Of a DNA stretch of 40,147 nucleotides, positions 1 to 40,147 are shown piece after piece. Location of the stretch: positions 1 through 40,147 of the IMG/VR virus record IMGVR_UViG_3300022741_000089; one strand, written 5' to 3'. A program made the position numbers and the translations under genes. The number at the start of each line of letters is the position of its first letter. Positions within the stretch are counted from its first letter, which is position 1. This stretch comes from a virus (Duplodnaviria; Caudoviricetes). Below the pieces are notes generated by a model. The model did not search any database and had not been told where the DNA came from. It saw only the letters and a list, made by a program, of their open reading frames with translations.

Positions 1-3000
1 TCAGCGCTCGTACACCATCACAGACACTACGTCGACGTAGTGGTCGTTCGCTGTCCCTGATGTACGACCTGAAGCGTTATACAGGGCATCCAGCAACCGG
101 GTGTTGGCAGCGAGTGGTACAGGCAGCGACCTCGGGTACCAGTACCACGGCCCCGTTGCGCCTCCTCCATGTGGCACCCATGACAGGCCCGAGTAGGTCG
201 TAGCGATTGTCGCCGCCGCTGCTGTAAGTGTGCGCAGCCCCATACCACCAGGATCTTGGTCGCTATAAGCGGACTGCTGCCACCTGATCTTCGCCCAGCA
301 AGCGCCTGCATCGATCTCGGTACCTGGAACGCCCTGTGCGACCAGATCGAGCCGCTGTCTTGATACGGATGAAACGACGTTGCCACCGGCAAAATAGTAG
401 CCCCCCTCGAATGGCGGAGGGTTGGCTGAGCGGACTGCCATAGCCCCAGACTCAACCGTCCAGCCTGAAGTACTACCCAGCTCAGCCCCTGGGTTGGTCA
501 GCGTCAAGTTATGCACGGTGAGGGTGTTCGGTTCATATGAGCCAGACACCGCAGCAGCGTAGCCATCCTCATCCAATGGAGCGTTCTGGATGATCACGTT
601 CGCCACCCGCGCCATAGAGAAACCGCTGAGGAAGCCTGCAGAGGCCAACGGCAGGCCACCTACACTCACCACCTCAGCAGCCTGATTGATGGTCCAGGGG
701 CGTGTATCGAAGAGCATAGAGTTGATCTTGATGTCGACCTGGTCAGCTCCGTTGTATTCAACGGTGTAGTGGTTGAACACCGACGAACCGTCCAACGGGG
801 AACTCCAGATGCTCAACCAGGAATCGAGATCGACCACATTGGTCAGCCCCTCCGTCGACGTCCATACGTGCCCCGTACCTGGGTGGAAGGCGATGTCCTG
901 CGGATACTGGCTGGGTGCCGAGTGGGTTGCCTCGGCAACGAGCGAGGCGCCATCGGCAGAGGACGTGATGGCCGCCTGGATATCGTAGGCCTGCATGTAA
1001 CCGGCCGCACCAACCACTCCCTGTTGGACGTTTCGACTGACCCAGAGCTTGCCAGCAGCATTGCAGTCATGTCCCTGGATGCGTAGCCCAATAGAAAAGC
1101 GCTTGTAGCGGCTGGCGACATTGAAGACGGATGTCCCGAGTGATGACGCCGCGATCACGTAGAGGTATGGAGTCCCGCTCTCGGCATATTCAGAGACCAG
1201 CGCATACTCCGTACCAGCAACCGTAACGAAGTTCAGGCCGCTGACCCTGGCCAGAACACTGGTATCGAAAACCTCATTTATCACTGCCGAGCCAGTCGCA
1301 AAGCTGGCTTCCAGGTCGATCTTGATCATCTTCCGGCTGTCGTAGTCAGTCGCCCAGACGTCACCATTGCTGCGCCGTGCTAACGCAGCCACATGCCGGT
1401 AAGTGACGGTACCGAAGGTGAACTCACCGATCACTGCCCCATCACTCAGGCGAATGCGCCACGCCAGGCTCTGAGTGTCCTGCGCATGCCCAACGATCAC
1501 CACCGAGGTCGCATCATCGAAAAGGATCGCTTGCGGCCGGATCTTGAAACTACCAACCGCCAGCAGTGGGTAAGCGCGCTCGTAGTGCCACTGCGGACGG
1601 CCTAGCACCAATGACTGAATGCCCGAGGCCGTGGAAGCTCTTACGGCAATGGCGGCCATCGCTGCGGTGGATGGGTCAGGTATGACGGCAATCTCCAGTC
1701 GAGGAACGGCCCCACTGCTATTGGCTCCTATCGTGATGACCGCATCACGCGAACTCAGCGCACGCGGTTGATCCACCCTTATAGAAGCATGAAGCGTTGT
1801 CGCACCACCCAGCACCGACAGCCACGACGGCACCGACGTGGACTTGAGGCGAGCCTGATATCCATCGCCCTCGAACCCAAGCGGCGTCACATGCGGTGCA
1901 GCGCCATTACGCTCCCAGGTAATGACACCGTCAGCATCTTCCTCGTCATAAGTAAGCGGCAACGCAAGCATCTGCAGCGCCAGCTCGACGAAAAGCCGAT
2001 GGCCAAGCCCCTGGAACGACTCGACGCCGCTCCTGACCGAGCTGACAGCCACACGGTAGACACCAGTCGAGGCAACAGGCACTGAAACGGTGTTACCCGA
2101 GAACGGTGTCTCGGATATCAGCGTGCCGCCGGCGGAGAACAACCTCGCAATATATGTAGTCCCGGCCTCGGGCCCGATATTGCCGACAGTGGTATCAACC
2201 AGCTGATCTGCCTGCTGCAGCCGATCACGGTGGCTGAACTGGATCACCAGGTCGCCAGCGACCTCATCAGGGTAGATTTCGCCATTGATTCGAAGGTTAC
2301 CAGGTGGATATGGCCGGGCCTGGCGACGGCCGGTGAGGTGACTGTCAATCGGCGCCAACTCCAGATCGAGCAGTCCGGTCGATGTGCGGGTCTGCACCTT
2401 TGCCTGCACAGTCACACCTGGTGCGTAATCGACGGGATCAACGGCCGTGTCTGACTCATAGAACCAGATCCGCGCCCCTGCAGCGTGCTTGGCCGGCACC
2501 GTGTCGGAACAGCCGCGAGCAATAACAAGGTCGCCAGTATCGATATCGAGGCTGACCACCCGAACGATCTCGTCATCGATCAGAGCGGGGACGCCCGACT
2601 GAACTGTCGAGATATCGGTACCGTAAGTGATCCGCGTAGTCGTTGTGAGGTAGTCGAGCGCGGTCGCAATCTGAGCAGTCGGGCACCAGTCACCCGTATC
2701 TACGCCACCCCAGGCTGCCGAGCCGACACGAGTGAGCAAGGTATACGCCCGCGCCGCAGCACTGGGCCGACGGGCGATGACGCCGACAGCACACGAGGTA
2801 TCAGTGACCTCAGCCATCTGTGCCGGTGTTAGGAAATGCACCAGGTCGCGGTACGGAATCTCGAAGATCCGGCGCACAGTTGCCGGCAAAGGATCGGCTG
2901 TAGGCGGAGTGACGGTCGGCGGCTGCGGCGCAACGTAGGCAGTGTCAGGCAGGCCATAGGCGTCGATAACCGCGCTGATCGTGACAGTGCCAGCCTCAAG

Positions 3001-4131
3001 CGTCCCGTAGTCGCACTGGCCGGCCCGGAGAACGAGCTGCTCATACCCGCGCTTGAGCGAGCGGATACGAAACGCTTTCCCTGGAAGTACTTCGGCACCG
3101 CGACGATCAAGCCGTACCTTGAAACGGCGAACGGCCGCCGACTTCGCCGCCAGATCCCTCTGTGCCAAGCGCCCCGCCAAACCGCTGGTAGGCACATGCG
3201 GGTATTGCACGGTCTCCGACAACACCGACCCGACAGACTGGATCGCGGCATTGTTCTGAACGCGCACCTGGTCGTCGGCGCCCTGGTTCATCATGTTGGT
3301 GAACTTGACCACCAAATCATTAGTGGCCATTGCGCCATCAGCCGCATCGTCCTCATCGATGCCGAGCAAACCACTGTCCTCGTCGAACAGGGGCAAATCA
3401 TCGACCACGTAGTCGTCTCGGATGAGGTGCAGCGCCACCTGGCCCGTGACCAGGTCATCGAGCAGCACAGCATTGATGTGATCGATCACGCTCTTAACCA
3501 GAGCCCCGAGGCCTTCCTGCCTACGCCAGCAGATGCACAGGCCGAAGCCCTCGGCATACAACTGGTCAGCAGCAGCTCGGAAAGATGCATCGTGGATCCG
3601 TGCGGCCGACCGACCACGGCCCCACTCACGATTGGTGAAGGCCTCATAGATGATATGGGCCGGGTTCATCGACGTGATCGTGTCGTTGCCTTGCCAGATC
3701 AAGGCCTTCTCCGGATACCAGACGTTGTCGTCATCCCAGCCGGCCGTTACTCGCCGCGCCCGAAACGCCCACGGCTTGGGATACGGGTTCATCGAACTGA
3801 TCAGGCCATCGAAGAACAGCGTGGTCATACCCCGGAACGCCGGCACCAAGGCGCTACCCAGCATCCGCTTGAGGCGAGGGTTAACGGGTTGGGTCTCGGT
3901 ACCAAGCATCATGTCTATGGTGCCGTAGATTCCGCCTTCACCTTCATCGCCACCGAACAGAGAGCTGGCCGCGATCAACCAGCGGGCCTGGCCCAGAGCC
4001 GAGCCGCGCCAGGCTGTTCGATCGCCCACACGGATCTCGCGCAACTCATTGATCGGGCCACGGCACAAGCTCATGTGTATGCCCATGAAGTAGCGGTAGC
4101 CGATCGTCTGCGGCTTATTGCTCTGGCCCAT
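1..4131 (-). CDS. Tail tip / central tail fibre (host-specificity) protein with long C-terminal extension
   Basis: Likely start MGQSNKPQTIGYRY (ATG 4131). N-terminal ~730 aa typical of D3112/B3-type tail-tip proteins (GG..GEGG, MNPYPKPW, NPAHIIYE, ARPYPPGN); last gene of tail operon. Confidence 0.85.
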   Translation of the reverse strand: MGQSNKPQTIGYRYFMGIHMSLCRGPINELREIRVGDRTAWRGSALGQARWLIAASSLFGGDEGEGGIYGTIDMMLGTETQPVNPRLKRMLGSALVPAFRGMTTLFFDGLISSMNPYPKPWAFRARRVTAGWDDDNVWYPEKALIWQGNDTITSMNPAHIIYEAFTNREWGRGRSAARIHDASFRAAADQLYAEGFGLCICWRRQEGLGALVKSVIDHINAVLLDDLVTGQVALHLIRDDYVVDDLPLFDEDSGLLGIDEDDAADGAMATNDLVVKFTNMMNQGADDQVRVQNNAAIQSVGSVLSETVQYPHVPTSGLAGRLAQRDLAAKSAAVRRFKVRLDRRGAEVLPGKAFRIRSLKRGYEQLVLRAGQCDYGTLEAGTVTISAVIDAYGLPDTAYVAPQPPTVTPPTADPLPATVRRIFEIPYRDLVHFLTPAQMAEVTDTSCAVGVIARRPSAAARAYTLLTRVGSAAWGGVDTGDWCPTAQIATALDYLTTTTRITYGTDISTVQSGVPALIDDEIVRVVSLDIDTGDLVIARGCSDTVPAKHAAGARIWFYESDTAVDPVDYAPGVTVQAKVQTRTSTGLLDLELAPIDSHLTGRRQARPYPPGNLRINGEIYPDEVAGDLVIQFSHRDRLQQADQLVDTTVGNIGPEAGTTYIARLFSAGGTLISETPFSGNTVSVPVASTGVYRVAVSSVRSGVESFQGLGHRLFVELALQMLALPLTYDEEDADGVITWERNGAAPHVTPLGFEGDGYQARLKSTSVPSWLSVLGGATTLHASIRVDQPRALSSRDAVITIGANSSGAVPRLEIAVIPDPSTAAMAAIAVRASTASGIQSLVLGRPQWHYERAYPLLAVGSFKIRPQAILFDDATSVVIVGHAQDTQSLAWRIRLSDGAVIGEFTFGTVTYRHVAALARRSNGDVWATDYDSRKMIKIDLEASFATGSAVINEVFDTSVLARVSGLNFVTVAGTEYALVSEYAESGTPYLYVIAASSLGTSVFNVASRYKRFSIGLRIQGHDCNAAGKLWVSRNVQQGVVGAAGYMQAYDIQAAITSSADGASLVAEATHSAPSQYPQDIAFHPGTGHVWTSTEGLTNVVDLDSWLSIWSSPLDGSSVFNHYTVEYNGADQVDIKINSMLFDTRPWTINQAAEVVSVGGLPLASAGFLSGFSMARVANVIIQNAPLDEDGYAAAVSGSYEPNTLTVHNLTLTNPGAELGSTSGWTVESGAMAVRSANPPPFEGGYYFAGGNVVSSVSRQRLDLVAQGVPGTEIDAGACWAKIRWQQSAYSDQDPGGMGLRTLTAAAATIATTYSGLSWVPHGGGATGPWYWYPRSLPVPLAANTRLLDALYNASGRTSGTANDHYVDVVSVMVYER

Positions 4132-4330
4132 TGATGGCCTCCTGTTCAGCTCGTTCGGCCAGGGCAATGGCAAAGGCGTTGCCGGTTGCGCGCAGTTCGT
4201 CGACCGGGATGCCCTCGAAAACGAACCTGTTGTAGTCGAGGCCCAGCTCGGCGGCGATTACGCGCGCCGTGCGCATGCACTGGCCAAGCTCATGAATGTG
4301 TTTCGGCCAGGCGCGAATTACGGGATCCAT
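4115..4330 (-). CDS. Small tail assembly protein
   Basis: 71 aa; GLDYNRFVFEGIPVDELRATGNAFA resembles the small protein preceding the tail-tip gene in D3112-like phages; overlaps both neighbours. Confidence 0.75.
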   Translation of the reverse strand: MDPVIRAWPKHIHELGQCMRTARVIAAELGLDYNRFVFEGIPVDELRATGNAFAIALAERAEQEAINGPEQ

Positions 4331-4767
4331 GTGCTGCCTCCTACCGTTCCGCTACCCAGGCCGTCGTCATCAGGATCCTCGGGCTGGGTTGGATCCCACT
4401 CGATCAACTTGTCGCCGACCGGATCCCATGGCGCCTTGAACTTGGCCTCGATCGGGTTGGTGGTGCCCGGCGCCAGACCTGGCGTCCAGCCACCGATGGA
4501 TTTCTTTCCGCCGGCACTCTTGATCTTTGTGGTGCGGAAGTTGCCGTAGGTGTTCACGAACCAGTCCTTGATCCACACGTCACCAAAGATCACGTACTGG
4601 GCGGTACCGACCTCAGCAACCGGAAAATCGAAGTCCTCGAAAGCCGCAGCCCGAGGTGCGTTGTTCTTCGGTCGGTTGAGGTAACTGATAGCGAAGCTGG
4701 CCACCAGCATGATGATCTGTGGCCATGGGACTACGGCCTGGTAGATAACAAACTCAGAGATATGCAT
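4318..4767 (-). CDS. Small tail assembly protein with acidic/Pro/Gly-rich C-terminal extension
   Basis: ATG 4767 just after upstream stop at 4770; hydrophobic N-terminus, FEDFDFP..EVGT.QYVIFGDVWI motif. Confidence 0.75.
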   Translation of the reverse strand: MHISEFVIYQAVVPWPQIIMLVASFAISYLNRPKNNAPRAAAFEDFDFPVAEVGTAQYVIFGDVWIKDWFVNTYGNFRTTKIKSAGGKKSIGGWTPGLAPGTTNPIEAKFKAPWDPVGDKLIEWDPTQPEDPDDDGLGSGTVGGSTWIP

Positions 4768-4769
4768 CG

Positions 4770-5588
4770 TTAGAACACCGGATTGCCGTTGAAGGGGTTC
4801 TTGCCCATGAGGTTGGGGTCGCCCCGGAGGTTGTTCAGGTTGTTGAACTTGGCCAGACACATGGCGGCGGTACGGTTGCAGCCCGGATAGACCCGCACGG
4901 CACCGAGTGGCACTCCAGCCGTGCCCCCCATCAATCGCATGACGCTACCGACGTGGCGCTCGATCGCCCGACGCTCGAACTCGCCACTGCCGATCGGCCA
5001 CTCGATGAAACCGCCGTCGAACCAGCCATTGGCATAACCCTCGGCAGTACCGCTGCTGATCGTCAGCCCGGTCATGGACTGGATCGTCATGTCGACGCGC
5101 CACAGGTCGCGGTTGACCTTGCACTTGCGGTCGAACAGCGCCGCGCCGCAGTTGCGCTCATGAGTCAGCCGCAGGCCGGGCACGTCGAGGGTGGCCATCA
5201 GGGTCTGCGCGCTGATCTCACAGCGATCGAGCGACGGCCAGCGCACGGTCTCGATCGACCCACTCCAGGCGACCTGGGGCGTGTTCTCGCCGTAATGGTG
5301 GTCGTAGATGATCAGCTCGATCTCCGCGCTGGGCGGGAACGTGCGATAGAGCTGCGCGACCTCGATGTCGGCCGGAGCGGTGATCTTCATCCGATCGGCC
5401 GTGGTCTCGCCGGTGCGCCGTATCCCGTTGTCGATGATGCCGCCGCGCAGCGAGCGATAGATCTCGGTGCCTATCGTGATGCTGCGATCGCCGCTGGCGT
5501 ACAGCCAGACGATGACGCCGCGCTTGAACTTGTACAGACGCAGTGGCGCACCAGCAGCTAGAGAGCGTTCACGACTGCTAAAACTCAT
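4770..5588 (-). CDS. Tail hub protein, DUF2163/BR0599 family
   Basis: C-terminal YPGCNRTAAMCLAKFNNLNNLRG.P motif typical of BR0599; position in tail-tip cluster. Confidence 0.85.
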   Translation of the reverse strand: MSFSSRERSLAAGAPLRLYKFKRGVIVWLYASGDRSITIGTEIYRSLRGGIIDNGIRRTGETTADRMKITAPADIEVAQLYRTFPPSAEIELIIYDHHYGENTPQVAWSGSIETVRWPSLDRCEISAQTLMATLDVPGLRLTHERNCGAALFDRKCKVNRDLWRVDMTIQSMTGLTISSGTAEGYANGWFDGGFIEWPIGSGEFERRAIERHVGSVMRLMGGTAGVPLGAVRVYPGCNRTAAMCLAKFNNLNNLRGDPNLMGKNPFNGNPVF

Positions 5589-7287
5589 CGTCACGCTCCT
5601 CCCGGAACACCGTTACCCAGGCGGCAACGCCTTCGCTGTCAGTGATGTGCTCAATGCGCTGGGTGTCACCATCGAAACGTACCAGGCTCATCCAACTCAC
5701 ACGCGCAATCTCGGCAGGCTGTACCACCACCCCGAGCGCCGACTCGATGCCTAGTCGCTCGATCTGTGCGTCCAGTTCGAACGATCCAGTGACACGCACC
5801 ATGAATACGCGGCCATCGAACAGCTCAATACGCATGTCGCGCCTGCCAGGGCTACCCGCGCTGAATCGGGTGTAACCGATGTATGCGATGTCAATCGTCG
5901 TGGCCAAAGCGCCAATGGGCGCAGCGATAGTCACGTCGTCCATATGGCTAGGCACCCAAACGACCCGCTGCCGACCATGCATGCCGTAAATGAACGATCT
6001 AATCAGCGCGCGCGCCTCCCGGCCGAGATCGAGATGACGCTGATTGAGCACCTGCAGTGCTCGCCCGGCAGTGTCTGTAACCAGGGGCTGCGCGAAGCCA
6101 CTGTCGAGCGTCGAGCGCAAGCGCTGAGCTGTATGCGTCAGGTTTTCAGTGTCATCGGGGCGCCGATCCCAAACAGGTATGCCCCGGTAAAGTGTGGTCG
6201 GCACCCACTCAGGCCAATCACAGACCTCAACGACCAGGAAGCGCACTTCCGCCTCGATCAAGCGATCAGTGAGTTTGCTAAGTGAGGGCTCCTCGATGAG
6301 CTGGGCGGCACGCACCGGGTACAGCCGTGACCCTGCCGGCCAGGCTTGTTGCGTTGAGCGATTCAACTGCAGGCCATTGCTGAGCACGGCGAGGATCTCG
6401 ACCGTCTCGACAGTGAACGCATCTTCACCGCGCAACATCGCCAGACCGCCAGCGCTGAAGTCGAGCCATTGAGTACTGCACGGAATAAAGTCGGCGTCTG
6501 CAGGTACTTCGACCTGCAGCAGCTGGATATCAGGCCAGATCGGCAGAGCCCAAATGCGATCACTCCAGCCGAATAGCGCGAGATCGAGGAGCTGTCGCTC
6601 GCGGCCCTCGACATACATAGGGCCACTGAACTCGCGACGCGGCGCCTGACGTAGCTGCCGGCGCTGAGTTGCAGCAGACTCGCTCTGCAGGAGATCCGTG
6701 AGCGCCGCCAGTGTCTCGATGATGCCAACGCCCCAATCGGGCGCGAATGGCCAGCCTACGATGCGGTTGGCAGTCACACGGACGCTGACGACTTCTGTGC
6801 CAAAGTCCCATTCAAGCAATGTGTCGATGACGGGCTGGCCGCTGGGCGTTACCGAGGCCTCCCACATGCGCTCCTGCAGCCCGGAAAAGAGCAGCGGTGC
6901 CGCAGGCTGACCTTCCAGCACAATACCCTCGGTACCCACGCGGATCTCGGAAAGCGTTCGCGGCTCGAACCAAGCATTCCAAACGTATACGGGAAAGGTC
7001 TGCGTCGAGACCACATTACCGAGCGCCATCGCCCTGGGCGTGATATGGACGCGGCCATAATAATCATCGACATACGAGAGACGGCGATTGCCAACCAACT
7101 CGACACCGACCGATTCATGGGCTGGCCGCGCAACGCCCCCCACCAATGAGCGGCCAGCTAAGTTGGCAAAGGGCACCGGTGAAAACTGGTTGATCCACTC
7201 GAAGCGAGAGTGCTCGACAGTGATATTGGCATTGCTCAGCACGCCGCCAATCGTGCTGACGCAAACCCGGCCAGGCAGAACGGCCAT
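5578..7287 (-). CDS. Virion structural / distal tail protein
   Basis: ATG 7287 in TAATG overlap with upstream stop; DDYYGRVHI, VWNAW, PDW motifs as in D3112-like tail proteins. Confidence 0.75.
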   Translation of the reverse strand: MAVLPGRVCVSTIGGVLSNANITVEHSRFEWINQFSPVPFANLAGRSLVGGVARPAHESVGVELVGNRRLSYVDDYYGRVHITPRAMALGNVVSTQTFPVYVWNAWFEPRTLSEIRVGTEGIVLEGQPAAPLLFSGLQERMWEASVTPSGQPVIDTLLEWDFGTEVVSVRVTANRIVGWPFAPDWGVGIIETLAALTDLLQSESAATQRRQLRQAPRREFSGPMYVEGRERQLLDLALFGWSDRIWALPIWPDIQLLQVEVPADADFIPCSTQWLDFSAGGLAMLRGEDAFTVETVEILAVLSNGLQLNRSTQQAWPAGSRLYPVRAAQLIEEPSLSKLTDRLIEAEVRFLVVEVCDWPEWVPTTLYRGIPVWDRRPDDTENLTHTAQRLRSTLDSGFAQPLVTDTAGRALQVLNQRHLDLGREARALIRSFIYGMHGRQRVVWVPSHMDDVTIAAPIGALATTIDIAYIGYTRFSAGSPGRRDMRIELFDGRVFMVRVTGSFELDAQIERLGIESALGVVVQPAEIARVSWMSLVRFDGDTQRIEHITDSEGVAAWVTVFREERDDEF

Positions 7288-8180
7288 TACAGCTCCTCGT
7301 ACCTGACCGCCCAACCGAATGTGCCGGTATGGGCGACGTTAGTGCCGCCGTTGCGAGCTGCCGTGCTCTTGCGAAACCAGGGGAAAACCTTCCACTGATC
7401 GCTACCGAGCTGGATAACCTGCCCTGGCGTGTAGTTGTCGATGCGGGTGATCCGGACGTGCTCAAGATCAGCGGCTAGCGATACCTTCGATTCAGGCCGT
7501 GGGATGTAGCAACGAACAGGCAGCAGAACTGCCTCGCTGTTCCAGGTGTTGGGCAGGAGCGCGATCAACGGGGCAAGGGATCGAGCACCGACCTGCACAC
7601 CGTTTAAGCTGCCCTGTAGGTTCCAACCAGATCCATCAAAGTCGTGATGGACATAGCAGTTGCGCGAAAGAGAGATACTGACCGTCGCACCAACGGTGCC
7701 CGCCCAGAACAGTCCCGGACAGCAGCGATCACCCGTGCCGGGGATGTTTCCGCCAGCGTCAGCCACCATATGAATGTTGCCGGTTGAGACACCAACGCTC
7801 GCACCGACAAACATCCCGGTACCCGGCATGCCACCAACCGACGACGCTCCGAACGCCGCCCACTGGTACATATCGGTGCCGTAGTTGATGACCAGGTAAA
7901 CCTCGTCAGGGAAAGCAAAAATCTCGTACACAACAGGCCAGGCGATCGGAATACCAGCCAGCATGCCGATGCGAACAACGCTCGGCGCGGCGCCAGCTCC
8001 TGCTGATGTCATCCCGAGAAAGGTCAGGAAGTCGCTGGCGACCTGAATGCGTAGGAATGATGTGCCCTTGCTGAGCACCTCTGTACCACTGTTCCAAGCC
8101 CATCCTTGCCCCGTGGCCGCAGCAACCAGCGCTGTGCGCAGTGCTGCCAAATCATTTGCCGACCCGGTTACATAGCTCAT
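7287..8180 (-). CDS. Virion structural (tail) protein
   Basis: 297 aa; ATGA-coupled; MSYVTGSAN start and GW(A)VRY end as in D3112/B3-type post-TMP genes. Confidence 0.75.
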   Translation of the reverse strand: MSYVTGSANDLAALRTALVAAATGQGWAWNSGTEVLSKGTSFLRIQVASDFLTFLGMTSAGAGAAPSVVRIGMLAGIPIAWPVVYEIFAFPDEVYLVINYGTDMYQWAAFGASSVGGMPGTGMFVGASVGVSTGNIHMVADAGGNIPGTGDRCCPGLFWAGTVGATVSISLSRNCYVHHDFDGSGWNLQGSLNGVQVGARSLAPLIALLPNTWNSEAVLLPVRCYIPRPESKVSLAADLEHVRITRIDNYTPGQVIQLGSDQWKVFPWFRKSTAARNGGTNVAHTGTFGWAVRYEEL

Positions 8181-9013
8181 GCGTCCATCTCCAGGGCGAA
8201 GTAGTCAGTGAAGCCAGTGCGCGCCACGTCCTGGAACACCACGAAATCGCGGCCACCCACCGAGAGCGTGTTTTCGGAGGCATTGTTGAACCCACTGATG
8301 AAGTAGACGCCATCGAGGGCCCCCCAGAGATTGCCGCTGTTGTCGTTAAGCTCGACAGCCAGCAACGAGTACTCACCGCCCGAATCCCGCAACTGCGTAG
8401 ATCCAGCGAGAGCAGCGTTCTGATAGGGATGCGCATGAGGGTTGACCCAGCCATCATTGGTACGTATCGACAAACCAGGTGTATTACCGCGCCACGGCAT
8501 CGAGTGGACGGTATCGCTGAAGCGCGTTGCAGCAGCCCCGTTGAGCATTCCGCCAACTGCTAGCGGGTATGGGTATTGCGACGGCCTTGCGTAGGGCAGG
8601 AACTTGCCCGCATAGGCACATTCGTAGACTGGGGTACCCACCCGCATAACCAGCGCAATACGCTGGGGGTTGAGGGTCAGCCAGTAATCGATCCTGTTGT
8701 TATGCGCTGGGATACCCGACCAACGCGCACCAGGCTGGCCGTTGAAGGTGTTGCCCGCCACGTATCCCGTGAAACCTGCCGACACCAGGTTGTAGTAATC
8801 CGCGTCTGCGTTCTGATATGTGCGAAAACCGATGAAGATTTCCTCCTCGCCCGAATACCCAACTCCCTTGAGGATCAGCTCGCGGTTGGCCGGTACCGTG
8901 TCATAGCGCAGCACCGTCCAGCCATTGGCAAAGGCGAAGTCGCGGATGGTCTCCAGCATGGCGTAGTGCGCCAGCATGCTCGTGTTATCGACGAAGCCGA
9001 TTTGATGGGGCAT
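8177..9013 (-). CDS. Virion structural (tail) protein
   Basis: 278 aa directly after tape measure gene; PYARPSQYPYPLAVGG, GALDGVYFISGFNNASEN motifs. Confidence 0.78.
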   Translation of the reverse strand: MPHQIGFVDNTSMLAHYAMLETIRDFAFANGWTVLRYDTVPANRELILKGVGYSGEEEIFIGFRTYQNADADYYNLVSAGFTGYVAGNTFNGQPGARWSGIPAHNNRIDYWLTLNPQRIALVMRVGTPVYECAYAGKFLPYARPSQYPYPLAVGGMLNGAAATRFSDTVHSMPWRGNTPGLSIRTNDGWVNPHAHPYQNAALAGSTQLRDSGGEYSLLAVELNDNSGNLWGALDGVYFISGFNNASENTLSVGGRDFVVFQDVARTGFTDYFALEMDA

Positions 9014-12000
9014 CAGTTCATTTCCAGGATTGAGCGGAATTTGCCGGGCTCGCGCGACAGGGCAACGGCGATCGCCTCGCGTCCGGCCGGGCCGGACATC
9101 ACGTCGGCAATCCGGGCCGGGTCATCGATCAGGTAGAAGTCCTGCTGGTTGCGCAGAGTGGTGCTGAGGTTCTTGGCTGGCTCGGCCATCCCTGGTGCGC
9201 CCATAGTGGGCGACGGCATTGCCGGCGCCGGCACGCCGGCCAGGCCACCGGTGCTGTGGTAGACCGGGCTGTTGACGGCCGAGCGTCCGTTGCGGTTGAG
9301 CGCGTGCAGGTAGCCGAGCATGCCGGGCTGGGTGACCACGGCGGCACGCACGACGAACTCATTGTGCGAGAGCCGGGCGCTGATCGAGTCCGAGGTGCCG
9401 GTACCTGGGCCCGTGATATGGCCACCGGTCGCGGCTGCGACTGTTGCTGCCCCAGCAACTGCCGATGTGGCGTTGGCAGCGGCCAGTTGTGTAGCCGCTG
9501 CCTGAATTGCTGCAGCACCAGTCAGGAGCGTTCCGCCGGCGGCCGAGAGCGCTCCTGCAGACGTGGTGACAGCAGCAGCGCCCGTGGTCAGCCCCGCAGC
9601 TTGCTGAGCGCCCCCGAAAAACGAGTCAGTGGCCATCTGAGAGAGTTGCTGCGCAGCAAGGTCGGCCAACGACGAACTGATGCTGGTAATGAAGGCCAGG
9701 GCGGCATCCTGCAGGCTCATCGTGCCATCAGCCAGACCGCGCAGCGCATTCTGAATGCCGGTCTCGAAACCGGACTTCAGGGCATTGGTGAACTGGTCGG
9801 CGACGACAGCCAGGTTGGCCAGGCGCACCTCCAGATCCTTCACACGCTCGATCGCAGCAGGATCCCCAGTCGCCGCAGCCAGCTCGCGCATCTTCGGCAA
9901 CAGCGCCTCAACCTGGGCGGCAGTCGCCTTGTTCAGATCGAGGATCTGCTGGCGCGCGCCCAGCTCGCTGACCAAGCCTGCTTGCTGCTGGGTACTGATG
10001 GTCTGCTCACGGCGCGCCTGCTCAGCGAAGACACGCTCAAGTTGCTGGTTAAGCTGCTCCAGCTCGGCCTGGGCCTGCTCGATGTTGATCAGTTGGCCGA
10101 CCAGATTGGCGCCGTCTGTGTTGCCCGCAGCCTCCAGCCGTTTGCGCAGCGCGCCGTACTTCTTCTCGATCTCTGCAGCCGCTGCGTCGACGTTCTGGCC
10201 GGTGGCCTTCATCACGTCGATCTGCAACTGGGCCAGCAGCTTGGCGTCCTGCTTGGCCTGGTCGTCAGCCTTCTTCTGCTTTTCGGCGGCATCGAGCACG
10301 GCCCAGGCAGCACGGGCACGGGACTCCAGGGCACCACTCAGGTTGCGTTGCTCCAGCTCGTACTCGCGGCGCGCGGCCTTACTCTGGCCGAAGGTGGCCG
10401 CCTCCTTCTCCAACTGCTTGACCCAGTCCTCTTGCTGTTTGGTCAGACGAGCAGCAGCCTTGTCATCACCAGTGGGAGTGAAGGTGCCCAGGTTGGTTGG
10501 GGCTGGAGCATCAGGTGCGGATCGAGGAGCAGGTGCCGGCGTATTCGCAAAAGTCTGCTGGAGCTGCTGCAGGCGGTGAAGTTCTTGCTGAGCGACCTGC
10601 ATGGCCTGCTCATATCGATCAACTGTGTGCTGCTTATAACCCCCTTCAATAGCCTTGAAATAACTGTCTTGGGCATCGGCCAAATCGGCCGCAGCTCTTT
10701 CAATAGATTGCTGCACGCGTACGGGGTCATCACCAGATGGGCCGTTAAGGCGAGCAGCCGTTTCTTCAGCCAACCACTTGATGAAGTTGGTTCCACCGCC
10801 CAGGCCGCGAGCACTGAGTTCGATCAGCTTGCCCATGGCAGTGATCAGGGTGTTCAAGCCATTGGTGATGGTCGGGTCACGCAGTACCGCTTGCAGGTCA
10901 CGGATTGCCTGGGTGTACGACTCGACGAATCCCGCCTCGCCAGCCTGCACCTTGAAGTCCGTCCAAGCGTTGTTCAGGCGGTTGATCTCGGCGTTCAGCC
11001 CGCTAGCAGCCTGCTGGGCGGATGGGCCGTAGGCCTCCTGCAGCGCAGCAGCGAAGCGTGGCAGGAACTGACTGGCCGGGATCATGCCCTTTTCCAGCCA
11101 CTGGCTGAGCTGCTGGGTGTTGGTGTTCAGCGCCTTGGCTGCCAACGCAAACGCACCGGGCACGCGGGTACCGAGTTGCTGCACCAGCTCTTGAGTCTGC
11201 ACCTTGCCCTTGCTGACCATCTGTTCCAGGGCGAGCATCACACCGTTGGTCTCTTCTCGGGTCATGTTCAGCGCCGTGGCGGCCGAACTGACACCCTCGA
11301 AAATACTGTGCAACGACGTGCGTAGCTCAGGCGTCTCTTTCGCAGCAGCGACCAGGCGGGCGTAGGCCTTGGATGTGTTCAGCAACTCCAGGCCGAGGCG
11401 CTCGGACACCTCGCGCACGTATTCCAATTCCTGGCGGGCCTGCGCGCTGGAGCCGGTCGCAGCCTGCAGCGTAGATTGAGCCTGCTGCCACTCAAGAGTG
11501 GTGTTGATGATCGCCCGGCTGGCCGAGGTGACGCCAAAGCCGGCAAAACCAGTGACCAGCAAACCCTGAACACGGCGGATCGTAGTCGTCAGGTTGTTCA
11601 ACTGCAGGTTGGTGCGCTTCGCCTCCTCGCTGATGCCCTGCAGGGCATTGCGGCGGTTGCGGATGGCGTCCAGCGCACGGCCATAGGCCTCGACGTCGAG
11701 CCGGCCGGCCTTGAAGTGCATGCTCAACTCACGCTCCTGGGCGTCGAGCTGGCTCAGCTCACGCTCGGTGCGGTCGATGCTGCCGAGCAGCTTGCGCAGG
11801 GCGCCGTCCTGCTTATCAGCCTCGGCCGCAGCCTTGGCGGTTTCCTCAGCCGCACGCTGCTCAGCGAGCGCCATCCGCTCAACCGCTCGCTCGTTGGCAT
11901 GGTAGGCATTCATTGAAGCGTTCTGCGCCGCGACGGTTTCCTGCCAGTTCGCATTCAGCTGACGCGAGGCCGCGCTCTGCTGCTGCATGCTGGCCGCGAC

Positions 12001-12333
12001 CTCATCCTGGGCGCGCTTCTGGGCGATGCTGGCCGCCACCACGGCATCGAGCCGGGCAGACTGCTGAGCTGCAGTTTCGCCCAGGTGATTGAGCTGCTCG
12101 CTGGACTCCGACGCGGTGTTGCCTACCTGGCGAACAGACTCAGTCAAGCCATCGACAACTGCCTTGGCCTTACCTGCATCGGCTCCGGTACCGAGTTTGC
12201 TCAGATCACGGTTAGCCGCGTTGGCCGAGTCGCCAACACCCTCGACAGAAGCGCCGAGCGCCTCGACCTCGCGCCGACCTTGCTCCAAGTCGGTCTTGAT
12301 GCGCAGCGCTAGTTCGAGGTCTTTATTGGCCAT
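9013..12333 (-). CDS. Tail tape measure protein
   Basis: 1106 aa, Ala/Gln-rich helical; ALEQMVSKGKVQTQEL core; C-terminal ATGGHITGPGTGTSDSI..LSHNEFVV. Confidence 0.93.
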   Translation of the reverse strand: MANKDLELALRIKTDLEQGRREVEALGASVEGVGDSANAANRDLSKLGTGADAGKAKAVVDGLTESVRQVGNTASESSEQLNHLGETAAQQSARLDAVVAASIAQKRAQDEVAASMQQQSAASRQLNANWQETVAAQNASMNAYHANERAVERMALAEQRAAEETAKAAAEADKQDGALRKLLGSIDRTERELSQLDAQERELSMHFKAGRLDVEAYGRALDAIRNRRNALQGISEEAKRTNLQLNNLTTTIRRVQGLLVTGFAGFGVTSASRAIINTTLEWQQAQSTLQAATGSSAQARQELEYVREVSERLGLELLNTSKAYARLVAAAKETPELRTSLHSIFEGVSSAATALNMTREETNGVMLALEQMVSKGKVQTQELVQQLGTRVPGAFALAAKALNTNTQQLSQWLEKGMIPASQFLPRFAAALQEAYGPSAQQAASGLNAEINRLNNAWTDFKVQAGEAGFVESYTQAIRDLQAVLRDPTITNGLNTLITAMGKLIELSARGLGGGTNFIKWLAEETAARLNGPSGDDPVRVQQSIERAAADLADAQDSYFKAIEGGYKQHTVDRYEQAMQVAQQELHRLQQLQQTFANTPAPAPRSAPDAPAPTNLGTFTPTGDDKAAARLTKQQEDWVKQLEKEAATFGQSKAARREYELEQRNLSGALESRARAAWAVLDAAEKQKKADDQAKQDAKLLAQLQIDVMKATGQNVDAAAAEIEKKYGALRKRLEAAGNTDGANLVGQLINIEQAQAELEQLNQQLERVFAEQARREQTISTQQQAGLVSELGARQQILDLNKATAAQVEALLPKMRELAAATGDPAAIERVKDLEVRLANLAVVADQFTNALKSGFETGIQNALRGLADGTMSLQDAALAFITSISSSLADLAAQQLSQMATDSFFGGAQQAAGLTTGAAAVTTSAGALSAAGGTLLTGAAAIQAAATQLAAANATSAVAGAATVAAATGGHITGPGTGTSDSISARLSHNEFVVRAAVVTQPGMLGYLHALNRNGRSAVNSPVYHSTGGLAGVPAPAMPSPTMGAPGMAEPAKNLSTTLRNQQDFYLIDDPARIADVMSGPAGREAIAVALSREPGKFRSILEMN

Positions 12334-12390
12334 GACGGGGATCGCTTGATGGATTCCCCGCCATCCTCACGCGCGCGCGTGGCTCAGGGC

Positions 12391-12408
12391 TTATGAACCA
12401 GGGCAAAG
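12391..12408 (-). promoter_or_regulatory. Putative late-promoter activator box upstream of tape measure gene
   Basis: TTATGAACCAGGGCAAAG (+ strand), near-identical to 19757-19774 and 27660-27677; adjacent GCGCGCGCG tract. Confidence 0.65.
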
Positions 12409-12417
12409 AACACTTGG

Positions 12418-13212
12418 CTAGAACAGCCCGGCAGGCTCGGCCTGGATATCCCAGCTGAAGATCAGCACTTCCTTGGCCTGAGTGCCCTGACCACCGCCGA
12501 CTGTGTAGGTGATGTCGGTACTCTCGATGTGGTACCGGCCGAACACGCGGCGGATGTCGGGGTGATCGTTCAGGCTGATGATCGCTTTGCCCTTGATCCT
12601 GCCGATCAGCTCGGCCATCTCCTCATACTGCTCGAAGCCGAACGGCACGCCGTACCCTTCCGTCTGCCAGTACGGCGGGTCGCAGTAGAACAGCGTGTGC
12701 TGCCGATCGTAGCGGCGAATGCACTCGGCCCAGCTCAGGTGCTCGATGTAGGTGTTGCTCAGCCGCAGGTGCGCCGCTGATAGTGCTTCCTCAATCCGCA
12801 GCAGGTTGAGCCCAGGTGGCTGGGTGGTAGCTGTACCGTAACTCTGACCATCGACCCGGCCACCGAAAGCGGACTGCTGCAGGTAGTAGAACCTGGCCGC
12901 GCGCTGGATATCGGTCAGGGTTTCCGGGCGCGTCTCCTGCAGCCACTTGAACACCTGGCGGCTGCTCAGCGCCCACTTGAACTGGCGCACGAACTCCTCC
13001 AGGTGGTGCTGCACGACTCGGTACAGATTCACCAGATCGCCATTGATGTCGTTGAGCACCTCAACGTCGGCTGGTACCGGCCGCAGGAAGAACAGTGCTG
13101 CGCCGCCCGCGAACGGTTCGACGTAGCAGCTGTGGCGAGGGAATAACGGGAAGATGCGATCGGCGAGCCGGCGCTTGCCGCCTATCCAGGGGATGATGGG
13201 TTGGGCTTGCAT
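12418..13212 (-). CDS. DNA adenine methyltransferase (D12/Dam class)
   Basis: Start MQAQPIIPWIGGKRRLA with AGGAGG SD; YVEPFAGGAA (motif I) and DPPY (motif IV). Confidence 0.92.
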   Translation of the reverse strand: MQAQPIIPWIGGKRRLADRIFPLFPRHSCYVEPFAGGAALFFLRPVPADVEVLNDINGDLVNLYRVVQHHLEEFVRQFKWALSSRQVFKWLQETRPETLTDIQRAARFYYLQQSAFGGRVDGQSYGTATTQPPGLNLLRIEEALSAAHLRLSNTYIEHLSWAECIRRYDRQHTLFYCDPPYWQTEGYGVPFGFEQYEEMAELIGRIKGKAIISLNDHPDIRRVFGRYHIESTDITYTVGGGQGTQAKEVLIFSWDIQAEPAGLF

Positions 13213-13388
13213 GAGGCCTCCTGACCAGCGCTCAGAGGCGATGGGGGGAGGCTCTCGGCCCTCAAATGATTGATGGCCCGGCAGCGCGGGCACTTGATCT
13301 GCAGCACATCGAATTGGCCGACTTTGGCCAGCAGGCGGTGACAACCGCCACAACGTAGGTCTTTCACTCTCGGCAACGCCTTTACCAT
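13182..13388 (-). CDS. com: Com-family zinc-finger translational regulator
   Basis: DLRCGGCHRLLA...IKCPRCRAIN (CxxC..CxxC) as in Mu Com; overlaps methylase start; GTG 13367 is an alternative start. Confidence 0.85.
   Translation of the reverse strand: MVKALPRVKDLRCGGCHRLLAKVGQFDVLQIKCPRCRAINHLRAESLPPSPLSAGQEASCKPNPSSPG
13216..13239 (-). promoter_or_regulatory. Hairpin occluding the methylase Shine-Dalgarno
   Basis: mRNA GCCUC-UGA-gcgcugg-UCA-g-GAGGC pairs over AGGAGG just upstream of ATG 13212. Confidence 0.55.
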
Positions 13389-13460
13389 TTGCTAGGCTCG
13401 CCCGGCTCACGCGTGAGCGGAGGGCCTTGGCTGGACTGGCAAGGTGTTGCCTGTTTGGCG

Positions 13461-13492
13461 CCTGCACCTGGTGTTGACGCACCAGGTGCAGG
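13461..13492. other. Perfect 13-bp stem-loop between tail chaperone and com
   Basis: CCTGCACCTGGTG-ttgacg-CACCAGGTGCAGG. Confidence 0.7.
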
Positions 13493-13501
13493 AGCCCTCT
13501 T

Positions 13502-13726
13502 TCATTTCAGCAGCGCCTTCAGGTGCTGCTCTGCATCTTTGCCCCCGGCGAACGCCAGGTTGGCATCTACCAGGTACTGCGCCCGCTGATGCTTCTGTCT
13601 CCGCAGCTCCGCCTCGTAGTGCAGCAGGATCTGGCGTTGGGTCATCCGGCCGATACGGTCGGCATCGCCATAGCCCGCAGTGATCAGGGTTGCGTAAACG
13701 TCGGCCCAGCGGCCGACGCTTTTGCC
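13502..13726 (-). CDS. Tail assembly chaperone C-terminal (gpT-like) frame, probably reached by -1 frameshift
   Basis: WADVYATLITAGY...MTQRQILLHY frame overlaps end of chaperone ORF in -1 frame; G-GCA-AAA-G at 13726-13719. Confidence 0.65.
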   Translation of the reverse strand, partial: GKSVGRWADVYATLITAGYGDADRIGRMTQRQILLHYEAELRRQKHQRAQYLVDANLAFAGGKDAEQHLKALLK

Positions 13727-14133
13727 ACTGCCTGATCGGCCATGATCTGGCTGCGAGCGCTGCGTATATAGAAAGGGCCATTGGCAGCCCACCACATCAT
13801 CAGAAGCGCCTGGCCATCGTCCTGGCTCAACTGACCGAGCCACTCAACATCGACGTCGGCCGCGATGGCCATCGCATCCGTGACCGCGTCGATATGGCGC
13901 CCGATGAAGGTCTGGACGTCCCCGATCGCCAACGGCGCGTCGCTGGAGATCAGTGCCTTGATGTCATCCAGGAACGGCCTCAGCGTCGGCAGCAAGCGCT
14001 GCCCTTCGATGAAGCCGTACTCCCGGACAACCACCTCACGCCCGGCGATGGTCGCCGAGCGATTGGGGTGCAGGATCTCCAGATCGTTGGCGCCTGGCAC
14101 TTCCTTGGGCTTTCTGGCGGCACGCCCAGCCAT
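13684..14133 (-). CDS. Tail assembly chaperone (gpG-like)
   Basis: 149 aa after tail tube gene; DLEILHP, VVREYGFIEG, WWAANGPFY. Confidence 0.8.
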   Translation of the reverse strand: MAGRAARKPKEVPGANDLEILHPNRSATIAGREVVVREYGFIEGQRLLPTLRPFLDDIKALISSDAPLAIGDVQTFIGRHIDAVTDAMAIAADVDVEWLGQLSQDDGQALLMMWWAANGPFYIRSARSQIMADQAVAKASAAGPTFTQP

Positions 14134-14873
14134 CAGGCAGCAGCCTGCACGATGCGGCCATAGCCACCCAAGGTCGGGTCGTTGGCATTGAGTGGGTCAT
14201 ACAGCACGGTGCCAGTGAGTGGCAGGTTGCCCCACTCCTCGTGGATCAGGCCGAAGTCGCCCACCGGGTTGAACTTGCAGCGGAACAGCTCGACCACCAC
14301 TTTCTCCTGGTTATCGGTGTTGATGCCGTCCAGGATCAGCCAGCGATCAGGCGGGGTGGTGGTGAACATGGTCAGCGCCCGAGCGTCGGCGTTCTCATAC
14401 GCGGCAGTGACGGCTGGAGTCTGCGGCGTGAGCAACTCGATCAGACCGGTAGAGGCGGACTCGACGCGGAAGTCGGTACCCTCGACCAGTGCAGTGCTCG
14501 GTGCCGCAGTCAGCTCGACGTCACTGACGAAGGGTTTGTTCAGGCGAATGATGTCGCCCGCAACAAGCGGAGAAGGCAGCGCCTCACCAGTAACGGTACC
14601 GGTGGCGATTGCCACATCAGCGGCATACAGCGCCAGGGCCAGGTTATAGAGCGTCCACTCATCCAGAGTGAGGTTGAGCGTTGCAGTCTTGCCGCGCTGC
14701 AGCAGACCGTACTGCAGGCGGTTACCGGAGAAGCTCTCGGTCTTCGGGGTGGTTTCAGTGGCCAGTTGCAGGGTGCAGACGGGCGCGTTGCCCAGCCAGG
14801 TGACCTTGAGCGGTTTGCCCTGGCCCGAACGCTCGGCCAGGTGGATTTTGCCTTGGAAGCTGAAAAGGGACAT
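14133..14873 (-). CDS. Major tail (tube) protein
   Basis: 246 aa; FSFQGKI, WLGN, ESFSGNR, GINT motifs of siphovirus tube proteins; no sheath gene in window. Confidence 0.85.
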   Translation of the reverse strand: MSLFSFQGKIHLAERSGQGKPLKVTWLGNAPVCTLQLATETTPKTESFSGNRLQYGLLQRGKTATLNLTLDEWTLYNLALALYAADVAIATGTVTGEALPSPLVAGDIIRLNKPFVSDVELTAAPSTALVEGTDFRVESASTGLIELLTPQTPAVTAAYENADARALTMFTTTPPDRWLILDGINTDNQEKVVVELFRCKFNPVGDFGLIHEEWGNLPLTGTVLYDPLNANDPTLGGYGRIVQAAA

Positions 14874-14876
14874 GAC

Positions 14877-15089
14877 TTACTCCTTGGCCGGTGCAGTGGT
14901 AGCGGGCTTGGCCGGATCTGCCACCTTTTCGTGGCGGATCAGCCAGGCCTTTTCGCGTTCGGTGACCTCGATCTCATCACCGGCCTTGCACGGCTTGTCG
15001 CGGTGGGTGTGATCGGCGATCAGTTTGACCTTCTCGGTCGTGGGCTCTTCAGCCTTGGCCGCCGTGGCGACCTGGGTGGTTTTGCTCAT
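14877..15089 (-). CDS. Small virion-associated protein
   Basis: 70 aa coupled to neighbours; HTH..KPCKAGDEIEV motif. Confidence 0.7.
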   Translation of the reverse strand: MSKTTQVATAAKAEEPTTEKVKLIADHTHRDKPCKAGDEIEVTEREKAWLIRHEKVADPAKPATTAPAKE

Positions 15090-15541
15090 GAGGCCCTCCC
15101 GAGGGCGTGTTGGGTTTCGTAGATGTCAGTCCACAGCAATGTGTCCGAGTTGTAGTCGATGACCTTGCCTTGCAGCAGTTGGCAGTCCCTTGCGCCAGGA
15201 AGTCCGGGCGGCACCCAGCCAATAAGTGCGTCCCGTATGGCTCCGAGCACTGGGCGCAAATCATCCGCAGCGCCTTTGCCCTTGCTGTCCGAGTAGTTAC
15301 GTACCGCCACGGCAACGCCGAATAGCGCCTTTGTCATTTGCCGGCCTGTAGCTCCAGGAGCGCCAGTTCTGCGTGGCTCTGCTGTTTCCTGCACCAGCAC
15401 CACATAGGCCGAGGGTGTGCGGAAGCTGCGCAGATCCTGAATGCCTTCTAGTTCGGCGGCGCCTGCCACTTCATCCAGCGAGGGCACCTGGTCGCGCAGT
15501 CGCTCAATCACCAGGTCGATATCGAACGGTTCGCTGGCCAC
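15086..15541 (-). CDS. Tail terminator / Mu gp37-like protein
   Basis: TPSAYVV, ALIGWVP motifs; follows gp36-like gene. Confidence 0.78.
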   Translation of the reverse strand: MASEPFDIDLVIERLRDQVPSLDEVAGAAELEGIQDLRSFRTPSAYVVLVQETAEPRRTGAPGATGRQMTKALFGVAVAVRNYSDSKGKGAADDLRPVLGAIRDALIGWVPPGLPGARDCQLLQGKVIDYNSDTLLWTDIYETQHALGRAS

Positions 15542-15542
15542 G

Positions 15543-16052
15543 TCAGAAATCCTTCAGCGTGGCGCCGGTGAACACACGGGCAGGCGCGCTGAACTGGGGG
15601 GCGCCGCTGCTTGGCGGTGTCAACGGATCGTCGGTGCCGAGGCTGAACTTGCCTTCGGCCACCAGCTTCAACAGCGCCAGAGCGTCGCGGTAGTCACGCA
15701 CGATCGGATCATCCTTCTCGCTGCTCAGACGCGACTGGTGCAGCTTGTAGCGGGTAATCGCCCTGGCCCAGCCCGTGACAACGCTGTAGGTGCGGGTCAG
15801 GGGCAGCGCATAGCCGCGACGAGCAAGAAATCCATTGATCAACCCACCAGCAGCCTCGACCTCGGCGACGATCGCGTCCTTGGTCAACTCGGCAACCTCA
15901 ACCTCGCTGGCAGGCCAACTGCTGACGTCCTGGGCGCGCAGCAACGCATCCAGCAGCGCCGGGTCGACCTTGCGAAAACGCTCAGGGGTGGCAACCTGGG
16001 CCAGCTCCTTCGCGCCAGGCCGCTCGGCCAGCTCGGGCAGCGTGACGTACAT
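15543..16052 (-). CDS. Head-tail adaptor, Mu gp36 (DUF1320) family
   Basis: Start MYVTLPEL (16052); INGFLARRGYALPL, ITRYKLH, RDYRDAL.LLKLVAEGKFSLG. Confidence 0.87.
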   Translation of the reverse strand: MYVTLPELAERPGAKELAQVATPERFRKVDPALLDALLRAQDVSSWPASEVEVAELTKDAIVAEVEAAGGLINGFLARRGYALPLTRTYSVVTGWARAITRYKLHQSRLSSEKDDPIVRDYRDALALLKLVAEGKFSLGTDDPLTPPSSGAPQFSAPARVFTGATLKDF

Positions 16053-16054
16053 GC

Positions 16055-16369
16055 TCAGCAGCCCTCCGGTTGGCCCACGGCGCGTACCAGAGCCATGACA
16101 CCGGTCTGGATGTCGGTCTTGGCGATCGCAGCCCAACGAAATGGCTCGGCAGCCTGGAAGCGCTGCAGCTCAGCCAGGCACTGGGGGTAGTCCGTCGAGT
16201 TGATGCGTGTGGCGTTGCTCTTGGCCGCCTCATCGTTCCTGAGTACCTGCACCACCTCGGCCTGCAGTTGCAGGAGTTCAGCGCCTGCGGCCTTGACGCG
16301 GTTCATCAGGTCGACCTCGTACTCCGACAGGTCGCGGTAGCCCTTGATCTGCCTGTGCTGGTTGTCCAT
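16055..16369 (-). CDS. acb2: Anti-CBASS cyclic-oligonucleotide sponge Acb2 homologue
   Basis: MDNQHRQIKGYRDLSEYEVDLMNRVK...AEPFRWAAIAKTDIQTGVMALVRAVGQP closely matches Acb2 of Pseudomonas phages as recalled, including Y11 and K26. Confidence 0.88.
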   Translation of the reverse strand: MDNQHRQIKGYRDLSEYEVDLMNRVKAAGAELLQLQAEVVQVLRNDEAAKSNATRINSTDYPQCLAELQRFQAAEPFRWAAIAKTDIQTGVMALVRAVGQPEGC

Positions 16370-17115
16370 CACGTGTGCTCCAGGATCGCGCCCAGGAGCA
16401 GCAACGCGCGAGCCTGCTCGGGGCTTTCGAACTCGATGGGATCACCGAAGCCATACGACTCGCCGTCGTGATCGAGGCGCTCACGGTTGACCACGTAGCC
16501 TGGGCCGACCACGACCTGCTCGGCCTGGATCAGCGCGGCTAGCTGCTCGACGGGCAGCTCGTCGAAGCCGGCGATGTCCATGTCCGAGGCCAGCTGGCGC
16601 AGCTGCACTTCATTCATGTCCTTCAGCTCCAGGACTTCGCCGGCATGGGTGACCACGCCAGCCAGGTGAGCGAGCTGCTCACCCGGTTTGAGAGGGTGGG
16701 CTTCCTGCCCGGTGTCGCCAGCGCCTGCATCCCCGGCGCCTGCATCCCCGGCGCCGTTGCCGCCAGCCCCTGCCGCAAGTTCGGTGGAAGTGGTGTTTGC
16801 CTTGATCTTGGTCAGCACCAAAGCAGCCAGTTCATCGACTGGCCGCGAATCATGGCCAACGATATCGACGTCTGCCGCGAACGCGCGCAATTGCGGCTCG
16901 GTCATGGGCTTCAGCCCGGATTCACCACCGCCGAAGACGATCGGATCGCTGGCCGGTGCTTCCTGCGCCTTGATCAGCCGATCTGCCTCGGCCTGGGCTT
17001 CTTCCTTGCTGCCAATGAACTCACCGACGCGCTCGCCCGCAGCGTTCTTCACGCCATAGCGGCCGCCAGAAATGTGGTAGGCGACGAACGCCAGCACGGC
17101 TTGATCTTTCGACAT
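16369..17115 (-). CDS. Modular hypothetical head-region protein with two internal helix-extension-helix-like repeats
   Basis: 248 aa with GGAG SD; MTEPQLRAFAADVDIVG.. and MNEVQLRQLASDMDIAG.. repeats. Confidence 0.75.
   Translation of the reverse strand: MSKDQAVLAFVAYHISGGRYGVKNAAGERVGEFIGSKEEAQAEADRLIKAQEAPASDPIVFGGGESGLKPMTEPQLRAFAADVDIVGHDSRPVDELAALVLTKIKANTTSTELAAGAGGNGAGDAGAGDAGAGDTGQEAHPLKPGEQLAHLAGVVTHAGEVLELKDMNEVQLRQLASDMDIAGFDELPVEQLAALIQAEQVVVGPGYVVNRERLDHDGESYGFGDPIEFESPEQARALLLLGAILEHT
16721..16755. repeat. 15-bp in-frame tandem repeat (~2.3 copies) encoding GAGDA linker
   Basis: GCGCCTGCATCCCCG x2 + GCGCC. Confidence 0.85.
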
Positions 17116-17127
17116 GGTGTGCTCCGC

Positions 17128-17148
17128 AGGCGGCCAGCTCGGCCGCCT
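17128..17148 (-). other. GC hairpin just downstream of capsid gene (mRNA stabiliser or weak terminator)
   Basis: AGGCGGCC-agctc-GGCCGCCT; no U tract. Confidence 0.45.
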
Positions 17149-17162
17149 TGTCAGGTGGTCGG

Positions 17163-18092
17163 TCAGTTGGCGACGGCGTTCTCGAAGAAGTAGCCGAGGT
17201 CACGAGCAGTGATCAGTTCCTTGACCGACTCACCCACCCGCACCCGCTGTCCGCCGCGCAGGCCAATATCGCCGTCGTACTGCGAGCCGCCGATGCGATC
17301 GCCCCATTGGGCGGTAAGACCAAACGTGGTACCGCTGCGGGTATCAGCCAGGCGGTCACGGTAAATGAAGGAAGCATGCGGCCCCCACACACGCGCCAGA
17401 TTGGCGGCCTGACCAGGGCGTGCAATGTTGAGTCGGGCTTCACCGATGTAGATGGCCTCCAGCTCCAGGAGGTCAGCCAGGAACTGCGTGGGCACCATGC
17501 CTTCATCGCCCAAGTTACCGTTATAGGACTTGACTACCTTCGGATGACGACGCAGCCATGTGAAGGTACGACGGCCCAGCACACCGATGTTCGGGCGCAT
17601 CACCACACTGTCGAGTGCATCAGTGATAGTTGGGATCGGGTTGCTATCCGGGTCACTCCATTGGCTGGAACCACTGAGAGTGGTGCGATTGCCAGCGGCA
17701 TAGCTGCCGTTGTTGAAAACAGCATTGGCGCAACGCAGCTCACGATCCAAGAGGATCAAGTTAGCGGTCTGCTCCGCAGCTTTGCCCAACGGATCATGAT
17801 TGGCGGGCGCGTTCTCGATGTCAGCTTGTGGAACCGACGAATCGAGACCGTAATCTTCGGTGCTGGACGTTTCATCGGTTGCCGAAAACTCGACTTGGTT
17901 TGGCGCTGACTTACGCCCGACCTTGGTATCCGGCACGGTGAAGCCTTCACGCAGGTCGTACTTCCAGTACTTGAACTCCTGCTTTCCAACCGGCACACGC
18001 GGCAGGACGTCATCCGCGATCATGCGCCCATTGCGATAGGCGATGGCGATCGCCGTCAGCTCGGGAGTAATCGGAAACGGTGCATTGCTCAT
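17163..18092 (-). CDS. Major capsid protein
   Basis: Start MSNAPFPITPELTAIAIAY with AAGGAG SD; IADDVLPRVPV, QWSDPDSNPI, GYFFENAV; follows protease and cement genes. Confidence 0.88.
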   Translation of the reverse strand: MSNAPFPITPELTAIAIAYRNGRMIADDVLPRVPVGKQEFKYWKYDLREGFTVPDTKVGRKSAPNQVEFSATDETSSTEDYGLDSSVPQADIENAPANHDPLGKAAEQTANLILLDRELRCANAVFNNGSYAAGNRTTLSGSSQWSDPDSNPIPTITDALDSVVMRPNIGVLGRRTFTWLRRHPKVVKSYNGNLGDEGMVPTQFLADLLELEAIYIGEARLNIARPGQAANLARVWGPHASFIYRDRLADTRSGTTFGLTAQWGDRIGGSQYDGDIGLRGGQRVRVGESVKELITARDLGYFFENAVAN

Positions 18093-18102
18093 GTGGTGCT
18101 CC

Positions 18103-18483
18103 TTATGCGGACAGGGCCAGCAAAGCCGGCGCGATTTGGGCGGAACCGATATCGCCCAGCACACCGCTCACCTCGGCGAAACCGATGATGTAGGTGTTGG
18201 CTGCGATCGGCAGGGTGACGGCGATGGCTCGGCCGCTGGCGTCCGCAGTCAGCGGATTCCCACGGGCCACGGTGCCGCCGTACTCCACTGGCGCCAGGCC
18301 GGAGCGGATGGCATCGACAATGGCGCCGGAAGCGGTGTCGATATCGGTGCTGACGCCCAGCAGGCGCGCGGTGCCGGCAGCAGCTTGGATGGCCACGCCA
18401 TCAGCAGTGCCATCGGTGAGGATGCGGCGCTTGGTAATCGCGCCACCGGCGCGGAACGCGCTCGTGAGTCCTGGAATGTTCAT
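18103..18483 (-). CDS. Capsid cement/decoration protein (DUF2190-like)
   Basis: 126 aa Gly/Ala-rich; VEYGGTVARGNPLTADASGRAI. Confidence 0.8.
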   Translation of the reverse strand: MNIPGLTSAFRAGGAITKRRILTDGTADGVAIQAAAGTARLLGVSTDIDTASGAIVDAIRSGLAPVEYGGTVARGNPLTADASGRAIAVTLPIAANTYIIGFAEVSGVLGDIGSAQIAPALLALSA

Positions 18484-18486
18484 GGG

Positions 18487-19722
18487 TTAACGCACCCCTT
18501 TGGTGACATGGCTAACCGCCTGGCTGATGCTGATTTCGCGACCAGCCTGGCGTTGCTCGGTTTGATAGGCCGTTGCCTTGGCGGCAATGGCGTTGGCGTC
18601 GTCGACATCGAGGTCGCGCCCGGTGGAGCGGCTCTTCTCGGCGAAGTCCACCTGCGGCGGCAGGCTCTCGAAGAGGTCGCGCAGTACTTCCTCGCCACCC
18701 TTGCTCACCTGCTGGTCGCCCTCGGCGAACTCCAGCGGCGCCGATGGCAGGCTGAGGATCAGCTCGACCATCTCCTGTTTCTGGCGCGGCAGCAGCTTGC
18801 CCTGGGCCACCAGGCCCTCAGCGAACTCGGTCGCGGCGGTGCGTTTCTCTTCGGCTGCACGCTCGGCGATCTTCGCCTCGGCGCTAGCCACGTTCTGCTC
18901 GCGCTCTGCGAGCTTCTGTTCGCGTTCTTCAGGGGACATGCTCGGTTCCTGCTGGGTGGTTTTATCGAGCACGTCGGCATCTGCCGCCGACGTGGCCTTG
19001 CCACCTCCTGGGGAGGCGTTGTCGGGCTCGACCCCAGCGGCGGCAGATGCCGCTGCGGCTTCAGCGCCAGCTTCGGTGGGTTGTTCGGAGAATGCGGCGA
19101 AGGGGCCGGCGTCCTTCTTGTCGTCGGCGCGGCGGCGGGCGTCCTCTTCGATGCTCTGCAGCTGCCAGTTGGGGATCAGCTGATCGGCACGCTCGGCGCC
19201 CTCGCGCTCGACGAAGTAATCGCGCATGCGCCGTAGGATGTCGGTGAGCCCCGTCAGGGCGTAGGGCGGCTCGGCGAACTCCAGGGCCAGGCCACCATCG
19301 TCCTCGGCGAAGCTCAGCTCCGCATCCGGGATGCCCTTGATGGCGGGCGGCATGGCGCCGAGGAAGCCGATATGACGCAGGTAGTGTTTGCCCGGTACCG
19401 GGTTGCCCGGCGAGTCCGGCAGGTACACCGAGGCCGAGCGCTTCTTGTACATCTTGCGGTTGGCCGCTTCGGCGAACTCGGGCACCACCTGGTGCGGCTC
19501 GGCGAACAGCATGCCGTCGCGCATCTCCAGACTCTTCGCCCAGCCATAGGCGGGGCCATTGAGTTTCGGGTGACCAATGACGAGGGGCGCCTCGTGCAGG
19601 GCGGGATCGTAGGTCTCGACGATCTCCTGCAGGATGGCCTCGGTAAATTCCACCGGGCGGCCGTCGAGAGCGGTGTGACGACCGGCGGGTAGAATGGGCA
19701 GCGTTGCGGTTGGCTTGTTCAT
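18487..19722 (-). CDS. Mu gpI-like prohead protease/scaffold
   Basis: YDPALHEAPLVIGHP, AYGW, YKKRSAS, YLRHIGFLGAMPPAIKG; coiled-coil C-terminus. Confidence 0.88.
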   Translation of the reverse strand: MNKPTATLPILPAGRHTALDGRPVEFTEAILQEIVETYDPALHEAPLVIGHPKLNGPAYGWAKSLEMRDGMLFAEPHQVVPEFAEAANRKMYKKRSASVYLPDSPGNPVPGKHYLRHIGFLGAMPPAIKGIPDAELSFAEDDGGLALEFAEPPYALTGLTDILRRMRDYFVEREGAERADQLIPNWQLQSIEEDARRRADDKKDAGPFAAFSEQPTEAGAEAAAASAAAGVEPDNASPGGGKATSAADADVLDKTTQQEPSMSPEEREQKLAEREQNVASAEAKIAERAAEEKRTAATEFAEGLVAQGKLLPRQKQEMVELILSLPSAPLEFAEGDQQVSKGGEEVLRDLFESLPPQVDFAEKSRSTGRDLDVDDANAIAAKATAYQTEQRQAGREISISQAVSHVTKGVR

Positions 19723-19756
19723 AACGCCGAGGATGGCGCGCGACCCTGGGCAGGTC

Positions 19757-19774
19757 TTATGAACCGGGGCAAAG
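19757..19774 (-). promoter_or_regulatory. Putative late-promoter activator box upstream of head operon
   Basis: TTATGAACCGGGGCAAAG 35 bp upstream of protease ATG. Confidence 0.65.
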
Positions 19775-19962
19775 CGTTTGGAGGGATGACCGAACGGCCT
19801 TTTCTACGAAAACACGGCAAGGGTGTCGCTGGCAATGCCTTGGTACGTGTTTATAAACGCCCAAAACGGCCGCCCAGGGGCGACGCTCGACGCGCAGGGT
19901 ACAACGCCAGCACCAAAACGCCCCGCAGGGCCTCCTGGCGCGTTTCTGGCGGTTTTAGATTT

Positions 19963-20523
19963 TCACCCAGCGAACTGCCCGACATAGCGCAACACGCGCT
20001 GCAGGATCTGCTCGTCGTCTTCTGCGGATGTACCCAGCCATGGCCGTGCCGGCATGTTGATCGTGTACGGGCCGACCTTCACGTCCTGGGCGAAGTTGCT
20101 CTTGTCCCGGCGCACGAACTGGCGACCGATCGCACCATCCTTGCCCTGGCGGAAGTACACCGTCGAGGTGCTGGCCTGGCGCTCAATCTTGCCGCCGAAG
20201 TGGTGGATGGCCGCATAGGGCCTGTCACTGCCGAACAGCAGCTCATCACCGTTGACCTGGTAGCGCAGCAGGCCACGCAGGTTGCCGTCCAAGGTGAGGA
20301 TCTTGTCCTTGTTCTTGCGCTTGCGCTTCTGGTAGCCGGGGCGCAATGCCTGCCAGGCCGTGCCATCTGGCGATACCTGGGCGCGGAACCGGCGCTGGTG
20401 GATGATCAGTAGCAGCTCGCCGATATCGCGCTGCAGCGGAGACGGGTCGGCCAGCGCGGCGCCCATGGCCTGCAGCTCGCGCAGCGTATCGCGGGCGACA
20501 TACTCCAGCGTGATGCCGGCCAT
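19963..20523 (-). CDS. Virion morphogenesis protein, Mu gpG family
   Basis: RFRAQVSPDGTAWQAL, YAAIHHFGG, MPARPWLG. Confidence 0.9.
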   Translation of the reverse strand: MAGITLEYVARDTLRELQAMGAALADPSPLQRDIGELLLIIHQRRFRAQVSPDGTAWQALRPGYQKRKRKNKDKILTLDGNLRGLLRYQVNGDELLFGSDRPYAAIHHFGGKIERQASTSTVYFRQGKDGAIGRQFVRRDKSNFAQDVKVGPYTINMPARPWLGTSAEDDEQILQRVLRYVGQFAG

Positions 20524-21737
20524 CAGAGCCGTCCGTCCAGCAGCTGCAGCGCACCCGTTGCCACATCGCTCGCCAGATCCACGGTGGCTACCGTAGCCGC
20601 ACCCACAACGCTGGGCCCGGTGGTGGCCACCGCCACACGCACCACTTCACGCTGCGCGGTACCGCTGGTACCGGCCACGTACAGCAGCAACTGTCGCACG
20701 GGATCGAGCAGCACCGCTGCAGGGCGCGCCAGGATGCTCGGCAGTCGGGTCAAGGTGGCGCGGGTCACACCGGCCGCAGCGTCCTGCAGCAGGCTGCGGG
20801 CGAACTCGGTACCGGCACGTACCAGCGGGCTCTGCAGCTCGACCAGCGCCACCGTTGCCTCGGTCACGACCGGCGCCAGTGAGCCGATCACCATCTGCCG
20901 ATCGACGACCGGGCCAGTGCTCCTGGTGGCGACATCGAGCAGCTTCGACCAGTCGTCACGCATGGCCGCCGTTACGGCTGGCCGTTCAAGCAACTGCTCG
21001 TTCATCCGCGCGGCCGGCTCGGCCGGGAGCTTGGTGGTCTTCTCCAGGGCGCCTTGCACCTGCTGCTCGAACGTACTGCGACCAGGCGCATAGCCCCAAC
21101 CGGGGTCGATGCCGTCTGGTACCTGCACCACCTGACCCTTGAACACGATGCTGCGCATGTTGCTCTCGGGCGCCTCATCCGGGCCGCTCTTGCCCAGGTA
21201 CCGCTGCAGCTCATCCAGGCTGTACGCGGTGACGAAGCAACAGCAGCCCCAGCCATTCGGCGGGTAATGCCATTGCCACCATGGGTTGTCGGCGTGAATG
21301 GCCATGCTGTCCCACAGTAGGTGCAGCTCGCGCGGCGTCTCCACCGCGTCGCTGTGGTTGTAGACCCAGAACGGTCGCTCAGCCTTCACCGCCTGCAGCT
21401 GGGCGTAGCGCCCGGCTGCGTAGCTTGTGCGCAGATTGGTCTCGTAGATCACCCGTGCGCGCCACTCACGCCCGCCATCCGGCTCCCAGCCGTAGTTGTC
21501 CAGGACGGCGAAGTAGTCCTCGCGGAAGTCCTGCAGGGTCGTGCCGTCGTCGATCGCACGGCTGATGATCGCGTGCAGATCCGCGACCAGGTCGACGCGA
21601 TGTGCTCCGGCACTGACGAAGCCCTGGTCATTCGCGGCGCCCTGGACCCGCCAGTACTCCGCCACGGGCTGCTTGGCCCGCATGAAGTCGATCTGCTCGC
21701 GGAACGACAGGCTGCCGTAGCTGGCGGCGGTGGCCAT
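20523..21737 (-). CDS. MuF (Mu gp30) minor head protein with C-terminal extension
   Basis: RARVIYETNLRTSYAAGRY, HYPPNGWGCCC, GIDPGWGYAPG. Confidence 0.88.
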   Translation of the reverse strand: MATAASYGSLSFREQIDFMRAKQPVAEYWRVQGAANDQGFVSAGAHRVDLVADLHAIISRAIDDGTTLQDFREDYFAVLDNYGWEPDGGREWRARVIYETNLRTSYAAGRYAQLQAVKAERPFWVYNHSDAVETPRELHLLWDSMAIHADNPWWQWHYPPNGWGCCCFVTAYSLDELQRYLGKSGPDEAPESNMRSIVFKGQVVQVPDGIDPGWGYAPGRSTFEQQVQGALEKTTKLPAEPAARMNEQLLERPAVTAAMRDDWSKLLDVATRSTGPVVDRQMVIGSLAPVVTEATVALVELQSPLVRAGTEFARSLLQDAAAGVTRATLTRLPSILARPAAVLLDPVRQLLLYVAGTSGTAQREVVRVAVATTGPSVVGAATVATVDLASDVATGALQLLDGRL

Positions 21738-23200
21738 CAGGCGTTACCTCGGGCCGCCAGCTCGTCCTGGACGTCGTTGCGTCCAGCCAGGTTTGCAGCC
21801 TCAAGGGCCAGGCCCATCGCTGCAGCGTACTCATCCATGCCCAGCTCAGGCGCAGCGGCCAGCAGCTTCTCGCGCAGATCCTCGACGCTGGTGGCGCTCT
21901 CGAAGATCTCCTGCAGGCGGGCACCCCAGCCACCAACAGCCGCTCGCAGATCCTGCGCCAGGCGTGGCGCCATGGCTGCAGCCGGGTCGCGCGGGGTCTT
22001 GCCCTCGGCGAACTCGGCCGCAGGCGGCTGGGCGCCGTTGGGCTGTGCCTGCTCCTGCAGCTCGATGCCGTAGGTCTCCTGCACGTAGCCCAGGGTTGGC
22101 TTGTAGCCAGTCATGCGCGAGACCTTCTCGTCGCGGCTGGCGCGTGCGTCCATATCCTCGGGCTCTTCGACTACGCGGTATACGCGCGGCGGCATCGCAT
22201 CCGGGAAGTTCCAGGCGGTCAGCCAGCGGGCCGGGCCCATGTTGAAGCTCTCGCACACCAGGTCGGCATCGGCCTTGATCAGATCAAGGCGCACGTCGCC
22301 CTGCAGCTCATCGTTGCCCAGTCGCCCCGGCGTGCCCTGGCTGCTGGCAGTCTGGCCCAGCACCACCTTGGCGATAGCTGCATCCCAGGTGTCATGGTTG
22401 GCCTGGTAATCGGCGGAGCCGGAGCGCCCTGCAGACAGCAGCTCGATCAGCATGCCCTCTGGAACGATGATGCCCGAGTCGGCCTGGATGGCATGCACGG
22501 CCTGCAGCAGCTTGGTCTGCTCATCGGGCGTGGCGTTCTTGCCGTAGGTGCCCTTGGCCGTGGGCATGCCGAACTTCTCCAGGAAGATCATCCAGAACTT
22601 GATGCCATTGCGCTTGAAGAACACCGGCCAATACAACCAGTGCGCCAGGCCCAGGCCATACGGCTCGTCGTCGTTGTCGGCGCCAGTGCTGAAGTGCCAG
22701 AAGTACGGAGCCGGAGCCGGCTCGCCCAGCGTCATGTTGTTCGGCGTCAGCAGGCGCAGCGCGCCGTCCTGGTCGTAGCGGAAGCGGCGGCGATTGCGCA
22801 CCTTGATCGCGTCCAGGGTGATGTAGCGGTCGTCTCGGCCATAAATCATCTCGGCCACGGCATAGCCGTAGTACACGCCGAACAGCATCTTCTTGGTCAC
22901 ATTGTCCCAGCCGACGTTGTGCAGCTGCTGCTCCAGGAACTCGGCGGCCAGCTTGTCGACCGGCCGATCACCGCCGGCATCGATCTTGAACTCCTTGCTC
23001 ACCACGGCCAGTTGGCGTTGCTGCCAGACGCTCTTCACCTGCCAGTCGCTGAACACCTGCTCATAGACCTTGAGGTCATTGCCGCCACGTGCCTGCAGCA
23101 CGCTGTCATTCGGCTGCTGCAGGCCACTCATGAACGGCTTGGTGATGTCTCGACCGTCACCCGTGGTGGCGATCTCCTGGTGAAGCTTGGGCTTTTGCAT
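21737..23200 (-). CDS. Portal protein (Mu gp29 / DUF935)
   Basis: YGYAVAEM, PYGLGL, FLEKFGMP, IAKVVLGQT; follows terminase. Confidence 0.9.
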   Translation of the reverse strand: MQKPKLHQEIATTGDGRDITKPFMSGLQQPNDSVLQARGGNDLKVYEQVFSDWQVKSVWQQRQLAVVSKEFKIDAGGDRPVDKLAAEFLEQQLHNVGWDNVTKKMLFGVYYGYAVAEMIYGRDDRYITLDAIKVRNRRRFRYDQDGALRLLTPNNMTLGEPAPAPYFWHFSTGADNDDEPYGLGLAHWLYWPVFFKRNGIKFWMIFLEKFGMPTAKGTYGKNATPDEQTKLLQAVHAIQADSGIIVPEGMLIELLSAGRSGSADYQANHDTWDAAIAKVVLGQTASSQGTPGRLGNDELQGDVRLDLIKADADLVCESFNMGPARWLTAWNFPDAMPPRVYRVVEEPEDMDARASRDEKVSRMTGYKPTLGYVQETYGIELQEQAQPNGAQPPAAEFAEGKTPRDPAAAMAPRLAQDLRAAVGGWGARLQEIFESATSVEDLREKLLAAAPELGMDEYAAAMGLALEAANLAGRNDVQDELAARGNA

Positions 23201-24663
23201 CAGAAGCCTCCGAAGTCATTGCCGCCGCGCACGGTGCCAAAGCCACGCGTGGTGCTCTGGCCGGCGGGGCTGCTGGTAAAGGTGTTGCCGGCCAGAGCGC
23301 GGGTGCCGGTTGATTGGTAGTCGATCGGGATGGCCACCAACTGCGAGGCGGCATGAATCGCCAGGCCGAGCGCCCAGAACTCGTCCGCGTGGCCGTCCGG
23401 TGTGCGCTCGGCGGTAAAGCGCACATTCCCTGCGGTCGTGACCTGCTTGGTAACCAGGCGCAGGTCTGCGCGGGTCTTAGGGTCGGACGGGATGCGGATC
23501 TTCCGGTCTTCCATGTGCCCCCGGATCGGGTAGGCCAGCGCCTCTTTCACGTGCGGAGTGAACACCACAGGCTCAACACGGTACTGACCGAACTCATCCT
23601 GGGCGTCATCCGCCCAGCCGATGCCCAGGCCAGTGGCGTCGATGCAGATCCGCTCGCAGCGACGGAACCAGGGCCACAGAATCGCTTCCTGGGCGGACTT
23701 GCGCATGTTCTGCAGGCGCTCGACGTGGCGGGTGTAGAGCACGTCGCCGAGCAGCTCGACTACCCACAGCACAGTGAGGTCTTTCTTGCGGCCGATATCG
23801 ACGCCGCAGAACAGCCGGCCGCCCTCGATCTGCTGCCAGTTGGCATCGCCAGGGTACTCGGCCGAGGCGATCAGGTCGTACTCCAGGAAGGCCACATCGT
23901 CGTCGGCCGGGTTGCACATGTACTCCTGCTGGAACGACTCCTCATCCGCGCAGCCGGCGCGCACGAAGTCGAAGTAGGCGGCCTCGTCCATATCCTGACG
24001 CGGGTCGTCAGCGGCCAGCATCTGCTGGAGCTTGAACAGGAAGCCTTCATCCAGCGCGTTCTGGAGGGTTACGGTGTGAAGGCTGATGTTCTTCGGATTG
24101 CCGTTCTCCTTGATCTCTCGCACCAGCTGGTTGAAGAAGTTGTTGCTGCCGCGATGGGTCGACACCAGCTCCATGCTGCCGCCCCAGGTGATGCCGGGAT
24201 AGGCGATCGCCCACAGCTGGCGGTTGTCCTTGTTCAGCGCGAACTCGTCCAGGATACGGCCACCACGCTTACCAGCCTGGGCGTCCGGGTTGCTCGACAT
24301 GCTGTGAATACGGCGCCCGCTGGCGAATTCCAGCACGTAGGCCGAGACCTTCGACTTCTCGTCGACCACTACCTCGCCGAGATCCTTGGCGGCCAGGTTC
24401 ATGATCTTCGCCCACATCTTGCAGTCTTCAATGAACAGCTTGGCCTGCAGGTCATCCCGGCTGCTCACCCACTGATCATAGCGAGCGCCCGCCGCCGCCG
24501 TACGCTCCACGGCGGCGTACGCCGTCGACCAAGAGATACCAATCTGACGGGACTTCTCCATCAACTTCAGGCGGCTGTTATCCGTGATCCAGCGGCTCTG
24601 AAACGGTATGAAGATCGCCTCCGGGTTGTCCGGGATGATTTTGGCGTTGCCCTTGTACGTCAT
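23200..24663 (-). CDS. terL: Terminase large subunit (Mu gp28-like)
   Basis: KSRQIGISW, ILDEFA, FQQEYMC, GVDIGRKKD, HADEFWALGLA. Confidence 0.93.
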   Translation of the reverse strand: MTYKGNAKIIPDNPEAIFIPFQSRWITDNSRLKLMEKSRQIGISWSTAYAAVERTAAAGARYDQWVSSRDDLQAKLFIEDCKMWAKIMNLAAKDLGEVVVDEKSKVSAYVLEFASGRRIHSMSSNPDAQAGKRGGRILDEFALNKDNRQLWAIAYPGITWGGSMELVSTHRGSNNFFNQLVREIKENGNPKNISLHTVTLQNALDEGFLFKLQQMLAADDPRQDMDEAAYFDFVRAGCADEESFQQEYMCNPADDDVAFLEYDLIASAEYPGDANWQQIEGGRLFCGVDIGRKKDLTVLWVVELLGDVLYTRHVERLQNMRKSAQEAILWPWFRRCERICIDATGLGIGWADDAQDEFGQYRVEPVVFTPHVKEALAYPIRGHMEDRKIRIPSDPKTRADLRLVTKQVTTAGNVRFTAERTPDGHADEFWALGLAIHAASQLVAIPIDYQSTGTRALAGNTFTSSPAGQSTTRGFGTVRGGNDFGGF

Positions 24664-25208
24664 GCCGTGATCCCCAGCGCTTCGCGGATGGCCTGCTTGG
24701 TTTCCTCGGTCACGCCGCCTTTGACCGGCATGGCAGCCAGGGCCGCTTTCTGCTCTTCGAGCAGCGCCTCACGGGCCTCGCGTGCGATTGCGGTGCGCTC
24801 CTCACGACTGGCCTTGCTTGCCTGCAGCACGTCCTTCGCCGCACGCGCCAGCTTGCGCACGTCGTCGATGGTGGTCTCGTCGTCGATCTGCGCGCCCAGG
24901 GCGGCGTGCGTGGTCAGCGTCTGGATCGACTGCACCATCAGCGCGCCGGCCTTGTCGTTCGGGTTCTCGCCCAGCTCCTCGACGAGCAGGCTGGCCATGG
25001 CCTGCTGCTCACGAAGCCGCTTGGCCATCTCGTCGAAGCTGACCTTGTAGCGCCCGATCGCCGAGCGACTGGGTTTGTCTGCAGACGGGAAACGCTCCTG
25101 CAGCTCGTCGATCAGTTCGTCCAGGGTGAGCCGGTTCTCGCGCAGCGCGCGCTCGATGTGCGAGCGCACATCCGGCTGCAGCTTGTCGATGCTCGACTTG
25201 CGGGGCAT
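24660..25208 (-). CDS. Terminase small subunit (Mu gp27 / DUF3486)
   Basis: MPRKSSIDKL, SRSAIGRY; directly upstream of terL. Confidence 0.85.
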   Translation of the reverse strand: MPRKSSIDKLQPDVRSHIERALRENRLTLDELIDELQERFPSADKPSRSAIGRYKVSFDEMAKRLREQQAMASLLVEELGENPNDKAGALMVQSIQTLTTHAALGAQIDDETTIDDVRKLARAAKDVLQASKASREERTAIAREAREALLEEQKAALAAMPVKGGVTEETKQAIREALGITA

Positions 25209-25211
25209 TGG

Positions 25212-25517
25212 TCAGCGCCCCGGCTTCGGCTTGCTGACACCCGGTACCGAGGCGCGGCCTTCAGCAACCTCACCGCCGCGTTCGGTCAGGGTTACGACCA
25301 GCACCGAGCCGATATCGTCGATCGTCAGCAGGCCCTGTTCGCCGAGCCAGGTCAGGTCACCCTTCACCTGGTCGCGTGACGGGTGGTGACCGTACCGCCC
25401 GAGCAGATTGGCCATGACAGAGGAGTTGGAGCTGTACTGCGGCAGCTCAGAGAGGATGCGCAGCATCACTAGGCGCTGATCCTCGCGGAGAAAGTCGGCG
25501 TATTGGTTGCTCATCAC
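25212..25517 (-). CDS. Mu gp26-like winged-helix protein
   Basis: EDQRLVMLRIL, DLTWLGEQGL, LTERG.EVAEGRA.VPGV. Confidence 0.82.
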   Translation of the reverse strand: MMSNQYADFLREDQRLVMLRILSELPQYSSNSSVMANLLGRYGHHPSRDQVKGDLTWLGEQGLLTIDDIGSVLVVTLTERGGEVAEGRASVPGVSKPKPGR

Positions 25518-25834
25518 TGCACCTTGCTGTTCAGGAGGTAGTCATTCATTCGTTCAAGGCTCAAGCGCAAAGGGCCAAGCTCTCTGGCCACTCCCTGCAT
25601 CTCTGCCTTCATGGCTTTCACGTCGCCAGCCAGCTCGGCGAACTGGCGAGCATCCGGCATGTGCTGCAGCTGCTGCTCCAGCACCAGGATGCGGTTGTCC
25701 TGGCTATTCAGCCGGGTAGCGAGCTGCTCGGCCTGTGCCTTGGAGCTGGCCCTGCGCGCCGTCAGCAGCGAAAACAGGCCCACCAAAACGGTGAACACGA
25801 ACTGGCCGAGGCGCAGCAGGTAGTCAAAATCCAT
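25514..25834 (-). CDS. Mu gp25-like (DUF2730) membrane-anchored coiled-coil protein
   Basis: N-terminal TM, LEQQLQHMP, ending DYLLN; position after spanins. Confidence 0.78.
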   Translation of the reverse strand: MDFDYLLRLGQFVFTVLVGLFSLLTARRASSKAQAEQLATRLNSQDNRILVLEQQLQHMPDARQFAELAGDVKAMKAEMQGVARELGPLRLSLERMNDYLLNSKVQ

Positions 25835-25835
25835 A

Positions 25836-26093
25836 TCAGCGCTTCTCCTGCAGGTAATTCACCAGGTCGACCAGGCGGCCTGCGCACTCGCCGTACTGGT
25901 CATAGAGTTCCTTGAGCGCCACTGCTGCTGCGTCAGCGCTGTTGTCGTGCGGTTCAACGGGCGGCGGGCATTGCCGCGCGTACTCCGCTGGCAGCGGCCT
26001 CGGCGGCTCGACTGCGCGCGTTGTCGAGCTGCTGCATGACGCCAGCATCGAACACGCAGCCAGCACGCTCAGACGCAGTAGTAGCGAGCGCAT
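25836..26093 (-). CDS. o-spanin (Rz1-like lipoprotein)
   Basis: Lipobox LASC, Pro-rich mature region, overlaps end of i-spanin. Confidence 0.8.
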   Translation of the reverse strand: MRSLLLRLSVLAACSMLASCSSSTTRAVEPPRPLPAEYARQCPPPVEPHDNSADAAAVALKELYDQYGECAGRLVDLVNYLQEKR

Positions 26094-26376
26094 GGTGGAT
26101 CTCCTTGGTGGTCTGTGCGTCCGCCTGACGGCGGGCGCTGATGGTCTTGCCCAGCTCCTGGCTGGCGGTGTTTGCGTCGGCGATCAGGCCCTTGGTGCTG
26201 TCGATCACGCCCTCCAGGGCGTCGAGCTGCGCCTGCTGGCACTCCTTCGCTGCAGCGGCCTTGCCCTCGGCGTAGCCCAGGTCATAGGCCGTGCTCGATC
26301 CAAGCAGCCAGCTCACTGCCAGCGCGATGCCCAGGGCGACCATGGCAACGAGTGCGATCACGATTCGGTTGATCAT
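25954..26376 (-). CDS. i-spanin (Rz-like)
   Basis: N-terminal TM followed by coiled coil; in lysis cassette. Confidence 0.8.
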   Translation of the reverse strand: MINRIVIALVAMVALGIALAVSWLLGSSTAYDLGYAEGKAAAAKECQQAQLDALEGVIDSTKGLIADANTASQELGKTISARRQADAQTTKEIHHALATTASERAGCVFDAGVMQQLDNARSRAAEAAASGVRAAMPAAR

Positions 26377-26573
26377 CGCCGCCCCTTACGCTTCAGCTTG
26401 CGGCGGACGTTGCGCGACAACGCCTGCTGCTCCAGCGGCCACAAGGTTGGCCGCCGAGCGCGGGGCGCGGGCGAAGCGAACAGCTCGCTGGCAGTGAGCC
26501 AGTTCCGGGAACACGCTGCAGGCGATGCGGATACGGTGAGCACGGTCAGCAAACAGAGGATCGGTAGTTTCAT
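26373..26573 (-). CDS. Small basic protein in lysis cassette
   Basis: MKLPILCLLTVLTV...SRNVRRKLKRKGRR, 66 aa; stop overlaps i-spanin start (ATGA). Confidence 0.55.
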   Translation of the reverse strand: MKLPILCLLTVLTVSASPAACSRNWLTASELFASPAPRARRPTLWPLEQQALSRNVRRKLKRKGRR

Positions 26574-27261
26574 GGCGGCTATACCTGTCGGCACACACGC
26601 CAGGCCCCCAGCCGGCAGCCGCATACATGGGCTCCCAGCGCAGCAGGATGGCGCGCGGGTAATGGCGGTTCTCACGGAAGTTGGCAGCCGAGCGGCCAGC
26701 ATTGTGCCGCTCGACAGAATCGAACCAGGCCAGCGGATCGGCGCCCTTTGCCGATGCCAGTCTGCGATCACGATTCACCCACCCATTGCCGCCGTTGTAG
26801 CCCGACAGCACGAAGGCCCAGCGGTCACACTCGCTGATGGCCTGGTTCCGTTCGTAGAGCCAGCGGTCGAACGCCACCATCGCCCGCAGCGCCCAGCCAG
26901 GGTTGTACGGCTGCGCCTGGCCCAGGCTGCGGGGGTAGATCTCGGCCATCCAGGCGGCGGTGGCCGGCATGAACTGCGCCAGGCCCTCTGCGCCGACGCC
27001 AGAGCGAGCATTCACCCGCCAGGCGCTCTCCTGGTGAACTTGGGCGGCGAACGTAGCGATCGGCGCCCCAAGGCCCCACTCAGCGTGGGCAGCACGCACC
27101 AGGGTGCGACGGTGCTGCTCAGCTGCTGCAGGCAGAGCGCCGGCCGCTGCTGCAGGCCGCGAGAACCAGCAGATGAGCACGACCGCGAGAATGATCGCCA
27201 AGAAGGGATAGGCCTTGGCCAGGCCGCCAATGTCGCGCCCGAACGAGCGCCAGAGCCTCAC
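26386..27261 (-). CDS. Endolysin, SLT lytic transglycosylase with N-terminal TM/signal
   Basis: QVHQESAW (catalytic E), GLAQFMPAT, YNGG, ENRHYP; probable GTG start 27261 right after holin stop. Confidence 0.9.
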   Translation of the reverse strand: MRLWRSFGRDIGGLAKAYPFLAIILAVVLICWFSRPAAAAGALPAAAEQHRRTLVRAAHAEWGLGAPIATFAAQVHQESAWRVNARSGVGAEGLAQFMPATAAWMAEIYPRSLGQAQPYNPGWALRAMVAFDRWLYERNQAISECDRWAFVLSGYNGGNGWVNRDRRLASAKGADPLAWFDSVERHNAGRSAANFRENRHYPRAILLRWEPMYAAAGWGPGVCADRYSRHETTDPLFADRAHRIRIACSVFPELAHCQRAVRFARAPRSAANLVAAGAAGVVAQRPPQAEA

Positions 27262-27263
27262 GA

Positions 27264-27581
27264 TCAGAGCCCCAGCGTCAGGCCAAGGATGCACGCAAGC
27301 ACGATCAACGCCCGGCGCACCCACAGCAGGCCGTGGTCAATGAAATTGTCGTGCTCCTGGGGGCAGGACTCGCCGAAGAACACGGCGTAGTCGATCCAGT
27401 AACCCAGCACACCACCGATGGTGACCAGGCTGATCTTGTACAGCACGACCTGCAGCTGCTCAGGGCGCACGAACCAGATGGCGACGAGCAGAATCAGGGA
27501 GATAACAGCCAACACCGTCATGCGCGGCGCGTGGCGTTTGAGAGCTGCGAGAGACATGTTCAACGCTCCGAGGTGGGCCAT
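27264..27581 (-). CDS. Putative holin
   Basis: Three hydrophobic segments; PEQLQVVLYK, LGYWID, RRALIV; precedes endolysin (ATG 27557 alternative start). Confidence 0.85.
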   Translation of the reverse strand: MAHLGALNMSLAALKRHAPRMTVLAVISLILLVAIWFVRPEQLQVVLYKISLVTIGGVLGYWIDYAVFFGESCPQEHDNFIDHGLLWVRRALIVLACILGLTLGL

Positions 27582-27659
27582 CCGTGGCCGTTGCTGTGCT
27601 CATGCCGGTAGTCCAACCGGGAGAGAGGTCACAGCATCACCTCGCGCGCGCGCGGAGTA

Positions 27660-27677
27660 TTTTGAACGGGGGCAAAG
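27660..27677 (-). promoter_or_regulatory. Putative late-promoter activator box upstream of lysis/packaging operon
   Basis: TTTTGAACGGGGGCAAAG with adjacent CGCGCGCGCGCG tract. Confidence 0.6.
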
Positions 27678-27704
27678 CAACAAGGGCGCCATTGCGGCGC
27701 CCTT
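27674..27704 (-). terminator. Intrinsic terminator closing the repressor operon
   Basis: AAGGGCGCC-gcaat-GGCGCCCTT stem followed by GTTGCTTT, 3 bp after stop at 27708. Confidence 0.72.
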
Positions 27705-27707
27705 TAG

Positions 27708-28058
27708 TCACTCGGCGTCTGGAACTCCGACACCAAAGCTACCTTGCCCATCCTGACAAGGATAACCAACAACTCCAGCGGTCAGGCCTGGAGTACCTAT
27801 CGGGAAGTGCTGGGTCTGACCAGCCTTAGGCCCCGCGCTGTAGAAGCATGTCGTAGTAAACTCTTTAACGATTCGGTTGTTCACCGTTGCAACCTCCGTT
27901 GACGGGGCTGGAGTTTCGTCAGCGACATCCTGAGTGAAGCTCCTATCCGGTGGGAAGATCTTGTCCCAGTTTGCAAAAAGACTAGTGGCTACAACTCCTA
28001 CAAGACCAATAACGGCGATTGTTATTTGAGTTTTCGAGCTGTCACTCATTGCTGTCAC
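27708..28058 (-). CDS. Single-TM accessory protein (lysogeny operon)
   Basis: ITIAVIGLVGVVATSLFA TM; two Cys in C-terminal domain; visibly more AT-rich. Confidence 0.72.
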   Translation of the reverse strand: MTAMSDSSKTQITIAVIGLVGVVATSLFANWDKIFPPDRSFTQDVADETPAPSTEVATVNNRIVKEFTTTCFYSAGPKAGQTQHFPIGTPGLTAGVVGYPCQDGQGSFGVGVPDAE

Positions 28059-28061
28059 CTA

Positions 28062-28316
28062 TCAGAGAAACCTTCCGATAATGAACACAACAAACCCCAC
28101 CGTGATGGCTGCAGCGCCATACGTCGAGGTAGGAGGATCAGAAGCGATGGCGGTAAGCATCCCGCCAACGATCAACAGAAAACCGACTCCCTCCCAAGCT
28201 CCGCCACGCCTGCCAGCCCTCACTGGCTTGACCGATATCGGTGCGCCGCAACCTGGGCAAGCAGCCGCCTTGCTCGACACCTCACGCTGACACTCACTGC
28301 ACTGAATCAAAGCCAT
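28062..28316 (-). CDS. Zinc-ribbon + 2-TM membrane protein
   Basis: MALIQCSECQREVSSKAAACPGCGAPI then two hydrophobic helices; GAGG SD. Confidence 0.82.
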   Translation of the reverse strand: MALIQCSECQREVSSKAAACPGCGAPISVKPVRAGRRGGAWEGVGFLLIVGGMLTAIASDPPTSTYGAAAITVGFVVFIIGRFL

Positions 28317-28323
28317 GACGTCC

Positions 28324-28884
28324 TCACTGTCCCTCAATCAACCGATACCTGCGCTGATACTCCTCATAGCTCAGCCCAGGAGTCTCCTGCAGCTCACGCA
28401 CCTGCTGCTCACGACTGAGCTGCAAAGGCTGCGAAGTTACTACCGACTCTGCGACAACGGGTGCAAGCGGCACCGTTGAGCCTGGCTGCAGCTCCGCCGT
28501 GATCGCCCTGGGCAGTGCCCACATCGCCCCACTGGCAGGATCGACGATCAGCAGGCCGATCGGGCCACCGATCAGGATGTTGCCCCAATAGGTGCCGCGC
28601 ATACCTGCTGCCAGCGGCACCTCCAGATCGGAATAACCAGGCTTGCGGAACAACACGGTGTAGGCGCCGCGCTTGAAGTAGCCAGCCGATGATTTGAGTT
28701 TGACCAGGTTGGGCGTCACGCCTGATGCAACCACGGCGCCGTCAGCACCACGCCTCACCTCAAACTCAGCGCCCTGCGGCGTACTGGCGATGTTTACATG
28801 GTTGTACCGCTCGCCAACGATGGTCGAGCAACCAGATGTGGCTGCGAGCGCAGCAACAATGAACAGTAATACCCTGGCGTTCAT
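28324..28884 (-). CDS. Lipoprotein with PEGA-like domain and C-terminal SHOCT-like helix pair
   Basis: MNARVLLFIVAALAATSG/C lipobox; IASTPQGAEF, GVTP, KPGY; YWGNILIGGPIGLLIVDP; GLSYEEYQRR. Confidence 0.8.
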   Translation of the reverse strand: MNARVLLFIVAALAATSGCSTIVGERYNHVNIASTPQGAEFEVRRGADGAVVASGVTPNLVKLKSSAGYFKRGAYTVLFRKPGYSDLEVPLAAGMRGTYWGNILIGGPIGLLIVDPASGAMWALPRAITAELQPGSTVPLAPVVAESVVTSQPLQLSREQQVRELQETPGLSYEEYQRRYRLIEGQ

Positions 28885-28909
28885 TCCCTTAACCCCATAT
28901 CCATTGACC

Positions 28910-29284
28910 CTAGCGGCGGCGGGCTTGAATGCACGCTTTGGCAACTTCCCAGATAATTGGCACGAAAAACCACAGCATTCCCGCAGTCACGCCAACGATC
29001 ATGACCGACAGCACGATTGATTCGCTGAATCCCTCAAGGCCTGGCTGAAGACCTCTTGAAATACGCCAGTCGTGCAACCAGCTAAAAACGAACAATACGC
29101 AGATCCCCAGCAGCAGCATCGCTCCATGTGCGAACTGCTCCCTCTCTTGCTGGGTGCAGTGGTTGCAAATGTTCTTATCGCGGTCGATAACTCGCTGCTC
29201 GCATTTCGGGCAAGGCTTGATCTGATTCTCGTAATAGTCCCGCCCGGCGACTCGGTTGTTGCTCCCCTCAACCTGGATATCCAC
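28910..29284 (-). CDS. Zinc-ribbon, 2-TM membrane protein with N-terminal RVAGRDY motif
   Basis: GTG start 4 nt after repressor stop, AAGGAG SD; CPKC...CNHC; two hydrophobic helices. Confidence 0.8.
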   Translation of the reverse strand: MDIQVEGSNNRVAGRDYYENQIKPCPKCEQRVIDRDKNICNHCTQQEREQFAHGAMLLLGICVLFVFSWLHDWRISRGLQPGLEGFSESIVLSVMIVGVTAGMLWFFVPIIWEVAKACIQARRR

Positions 29285-29288
29285 GGTG

Positions 29289-29777
29289 CTACTCCTTCGT
29301 TTCGTTGTAATCCCTTCCAGCGACCCTATGGCCGCTTCCTGAAACCTTGATTCCCTCTTCAGATTGAGGCTTGGCCTTTAGCTTCTTGCCGCCCGTGAGC
29401 AAGTCAGCCAGCAGAGCCTTGCGTGCGCTAGTCGTCAGGCCGCGATAGGCCTCCAGCAGCAGTTGCTCGTCCGGTTTCAAAGCCTCACGCATCGCATAGG
29501 CCGTCACCTCGGCAATGCCAACTGGATCCCGTTGGTACTCCTGCTGATAACGCATCCGGGCTGTTTCGCCCTTCAGCACGTACTCAACGTCGATGGGCAG
29601 ATCCGGGCGGCGTTGTGCCAACGCCCGCAGCTTCTCCTCGGGGAAGGAGTCGCGCTTCTTCCTGTCCGAGAACGCCGCCTTGCTCATTTCCAGCAGTGCA
29701 GCCACGTCCTGATCGCCCGTCACCCCGAGCATGGACTTGAGCCGCATCAGCTGCTGATCGAATTGCTTCATTCTCAC
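29289..29777 (-). CDS. Prophage repressor (CI-like HTH, no S24 peptidase domain) with C-terminal RVAGRDY motif
   Basis: RLKSMLGV..DQDVAALLEMSKAAFSDRKKRDSFP..IDVEYVLKGE HTH; divergent from Ner-like gene (ATG 29771 alternative start). Confidence 0.85.
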   Translation of the reverse strand: MRMKQFDQQLMRLKSMLGVTGDQDVAALLEMSKAAFSDRKKRDSFPEEKLRALAQRRPDLPIDVEYVLKGETARMRYQQEYQRDPVGIAEVTAYAMREALKPDEQLLLEAYRGLTTSARKALLADLLTGGKKLKAKPQSEEGIKVSGSGHRVAGRDYNETKE

Positions 29778-29808
29778 CTTGACTCAGTCAAGATATCTTG
29801 ACTATATT
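29778..29808. promoter_or_regulatory. Immunity region: overlapping palindromic operators and probable early promoter
   Basis: CTTGACT-C-AGTCAAG (29778-29792) and perfect AGTCAAGATATCTTGACT (29786-29803); TTGACT-N18-TATATT on + strand. Confidence 0.7.
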
Positions 29809-29854
29809 CAGATCACTTCAAAAAACTTCAAACATCCGCCGAGGAGCCACCGCC

Positions 29855-30064
29855 ATGGCAACCCAGCAAAAACCCAAGACCGTCGACCAGGTAAAGGCCG
29901 AGTTCAAGGCCAACGGTATGACCGTCACTCAATGGGCGAAAGACAACGGCTTCGAGCCCACCTCCGTTTCCCAAGTGCTCAACGGCTTCGCCAAGGGCAA
30001 CTACGGCAAGGCCCATGACATCGCCGTCGCACTTGGCATCAAGGCTCGCGCAGCAGCAGCTTGA
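29855..30064 (+). CDS. Ner/Cro-like DNA-binding protein (BcepMu gp16-like)
   Basis: GAGGAG SD; GMTVTQWAKDNGF..VSQVLNG..KGNYGKAHDIAVALGIK. Confidence 0.85.
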   Translation: MATQQKPKTVDQVKAEFKANGMTVTQWAKDNGFEPTSVSQVLNGFAKGNYGKAHDIAVALGIKARAAAA

Positions 30065-30115
30065 GCCTATTTCCCAAGCCCCCAACCACAACAGCAGCGA
30101 GGGACATCATGTCCA

Positions 30116-30436
30116 TCAATCGTTTTCAGGCTTATGGCCAGCGCCTGGCTGCTTGGGCTCGCCAGCAGGGCTTGATACCGGCATCAGCTGAAAGCCTGTG
30201 CGCCGCAGCAGAACCTCAGGCTGATCAACCAGCATCCCAAGCATTCGCTGAAACAGCACGTCCTGCAGAGAGTCCGGCTCTATCTGCTGGTTGTGCCAGT
30301 CCGCAAGTAGACGGGCGTACTCCGCTGTATCCAACTGCCCCGTCTTGCCTAGTGCTAGCACCAACACCTGGAGCAGTTGCATCACTCCCTCGATGCCTTC
30401 TAGCGCCCAGTCCCGATCCGTTTCCCGTTCTTCCAT
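30116..30436 (-). CDS. Hypothetical protein antisense to early operon
   Basis: AGGAGG SD 4 nt before ATG 30436; amphipathic helical sequence MEERETDRDWALEGIEGVMQLL. Confidence 0.65.
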   Translation of the reverse strand: MEERETDRDWALEGIEGVMQLLQVLVLALGKTGQLDTAEYARLLADWHNQQIEPDSLQDVLFQRMLGMLVDQPEVLLRRTGFQLMPVSSPAGEPKQPGAGHKPEND

Positions 30437-30464
30437 CTGTCCTCCTGCCTTGAGGGTCACTGCC

Positions 30465-31040
30465 ATGACCGATCAACCGCAAGTTGCGCTCGAAGAGATC
30501 GAGCTGATCCCACACCCCATGGACGCTTGGCGTGCCGCGCTTAACGCGCTGATCGCCTGCGCACCTGGTGATGGCCCGGCCATCGCCGCACACCTGGCCG
30601 AAGCCCGCCAGCTGGCCCTGGTGTTCGTCGATCGCACCCCGGCCAGCGCCGGTACTGCAAAGCTGATCGATCGTCTGATGCTGCTAGGCGCCGGCCAACT
30701 CGTAGGGCAGCAGCTGAAGGCCAAGGCCTACCAGGATCTGCGCAACGAGCTGGGCTTCAGTCATCACGCCCCGTTGCTTGGTATCGACTTTGCCGCTCAC
30801 GGTTCTCGCGGGCGGCTGTCAGCTGCTCAACCAGCTCTCGCATCGTCTGCTGGGCATGTGGCTCATACGGAGCACCTTGCCAGTCAGCAGACAGCATCGA
30901 GCGCTCCAGCGGAGCCGGATCAACGCCCTGCAGCTCCAGCTGAGCCGCAAGGTAAAGCCAGCTCCGCGCAAGCGCCTGAATCTGCCCCTCAACCTGAAGT
31001 AACCGAACCTCGTCCATCGGGTGACTCCCCATGCCTGTGA
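30465..31040 (+). CDS. Hypothetical early protein; C-terminal half overlaps antisense gene
   Basis: GAGG SD, MTDQPQVALEEIELIPHPMDAWRAALNAL; low-complexity tail. Confidence 0.55.
   Translation: MTDQPQVALEEIELIPHPMDAWRAALNALIACAPGDGPAIAAHLAEARQLALVFVDRTPASAGTAKLIDRLMLLGAGQLVGQQLKAKAYQDLRNELGFSHHAPLLGIDFAAHGSRGRLSAAQPALASSAGHVAHTEHLASQQTASSAPAEPDQRPAAPAEPQGKASSAQAPESAPQPEVTEPRPSGDSPCL
30757..31017 (-). CDS. Hypothetical protein antisense to early operon
   Basis: GGGGAG SD 7 nt before ATG 31017; MDEVRLLQVEGQIQALARSWLYLAAQLE. Confidence 0.65.
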   Translation of the reverse strand: MDEVRLLQVEGQIQALARSWLYLAAQLELQGVDPAPLERSMLSADWQGAPYEPHAQQTMRELVEQLTAARENRERQSRYQATGRDD

Positions 31041-31140
31041 ATGTACCCCAACAGGCTCGCCCATTGGCAACGGTTTTGCCCATGAGCAAAAAGCCTATTT
31101 GTTTGGCAGGCCTCTCTGGCCAGACCCGGAGGGCCTTCCA

Positions 31141-31620
31141 ATGAAGCGTCGCTCTTGGAAGAACGCACAGCCCAGCAGCATCCGCCAGGCCATGGAGTGG
31201 TCGCTGGAGTTCGCCAATGAGCGCCACAACCTCGGCGTCGAACGCATTGCCGAGCGTATGGGCCAGGCCAATCACTGGGCTCTGTACAAGTGGATCAGCG
31301 AAGGCCGCATGCCTGCGGTACTGATCCCGGCCTTCGAGCATGCCTGCGGCATCGCCCTGGTCAGTCGCTGGCTGGCTTCCACCAGCGGCAAGCTGCTGAT
31401 CGACATCCCGTCCGGCCGCACCTGCAGCGCCCAAGAGGTGAACGAGCTGCAGGCCGTGCTCAACACCACCATCGGTTCTGTGATCGCCTTCTACCAGGGC
31501 CAGGCCGAGGCCGCCGACACCCTTGCCGCGCTGCAGAGCGGGCTCACCAGCCTGGCCTGGCACCGCGCCAACGTGCAGCAGCACGCCAACCCACAACTGG
31601 ATCTAGGAGAGCAGGCATGA
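31141..31620 (+). CDS. Conserved early protein, possibly CII-like regulator
   Basis: GGAGG SD; MKRRSWK..., HTH-like VERIAERMG..WALYKW. Confidence 0.72.
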   Translation: MKRRSWKNAQPSSIRQAMEWSLEFANERHNLGVERIAERMGQANHWALYKWISEGRMPAVLIPAFEHACGIALVSRWLASTSGKLLIDIPSGRTCSAQEVNELQAVLNTTIGSVIAFYQGQAEAADTLAALQSGLTSLAWHRANVQQHANPQLDLGEQA

Positions 31621-31841
31621 GCCCGGAAAGCCTCGCCCTAATCATGGACATGCACGAAGCCCTGGAGCCTTTCGACAACTTTCGTGAGTGGAACGCCGCC
31701 AGCCAACGGGCATTCGCACGCCACTGCCAGAAGCTGGGCAAGCCCTTTGCCCAGCTCACCATCGAGGATCTGCAGAACGCAGCCCAGGCCGCCAACGAAG
31801 CGGCCTCCGACTACTTCGCACTACTTAGGACTCCAGCATGA
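31617..31841 (+). CDS. Hypothetical early protein
   Basis: ATGA overlaps at both ends; AGGAG SD. Confidence 0.7.
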   Translation: MSPESLALIMDMHEALEPFDNFREWNAASQRAFARHCQKLGKPFAQLTIEDLQNAAQAANEAASDYFALLRTPA

Positions 31842-32146
31842 CCACCCCACGCACCTCCGACAGCGGCGCGCGGATCCTCCGCGTGCTCAAGGCCCTCAAG
31901 GGCTACAGCCTCACCGGCATCAGCAACGGCGAGCTGGCCAAGGGGCTGAACGAGAGCCCGGCCAACATCAACCGCGCCGTCAACACCCTGATCGCCGAAG
32001 GCCTGGCCGTGAAGCTCGACAACGGCCGCTTCGCCCCGAGCGTCCAGTTGCTGCAGATCGCCCAGGCCCACGCCAACGAGATGGGCGCAGCGCAGCACCG
32101 CATCAACGAAATCACCCAACGCGTACTGGCCGGCGCCAGCCGCTAA
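31838..32146 (+). CDS. IclR-type HTH DNA-binding protein
   Basis: RILRVLKAL...GISNGELAKGLNESPANINRAVNTLIAEGLA. Confidence 0.82.
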   Translation: MTTPRTSDSGARILRVLKALKGYSLTGISNGELAKGLNESPANINRAVNTLIAEGLAVKLDNGRFAPSVQLLQIAQAHANEMGAAQHRINEITQRVLAGASR

Positions 32147-32162
32147 CAACAAGGAGCATCAC

Positions 32163-32444
32163 ATGGACTTCAACGTACTGGCCGTCGCTCTGCTAAGGGG
32201 CGAACCAAAGCGCAGCCAACCCTTCCTTGAGGGCTTGGCCGCTGTACTGCGCAACCGCATCGACCAGACCCTGGTAACCAGCCCCTACGCCCAAGGCAGC
32301 GTCGAGGACGATGCCTTCTACGCCGGCCGCCTGCGTGCTCATAACGAGTTCCGCAATGCCCTGATCGAAGCCGACGGCAACCGCTACCAAGCCATCCTGC
32401 GTTTGCAGCAAATCGCCTCCACAGCTGAACAGGAGGCCGCGTAA
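32163..32444 (+). CDS. Hypothetical early protein
   Basis: AAGGAG SD; TAATG coupling to next gene. Confidence 0.75.
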   Translation: MDFNVLAVALLRGEPKRSQPFLEGLAAVLRNRIDQTLVTSPYAQGSVEDDAFYAGRLRAHNEFRNALIEADGNRYQAILRLQQIASTAEQEAA

Positions 32445-33382
32445 TGCCTCGTAAAGCCGCCCCCAGCGCCGAGCTGGTACAGGACGCCCCGGTCAACGAG
32501 CAGTCTGTCAACGTCATCCAGAACCTTGGTGCGATTGCGCAGGACATGGCTGAAGAGCGTGATCTAGTCAACCAGTTGCTTGGCCAGGTTCAGATGGCCG
32601 ATGCCTTCTCAAAATTTTCGCTGACGGTCAGCACTTCCAAACTGGCCTACGTCAAGGAACACAAGCTGTACCGGGCATTGCAAGGCAAGAAAACTGCTGA
32701 CGGTCAGCATTTTTCGGGAACTTGGGATGACTTCTGCCGCCTTCTGGGACGATCCCGCCAGCAGGTCGACGAAGACATTGCCAACCTTCATGCGCTTGGA
32801 GAAGAAGCCCTTGAGTCCATGTCACGCATGGGGATCGGCTACCGAGATCTGCGCCAATGGCGCCGCCTGCCCGACGATGCCCGCTCCGCCCTGATCGAAG
32901 CCGCCAAGTTGGAGAACAAGGAGGCGGTGATCTTCCTGGCCGAAGAGCTGATCCACACCCACACCAAGGAAAAGGACGAGCTGCAGAAGAAGCTCACCGA
33001 CACCCAGGCCGACTACGACGCCCTGGGCGAGGTGCTCAGCAAGAAGAACGCCGAGCTGGATCGCACCAAGCAGGATCTGGAAAAGGCCAAGCGCCGCATC
33101 GAGACCATGTCGGCCGACGACGCCGCCAAGGAGCTGCGCCAGGAAGTGGCGGGCATCGCCTTCGAGGCCGAGGCCGACATCAGCGGCAAGCTGCGCGAAG
33201 CCTTCAACACCATGGCTGCACACAGCGAAGAAACCGGCACAGACCATCGCAAGTGGCAAGCCGGCCTGATCAGCCACCTGGAAAGCCTGCTGGCAGGCAT
33301 CCGCGCCGACTTCCAACTGCCTGATGCAGACGAGCCCGGTGAGGACTTCGGCTGGATTCAGCGCGCGCAGCAGGAAGCCTAA
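32444..33382 (+). CDS. DUF3102-like coiled-coil protein preceding the transposase
   Basis: GTWDDFC..LG.SR..VDEDI.NL..LGEEALESMSRMGIGYRDLRQ. Confidence 0.75.
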   Translation: MPRKAAPSAELVQDAPVNEQSVNVIQNLGAIAQDMAEERDLVNQLLGQVQMADAFSKFSLTVSTSKLAYVKEHKLYRALQGKKTADGQHFSGTWDDFCRLLGRSRQQVDEDIANLHALGEEALESMSRMGIGYRDLRQWRRLPDDARSALIEAAKLENKEAVIFLAEELIHTHTKEKDELQKKLTDTQADYDALGEVLSKKNAELDRTKQDLEKAKRRIETMSADDAAKELRQEVAGIAFEAEADISGKLREAFNTMAAHSEETGTDHRKWQAGLISHLESLLAGIRADFQLPDADEPGEDFGWIQRAQQEA

Positions 33383-33384
33383 GC

Positions 33385-35160
33385 ATGAGCGCCGTCATCA
33401 CCCAACGCCTGGTTGACCTGTCCCGCGCCCTGGAGCGCGCGGGCCATGGCCAACGCACGGCGCTGTGCCAGGCAGCGGCGCTCGAACTCGGCCTGAGCCA
33501 GGCCACCATCTACCGCAAACTGGAGGAGGTCAAAGTGGCCGCCACCCCACGTAAGCGCCGCACAGACGCTGGCCGCAGCGCGCTAAGCCGCGACGAAGCG
33601 CTGCTGATCAGCACCACCCTGATCGAGTCAGCTCGGCGCAACGAAAAGCGCCTGTACTCGGTCGGCGACGCCGTCGACGCGCTGCGCATCAGCGGCATGA
33701 TCCGCGCCGAGTTCATCGACGAGAAAAGCGGCGAGATCCGCCTGCTGTCGATCAGCGCCATCAACCGGGCGCTGCGCAGCTACAAGCTGCACCCTGATCA
33801 GTTGCTGGCACCGGCGCCTGTTACCGAGCTGCAGAGCCTGCATCCCAACCACGTCTGGCAGATCGACGCCTCGCTGTGCGTCCTGTACTACCTCAAGCCC
33901 AGCGCCAAGGCCGAGGAGAACGGCCTGCGCGTGATGGACGCAGCTGAGTTCTACAAAAACAAGCCCAAGAATCTGGCTCGCATCTCTGCCGACCGCGTCT
34001 GGTCGTATGAGATCACCGACCACGCCAGCGGCTGGATCTACCTGCAGTACGTCATGGGCGCCGAGTCCGGCGAGAACCTGTGCAGCGTGCTGATCGACGC
34101 CATGCAGGAACGCGGCGCCGCCGACATCCTGCACGGTCGCCCCAGCATCCTGATGATGGATCCCGGCTCGGCCAACACCTCGGCCATGGCCAGGAACCTG
34201 TGCCGCTCACTGGGTATCGAGACCATCGTTCACGCACCAGGCGCCGCCCGCGTAACCGGCCAGGTGGAGAACGCCCGGAACATCATCGAGCGCAAGTTTG
34301 AGGCCGGCCTGAAGTTCCAGCCGGTCAACGACCTGGACGAACTCAACCGCCTGGCCGGCATCTGGCGCGGCTACTACAACGCTAAGGCCGTGCATTCGCG
34401 GCACAAGAAAACGCGCTCTGCGGTGTGGATGACCATCCGCGAACACCAACTGATCAAGGTGCCAGGCGTGGACGAATGCCGCCGCCTGGCCGTGTCCGAG
34501 CCTGAGCAGCGCAAGGTCAACAGCAAGGTGCGCGTCAGCTTCCAGGGCCGCGAATACGACGTCTCGATGGTGCCGGGCGTGATGGTCAACGACCGACTGC
34601 TGGTCACTCGCAACCCCTGGCGCGACGACGCCGCCCAGGTGGTGGCCACCGACGCCGAAGGACGCGAGGTGTTCTACGTAGTGCCCGTCATCGAGCGTAA
34701 CGAGCTGGGCTTTGACGTGGCTGCCGCGACAATCGGCGAGAAATTCATCCGCAAGGCCGATACCCCGGCCCAGGTGGCACGCAAGGAAGCCGAGAAGCTC
34801 GCCATGGGCGCCGATACCCAGGAAGGCGTGGACGCAGCCCGCAAGGCCAAGGCCATCCCGTTCGGCGGCCAGCTGCAGCCCTTCAAGGAAATGACCGAGA
34901 CCGAGCTGCCGACCTTCATGCCGCGCCGTGGCACCCAGCATGACCTGGTCGTGCCGACCATCGAAATGCCGCCGCTCAGCGTGTTTGCAATCGCCAAGCG
35001 CCTGCAGGCCGAGATCACCGGCTGGAACGCCGACCACTACGCCTGGCTCAGCCAGCACTACCCCAACGGGGTGAAGGAAGACGATATCCACGCCGTGGCC
35101 GACCAACTGCGCGCTGCCTTCACCCGCCGCCCAACCCTGTCCGTCGTAGGAGGTGCGTGA
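33385..35160 (+). CDS. Mu-like DDE transposase A
   Basis: N-terminal HTH (LSQATIYRKL, RKRRTDAG); catalytic WQID, MMDPGSAN, GQVE. Confidence 0.92.
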   Translation: MSAVITQRLVDLSRALERAGHGQRTALCQAAALELGLSQATIYRKLEEVKVAATPRKRRTDAGRSALSRDEALLISTTLIESARRNEKRLYSVGDAVDALRISGMIRAEFIDEKSGEIRLLSISAINRALRSYKLHPDQLLAPAPVTELQSLHPNHVWQIDASLCVLYYLKPSAKAEENGLRVMDAAEFYKNKPKNLARISADRVWSYEITDHASGWIYLQYVMGAESGENLCSVLIDAMQERGAADILHGRPSILMMDPGSANTSAMARNLCRSLGIETIVHAPGAARVTGQVENARNIIERKFEAGLKFQPVNDLDELNRLAGIWRGYYNAKAVHSRHKKTRSAVWMTIREHQLIKVPGVDECRRLAVSEPEQRKVNSKVRVSFQGREYDVSMVPGVMVNDRLLVTRNPWRDDAAQVVATDAEGREVFYVVPVIERNELGFDVAAATIGEKFIRKADTPAQVARKEAEKLAMGADTQEGVDAARKAKAIPFGGQLQPFKEMTETELPTFMPRRGTQHDLVVPTIEMPPLSVFAIAKRLQAEITGWNADHYAWLSQHYPNGVKEDDIHAVADQLRAAFTRRPTLSVVGGA

Positions 35161-36365
35161 TGCTCAAGCTCAAAGCACTGCTGCGCTACCACAACCTGGG
35201 CCAGGCCGATCTGGCCCGAGCCCTCGGCCTTAGCCGCCCGACCATTTCCCAGCTGATCAACCACAGCATGTGGCCCAAGACCATCGACCAGGCCGACCTG
35301 CGTAGCCGCATCGTCGCCTGGCTGGAGAGCTTCAACGTCACCGGCATGCAGCTGGTGGGCATTTTCGAAGAGGAGGAGAACCAGGAGCAGAACACCAAGG
35401 TGGCCGCTGGGCGCTGCAACGCCCAACGGCCTGAGCACCGCAATCCCAAAAAGCCAATCGAGGAGCCCGACACAATGCTACTACGCAAAATCTCCCTGAC
35501 ACAGCAGGCGCGACAGACCTTCGGCCTGGTCGGAGACCCGTTCTCCGAGAGCCTGCCGCGCACCAGCGCCGAGCTGTTCGTCTCGCCAGACATTCGCTAC
35601 GTCCGTGAAAGCCTCTACCAGGTCACGCGCTACGGTGTGTTTCTGGCCATTCTCGGCGAGTCCGGCTCGGGCAAATCCACCATCCGCAAGGATCTGCACG
35701 CCCGCCTGAAGGCCGAAGACAAGCCGGTGATCATCATCGAGCCCTATGTCGTAGGCATGGAAGACGACGACTTCAAGGGCAAGACCCTCAAGGCCATGCA
35801 CATCTGCGAAGCCATCCTGGCCACCCTCAACCCTGGCGGCAAGGTGCCGCGCGGTCTCGATGGCCGCTACCGCGCCGTCCACAACGCGCTGAAAGAGTCC
35901 CACCGAACCGGCAACCGCCACGTCCTGGTGATCGAGGAGGCGCACGCCATCCCGGTACCGACGCTCAAGCACCTCAAGCGCTTCTTCGAACTGGAGGACG
36001 GCTTCGAGAAGCTGCTCAGCATCGTCCTGATCGGCCAGACCGAACTGGGCAACAAGCTCAGCGAGAAACGCGCCGACGTGCGCGAAGTGGTGCAGCGCTG
36101 TGAGGTTGTGCGCCTCAACCCGCTCGACCAGTACCTGGGCCCGTACCTGACACACCGCTTCAAGCTGGTCGACAAGGTGCTGGACGAAGTGATGGACGAG
36201 CAGGCCATCGAAGCGCTGCGCGGCAAGCTCACCGGTACCGGCTCCAAAGAAAACAGCTCGGTGCTGTACCCACTGGCCGTGCACAACATGCTGGCCGCCG
36301 CCCTCAACCAGGCTGCCGCCGTCGGCGCCCCCCGCCTGACGGCGGACATCATTGCGGAGGTGTGA
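35157..36365 (+). CDS. Transposition AAA+ ATPase (MuB/ExeA-like) with N-terminal HTH
   Basis: GESGSGKST Walker A, VLVIEEAH Walker B, LIGQTEL; XRE-like N-terminus. Confidence 0.92.
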   Translation: MMLKLKALLRYHNLGQADLARALGLSRPTISQLINHSMWPKTIDQADLRSRIVAWLESFNVTGMQLVGIFEEEENQEQNTKVAAGRCNAQRPEHRNPKKPIEEPDTMLLRKISLTQQARQTFGLVGDPFSESLPRTSAELFVSPDIRYVRESLYQVTRYGVFLAILGESGSGKSTIRKDLHARLKAEDKPVIIIEPYVVGMEDDDFKGKTLKAMHICEAILATLNPGGKVPRGLDGRYRAVHNALKESHRTGNRHVLVIEEAHAIPVPTLKHLKRFFELEDGFEKLLSIVLIGQTELGNKLSEKRADVREVVQRCEVVRLNPLDQYLGPYLTHRFKLVDKVLDEVMDEQAIEALRGKLTGTGSKENSSVLYPLAVHNMLAAALNQAAAVGAPRLTADIIAEV

Positions 36366-36368
36366 GTC

Positions 36369-36794
36369 ATGGCCATCACCATCGAACAAATCATGGATCA
36401 GGCCCAGGTTTATGCCTCGGCCTGGAGCCTGGTCGGCGGGCAGTTCGATCAGGGCAACCTGCTGGAGCAGGCCAACCTGGAGAAGCAGGTACTGCTGGAA
36501 ATGGTCATTGCCTTCGAAGACCAAGCCCACACCGCTGGGGCCCAAGAAGCGCAGATCGACCTGGCCAAGCCGCTGATCGAGTGGCACCAGAACCGCCTTG
36601 GCAACCTCGGCCAGTTGCAGAAGGCGGTAGAGGGCACTCAGATCTGCCTCGGCGTTGACGATGCCAATCCAATCGTCCTTCAGGGCGCAATGCTCAAAGG
36701 CTGGCGCTTCGCTCTTGCCCTCGCCGAGCAGCAGTTCGGGAAGTTCCCACTTCAACTGGCGCAGAACGCGCCGGCCAGCGACGAGGAGGAATGA
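36369..36794 (+). CDS. Hypothetical early protein
   Basis: GGAGG SD; coupled to neighbours. Confidence 0.72.
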   Translation: MAITIEQIMDQAQVYASAWSLVGGQFDQGNLLEQANLEKQVLLEMVIAFEDQAHTAGAQEAQIDLAKPLIEWHQNRLGNLGQLQKAVEGTQICLGVDDANPIVLQGAMLKGWRFALALAEQQFGKFPLQLAQNAPASDEEE

Positions 36795-37147
36795 CCATGC
36801 GAGCTCCCAACGTCATCCCGCTCAGCGCCAAGATCGCCACAGAGATCTCCATCCAGCACGCGCTGCCCATGTGCACCGTGCTGACCCCTGACCTGGCCGA
36901 CAAGCTCCGCGCCCTCAACGACATGACTCGCCGCCTTCGCGCGGCGGGCGTGCGCATCGAGGCCGCATCGCCGCTCGACGCCAAGATCTTCATCAACGCC
37001 AAAGACTCCGACCAGCTCGCCGCATCGTTCCGCAGCGAGTGGCGCAGCCCGGTCTGGAGCACCAAGGGCGTCCACACCATCAACTGCGTCCGCCTCGGCG
37101 GCTGCCAAGTCTGCTGGCTCACGCCGGCAAAGGGGATTCAGCCATGA
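36791..37147 (+). CDS. Hypothetical early protein
   Basis: GAGGAGG SD; ATGA overlaps. Confidence 0.72.
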   Translation: MTMRAPNVIPLSAKIATEISIQHALPMCTVLTPDLADKLRALNDMTRRLRAAGVRIEAASPLDAKIFINAKDSDQLAASFRSEWRSPVWSTKGVHTINCVRLGGCQVCWLTPAKGIQP

Positions 37148-37764
37148 GCACTAAAAACATTGTCCCCGAAGGCTTCCGCCTCGACGCCCAGGGCCGTCAC
37201 GTGCCCGAGTCCATGATCAAACCGCTCGACCTGATGCGCGACGAACTGGTGATGGCCATCGTCGGCAAGACCCAGGAACTCAACCTGGCGCTGGTCGACT
37301 TCAAGGCCAAGGTGTTCGGTGATGTAGATGCCCTGGTAGCACTCGCCGCTGATGAATACGGCGCAAAGCTGGGCGGCGCCAAGGGCAACGTCACGCTGTT
37401 CAGCTACGACGGTCGTTTCAAGGTGGTACGGGCCAAGGCGGACAACATCCGCTTCGACGAACGCCTGCAGGGCGCCAAGGCGCTGATTGACGAGTGCCTG
37501 CAGGAGTGGGTGAAGGGCTCGCGCCCCGAGATCATCACCCTGATCAACGACGCCTTCAAAGTCGACCAGGCCGGCAACATCCGCACCGGCAGCGTTCTCG
37601 CACTGCGCCGCCTGGAAATCACGGACGAGCGCTGGATCCGCGCCATGCAGGCCATCAGCGACGCCGTAACCGTGGTCACCACCAGCTCCTACGTCCGTGT
37701 GTACGAGCGCGTCGGTGATACCGACCAGTACCAGCCCATCAGCCTCGACATTGCGAAGGTGTGA
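37144..37764 (+). CDS. DUF3164 family protein (Gam-like position)
   Basis: GGAKGNVTLFSYDG, FDERLQ.AK.LIDEC, AF.VD..G, YVRVYER. Confidence 0.85.
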   Translation: MSTKNIVPEGFRLDAQGRHVPESMIKPLDLMRDELVMAIVGKTQELNLALVDFKAKVFGDVDALVALAADEYGAKLGGAKGNVTLFSYDGRFKVVRAKADNIRFDERLQGAKALIDECLQEWVKGSRPEIITLINDAFKVDQAGNIRTGSVLALRRLEITDERWIRAMQAISDAVTVVTTSSYVRVYERVGDTDQYQPISLDIAKV

Positions 37765-38141
37765 CCATGGTTGCCTTCAACTTCATGGCCCGGTTCGCGC
37801 CCTCAGTAGAGGACGGCACCAAGCGCCAAACCATCCGCGCCGCTGGCAAGCGCCGCCCGCCACGTCGTGGCGAGCAACTGCAGCTGTACACCGGCATGCG
37901 CACACGCAACTGCCGACTACTTCGCTCGGTTCAATGCCTAGCGGTCAACGAGATTGCCATGGATCTGAGCGAGCGCCGAGTTCGCGTCAGGGTCGGTGAC
38001 ATCATTTGTACGCTGAACAGTCAGGATGTCCGTCGCCTGGCCCTAGCCGATGGCTTCGCCACTGTCGCCGACTTCTTCGAGTACTTCACCGCAACTCACG
38101 GCCAGTACTTCGCTGGCCATCTCATTAAGTGGGAGGTTTGA
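37761..38141 (+). CDS. ASCH/PUA-like domain protein
   Basis: F...F...VEDGTKRQTIR, GEQLQLYTGMRT, ALADGF..FFEYF. Confidence 0.72.
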   Translation: MTMVAFNFMARFAPSVEDGTKRQTIRAAGKRRPPRRGEQLQLYTGMRTRNCRLLRSVQCLAVNEIAMDLSERRVRVRVGDIICTLNSQDVRRLALADGFATVADFFEYFTATHGQYFAGHLIKWEV

Positions 38142-38142
38142 G

Positions 38143-38538
38143 ATGCCAAGTCCTATGACCATCATTGCTCACATCAGCAAGGCCATCGACGCAGCAGAGA
38201 AGCTCAGCCGTGACGAGTTCCAGGCAGAGCACGTTCAGTTGGATAACGGGCGCGAGCTGCTCCTGGTCGCGATCACTGGCGAGAACTTGGATGGCATCGC
38301 CATGGTGATGGAAGGGCTCCATATGGGGCGCCTGGAAGCCGAGCGCGTCAAGCTGGAACCCAATGAGTACCCTCACGGCTCCACCTTGAAGCTTCACTAT
38401 CGAGCTGCACCCGATTGCATCGGTTGGGCTCACAAAGGGCCAGACGGCAGCCTGCTGTCTGCCTATGGCAAGCATCCGCTTGATCCCGATATGTGGATCG
38501 TCGTAGCTGAAAAGGGGGTGTCAGATGCAAACCCTTGA
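38143..38538 (+). CDS. Hypothetical early protein
   Basis: GGAGG SD, ATG 1 nt after upstream stop. Confidence 0.68.
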   Translation: MPSPMTIIAHISKAIDAAEKLSRDEFQAEHVQLDNGRELLLVAITGENLDGIAMVMEGLHMGRLEAERVKLEPNEYPHGSTLKLHYRAAPDCIGWAHKGPDGSLLSAYGKHPLDPDMWIVVAEKGVSDANP

Positions 38539-38749
38539 ATGCACCGTGAAGTACTACATGGGCGCCTACCAGACCAACACCGTGCGCAGCCAGCGTGCCA
38601 GCTGCAGCCACTCCGAGGACGAGGCCGTGCGCCACCTGGGCGTCAAGCTGTTCGGCGAGCAGCTCGACCATGTCGAACGTATCGACCTGAAGCCCGGCGA
38701 CCAGCCGGGCATGAGCCGCTGGCAGATCGTCGGCCGGGAGGTGCTCTGA
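38525..38749 (+). CDS. Hypothetical early protein
   Basis: 74 aa, coupled; host-like codon usage. Confidence 0.68.
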   Translation: MQTLECTVKYYMGAYQTNTVRSQRASCSHSEDEAVRHLGVKLFGEQLDHVERIDLKPGDQPGMSRWQIVGREVL

Positions 38750-39204
38750 TGGGCCATACAATTTTCCAAGACGCACCCTCCAAGGACATGACCAAGGCTC
38801 AGGAGCGCCAGGAACAGCTGGACGCGCAGATCGAGGCGTTCCTTGCCAAGGGCGGCGAGATCAAAGCCTACGACAACCATTGCCGCCCAGTTGAGCCAGG
38901 CAAATGGAGCGACTTCTCAATCAAACCGCGCCCCTTGGCGCCGGTGGCAGCACCCAAGCCCCAGCCATCATCCGAACCTGAGCAGCTCGGCGAAGTGGTA
39001 GAGGCTTCGGTACCGGCGTCGGAAGTACTCCAGGAAACCCAGGAAACGGCAGCGGCGGCCGTGGCCGAGGTCGTCATCGCAACGATTCCTGTGCCGTCCT
39101 CGATGTCGACCAGCACCGACGATGCCTGGAAGCGCCTGCGCAAGGACATTGCAGCCGCTAGGCGGCGGCTGGATTCGCTAGGTAAGAAGGTGGCCCGCGC
39201 ATGA
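38749..39204 (+). CDS. Protein with SutA-like RNA-polymerase-binding motif
   Basis: TGATG coupling, GGAGG SD; KAQERQEQLDAQIEAFLAKGGEIK. Confidence 0.62.
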   Translation: MGHTIFQDAPSKDMTKAQERQEQLDAQIEAFLAKGGEIKAYDNHCRPVEPGKWSDFSIKPRPLAPVAAPKPQPSSEPEQLGEVVEASVPASEVLQETQETAAAAVAEVVIATIPVPSSMSTSTDDAWKRLRKDIAAARRRLDSLGKKVARA

Positions 39205-39767
39205 GCATCTCGAAAGGCGTACTCAGCAAGATCCACATCGCCAAGCAGCAGCTGCGCATGGATGACGAAAGCTACCGCGCGCTGCTGCGCCGTGTGGCCG
39301 GCGTCGAGTCCTCCAAAGACCTCAACTCGCGCCAGGCCGGGCGGCTGATGGTCGAGCTGGAGCGCCTGGGCTTCAAGCCGAAGCCCAGCAGCAAGGCCAA
39401 GGGCAAACCGCACAACTTCGGCCAGCTATCCGGCGAGATCGAGGTGATCGAGGCCCAACTCACTGACATGGGCCTGCCCTGGAGCTATGCCGATGCGATC
39501 GCCAAGCGGCAGTTCGGCGTGGAGAAGGTCGCGTGGCTGAAAACGCCCAAGCAGCTCACGTCGGTGCTGGCGGCGTTGCACGTCGAGCAGGAGAAGCGCG
39601 GCCTGCTGGAGCAGGTGGAAGCACTCTGCAAGGAGTTGGGTGTTACTGATCCAGAACGGGTGGCCGGTTTGGAAGCTCTGCCCAAGGGCTGGAAGCGCCA
39701 GCGTCCAATCCTGAAGATCCTGGCGAAAACCCTGCGCCAGATGGTCGACGAGCGGGAGGCAGGTTGA
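39201..39767 (+). CDS. gemA: GemA (Mu gp16 / DUF1018) regulatory protein
   Basis: KIHIAKQQLRMDDESYRALL...SSKDL..GF; W.YADAIAKRQFGVEKVAWL. Confidence 0.88.
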   Translation: MSISKGVLSKIHIAKQQLRMDDESYRALLRRVAGVESSKDLNSRQAGRLMVELERLGFKPKPSSKAKGKPHNFGQLSGEIEVIEAQLTDMGLPWSYADAIAKRQFGVEKVAWLKTPKQLTSVLAALHVEQEKRGLLEQVEALCKELGVTDPERVAGLEALPKGWKRQRPILKILAKTLRQMVDEREAG

Positions 39768-40147
39768 TGCAGCTGCCAAGAGGCAAGGGGGGCATAGTGA
39801 GCGAGTCCCAAATGGAGAAGTCCAGGCATGAGCTGCTCTCAGATGTTGAGAGCCAGGCTACAGCGATTCTCCGCGACCACGGCATCGAGCCGGACGTCGC
39901 AGAGCAGGCCAGCACGGCGATTGCTGATCACCTCGCCAACCACTGGGGCGGTCAGGTTATCAGCTTTCCGAAGGAGTACCTGTTCAAGATGGCGGAAAGG
40001 GACATCCGCATATACGACGAATTTAACGGCTCCAACCAGCCCGAGCTGGCACGTCGTTACGGGATGTCGGTGAGAGGGATCTATAAACTGATATCCCGTG
40101 TCCGCAAGCGCGAACTGGATCGCCGCCAGTCCCGCCTACCGTTCTGA
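39764..40147 (+). CDS. mor: Mor/C family transcription activator
   Basis: HWGGQVISFPK, RDIRIYDEFNGSN..ELARRYGMSVRGIYKLI; true start may be GTG 39797 or ATG 39812. Confidence 0.9.
   Translation: MMQLPRGKGGIVSESQMEKSRHELLSDVESQATAILRDHGIEPDVAEQASTAIADHLANHWGGQVISFPKEYLFKMAERDIRIYDEFNGSNQPELARRYGMSVRGIYKLISRVRKRELDRRQSRLPF

Follow-up and report, generated by a model that had tools for sequence, protein, structure and literature searches.

It is an open question by what route a prophage comes to induction when RecA cannot cleave its repressor. At the locus described here, a likely phage repressor ends in nearly the same short peptide with which the product of the next gene begins. The window, a 40,147-nt stretch of DNA, is a complete provirus record with genes for a Mu-type transposase, an AAA protein, Gp27, terminase, and portal. 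Among annotated phages the B3-like ones of Pseudomonas are closest to it; it is a B3-like transposable provirus. The features on which the argument rests are the following.

29855..30064, plus strand: Ner/Cro-like HTH gene, divergent, heading the early operon (phrog_925, E = 5e-27)
29289..29777, minus strand: likely immunity repressor, with HTH, helical C-terminal domain, Lys/Pro linker, and disordered tail (PF07022, AF2, synteny)
29394..29480, minus strand: helical C-terminal domain of the repressor, DEQLLLEAYR type (homologue comparison, AF2 model)
29301..29354, minus strand: repressor tail motif GIKVSGSGHRVAGRDYNE, class A (sequence)
29292..29297, minus strand: AAGGAG, Shine-Dalgarno-like, for the partner gene, within the last two repressor codons (sequence)
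28910..29284, minus strand: partner, 124 aa, with N-terminal motif, CxxC-CxxC zinc ribbon, and two predicted TM helices
29228..29281, minus strand: partner head motif DIQVEGSNNRVAGRDYYE (sequence, homologue alignment)
29156..29212, minus strand: zinc-ribbon-like CxxC...CxxC of the partner (four Cys in homologues)
27708..28944, minus strand: three more accessory genes (likely lipoprotein, 28944-28324; zinc-ribbon membrane protein, 28337-28062; and 28058-27708)
27682..27704, minus strand: terminator-like hairpin (consensus scan only; 2 found versus 2.8 expected in shuffles)

The repressor reading frame (29777-29289, minus strand) ends in GIKVSGSGHRVAGRDYNETKE immediately before its stop codon and, as homologues begin at the ATG at 29771, this is the probable start, giving a protein of 160 aa. 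The gene is taken as the immunity repressor, a likely assignment drawn from gene order, because it is syntenic with the Beetrevirus repressors B3 ORF18 and Fc02 RepC, which occupy the same genome position and share the same helical C-terminal domain. The divergent layout of ner-like gene and repressor is the same in the window, B3, and Fc02 and, as in B3-like repressors generally, an HTH gene divergent from the ner-like gene and upstream of accessory and lysis genes encodes a protein with a short helical C-terminal domain. This domain is common to tailed and tail-less repressors with differing HTH types, and we infer that it serves in oligomerization. Lambda CI contains a RecA-cleavable peptidase domain. 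No S24 peptidase domain was found in the window repressor, where the PF07022 HTH (residues 10–55, E = 3.5e-8) is the sole Pfam match and the AF2 model is all helix to residue 128, followed by disorder with pLDDT below 50 for residues 135–162. A fold search with this model returned nothing at E ≤ 0.001, the best row being the phage 186 repressor, a PDB sequence search gave no significant match, and atlas searches gave one cluster at 0.88 and no usable match.

The partner reading frame (29284-28910, minus strand) opens with a GTG start 4 nt past the repressor stop and begins (M)DIQVEGSNNRVAGRDYYE. The final Lys and Glu codons of the repressor, AAGGAG (29297-29292), double as the Shine-Dalgarno-like sequence of the partner, so that no signal in the protein has to be read into the terminal KE; judging from this overlap, the two genes would be translationally coupled. 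The tail (29354-29301) and the head (29281-29228) are identical at 12/18 residues, and within the RVAGRDY core 6/7 codons differ synonymously, exactly as the earlier note had reported, coordinates included. AGRD[YF] occurs at only two sites in the window in all six frames, namely the tail and the head, and the same holds for the DNA pattern. Among aligned partner homologues NRVAGRDY is invariant in 14/14, as are the four Cys of the zinc ribbon, for which the Zn_ribbon_3 match lies below the cutoff (E = 0.005). The first 12 residues of the AF2 partner model have a pLDDT below 50, and a fold search with the model returned generic helical hairpins only (best Z 7.5).

On the minus strand the repressor is followed by four accessory genes (the partner first), the terminator-like hairpin, and the holin gene; the hairpin would end a repressor-partner-accessory operon ahead of the holin. 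The motif is absent from the three accessory genes at 27708..28944 (minus strand). The likely lipoprotein (28944-28324, minus strand) carries a short C-terminal helix, ..YEEYQRRY.., in common with Fc02 e4, JBD25 gp22, and B3 ORF22, the bodies of which differ, and the 28337-28062 product (minus strand) is a second small zinc-ribbon protein of the operon, with hydrophobic C-terminal segments and without the motif. ORF 30466-30116 (minus strand; phrog_23931) overlaps an early gene, and the matching position in Fc02 is occupied by an overlapping olg1-olg2/gene 10 exclusion locus. One RNA run contains the region, and its contigs cover 29/30 bins over 19 kb, so DNA carry-over is a possible source of this signal.

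A peptide repeated in adjacent genes could lack any function at the protein level and be left over from a duplication in place, from a read-through fusion, or from an element of the DNA itself. As such a relic would have it, the two copies mostly lie side by side and some tails are orphans, four tailed repressors (L179, L203, L217, and L226) being without a matching head in the DNA examined. However, in 34 distinct class A pairs the codons of identical residues are identical in 93/314 cases within a locus versus 2911/10013 between loci, a tail-head synonymous identity of 0.30 against a background of 0.29. Synonymous sites are saturated while the residues are near-invariant, and both motif copies are under purifying selection; the earlier view that selection, rather than a recent DNA duplication, maintains the peptide match is thereby upheld. 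Gene conversion was rejected on the finding that synonymous identity within loci is at the between-locus background, and programmed read-through on the finding that every frame is represented among the offsets between the genes (15/10/10 of 35). As weak evidence in addition, no fused repressor-partner form was found among 7996 longer candidates. The matching also persists across inserted genes, in that a single repressor tail in L131 has two matching heads, one of them two genes further downstream and the other three. The relic explanation is largely refuted and has very little probability left.

The motif lies within the last 30 aa of 78/95 repressor homologues, from at least two HTH families, and the tail core has mostly less than 0.8 bits of entropy versus 2.2–3.0 in the preceding linker of the same 95 proteins. 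For the comparison of tails with heads, 154 loci were gathered by repressor patterns from the HTH region; 11 truncated loci were dropped, the rest were collapsed at 80% identity to 96, and 2 fragments were dropped, leaving 94, a set enriched in class A, as two seed alignments came from class A phages. Summed over these 94 loci, cognate tail/head scores reach 2759 compared with 1865 ± 64 when permuted, a value attained in 0/100,000 permutations. With tails and heads each defined without regard to the own neighbour, both were present in 28 of the 94 non-redundant HTH-anchored loci, a tail only in 8, a head only in 5, and neither in 53 (Fisher 5.8e-12); in the 28 double-positive loci the cognate sum is 1479 versus 936 ± 67 permuted (0/100,000).

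Three recurrent motif types, assigned by eye, were found in addition to singletons: A (NRVAGRDY), B (QxFHGxVGQ..AGDI), and C (NxIQIG..G.V.V). Tails score 34–56 against their own heads and 18–24 against heads of other types, and the match extends to pairs within a type (within-type permutation p = 0.004, 0.0001, 0.03, and 0.008). Sister HTH domains with different, internally matched motifs were observed for L008/L138 (support 99/97) and L028/L034 (100/100). The HTH tree of 46 rows is poorly resolved, with 10/43 branches starred. In a second, quick tree of 38 HTH_3-type loci the type labels cluster by kinship (9 changes versus 13.5 shuffled). Tail and partner are adjacent DNA that can move as one cassette, so a type switch may be a single event. 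A class C DNA pattern run over 244 loci matched only 2 repressor tails. Taken together, these data reveal a tail-head match that is real, selected, and general across related phages, and the co-variation that the earlier note had asked for is present, cognate scores exceeding permuted ones and types being matched within pairs. Tail and head appear to be gained, lost, and swapped together and, on this comparative evidence, they likely bind each other; a direct homotypic contact of some kind is very probable.

Two other readings make use of the same observations. Both copies might have their ligand in a third component (an adaptor, a protease of the host, or another phage protein), with the tail as a degron-like tag and the partner as a decoy or co-substrate. 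The C-terminal tail of the Mu repressor controls its degradation by ClpXP, and the tail found here is similarly terminal and predicted to be disordered. A conserved host target, however, predicts one motif, and the sister phages L008/L138 and L028/L034 have dissimilar matched motifs, which renders a common third component improbable. Alternatively, the contact might be homotypic but no switch, with a simple pairing of β-strands by which the repressor would be constitutively anchored at the membrane, stabilized, aided in repression, or otherwise tethered or buffered, in the absence of amyloid templating. All of the co-variation evidence fits any homotypic contact, and the first 8 positions of class A are slightly basic in tails and acidic in heads (+0.35 versus −1.32), as in a defined heterodimer; transcription of the gene after repC in the Fc02 lysogen, described below, is also in keeping with it. 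On the other hand, an ordinary heterodimer needs no near-identity of its two copies, and the several distinct motif types are all BASS-like in composition and likeness. A constitutive tether is considered distinctly unlikely.

The distribution of the motif was followed with a motif-only profile of 20 positions run on 1.84 billion protein representatives; the profile is short and was built from these systems, so that its 95 matches (44 N-terminal, 45 C-terminal, and 6 internal) could miss distant BASS motifs. N-terminal carriers have a predicted TM helix in 35/44 cases and an HTH in 0/43 scanned, and an HTH was found in 24/39 of the C-terminal carriers scanned, many of the rest being fragments. 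The motif thus occurs almost only at the C termini of repressors or at the N termini of small, mostly membrane, proteins. Among the internal carriers, P0180 is HTH-like and has a coiled coil after the motif, P0186 is a membrane protein in which the motif lies close to the end, and P0115 contains AITGSGNR-type repeats, 16 in tandem.

The class A pair is present in B3 ORF18/ORF20, where ORF20 is annotated as hypothetical, and in Ps59 gp17/gp18. It is also found in the P2-like Escherichia phage 520873 (L123:2809-3420, NC_049344.1), where the headed partner is split into ORFs of 55 and 115 aa that are unannotated in the record. In Fc02, JBD18, JBD25, and PM105, 4/6 of the B3-like phages examined, the repressor stops just past the helical domain and no headed neighbour follows. 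In the Fc02 study the tail-less RepC was shown to give immunity, and transcripts of the gene that follows repC are present in the lysogen (PMC9936078). As Fc02 gives immunity without either part, the pair is an optional module, an add-on outside the core switch. The tail-less relatives are also without a peptidase, so this lack is not peculiar to the module: the description of the repressor in the earlier note as free of a peptidase domain is confirmed (Pfam, AF2) for the protein itself and fails as a mark of the module, Fc02 RepC being likewise without one.

The partner bodies are far less uniform than the heads. The same head is found on unrelated bodies, and the 34 matched partners comprise 10 with a zinc ribbon and TM helices, 18 other TM proteins, and 6 without a predicted TM helix. 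The CxxC-CxxC two-TM body, which the earlier note had proposed as the receptor, is therefore only one of several interchangeable bodies and does not define the receptor. No known sensor domain was detected in partners by Pfam, phrog, and PADLOC profile searches. The partner family phrog_5825 has a weak match to the anti-repressor Ant, phrog_245 (E = 4e-6 and 6e-4). P0158 consists of a head joined to a repressor-type helical domain without an HTH (20 bits), and the partner L120:3001-3243 combines a head with a weakly matched copy of that domain, again without an HTH (hhalign E = 0.002, probability 15%); the L120 partner was not among the matches at E ≤ 1 of a helical-domain HMM run over 16,552 ORFs. 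Both proteins resemble a dominant-negative antirepressor. Elsewhere, L012:790-1458 is a phrog_5825 body with an internal divergent β-type stretch beside a tail-less repressor ORF, and the partner L026:3429-3902, in which the head is only weakly matched, has a single TM segment and, at the C terminus, a KTSC domain.

As described in the BASS survey and its data (bioRxiv 10.1101/2020.01.06.895854; PMC8086366), BASS motifs are biased toward Gly, Asn, Gln, Val, and Ile. In BASS pairs it is the effector that has the motif at its C terminus and the activator that has it at its N terminus. The same placement is found here, with matching motifs at the C terminus of the upstream product and the N terminus of the product of the adjacent collinear gene, and several motif families occur, each matched within its pair, as in the survey. 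Gly, Asn, Gln, Val, and Ile together make up 0.42 of both tails and heads versus 0.23–0.24 of controls, over a length of ∼20–25 aa, and Leu makes up 0.008 of tails and 0.049 of heads versus 0.10–0.12 of controls; Lys is not depleted in tails. By eye, from passages of the supplement, class A resembles BASS cluster C01 (...AGRD), e.g. VSGSGRVYQAGRD, with a spacing from G to AGRD that is one residue shorter, and classes B and C resemble clusters C02/C03; the equivalence of C01 with BASS1 is assumed. Composition, position, and sequence likeness agree in bearing out the BASS-like character first proposed for the motif, and both copies are predicted to be disordered in the monomers. The differences lie in the attached domains: no NLR, TGP, Bell, TIR, or CHAT domain was found by Pfam in the window pair, 30 locus proteins, or the 88 motif carriers scanned, the C-terminal copy belongs to an HTH repressor of a phage, and partner lengths range over 60–260 aa. 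Named hosts are proteobacteria, as opposed to the multicellular Actinobacteria or Cyanobacteria of the BASS pairs. The architecture is built like a BASS pair but lacks the NLR or Bell domain by which membership is recognized.

Short homotypic motifs common to two partners are likewise found in RHIM (RIPK1/RIPK3) and fungal HET-S/NWD2. The RHIM core tetrad is (I/V)Q(I/V/L/C)G, and the class C pairs L035, L138, L140, and L154 contain an (I/V)Q(I/V)G tetrad. The tetrad is, however, absent from the class A motif of the window, and no kinase, HeLo, or NACHT domain is present here. The antiphage pair Bab/Agp of Escherichia coli (BASS11) is also a prophage-borne adjacent pair of a proteobacterium with a shared terminal amyloid motif, but it brings about death via a Bell-like domain and its activator is a 1094-aa TPR-GreA/B-PIN protein; the text available for it mentions no repressor, HTH, or helix-turn-helix (bioRxiv 10.1101/2024.11.07.622273). 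In the literature searched, which covers subscription journals only in small part, no description was found of a motif common to a phage repressor and its neighbour.

For a repressor that contacts a co-expressed membrane protein, the closest functional analogue is lambda cI-rexA-rexB, whose genes, in the parts of the study at hand, are expressed together with the repressor, include one membrane protein, contact CI, and bias the outcome towards lysis, with RexB, the membrane protein, interacting with CI in two-hybrid assays (bioRxiv 10.1101/2021.04.19.439022). No shared peptide motif is described for that system in the same parts, and no Rex match was found in Pfam, phrog, and PADLOC searches of the window pair and partners. 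A rival reading reverses the polarity and takes the partner for an effector in the membrane, serving abortive infection or exclusion. The tail would restrain this effector, or would nucleate it once the repressor comes under attack or gathers on the DNA of an infecting phage. Predicted TM helices in 28/34 partners fit this reading, as does the location of the genes in the immunity operon, which in lambda is the place of rexAB; the known amyloid pairs, so far as the accessible sources describe them, end in cell death, and the L023 partner has a weak PADLOC 2TM-effector match (E = 0.008). PADLOC gave no effector match for 15/16 proteins, window pair included, soluble partners and those combining a head with the helical domain are unfit for a pore, and the polarity would be opposite to that of BASS pairs. 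A defensive effector is considered unlikely.

The explanation put forward instead is that the 18-residue motif is a homotypic tag through which the repressor would be captured by the partner, probably in an amyloid-like stack, and so inactivated, with a shift of the prophage towards induction; it is advanced tentatively, at somewhat less than even confidence. Repressor and partner would be co-expressed in the lysogen, to judge from Fc02, and a trigger may then cluster the partner, whose head would bind the repressor tail directly and homotypically. Tail and head could stack into an amyloid-like β-assembly, and capture of the repressor would cost repression and move the prophage towards induction. 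The proposed direction, with the partner acting on the repressor, is drawn from the BASS polarity, the variable partner bodies versus the constant repressor end, and the antirepressor-like partners. A cross-β form of the contact in particular appears close to an even call. The class A core has charged residues, two Arg and one Asp, at corresponding positions of tail and head, so that an in-register stack must accommodate these charges, and a complex prediction with three tail copies and one head scored 0.02 versus a mark of 0.32, which gives no answer either way. Counted against capture are the four orphan tails, the 4/6 B3-like phages without both parts, the partners without a known sensor domain, and the 6/34 without a predicted TM helix.

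In the accessible accounts, the described amyloid-signaling pairs end in cell death or immunity and not in repressor control. If capture is true, the matched tag would offer prophages a candidate route to induction and would give amyloid signaling an output in transcription. A wider proposal, which we regard as doubtful, is that at least two temperate lineages (Mu/B3-like and P2-like) have wired amyloid signaling to transcription as a prion-like, protease- and SOS-independent induction switch, where swappable BASS/RHIM-like tags would couple interchangeable membrane or soluble sensors to the repressor, a self-templating β-stack would inactivate it, and tag type would set specificity between co-resident prophages. 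The question is testable in phage, B3 having the pair and Fc02 being a natural null. Among the loci, L103:2123-2985 holds two tandem HTH genes and, after them, a single headed partner; both HTH genes end in a class A tail, which in the second has a Cys in place of Arg. The headed genes of L131, ∼560 and 970 nt past the repressor stop, encode tandem membrane partners with class B heads, and a lipoprotein gene lies between the repressor and these partners.
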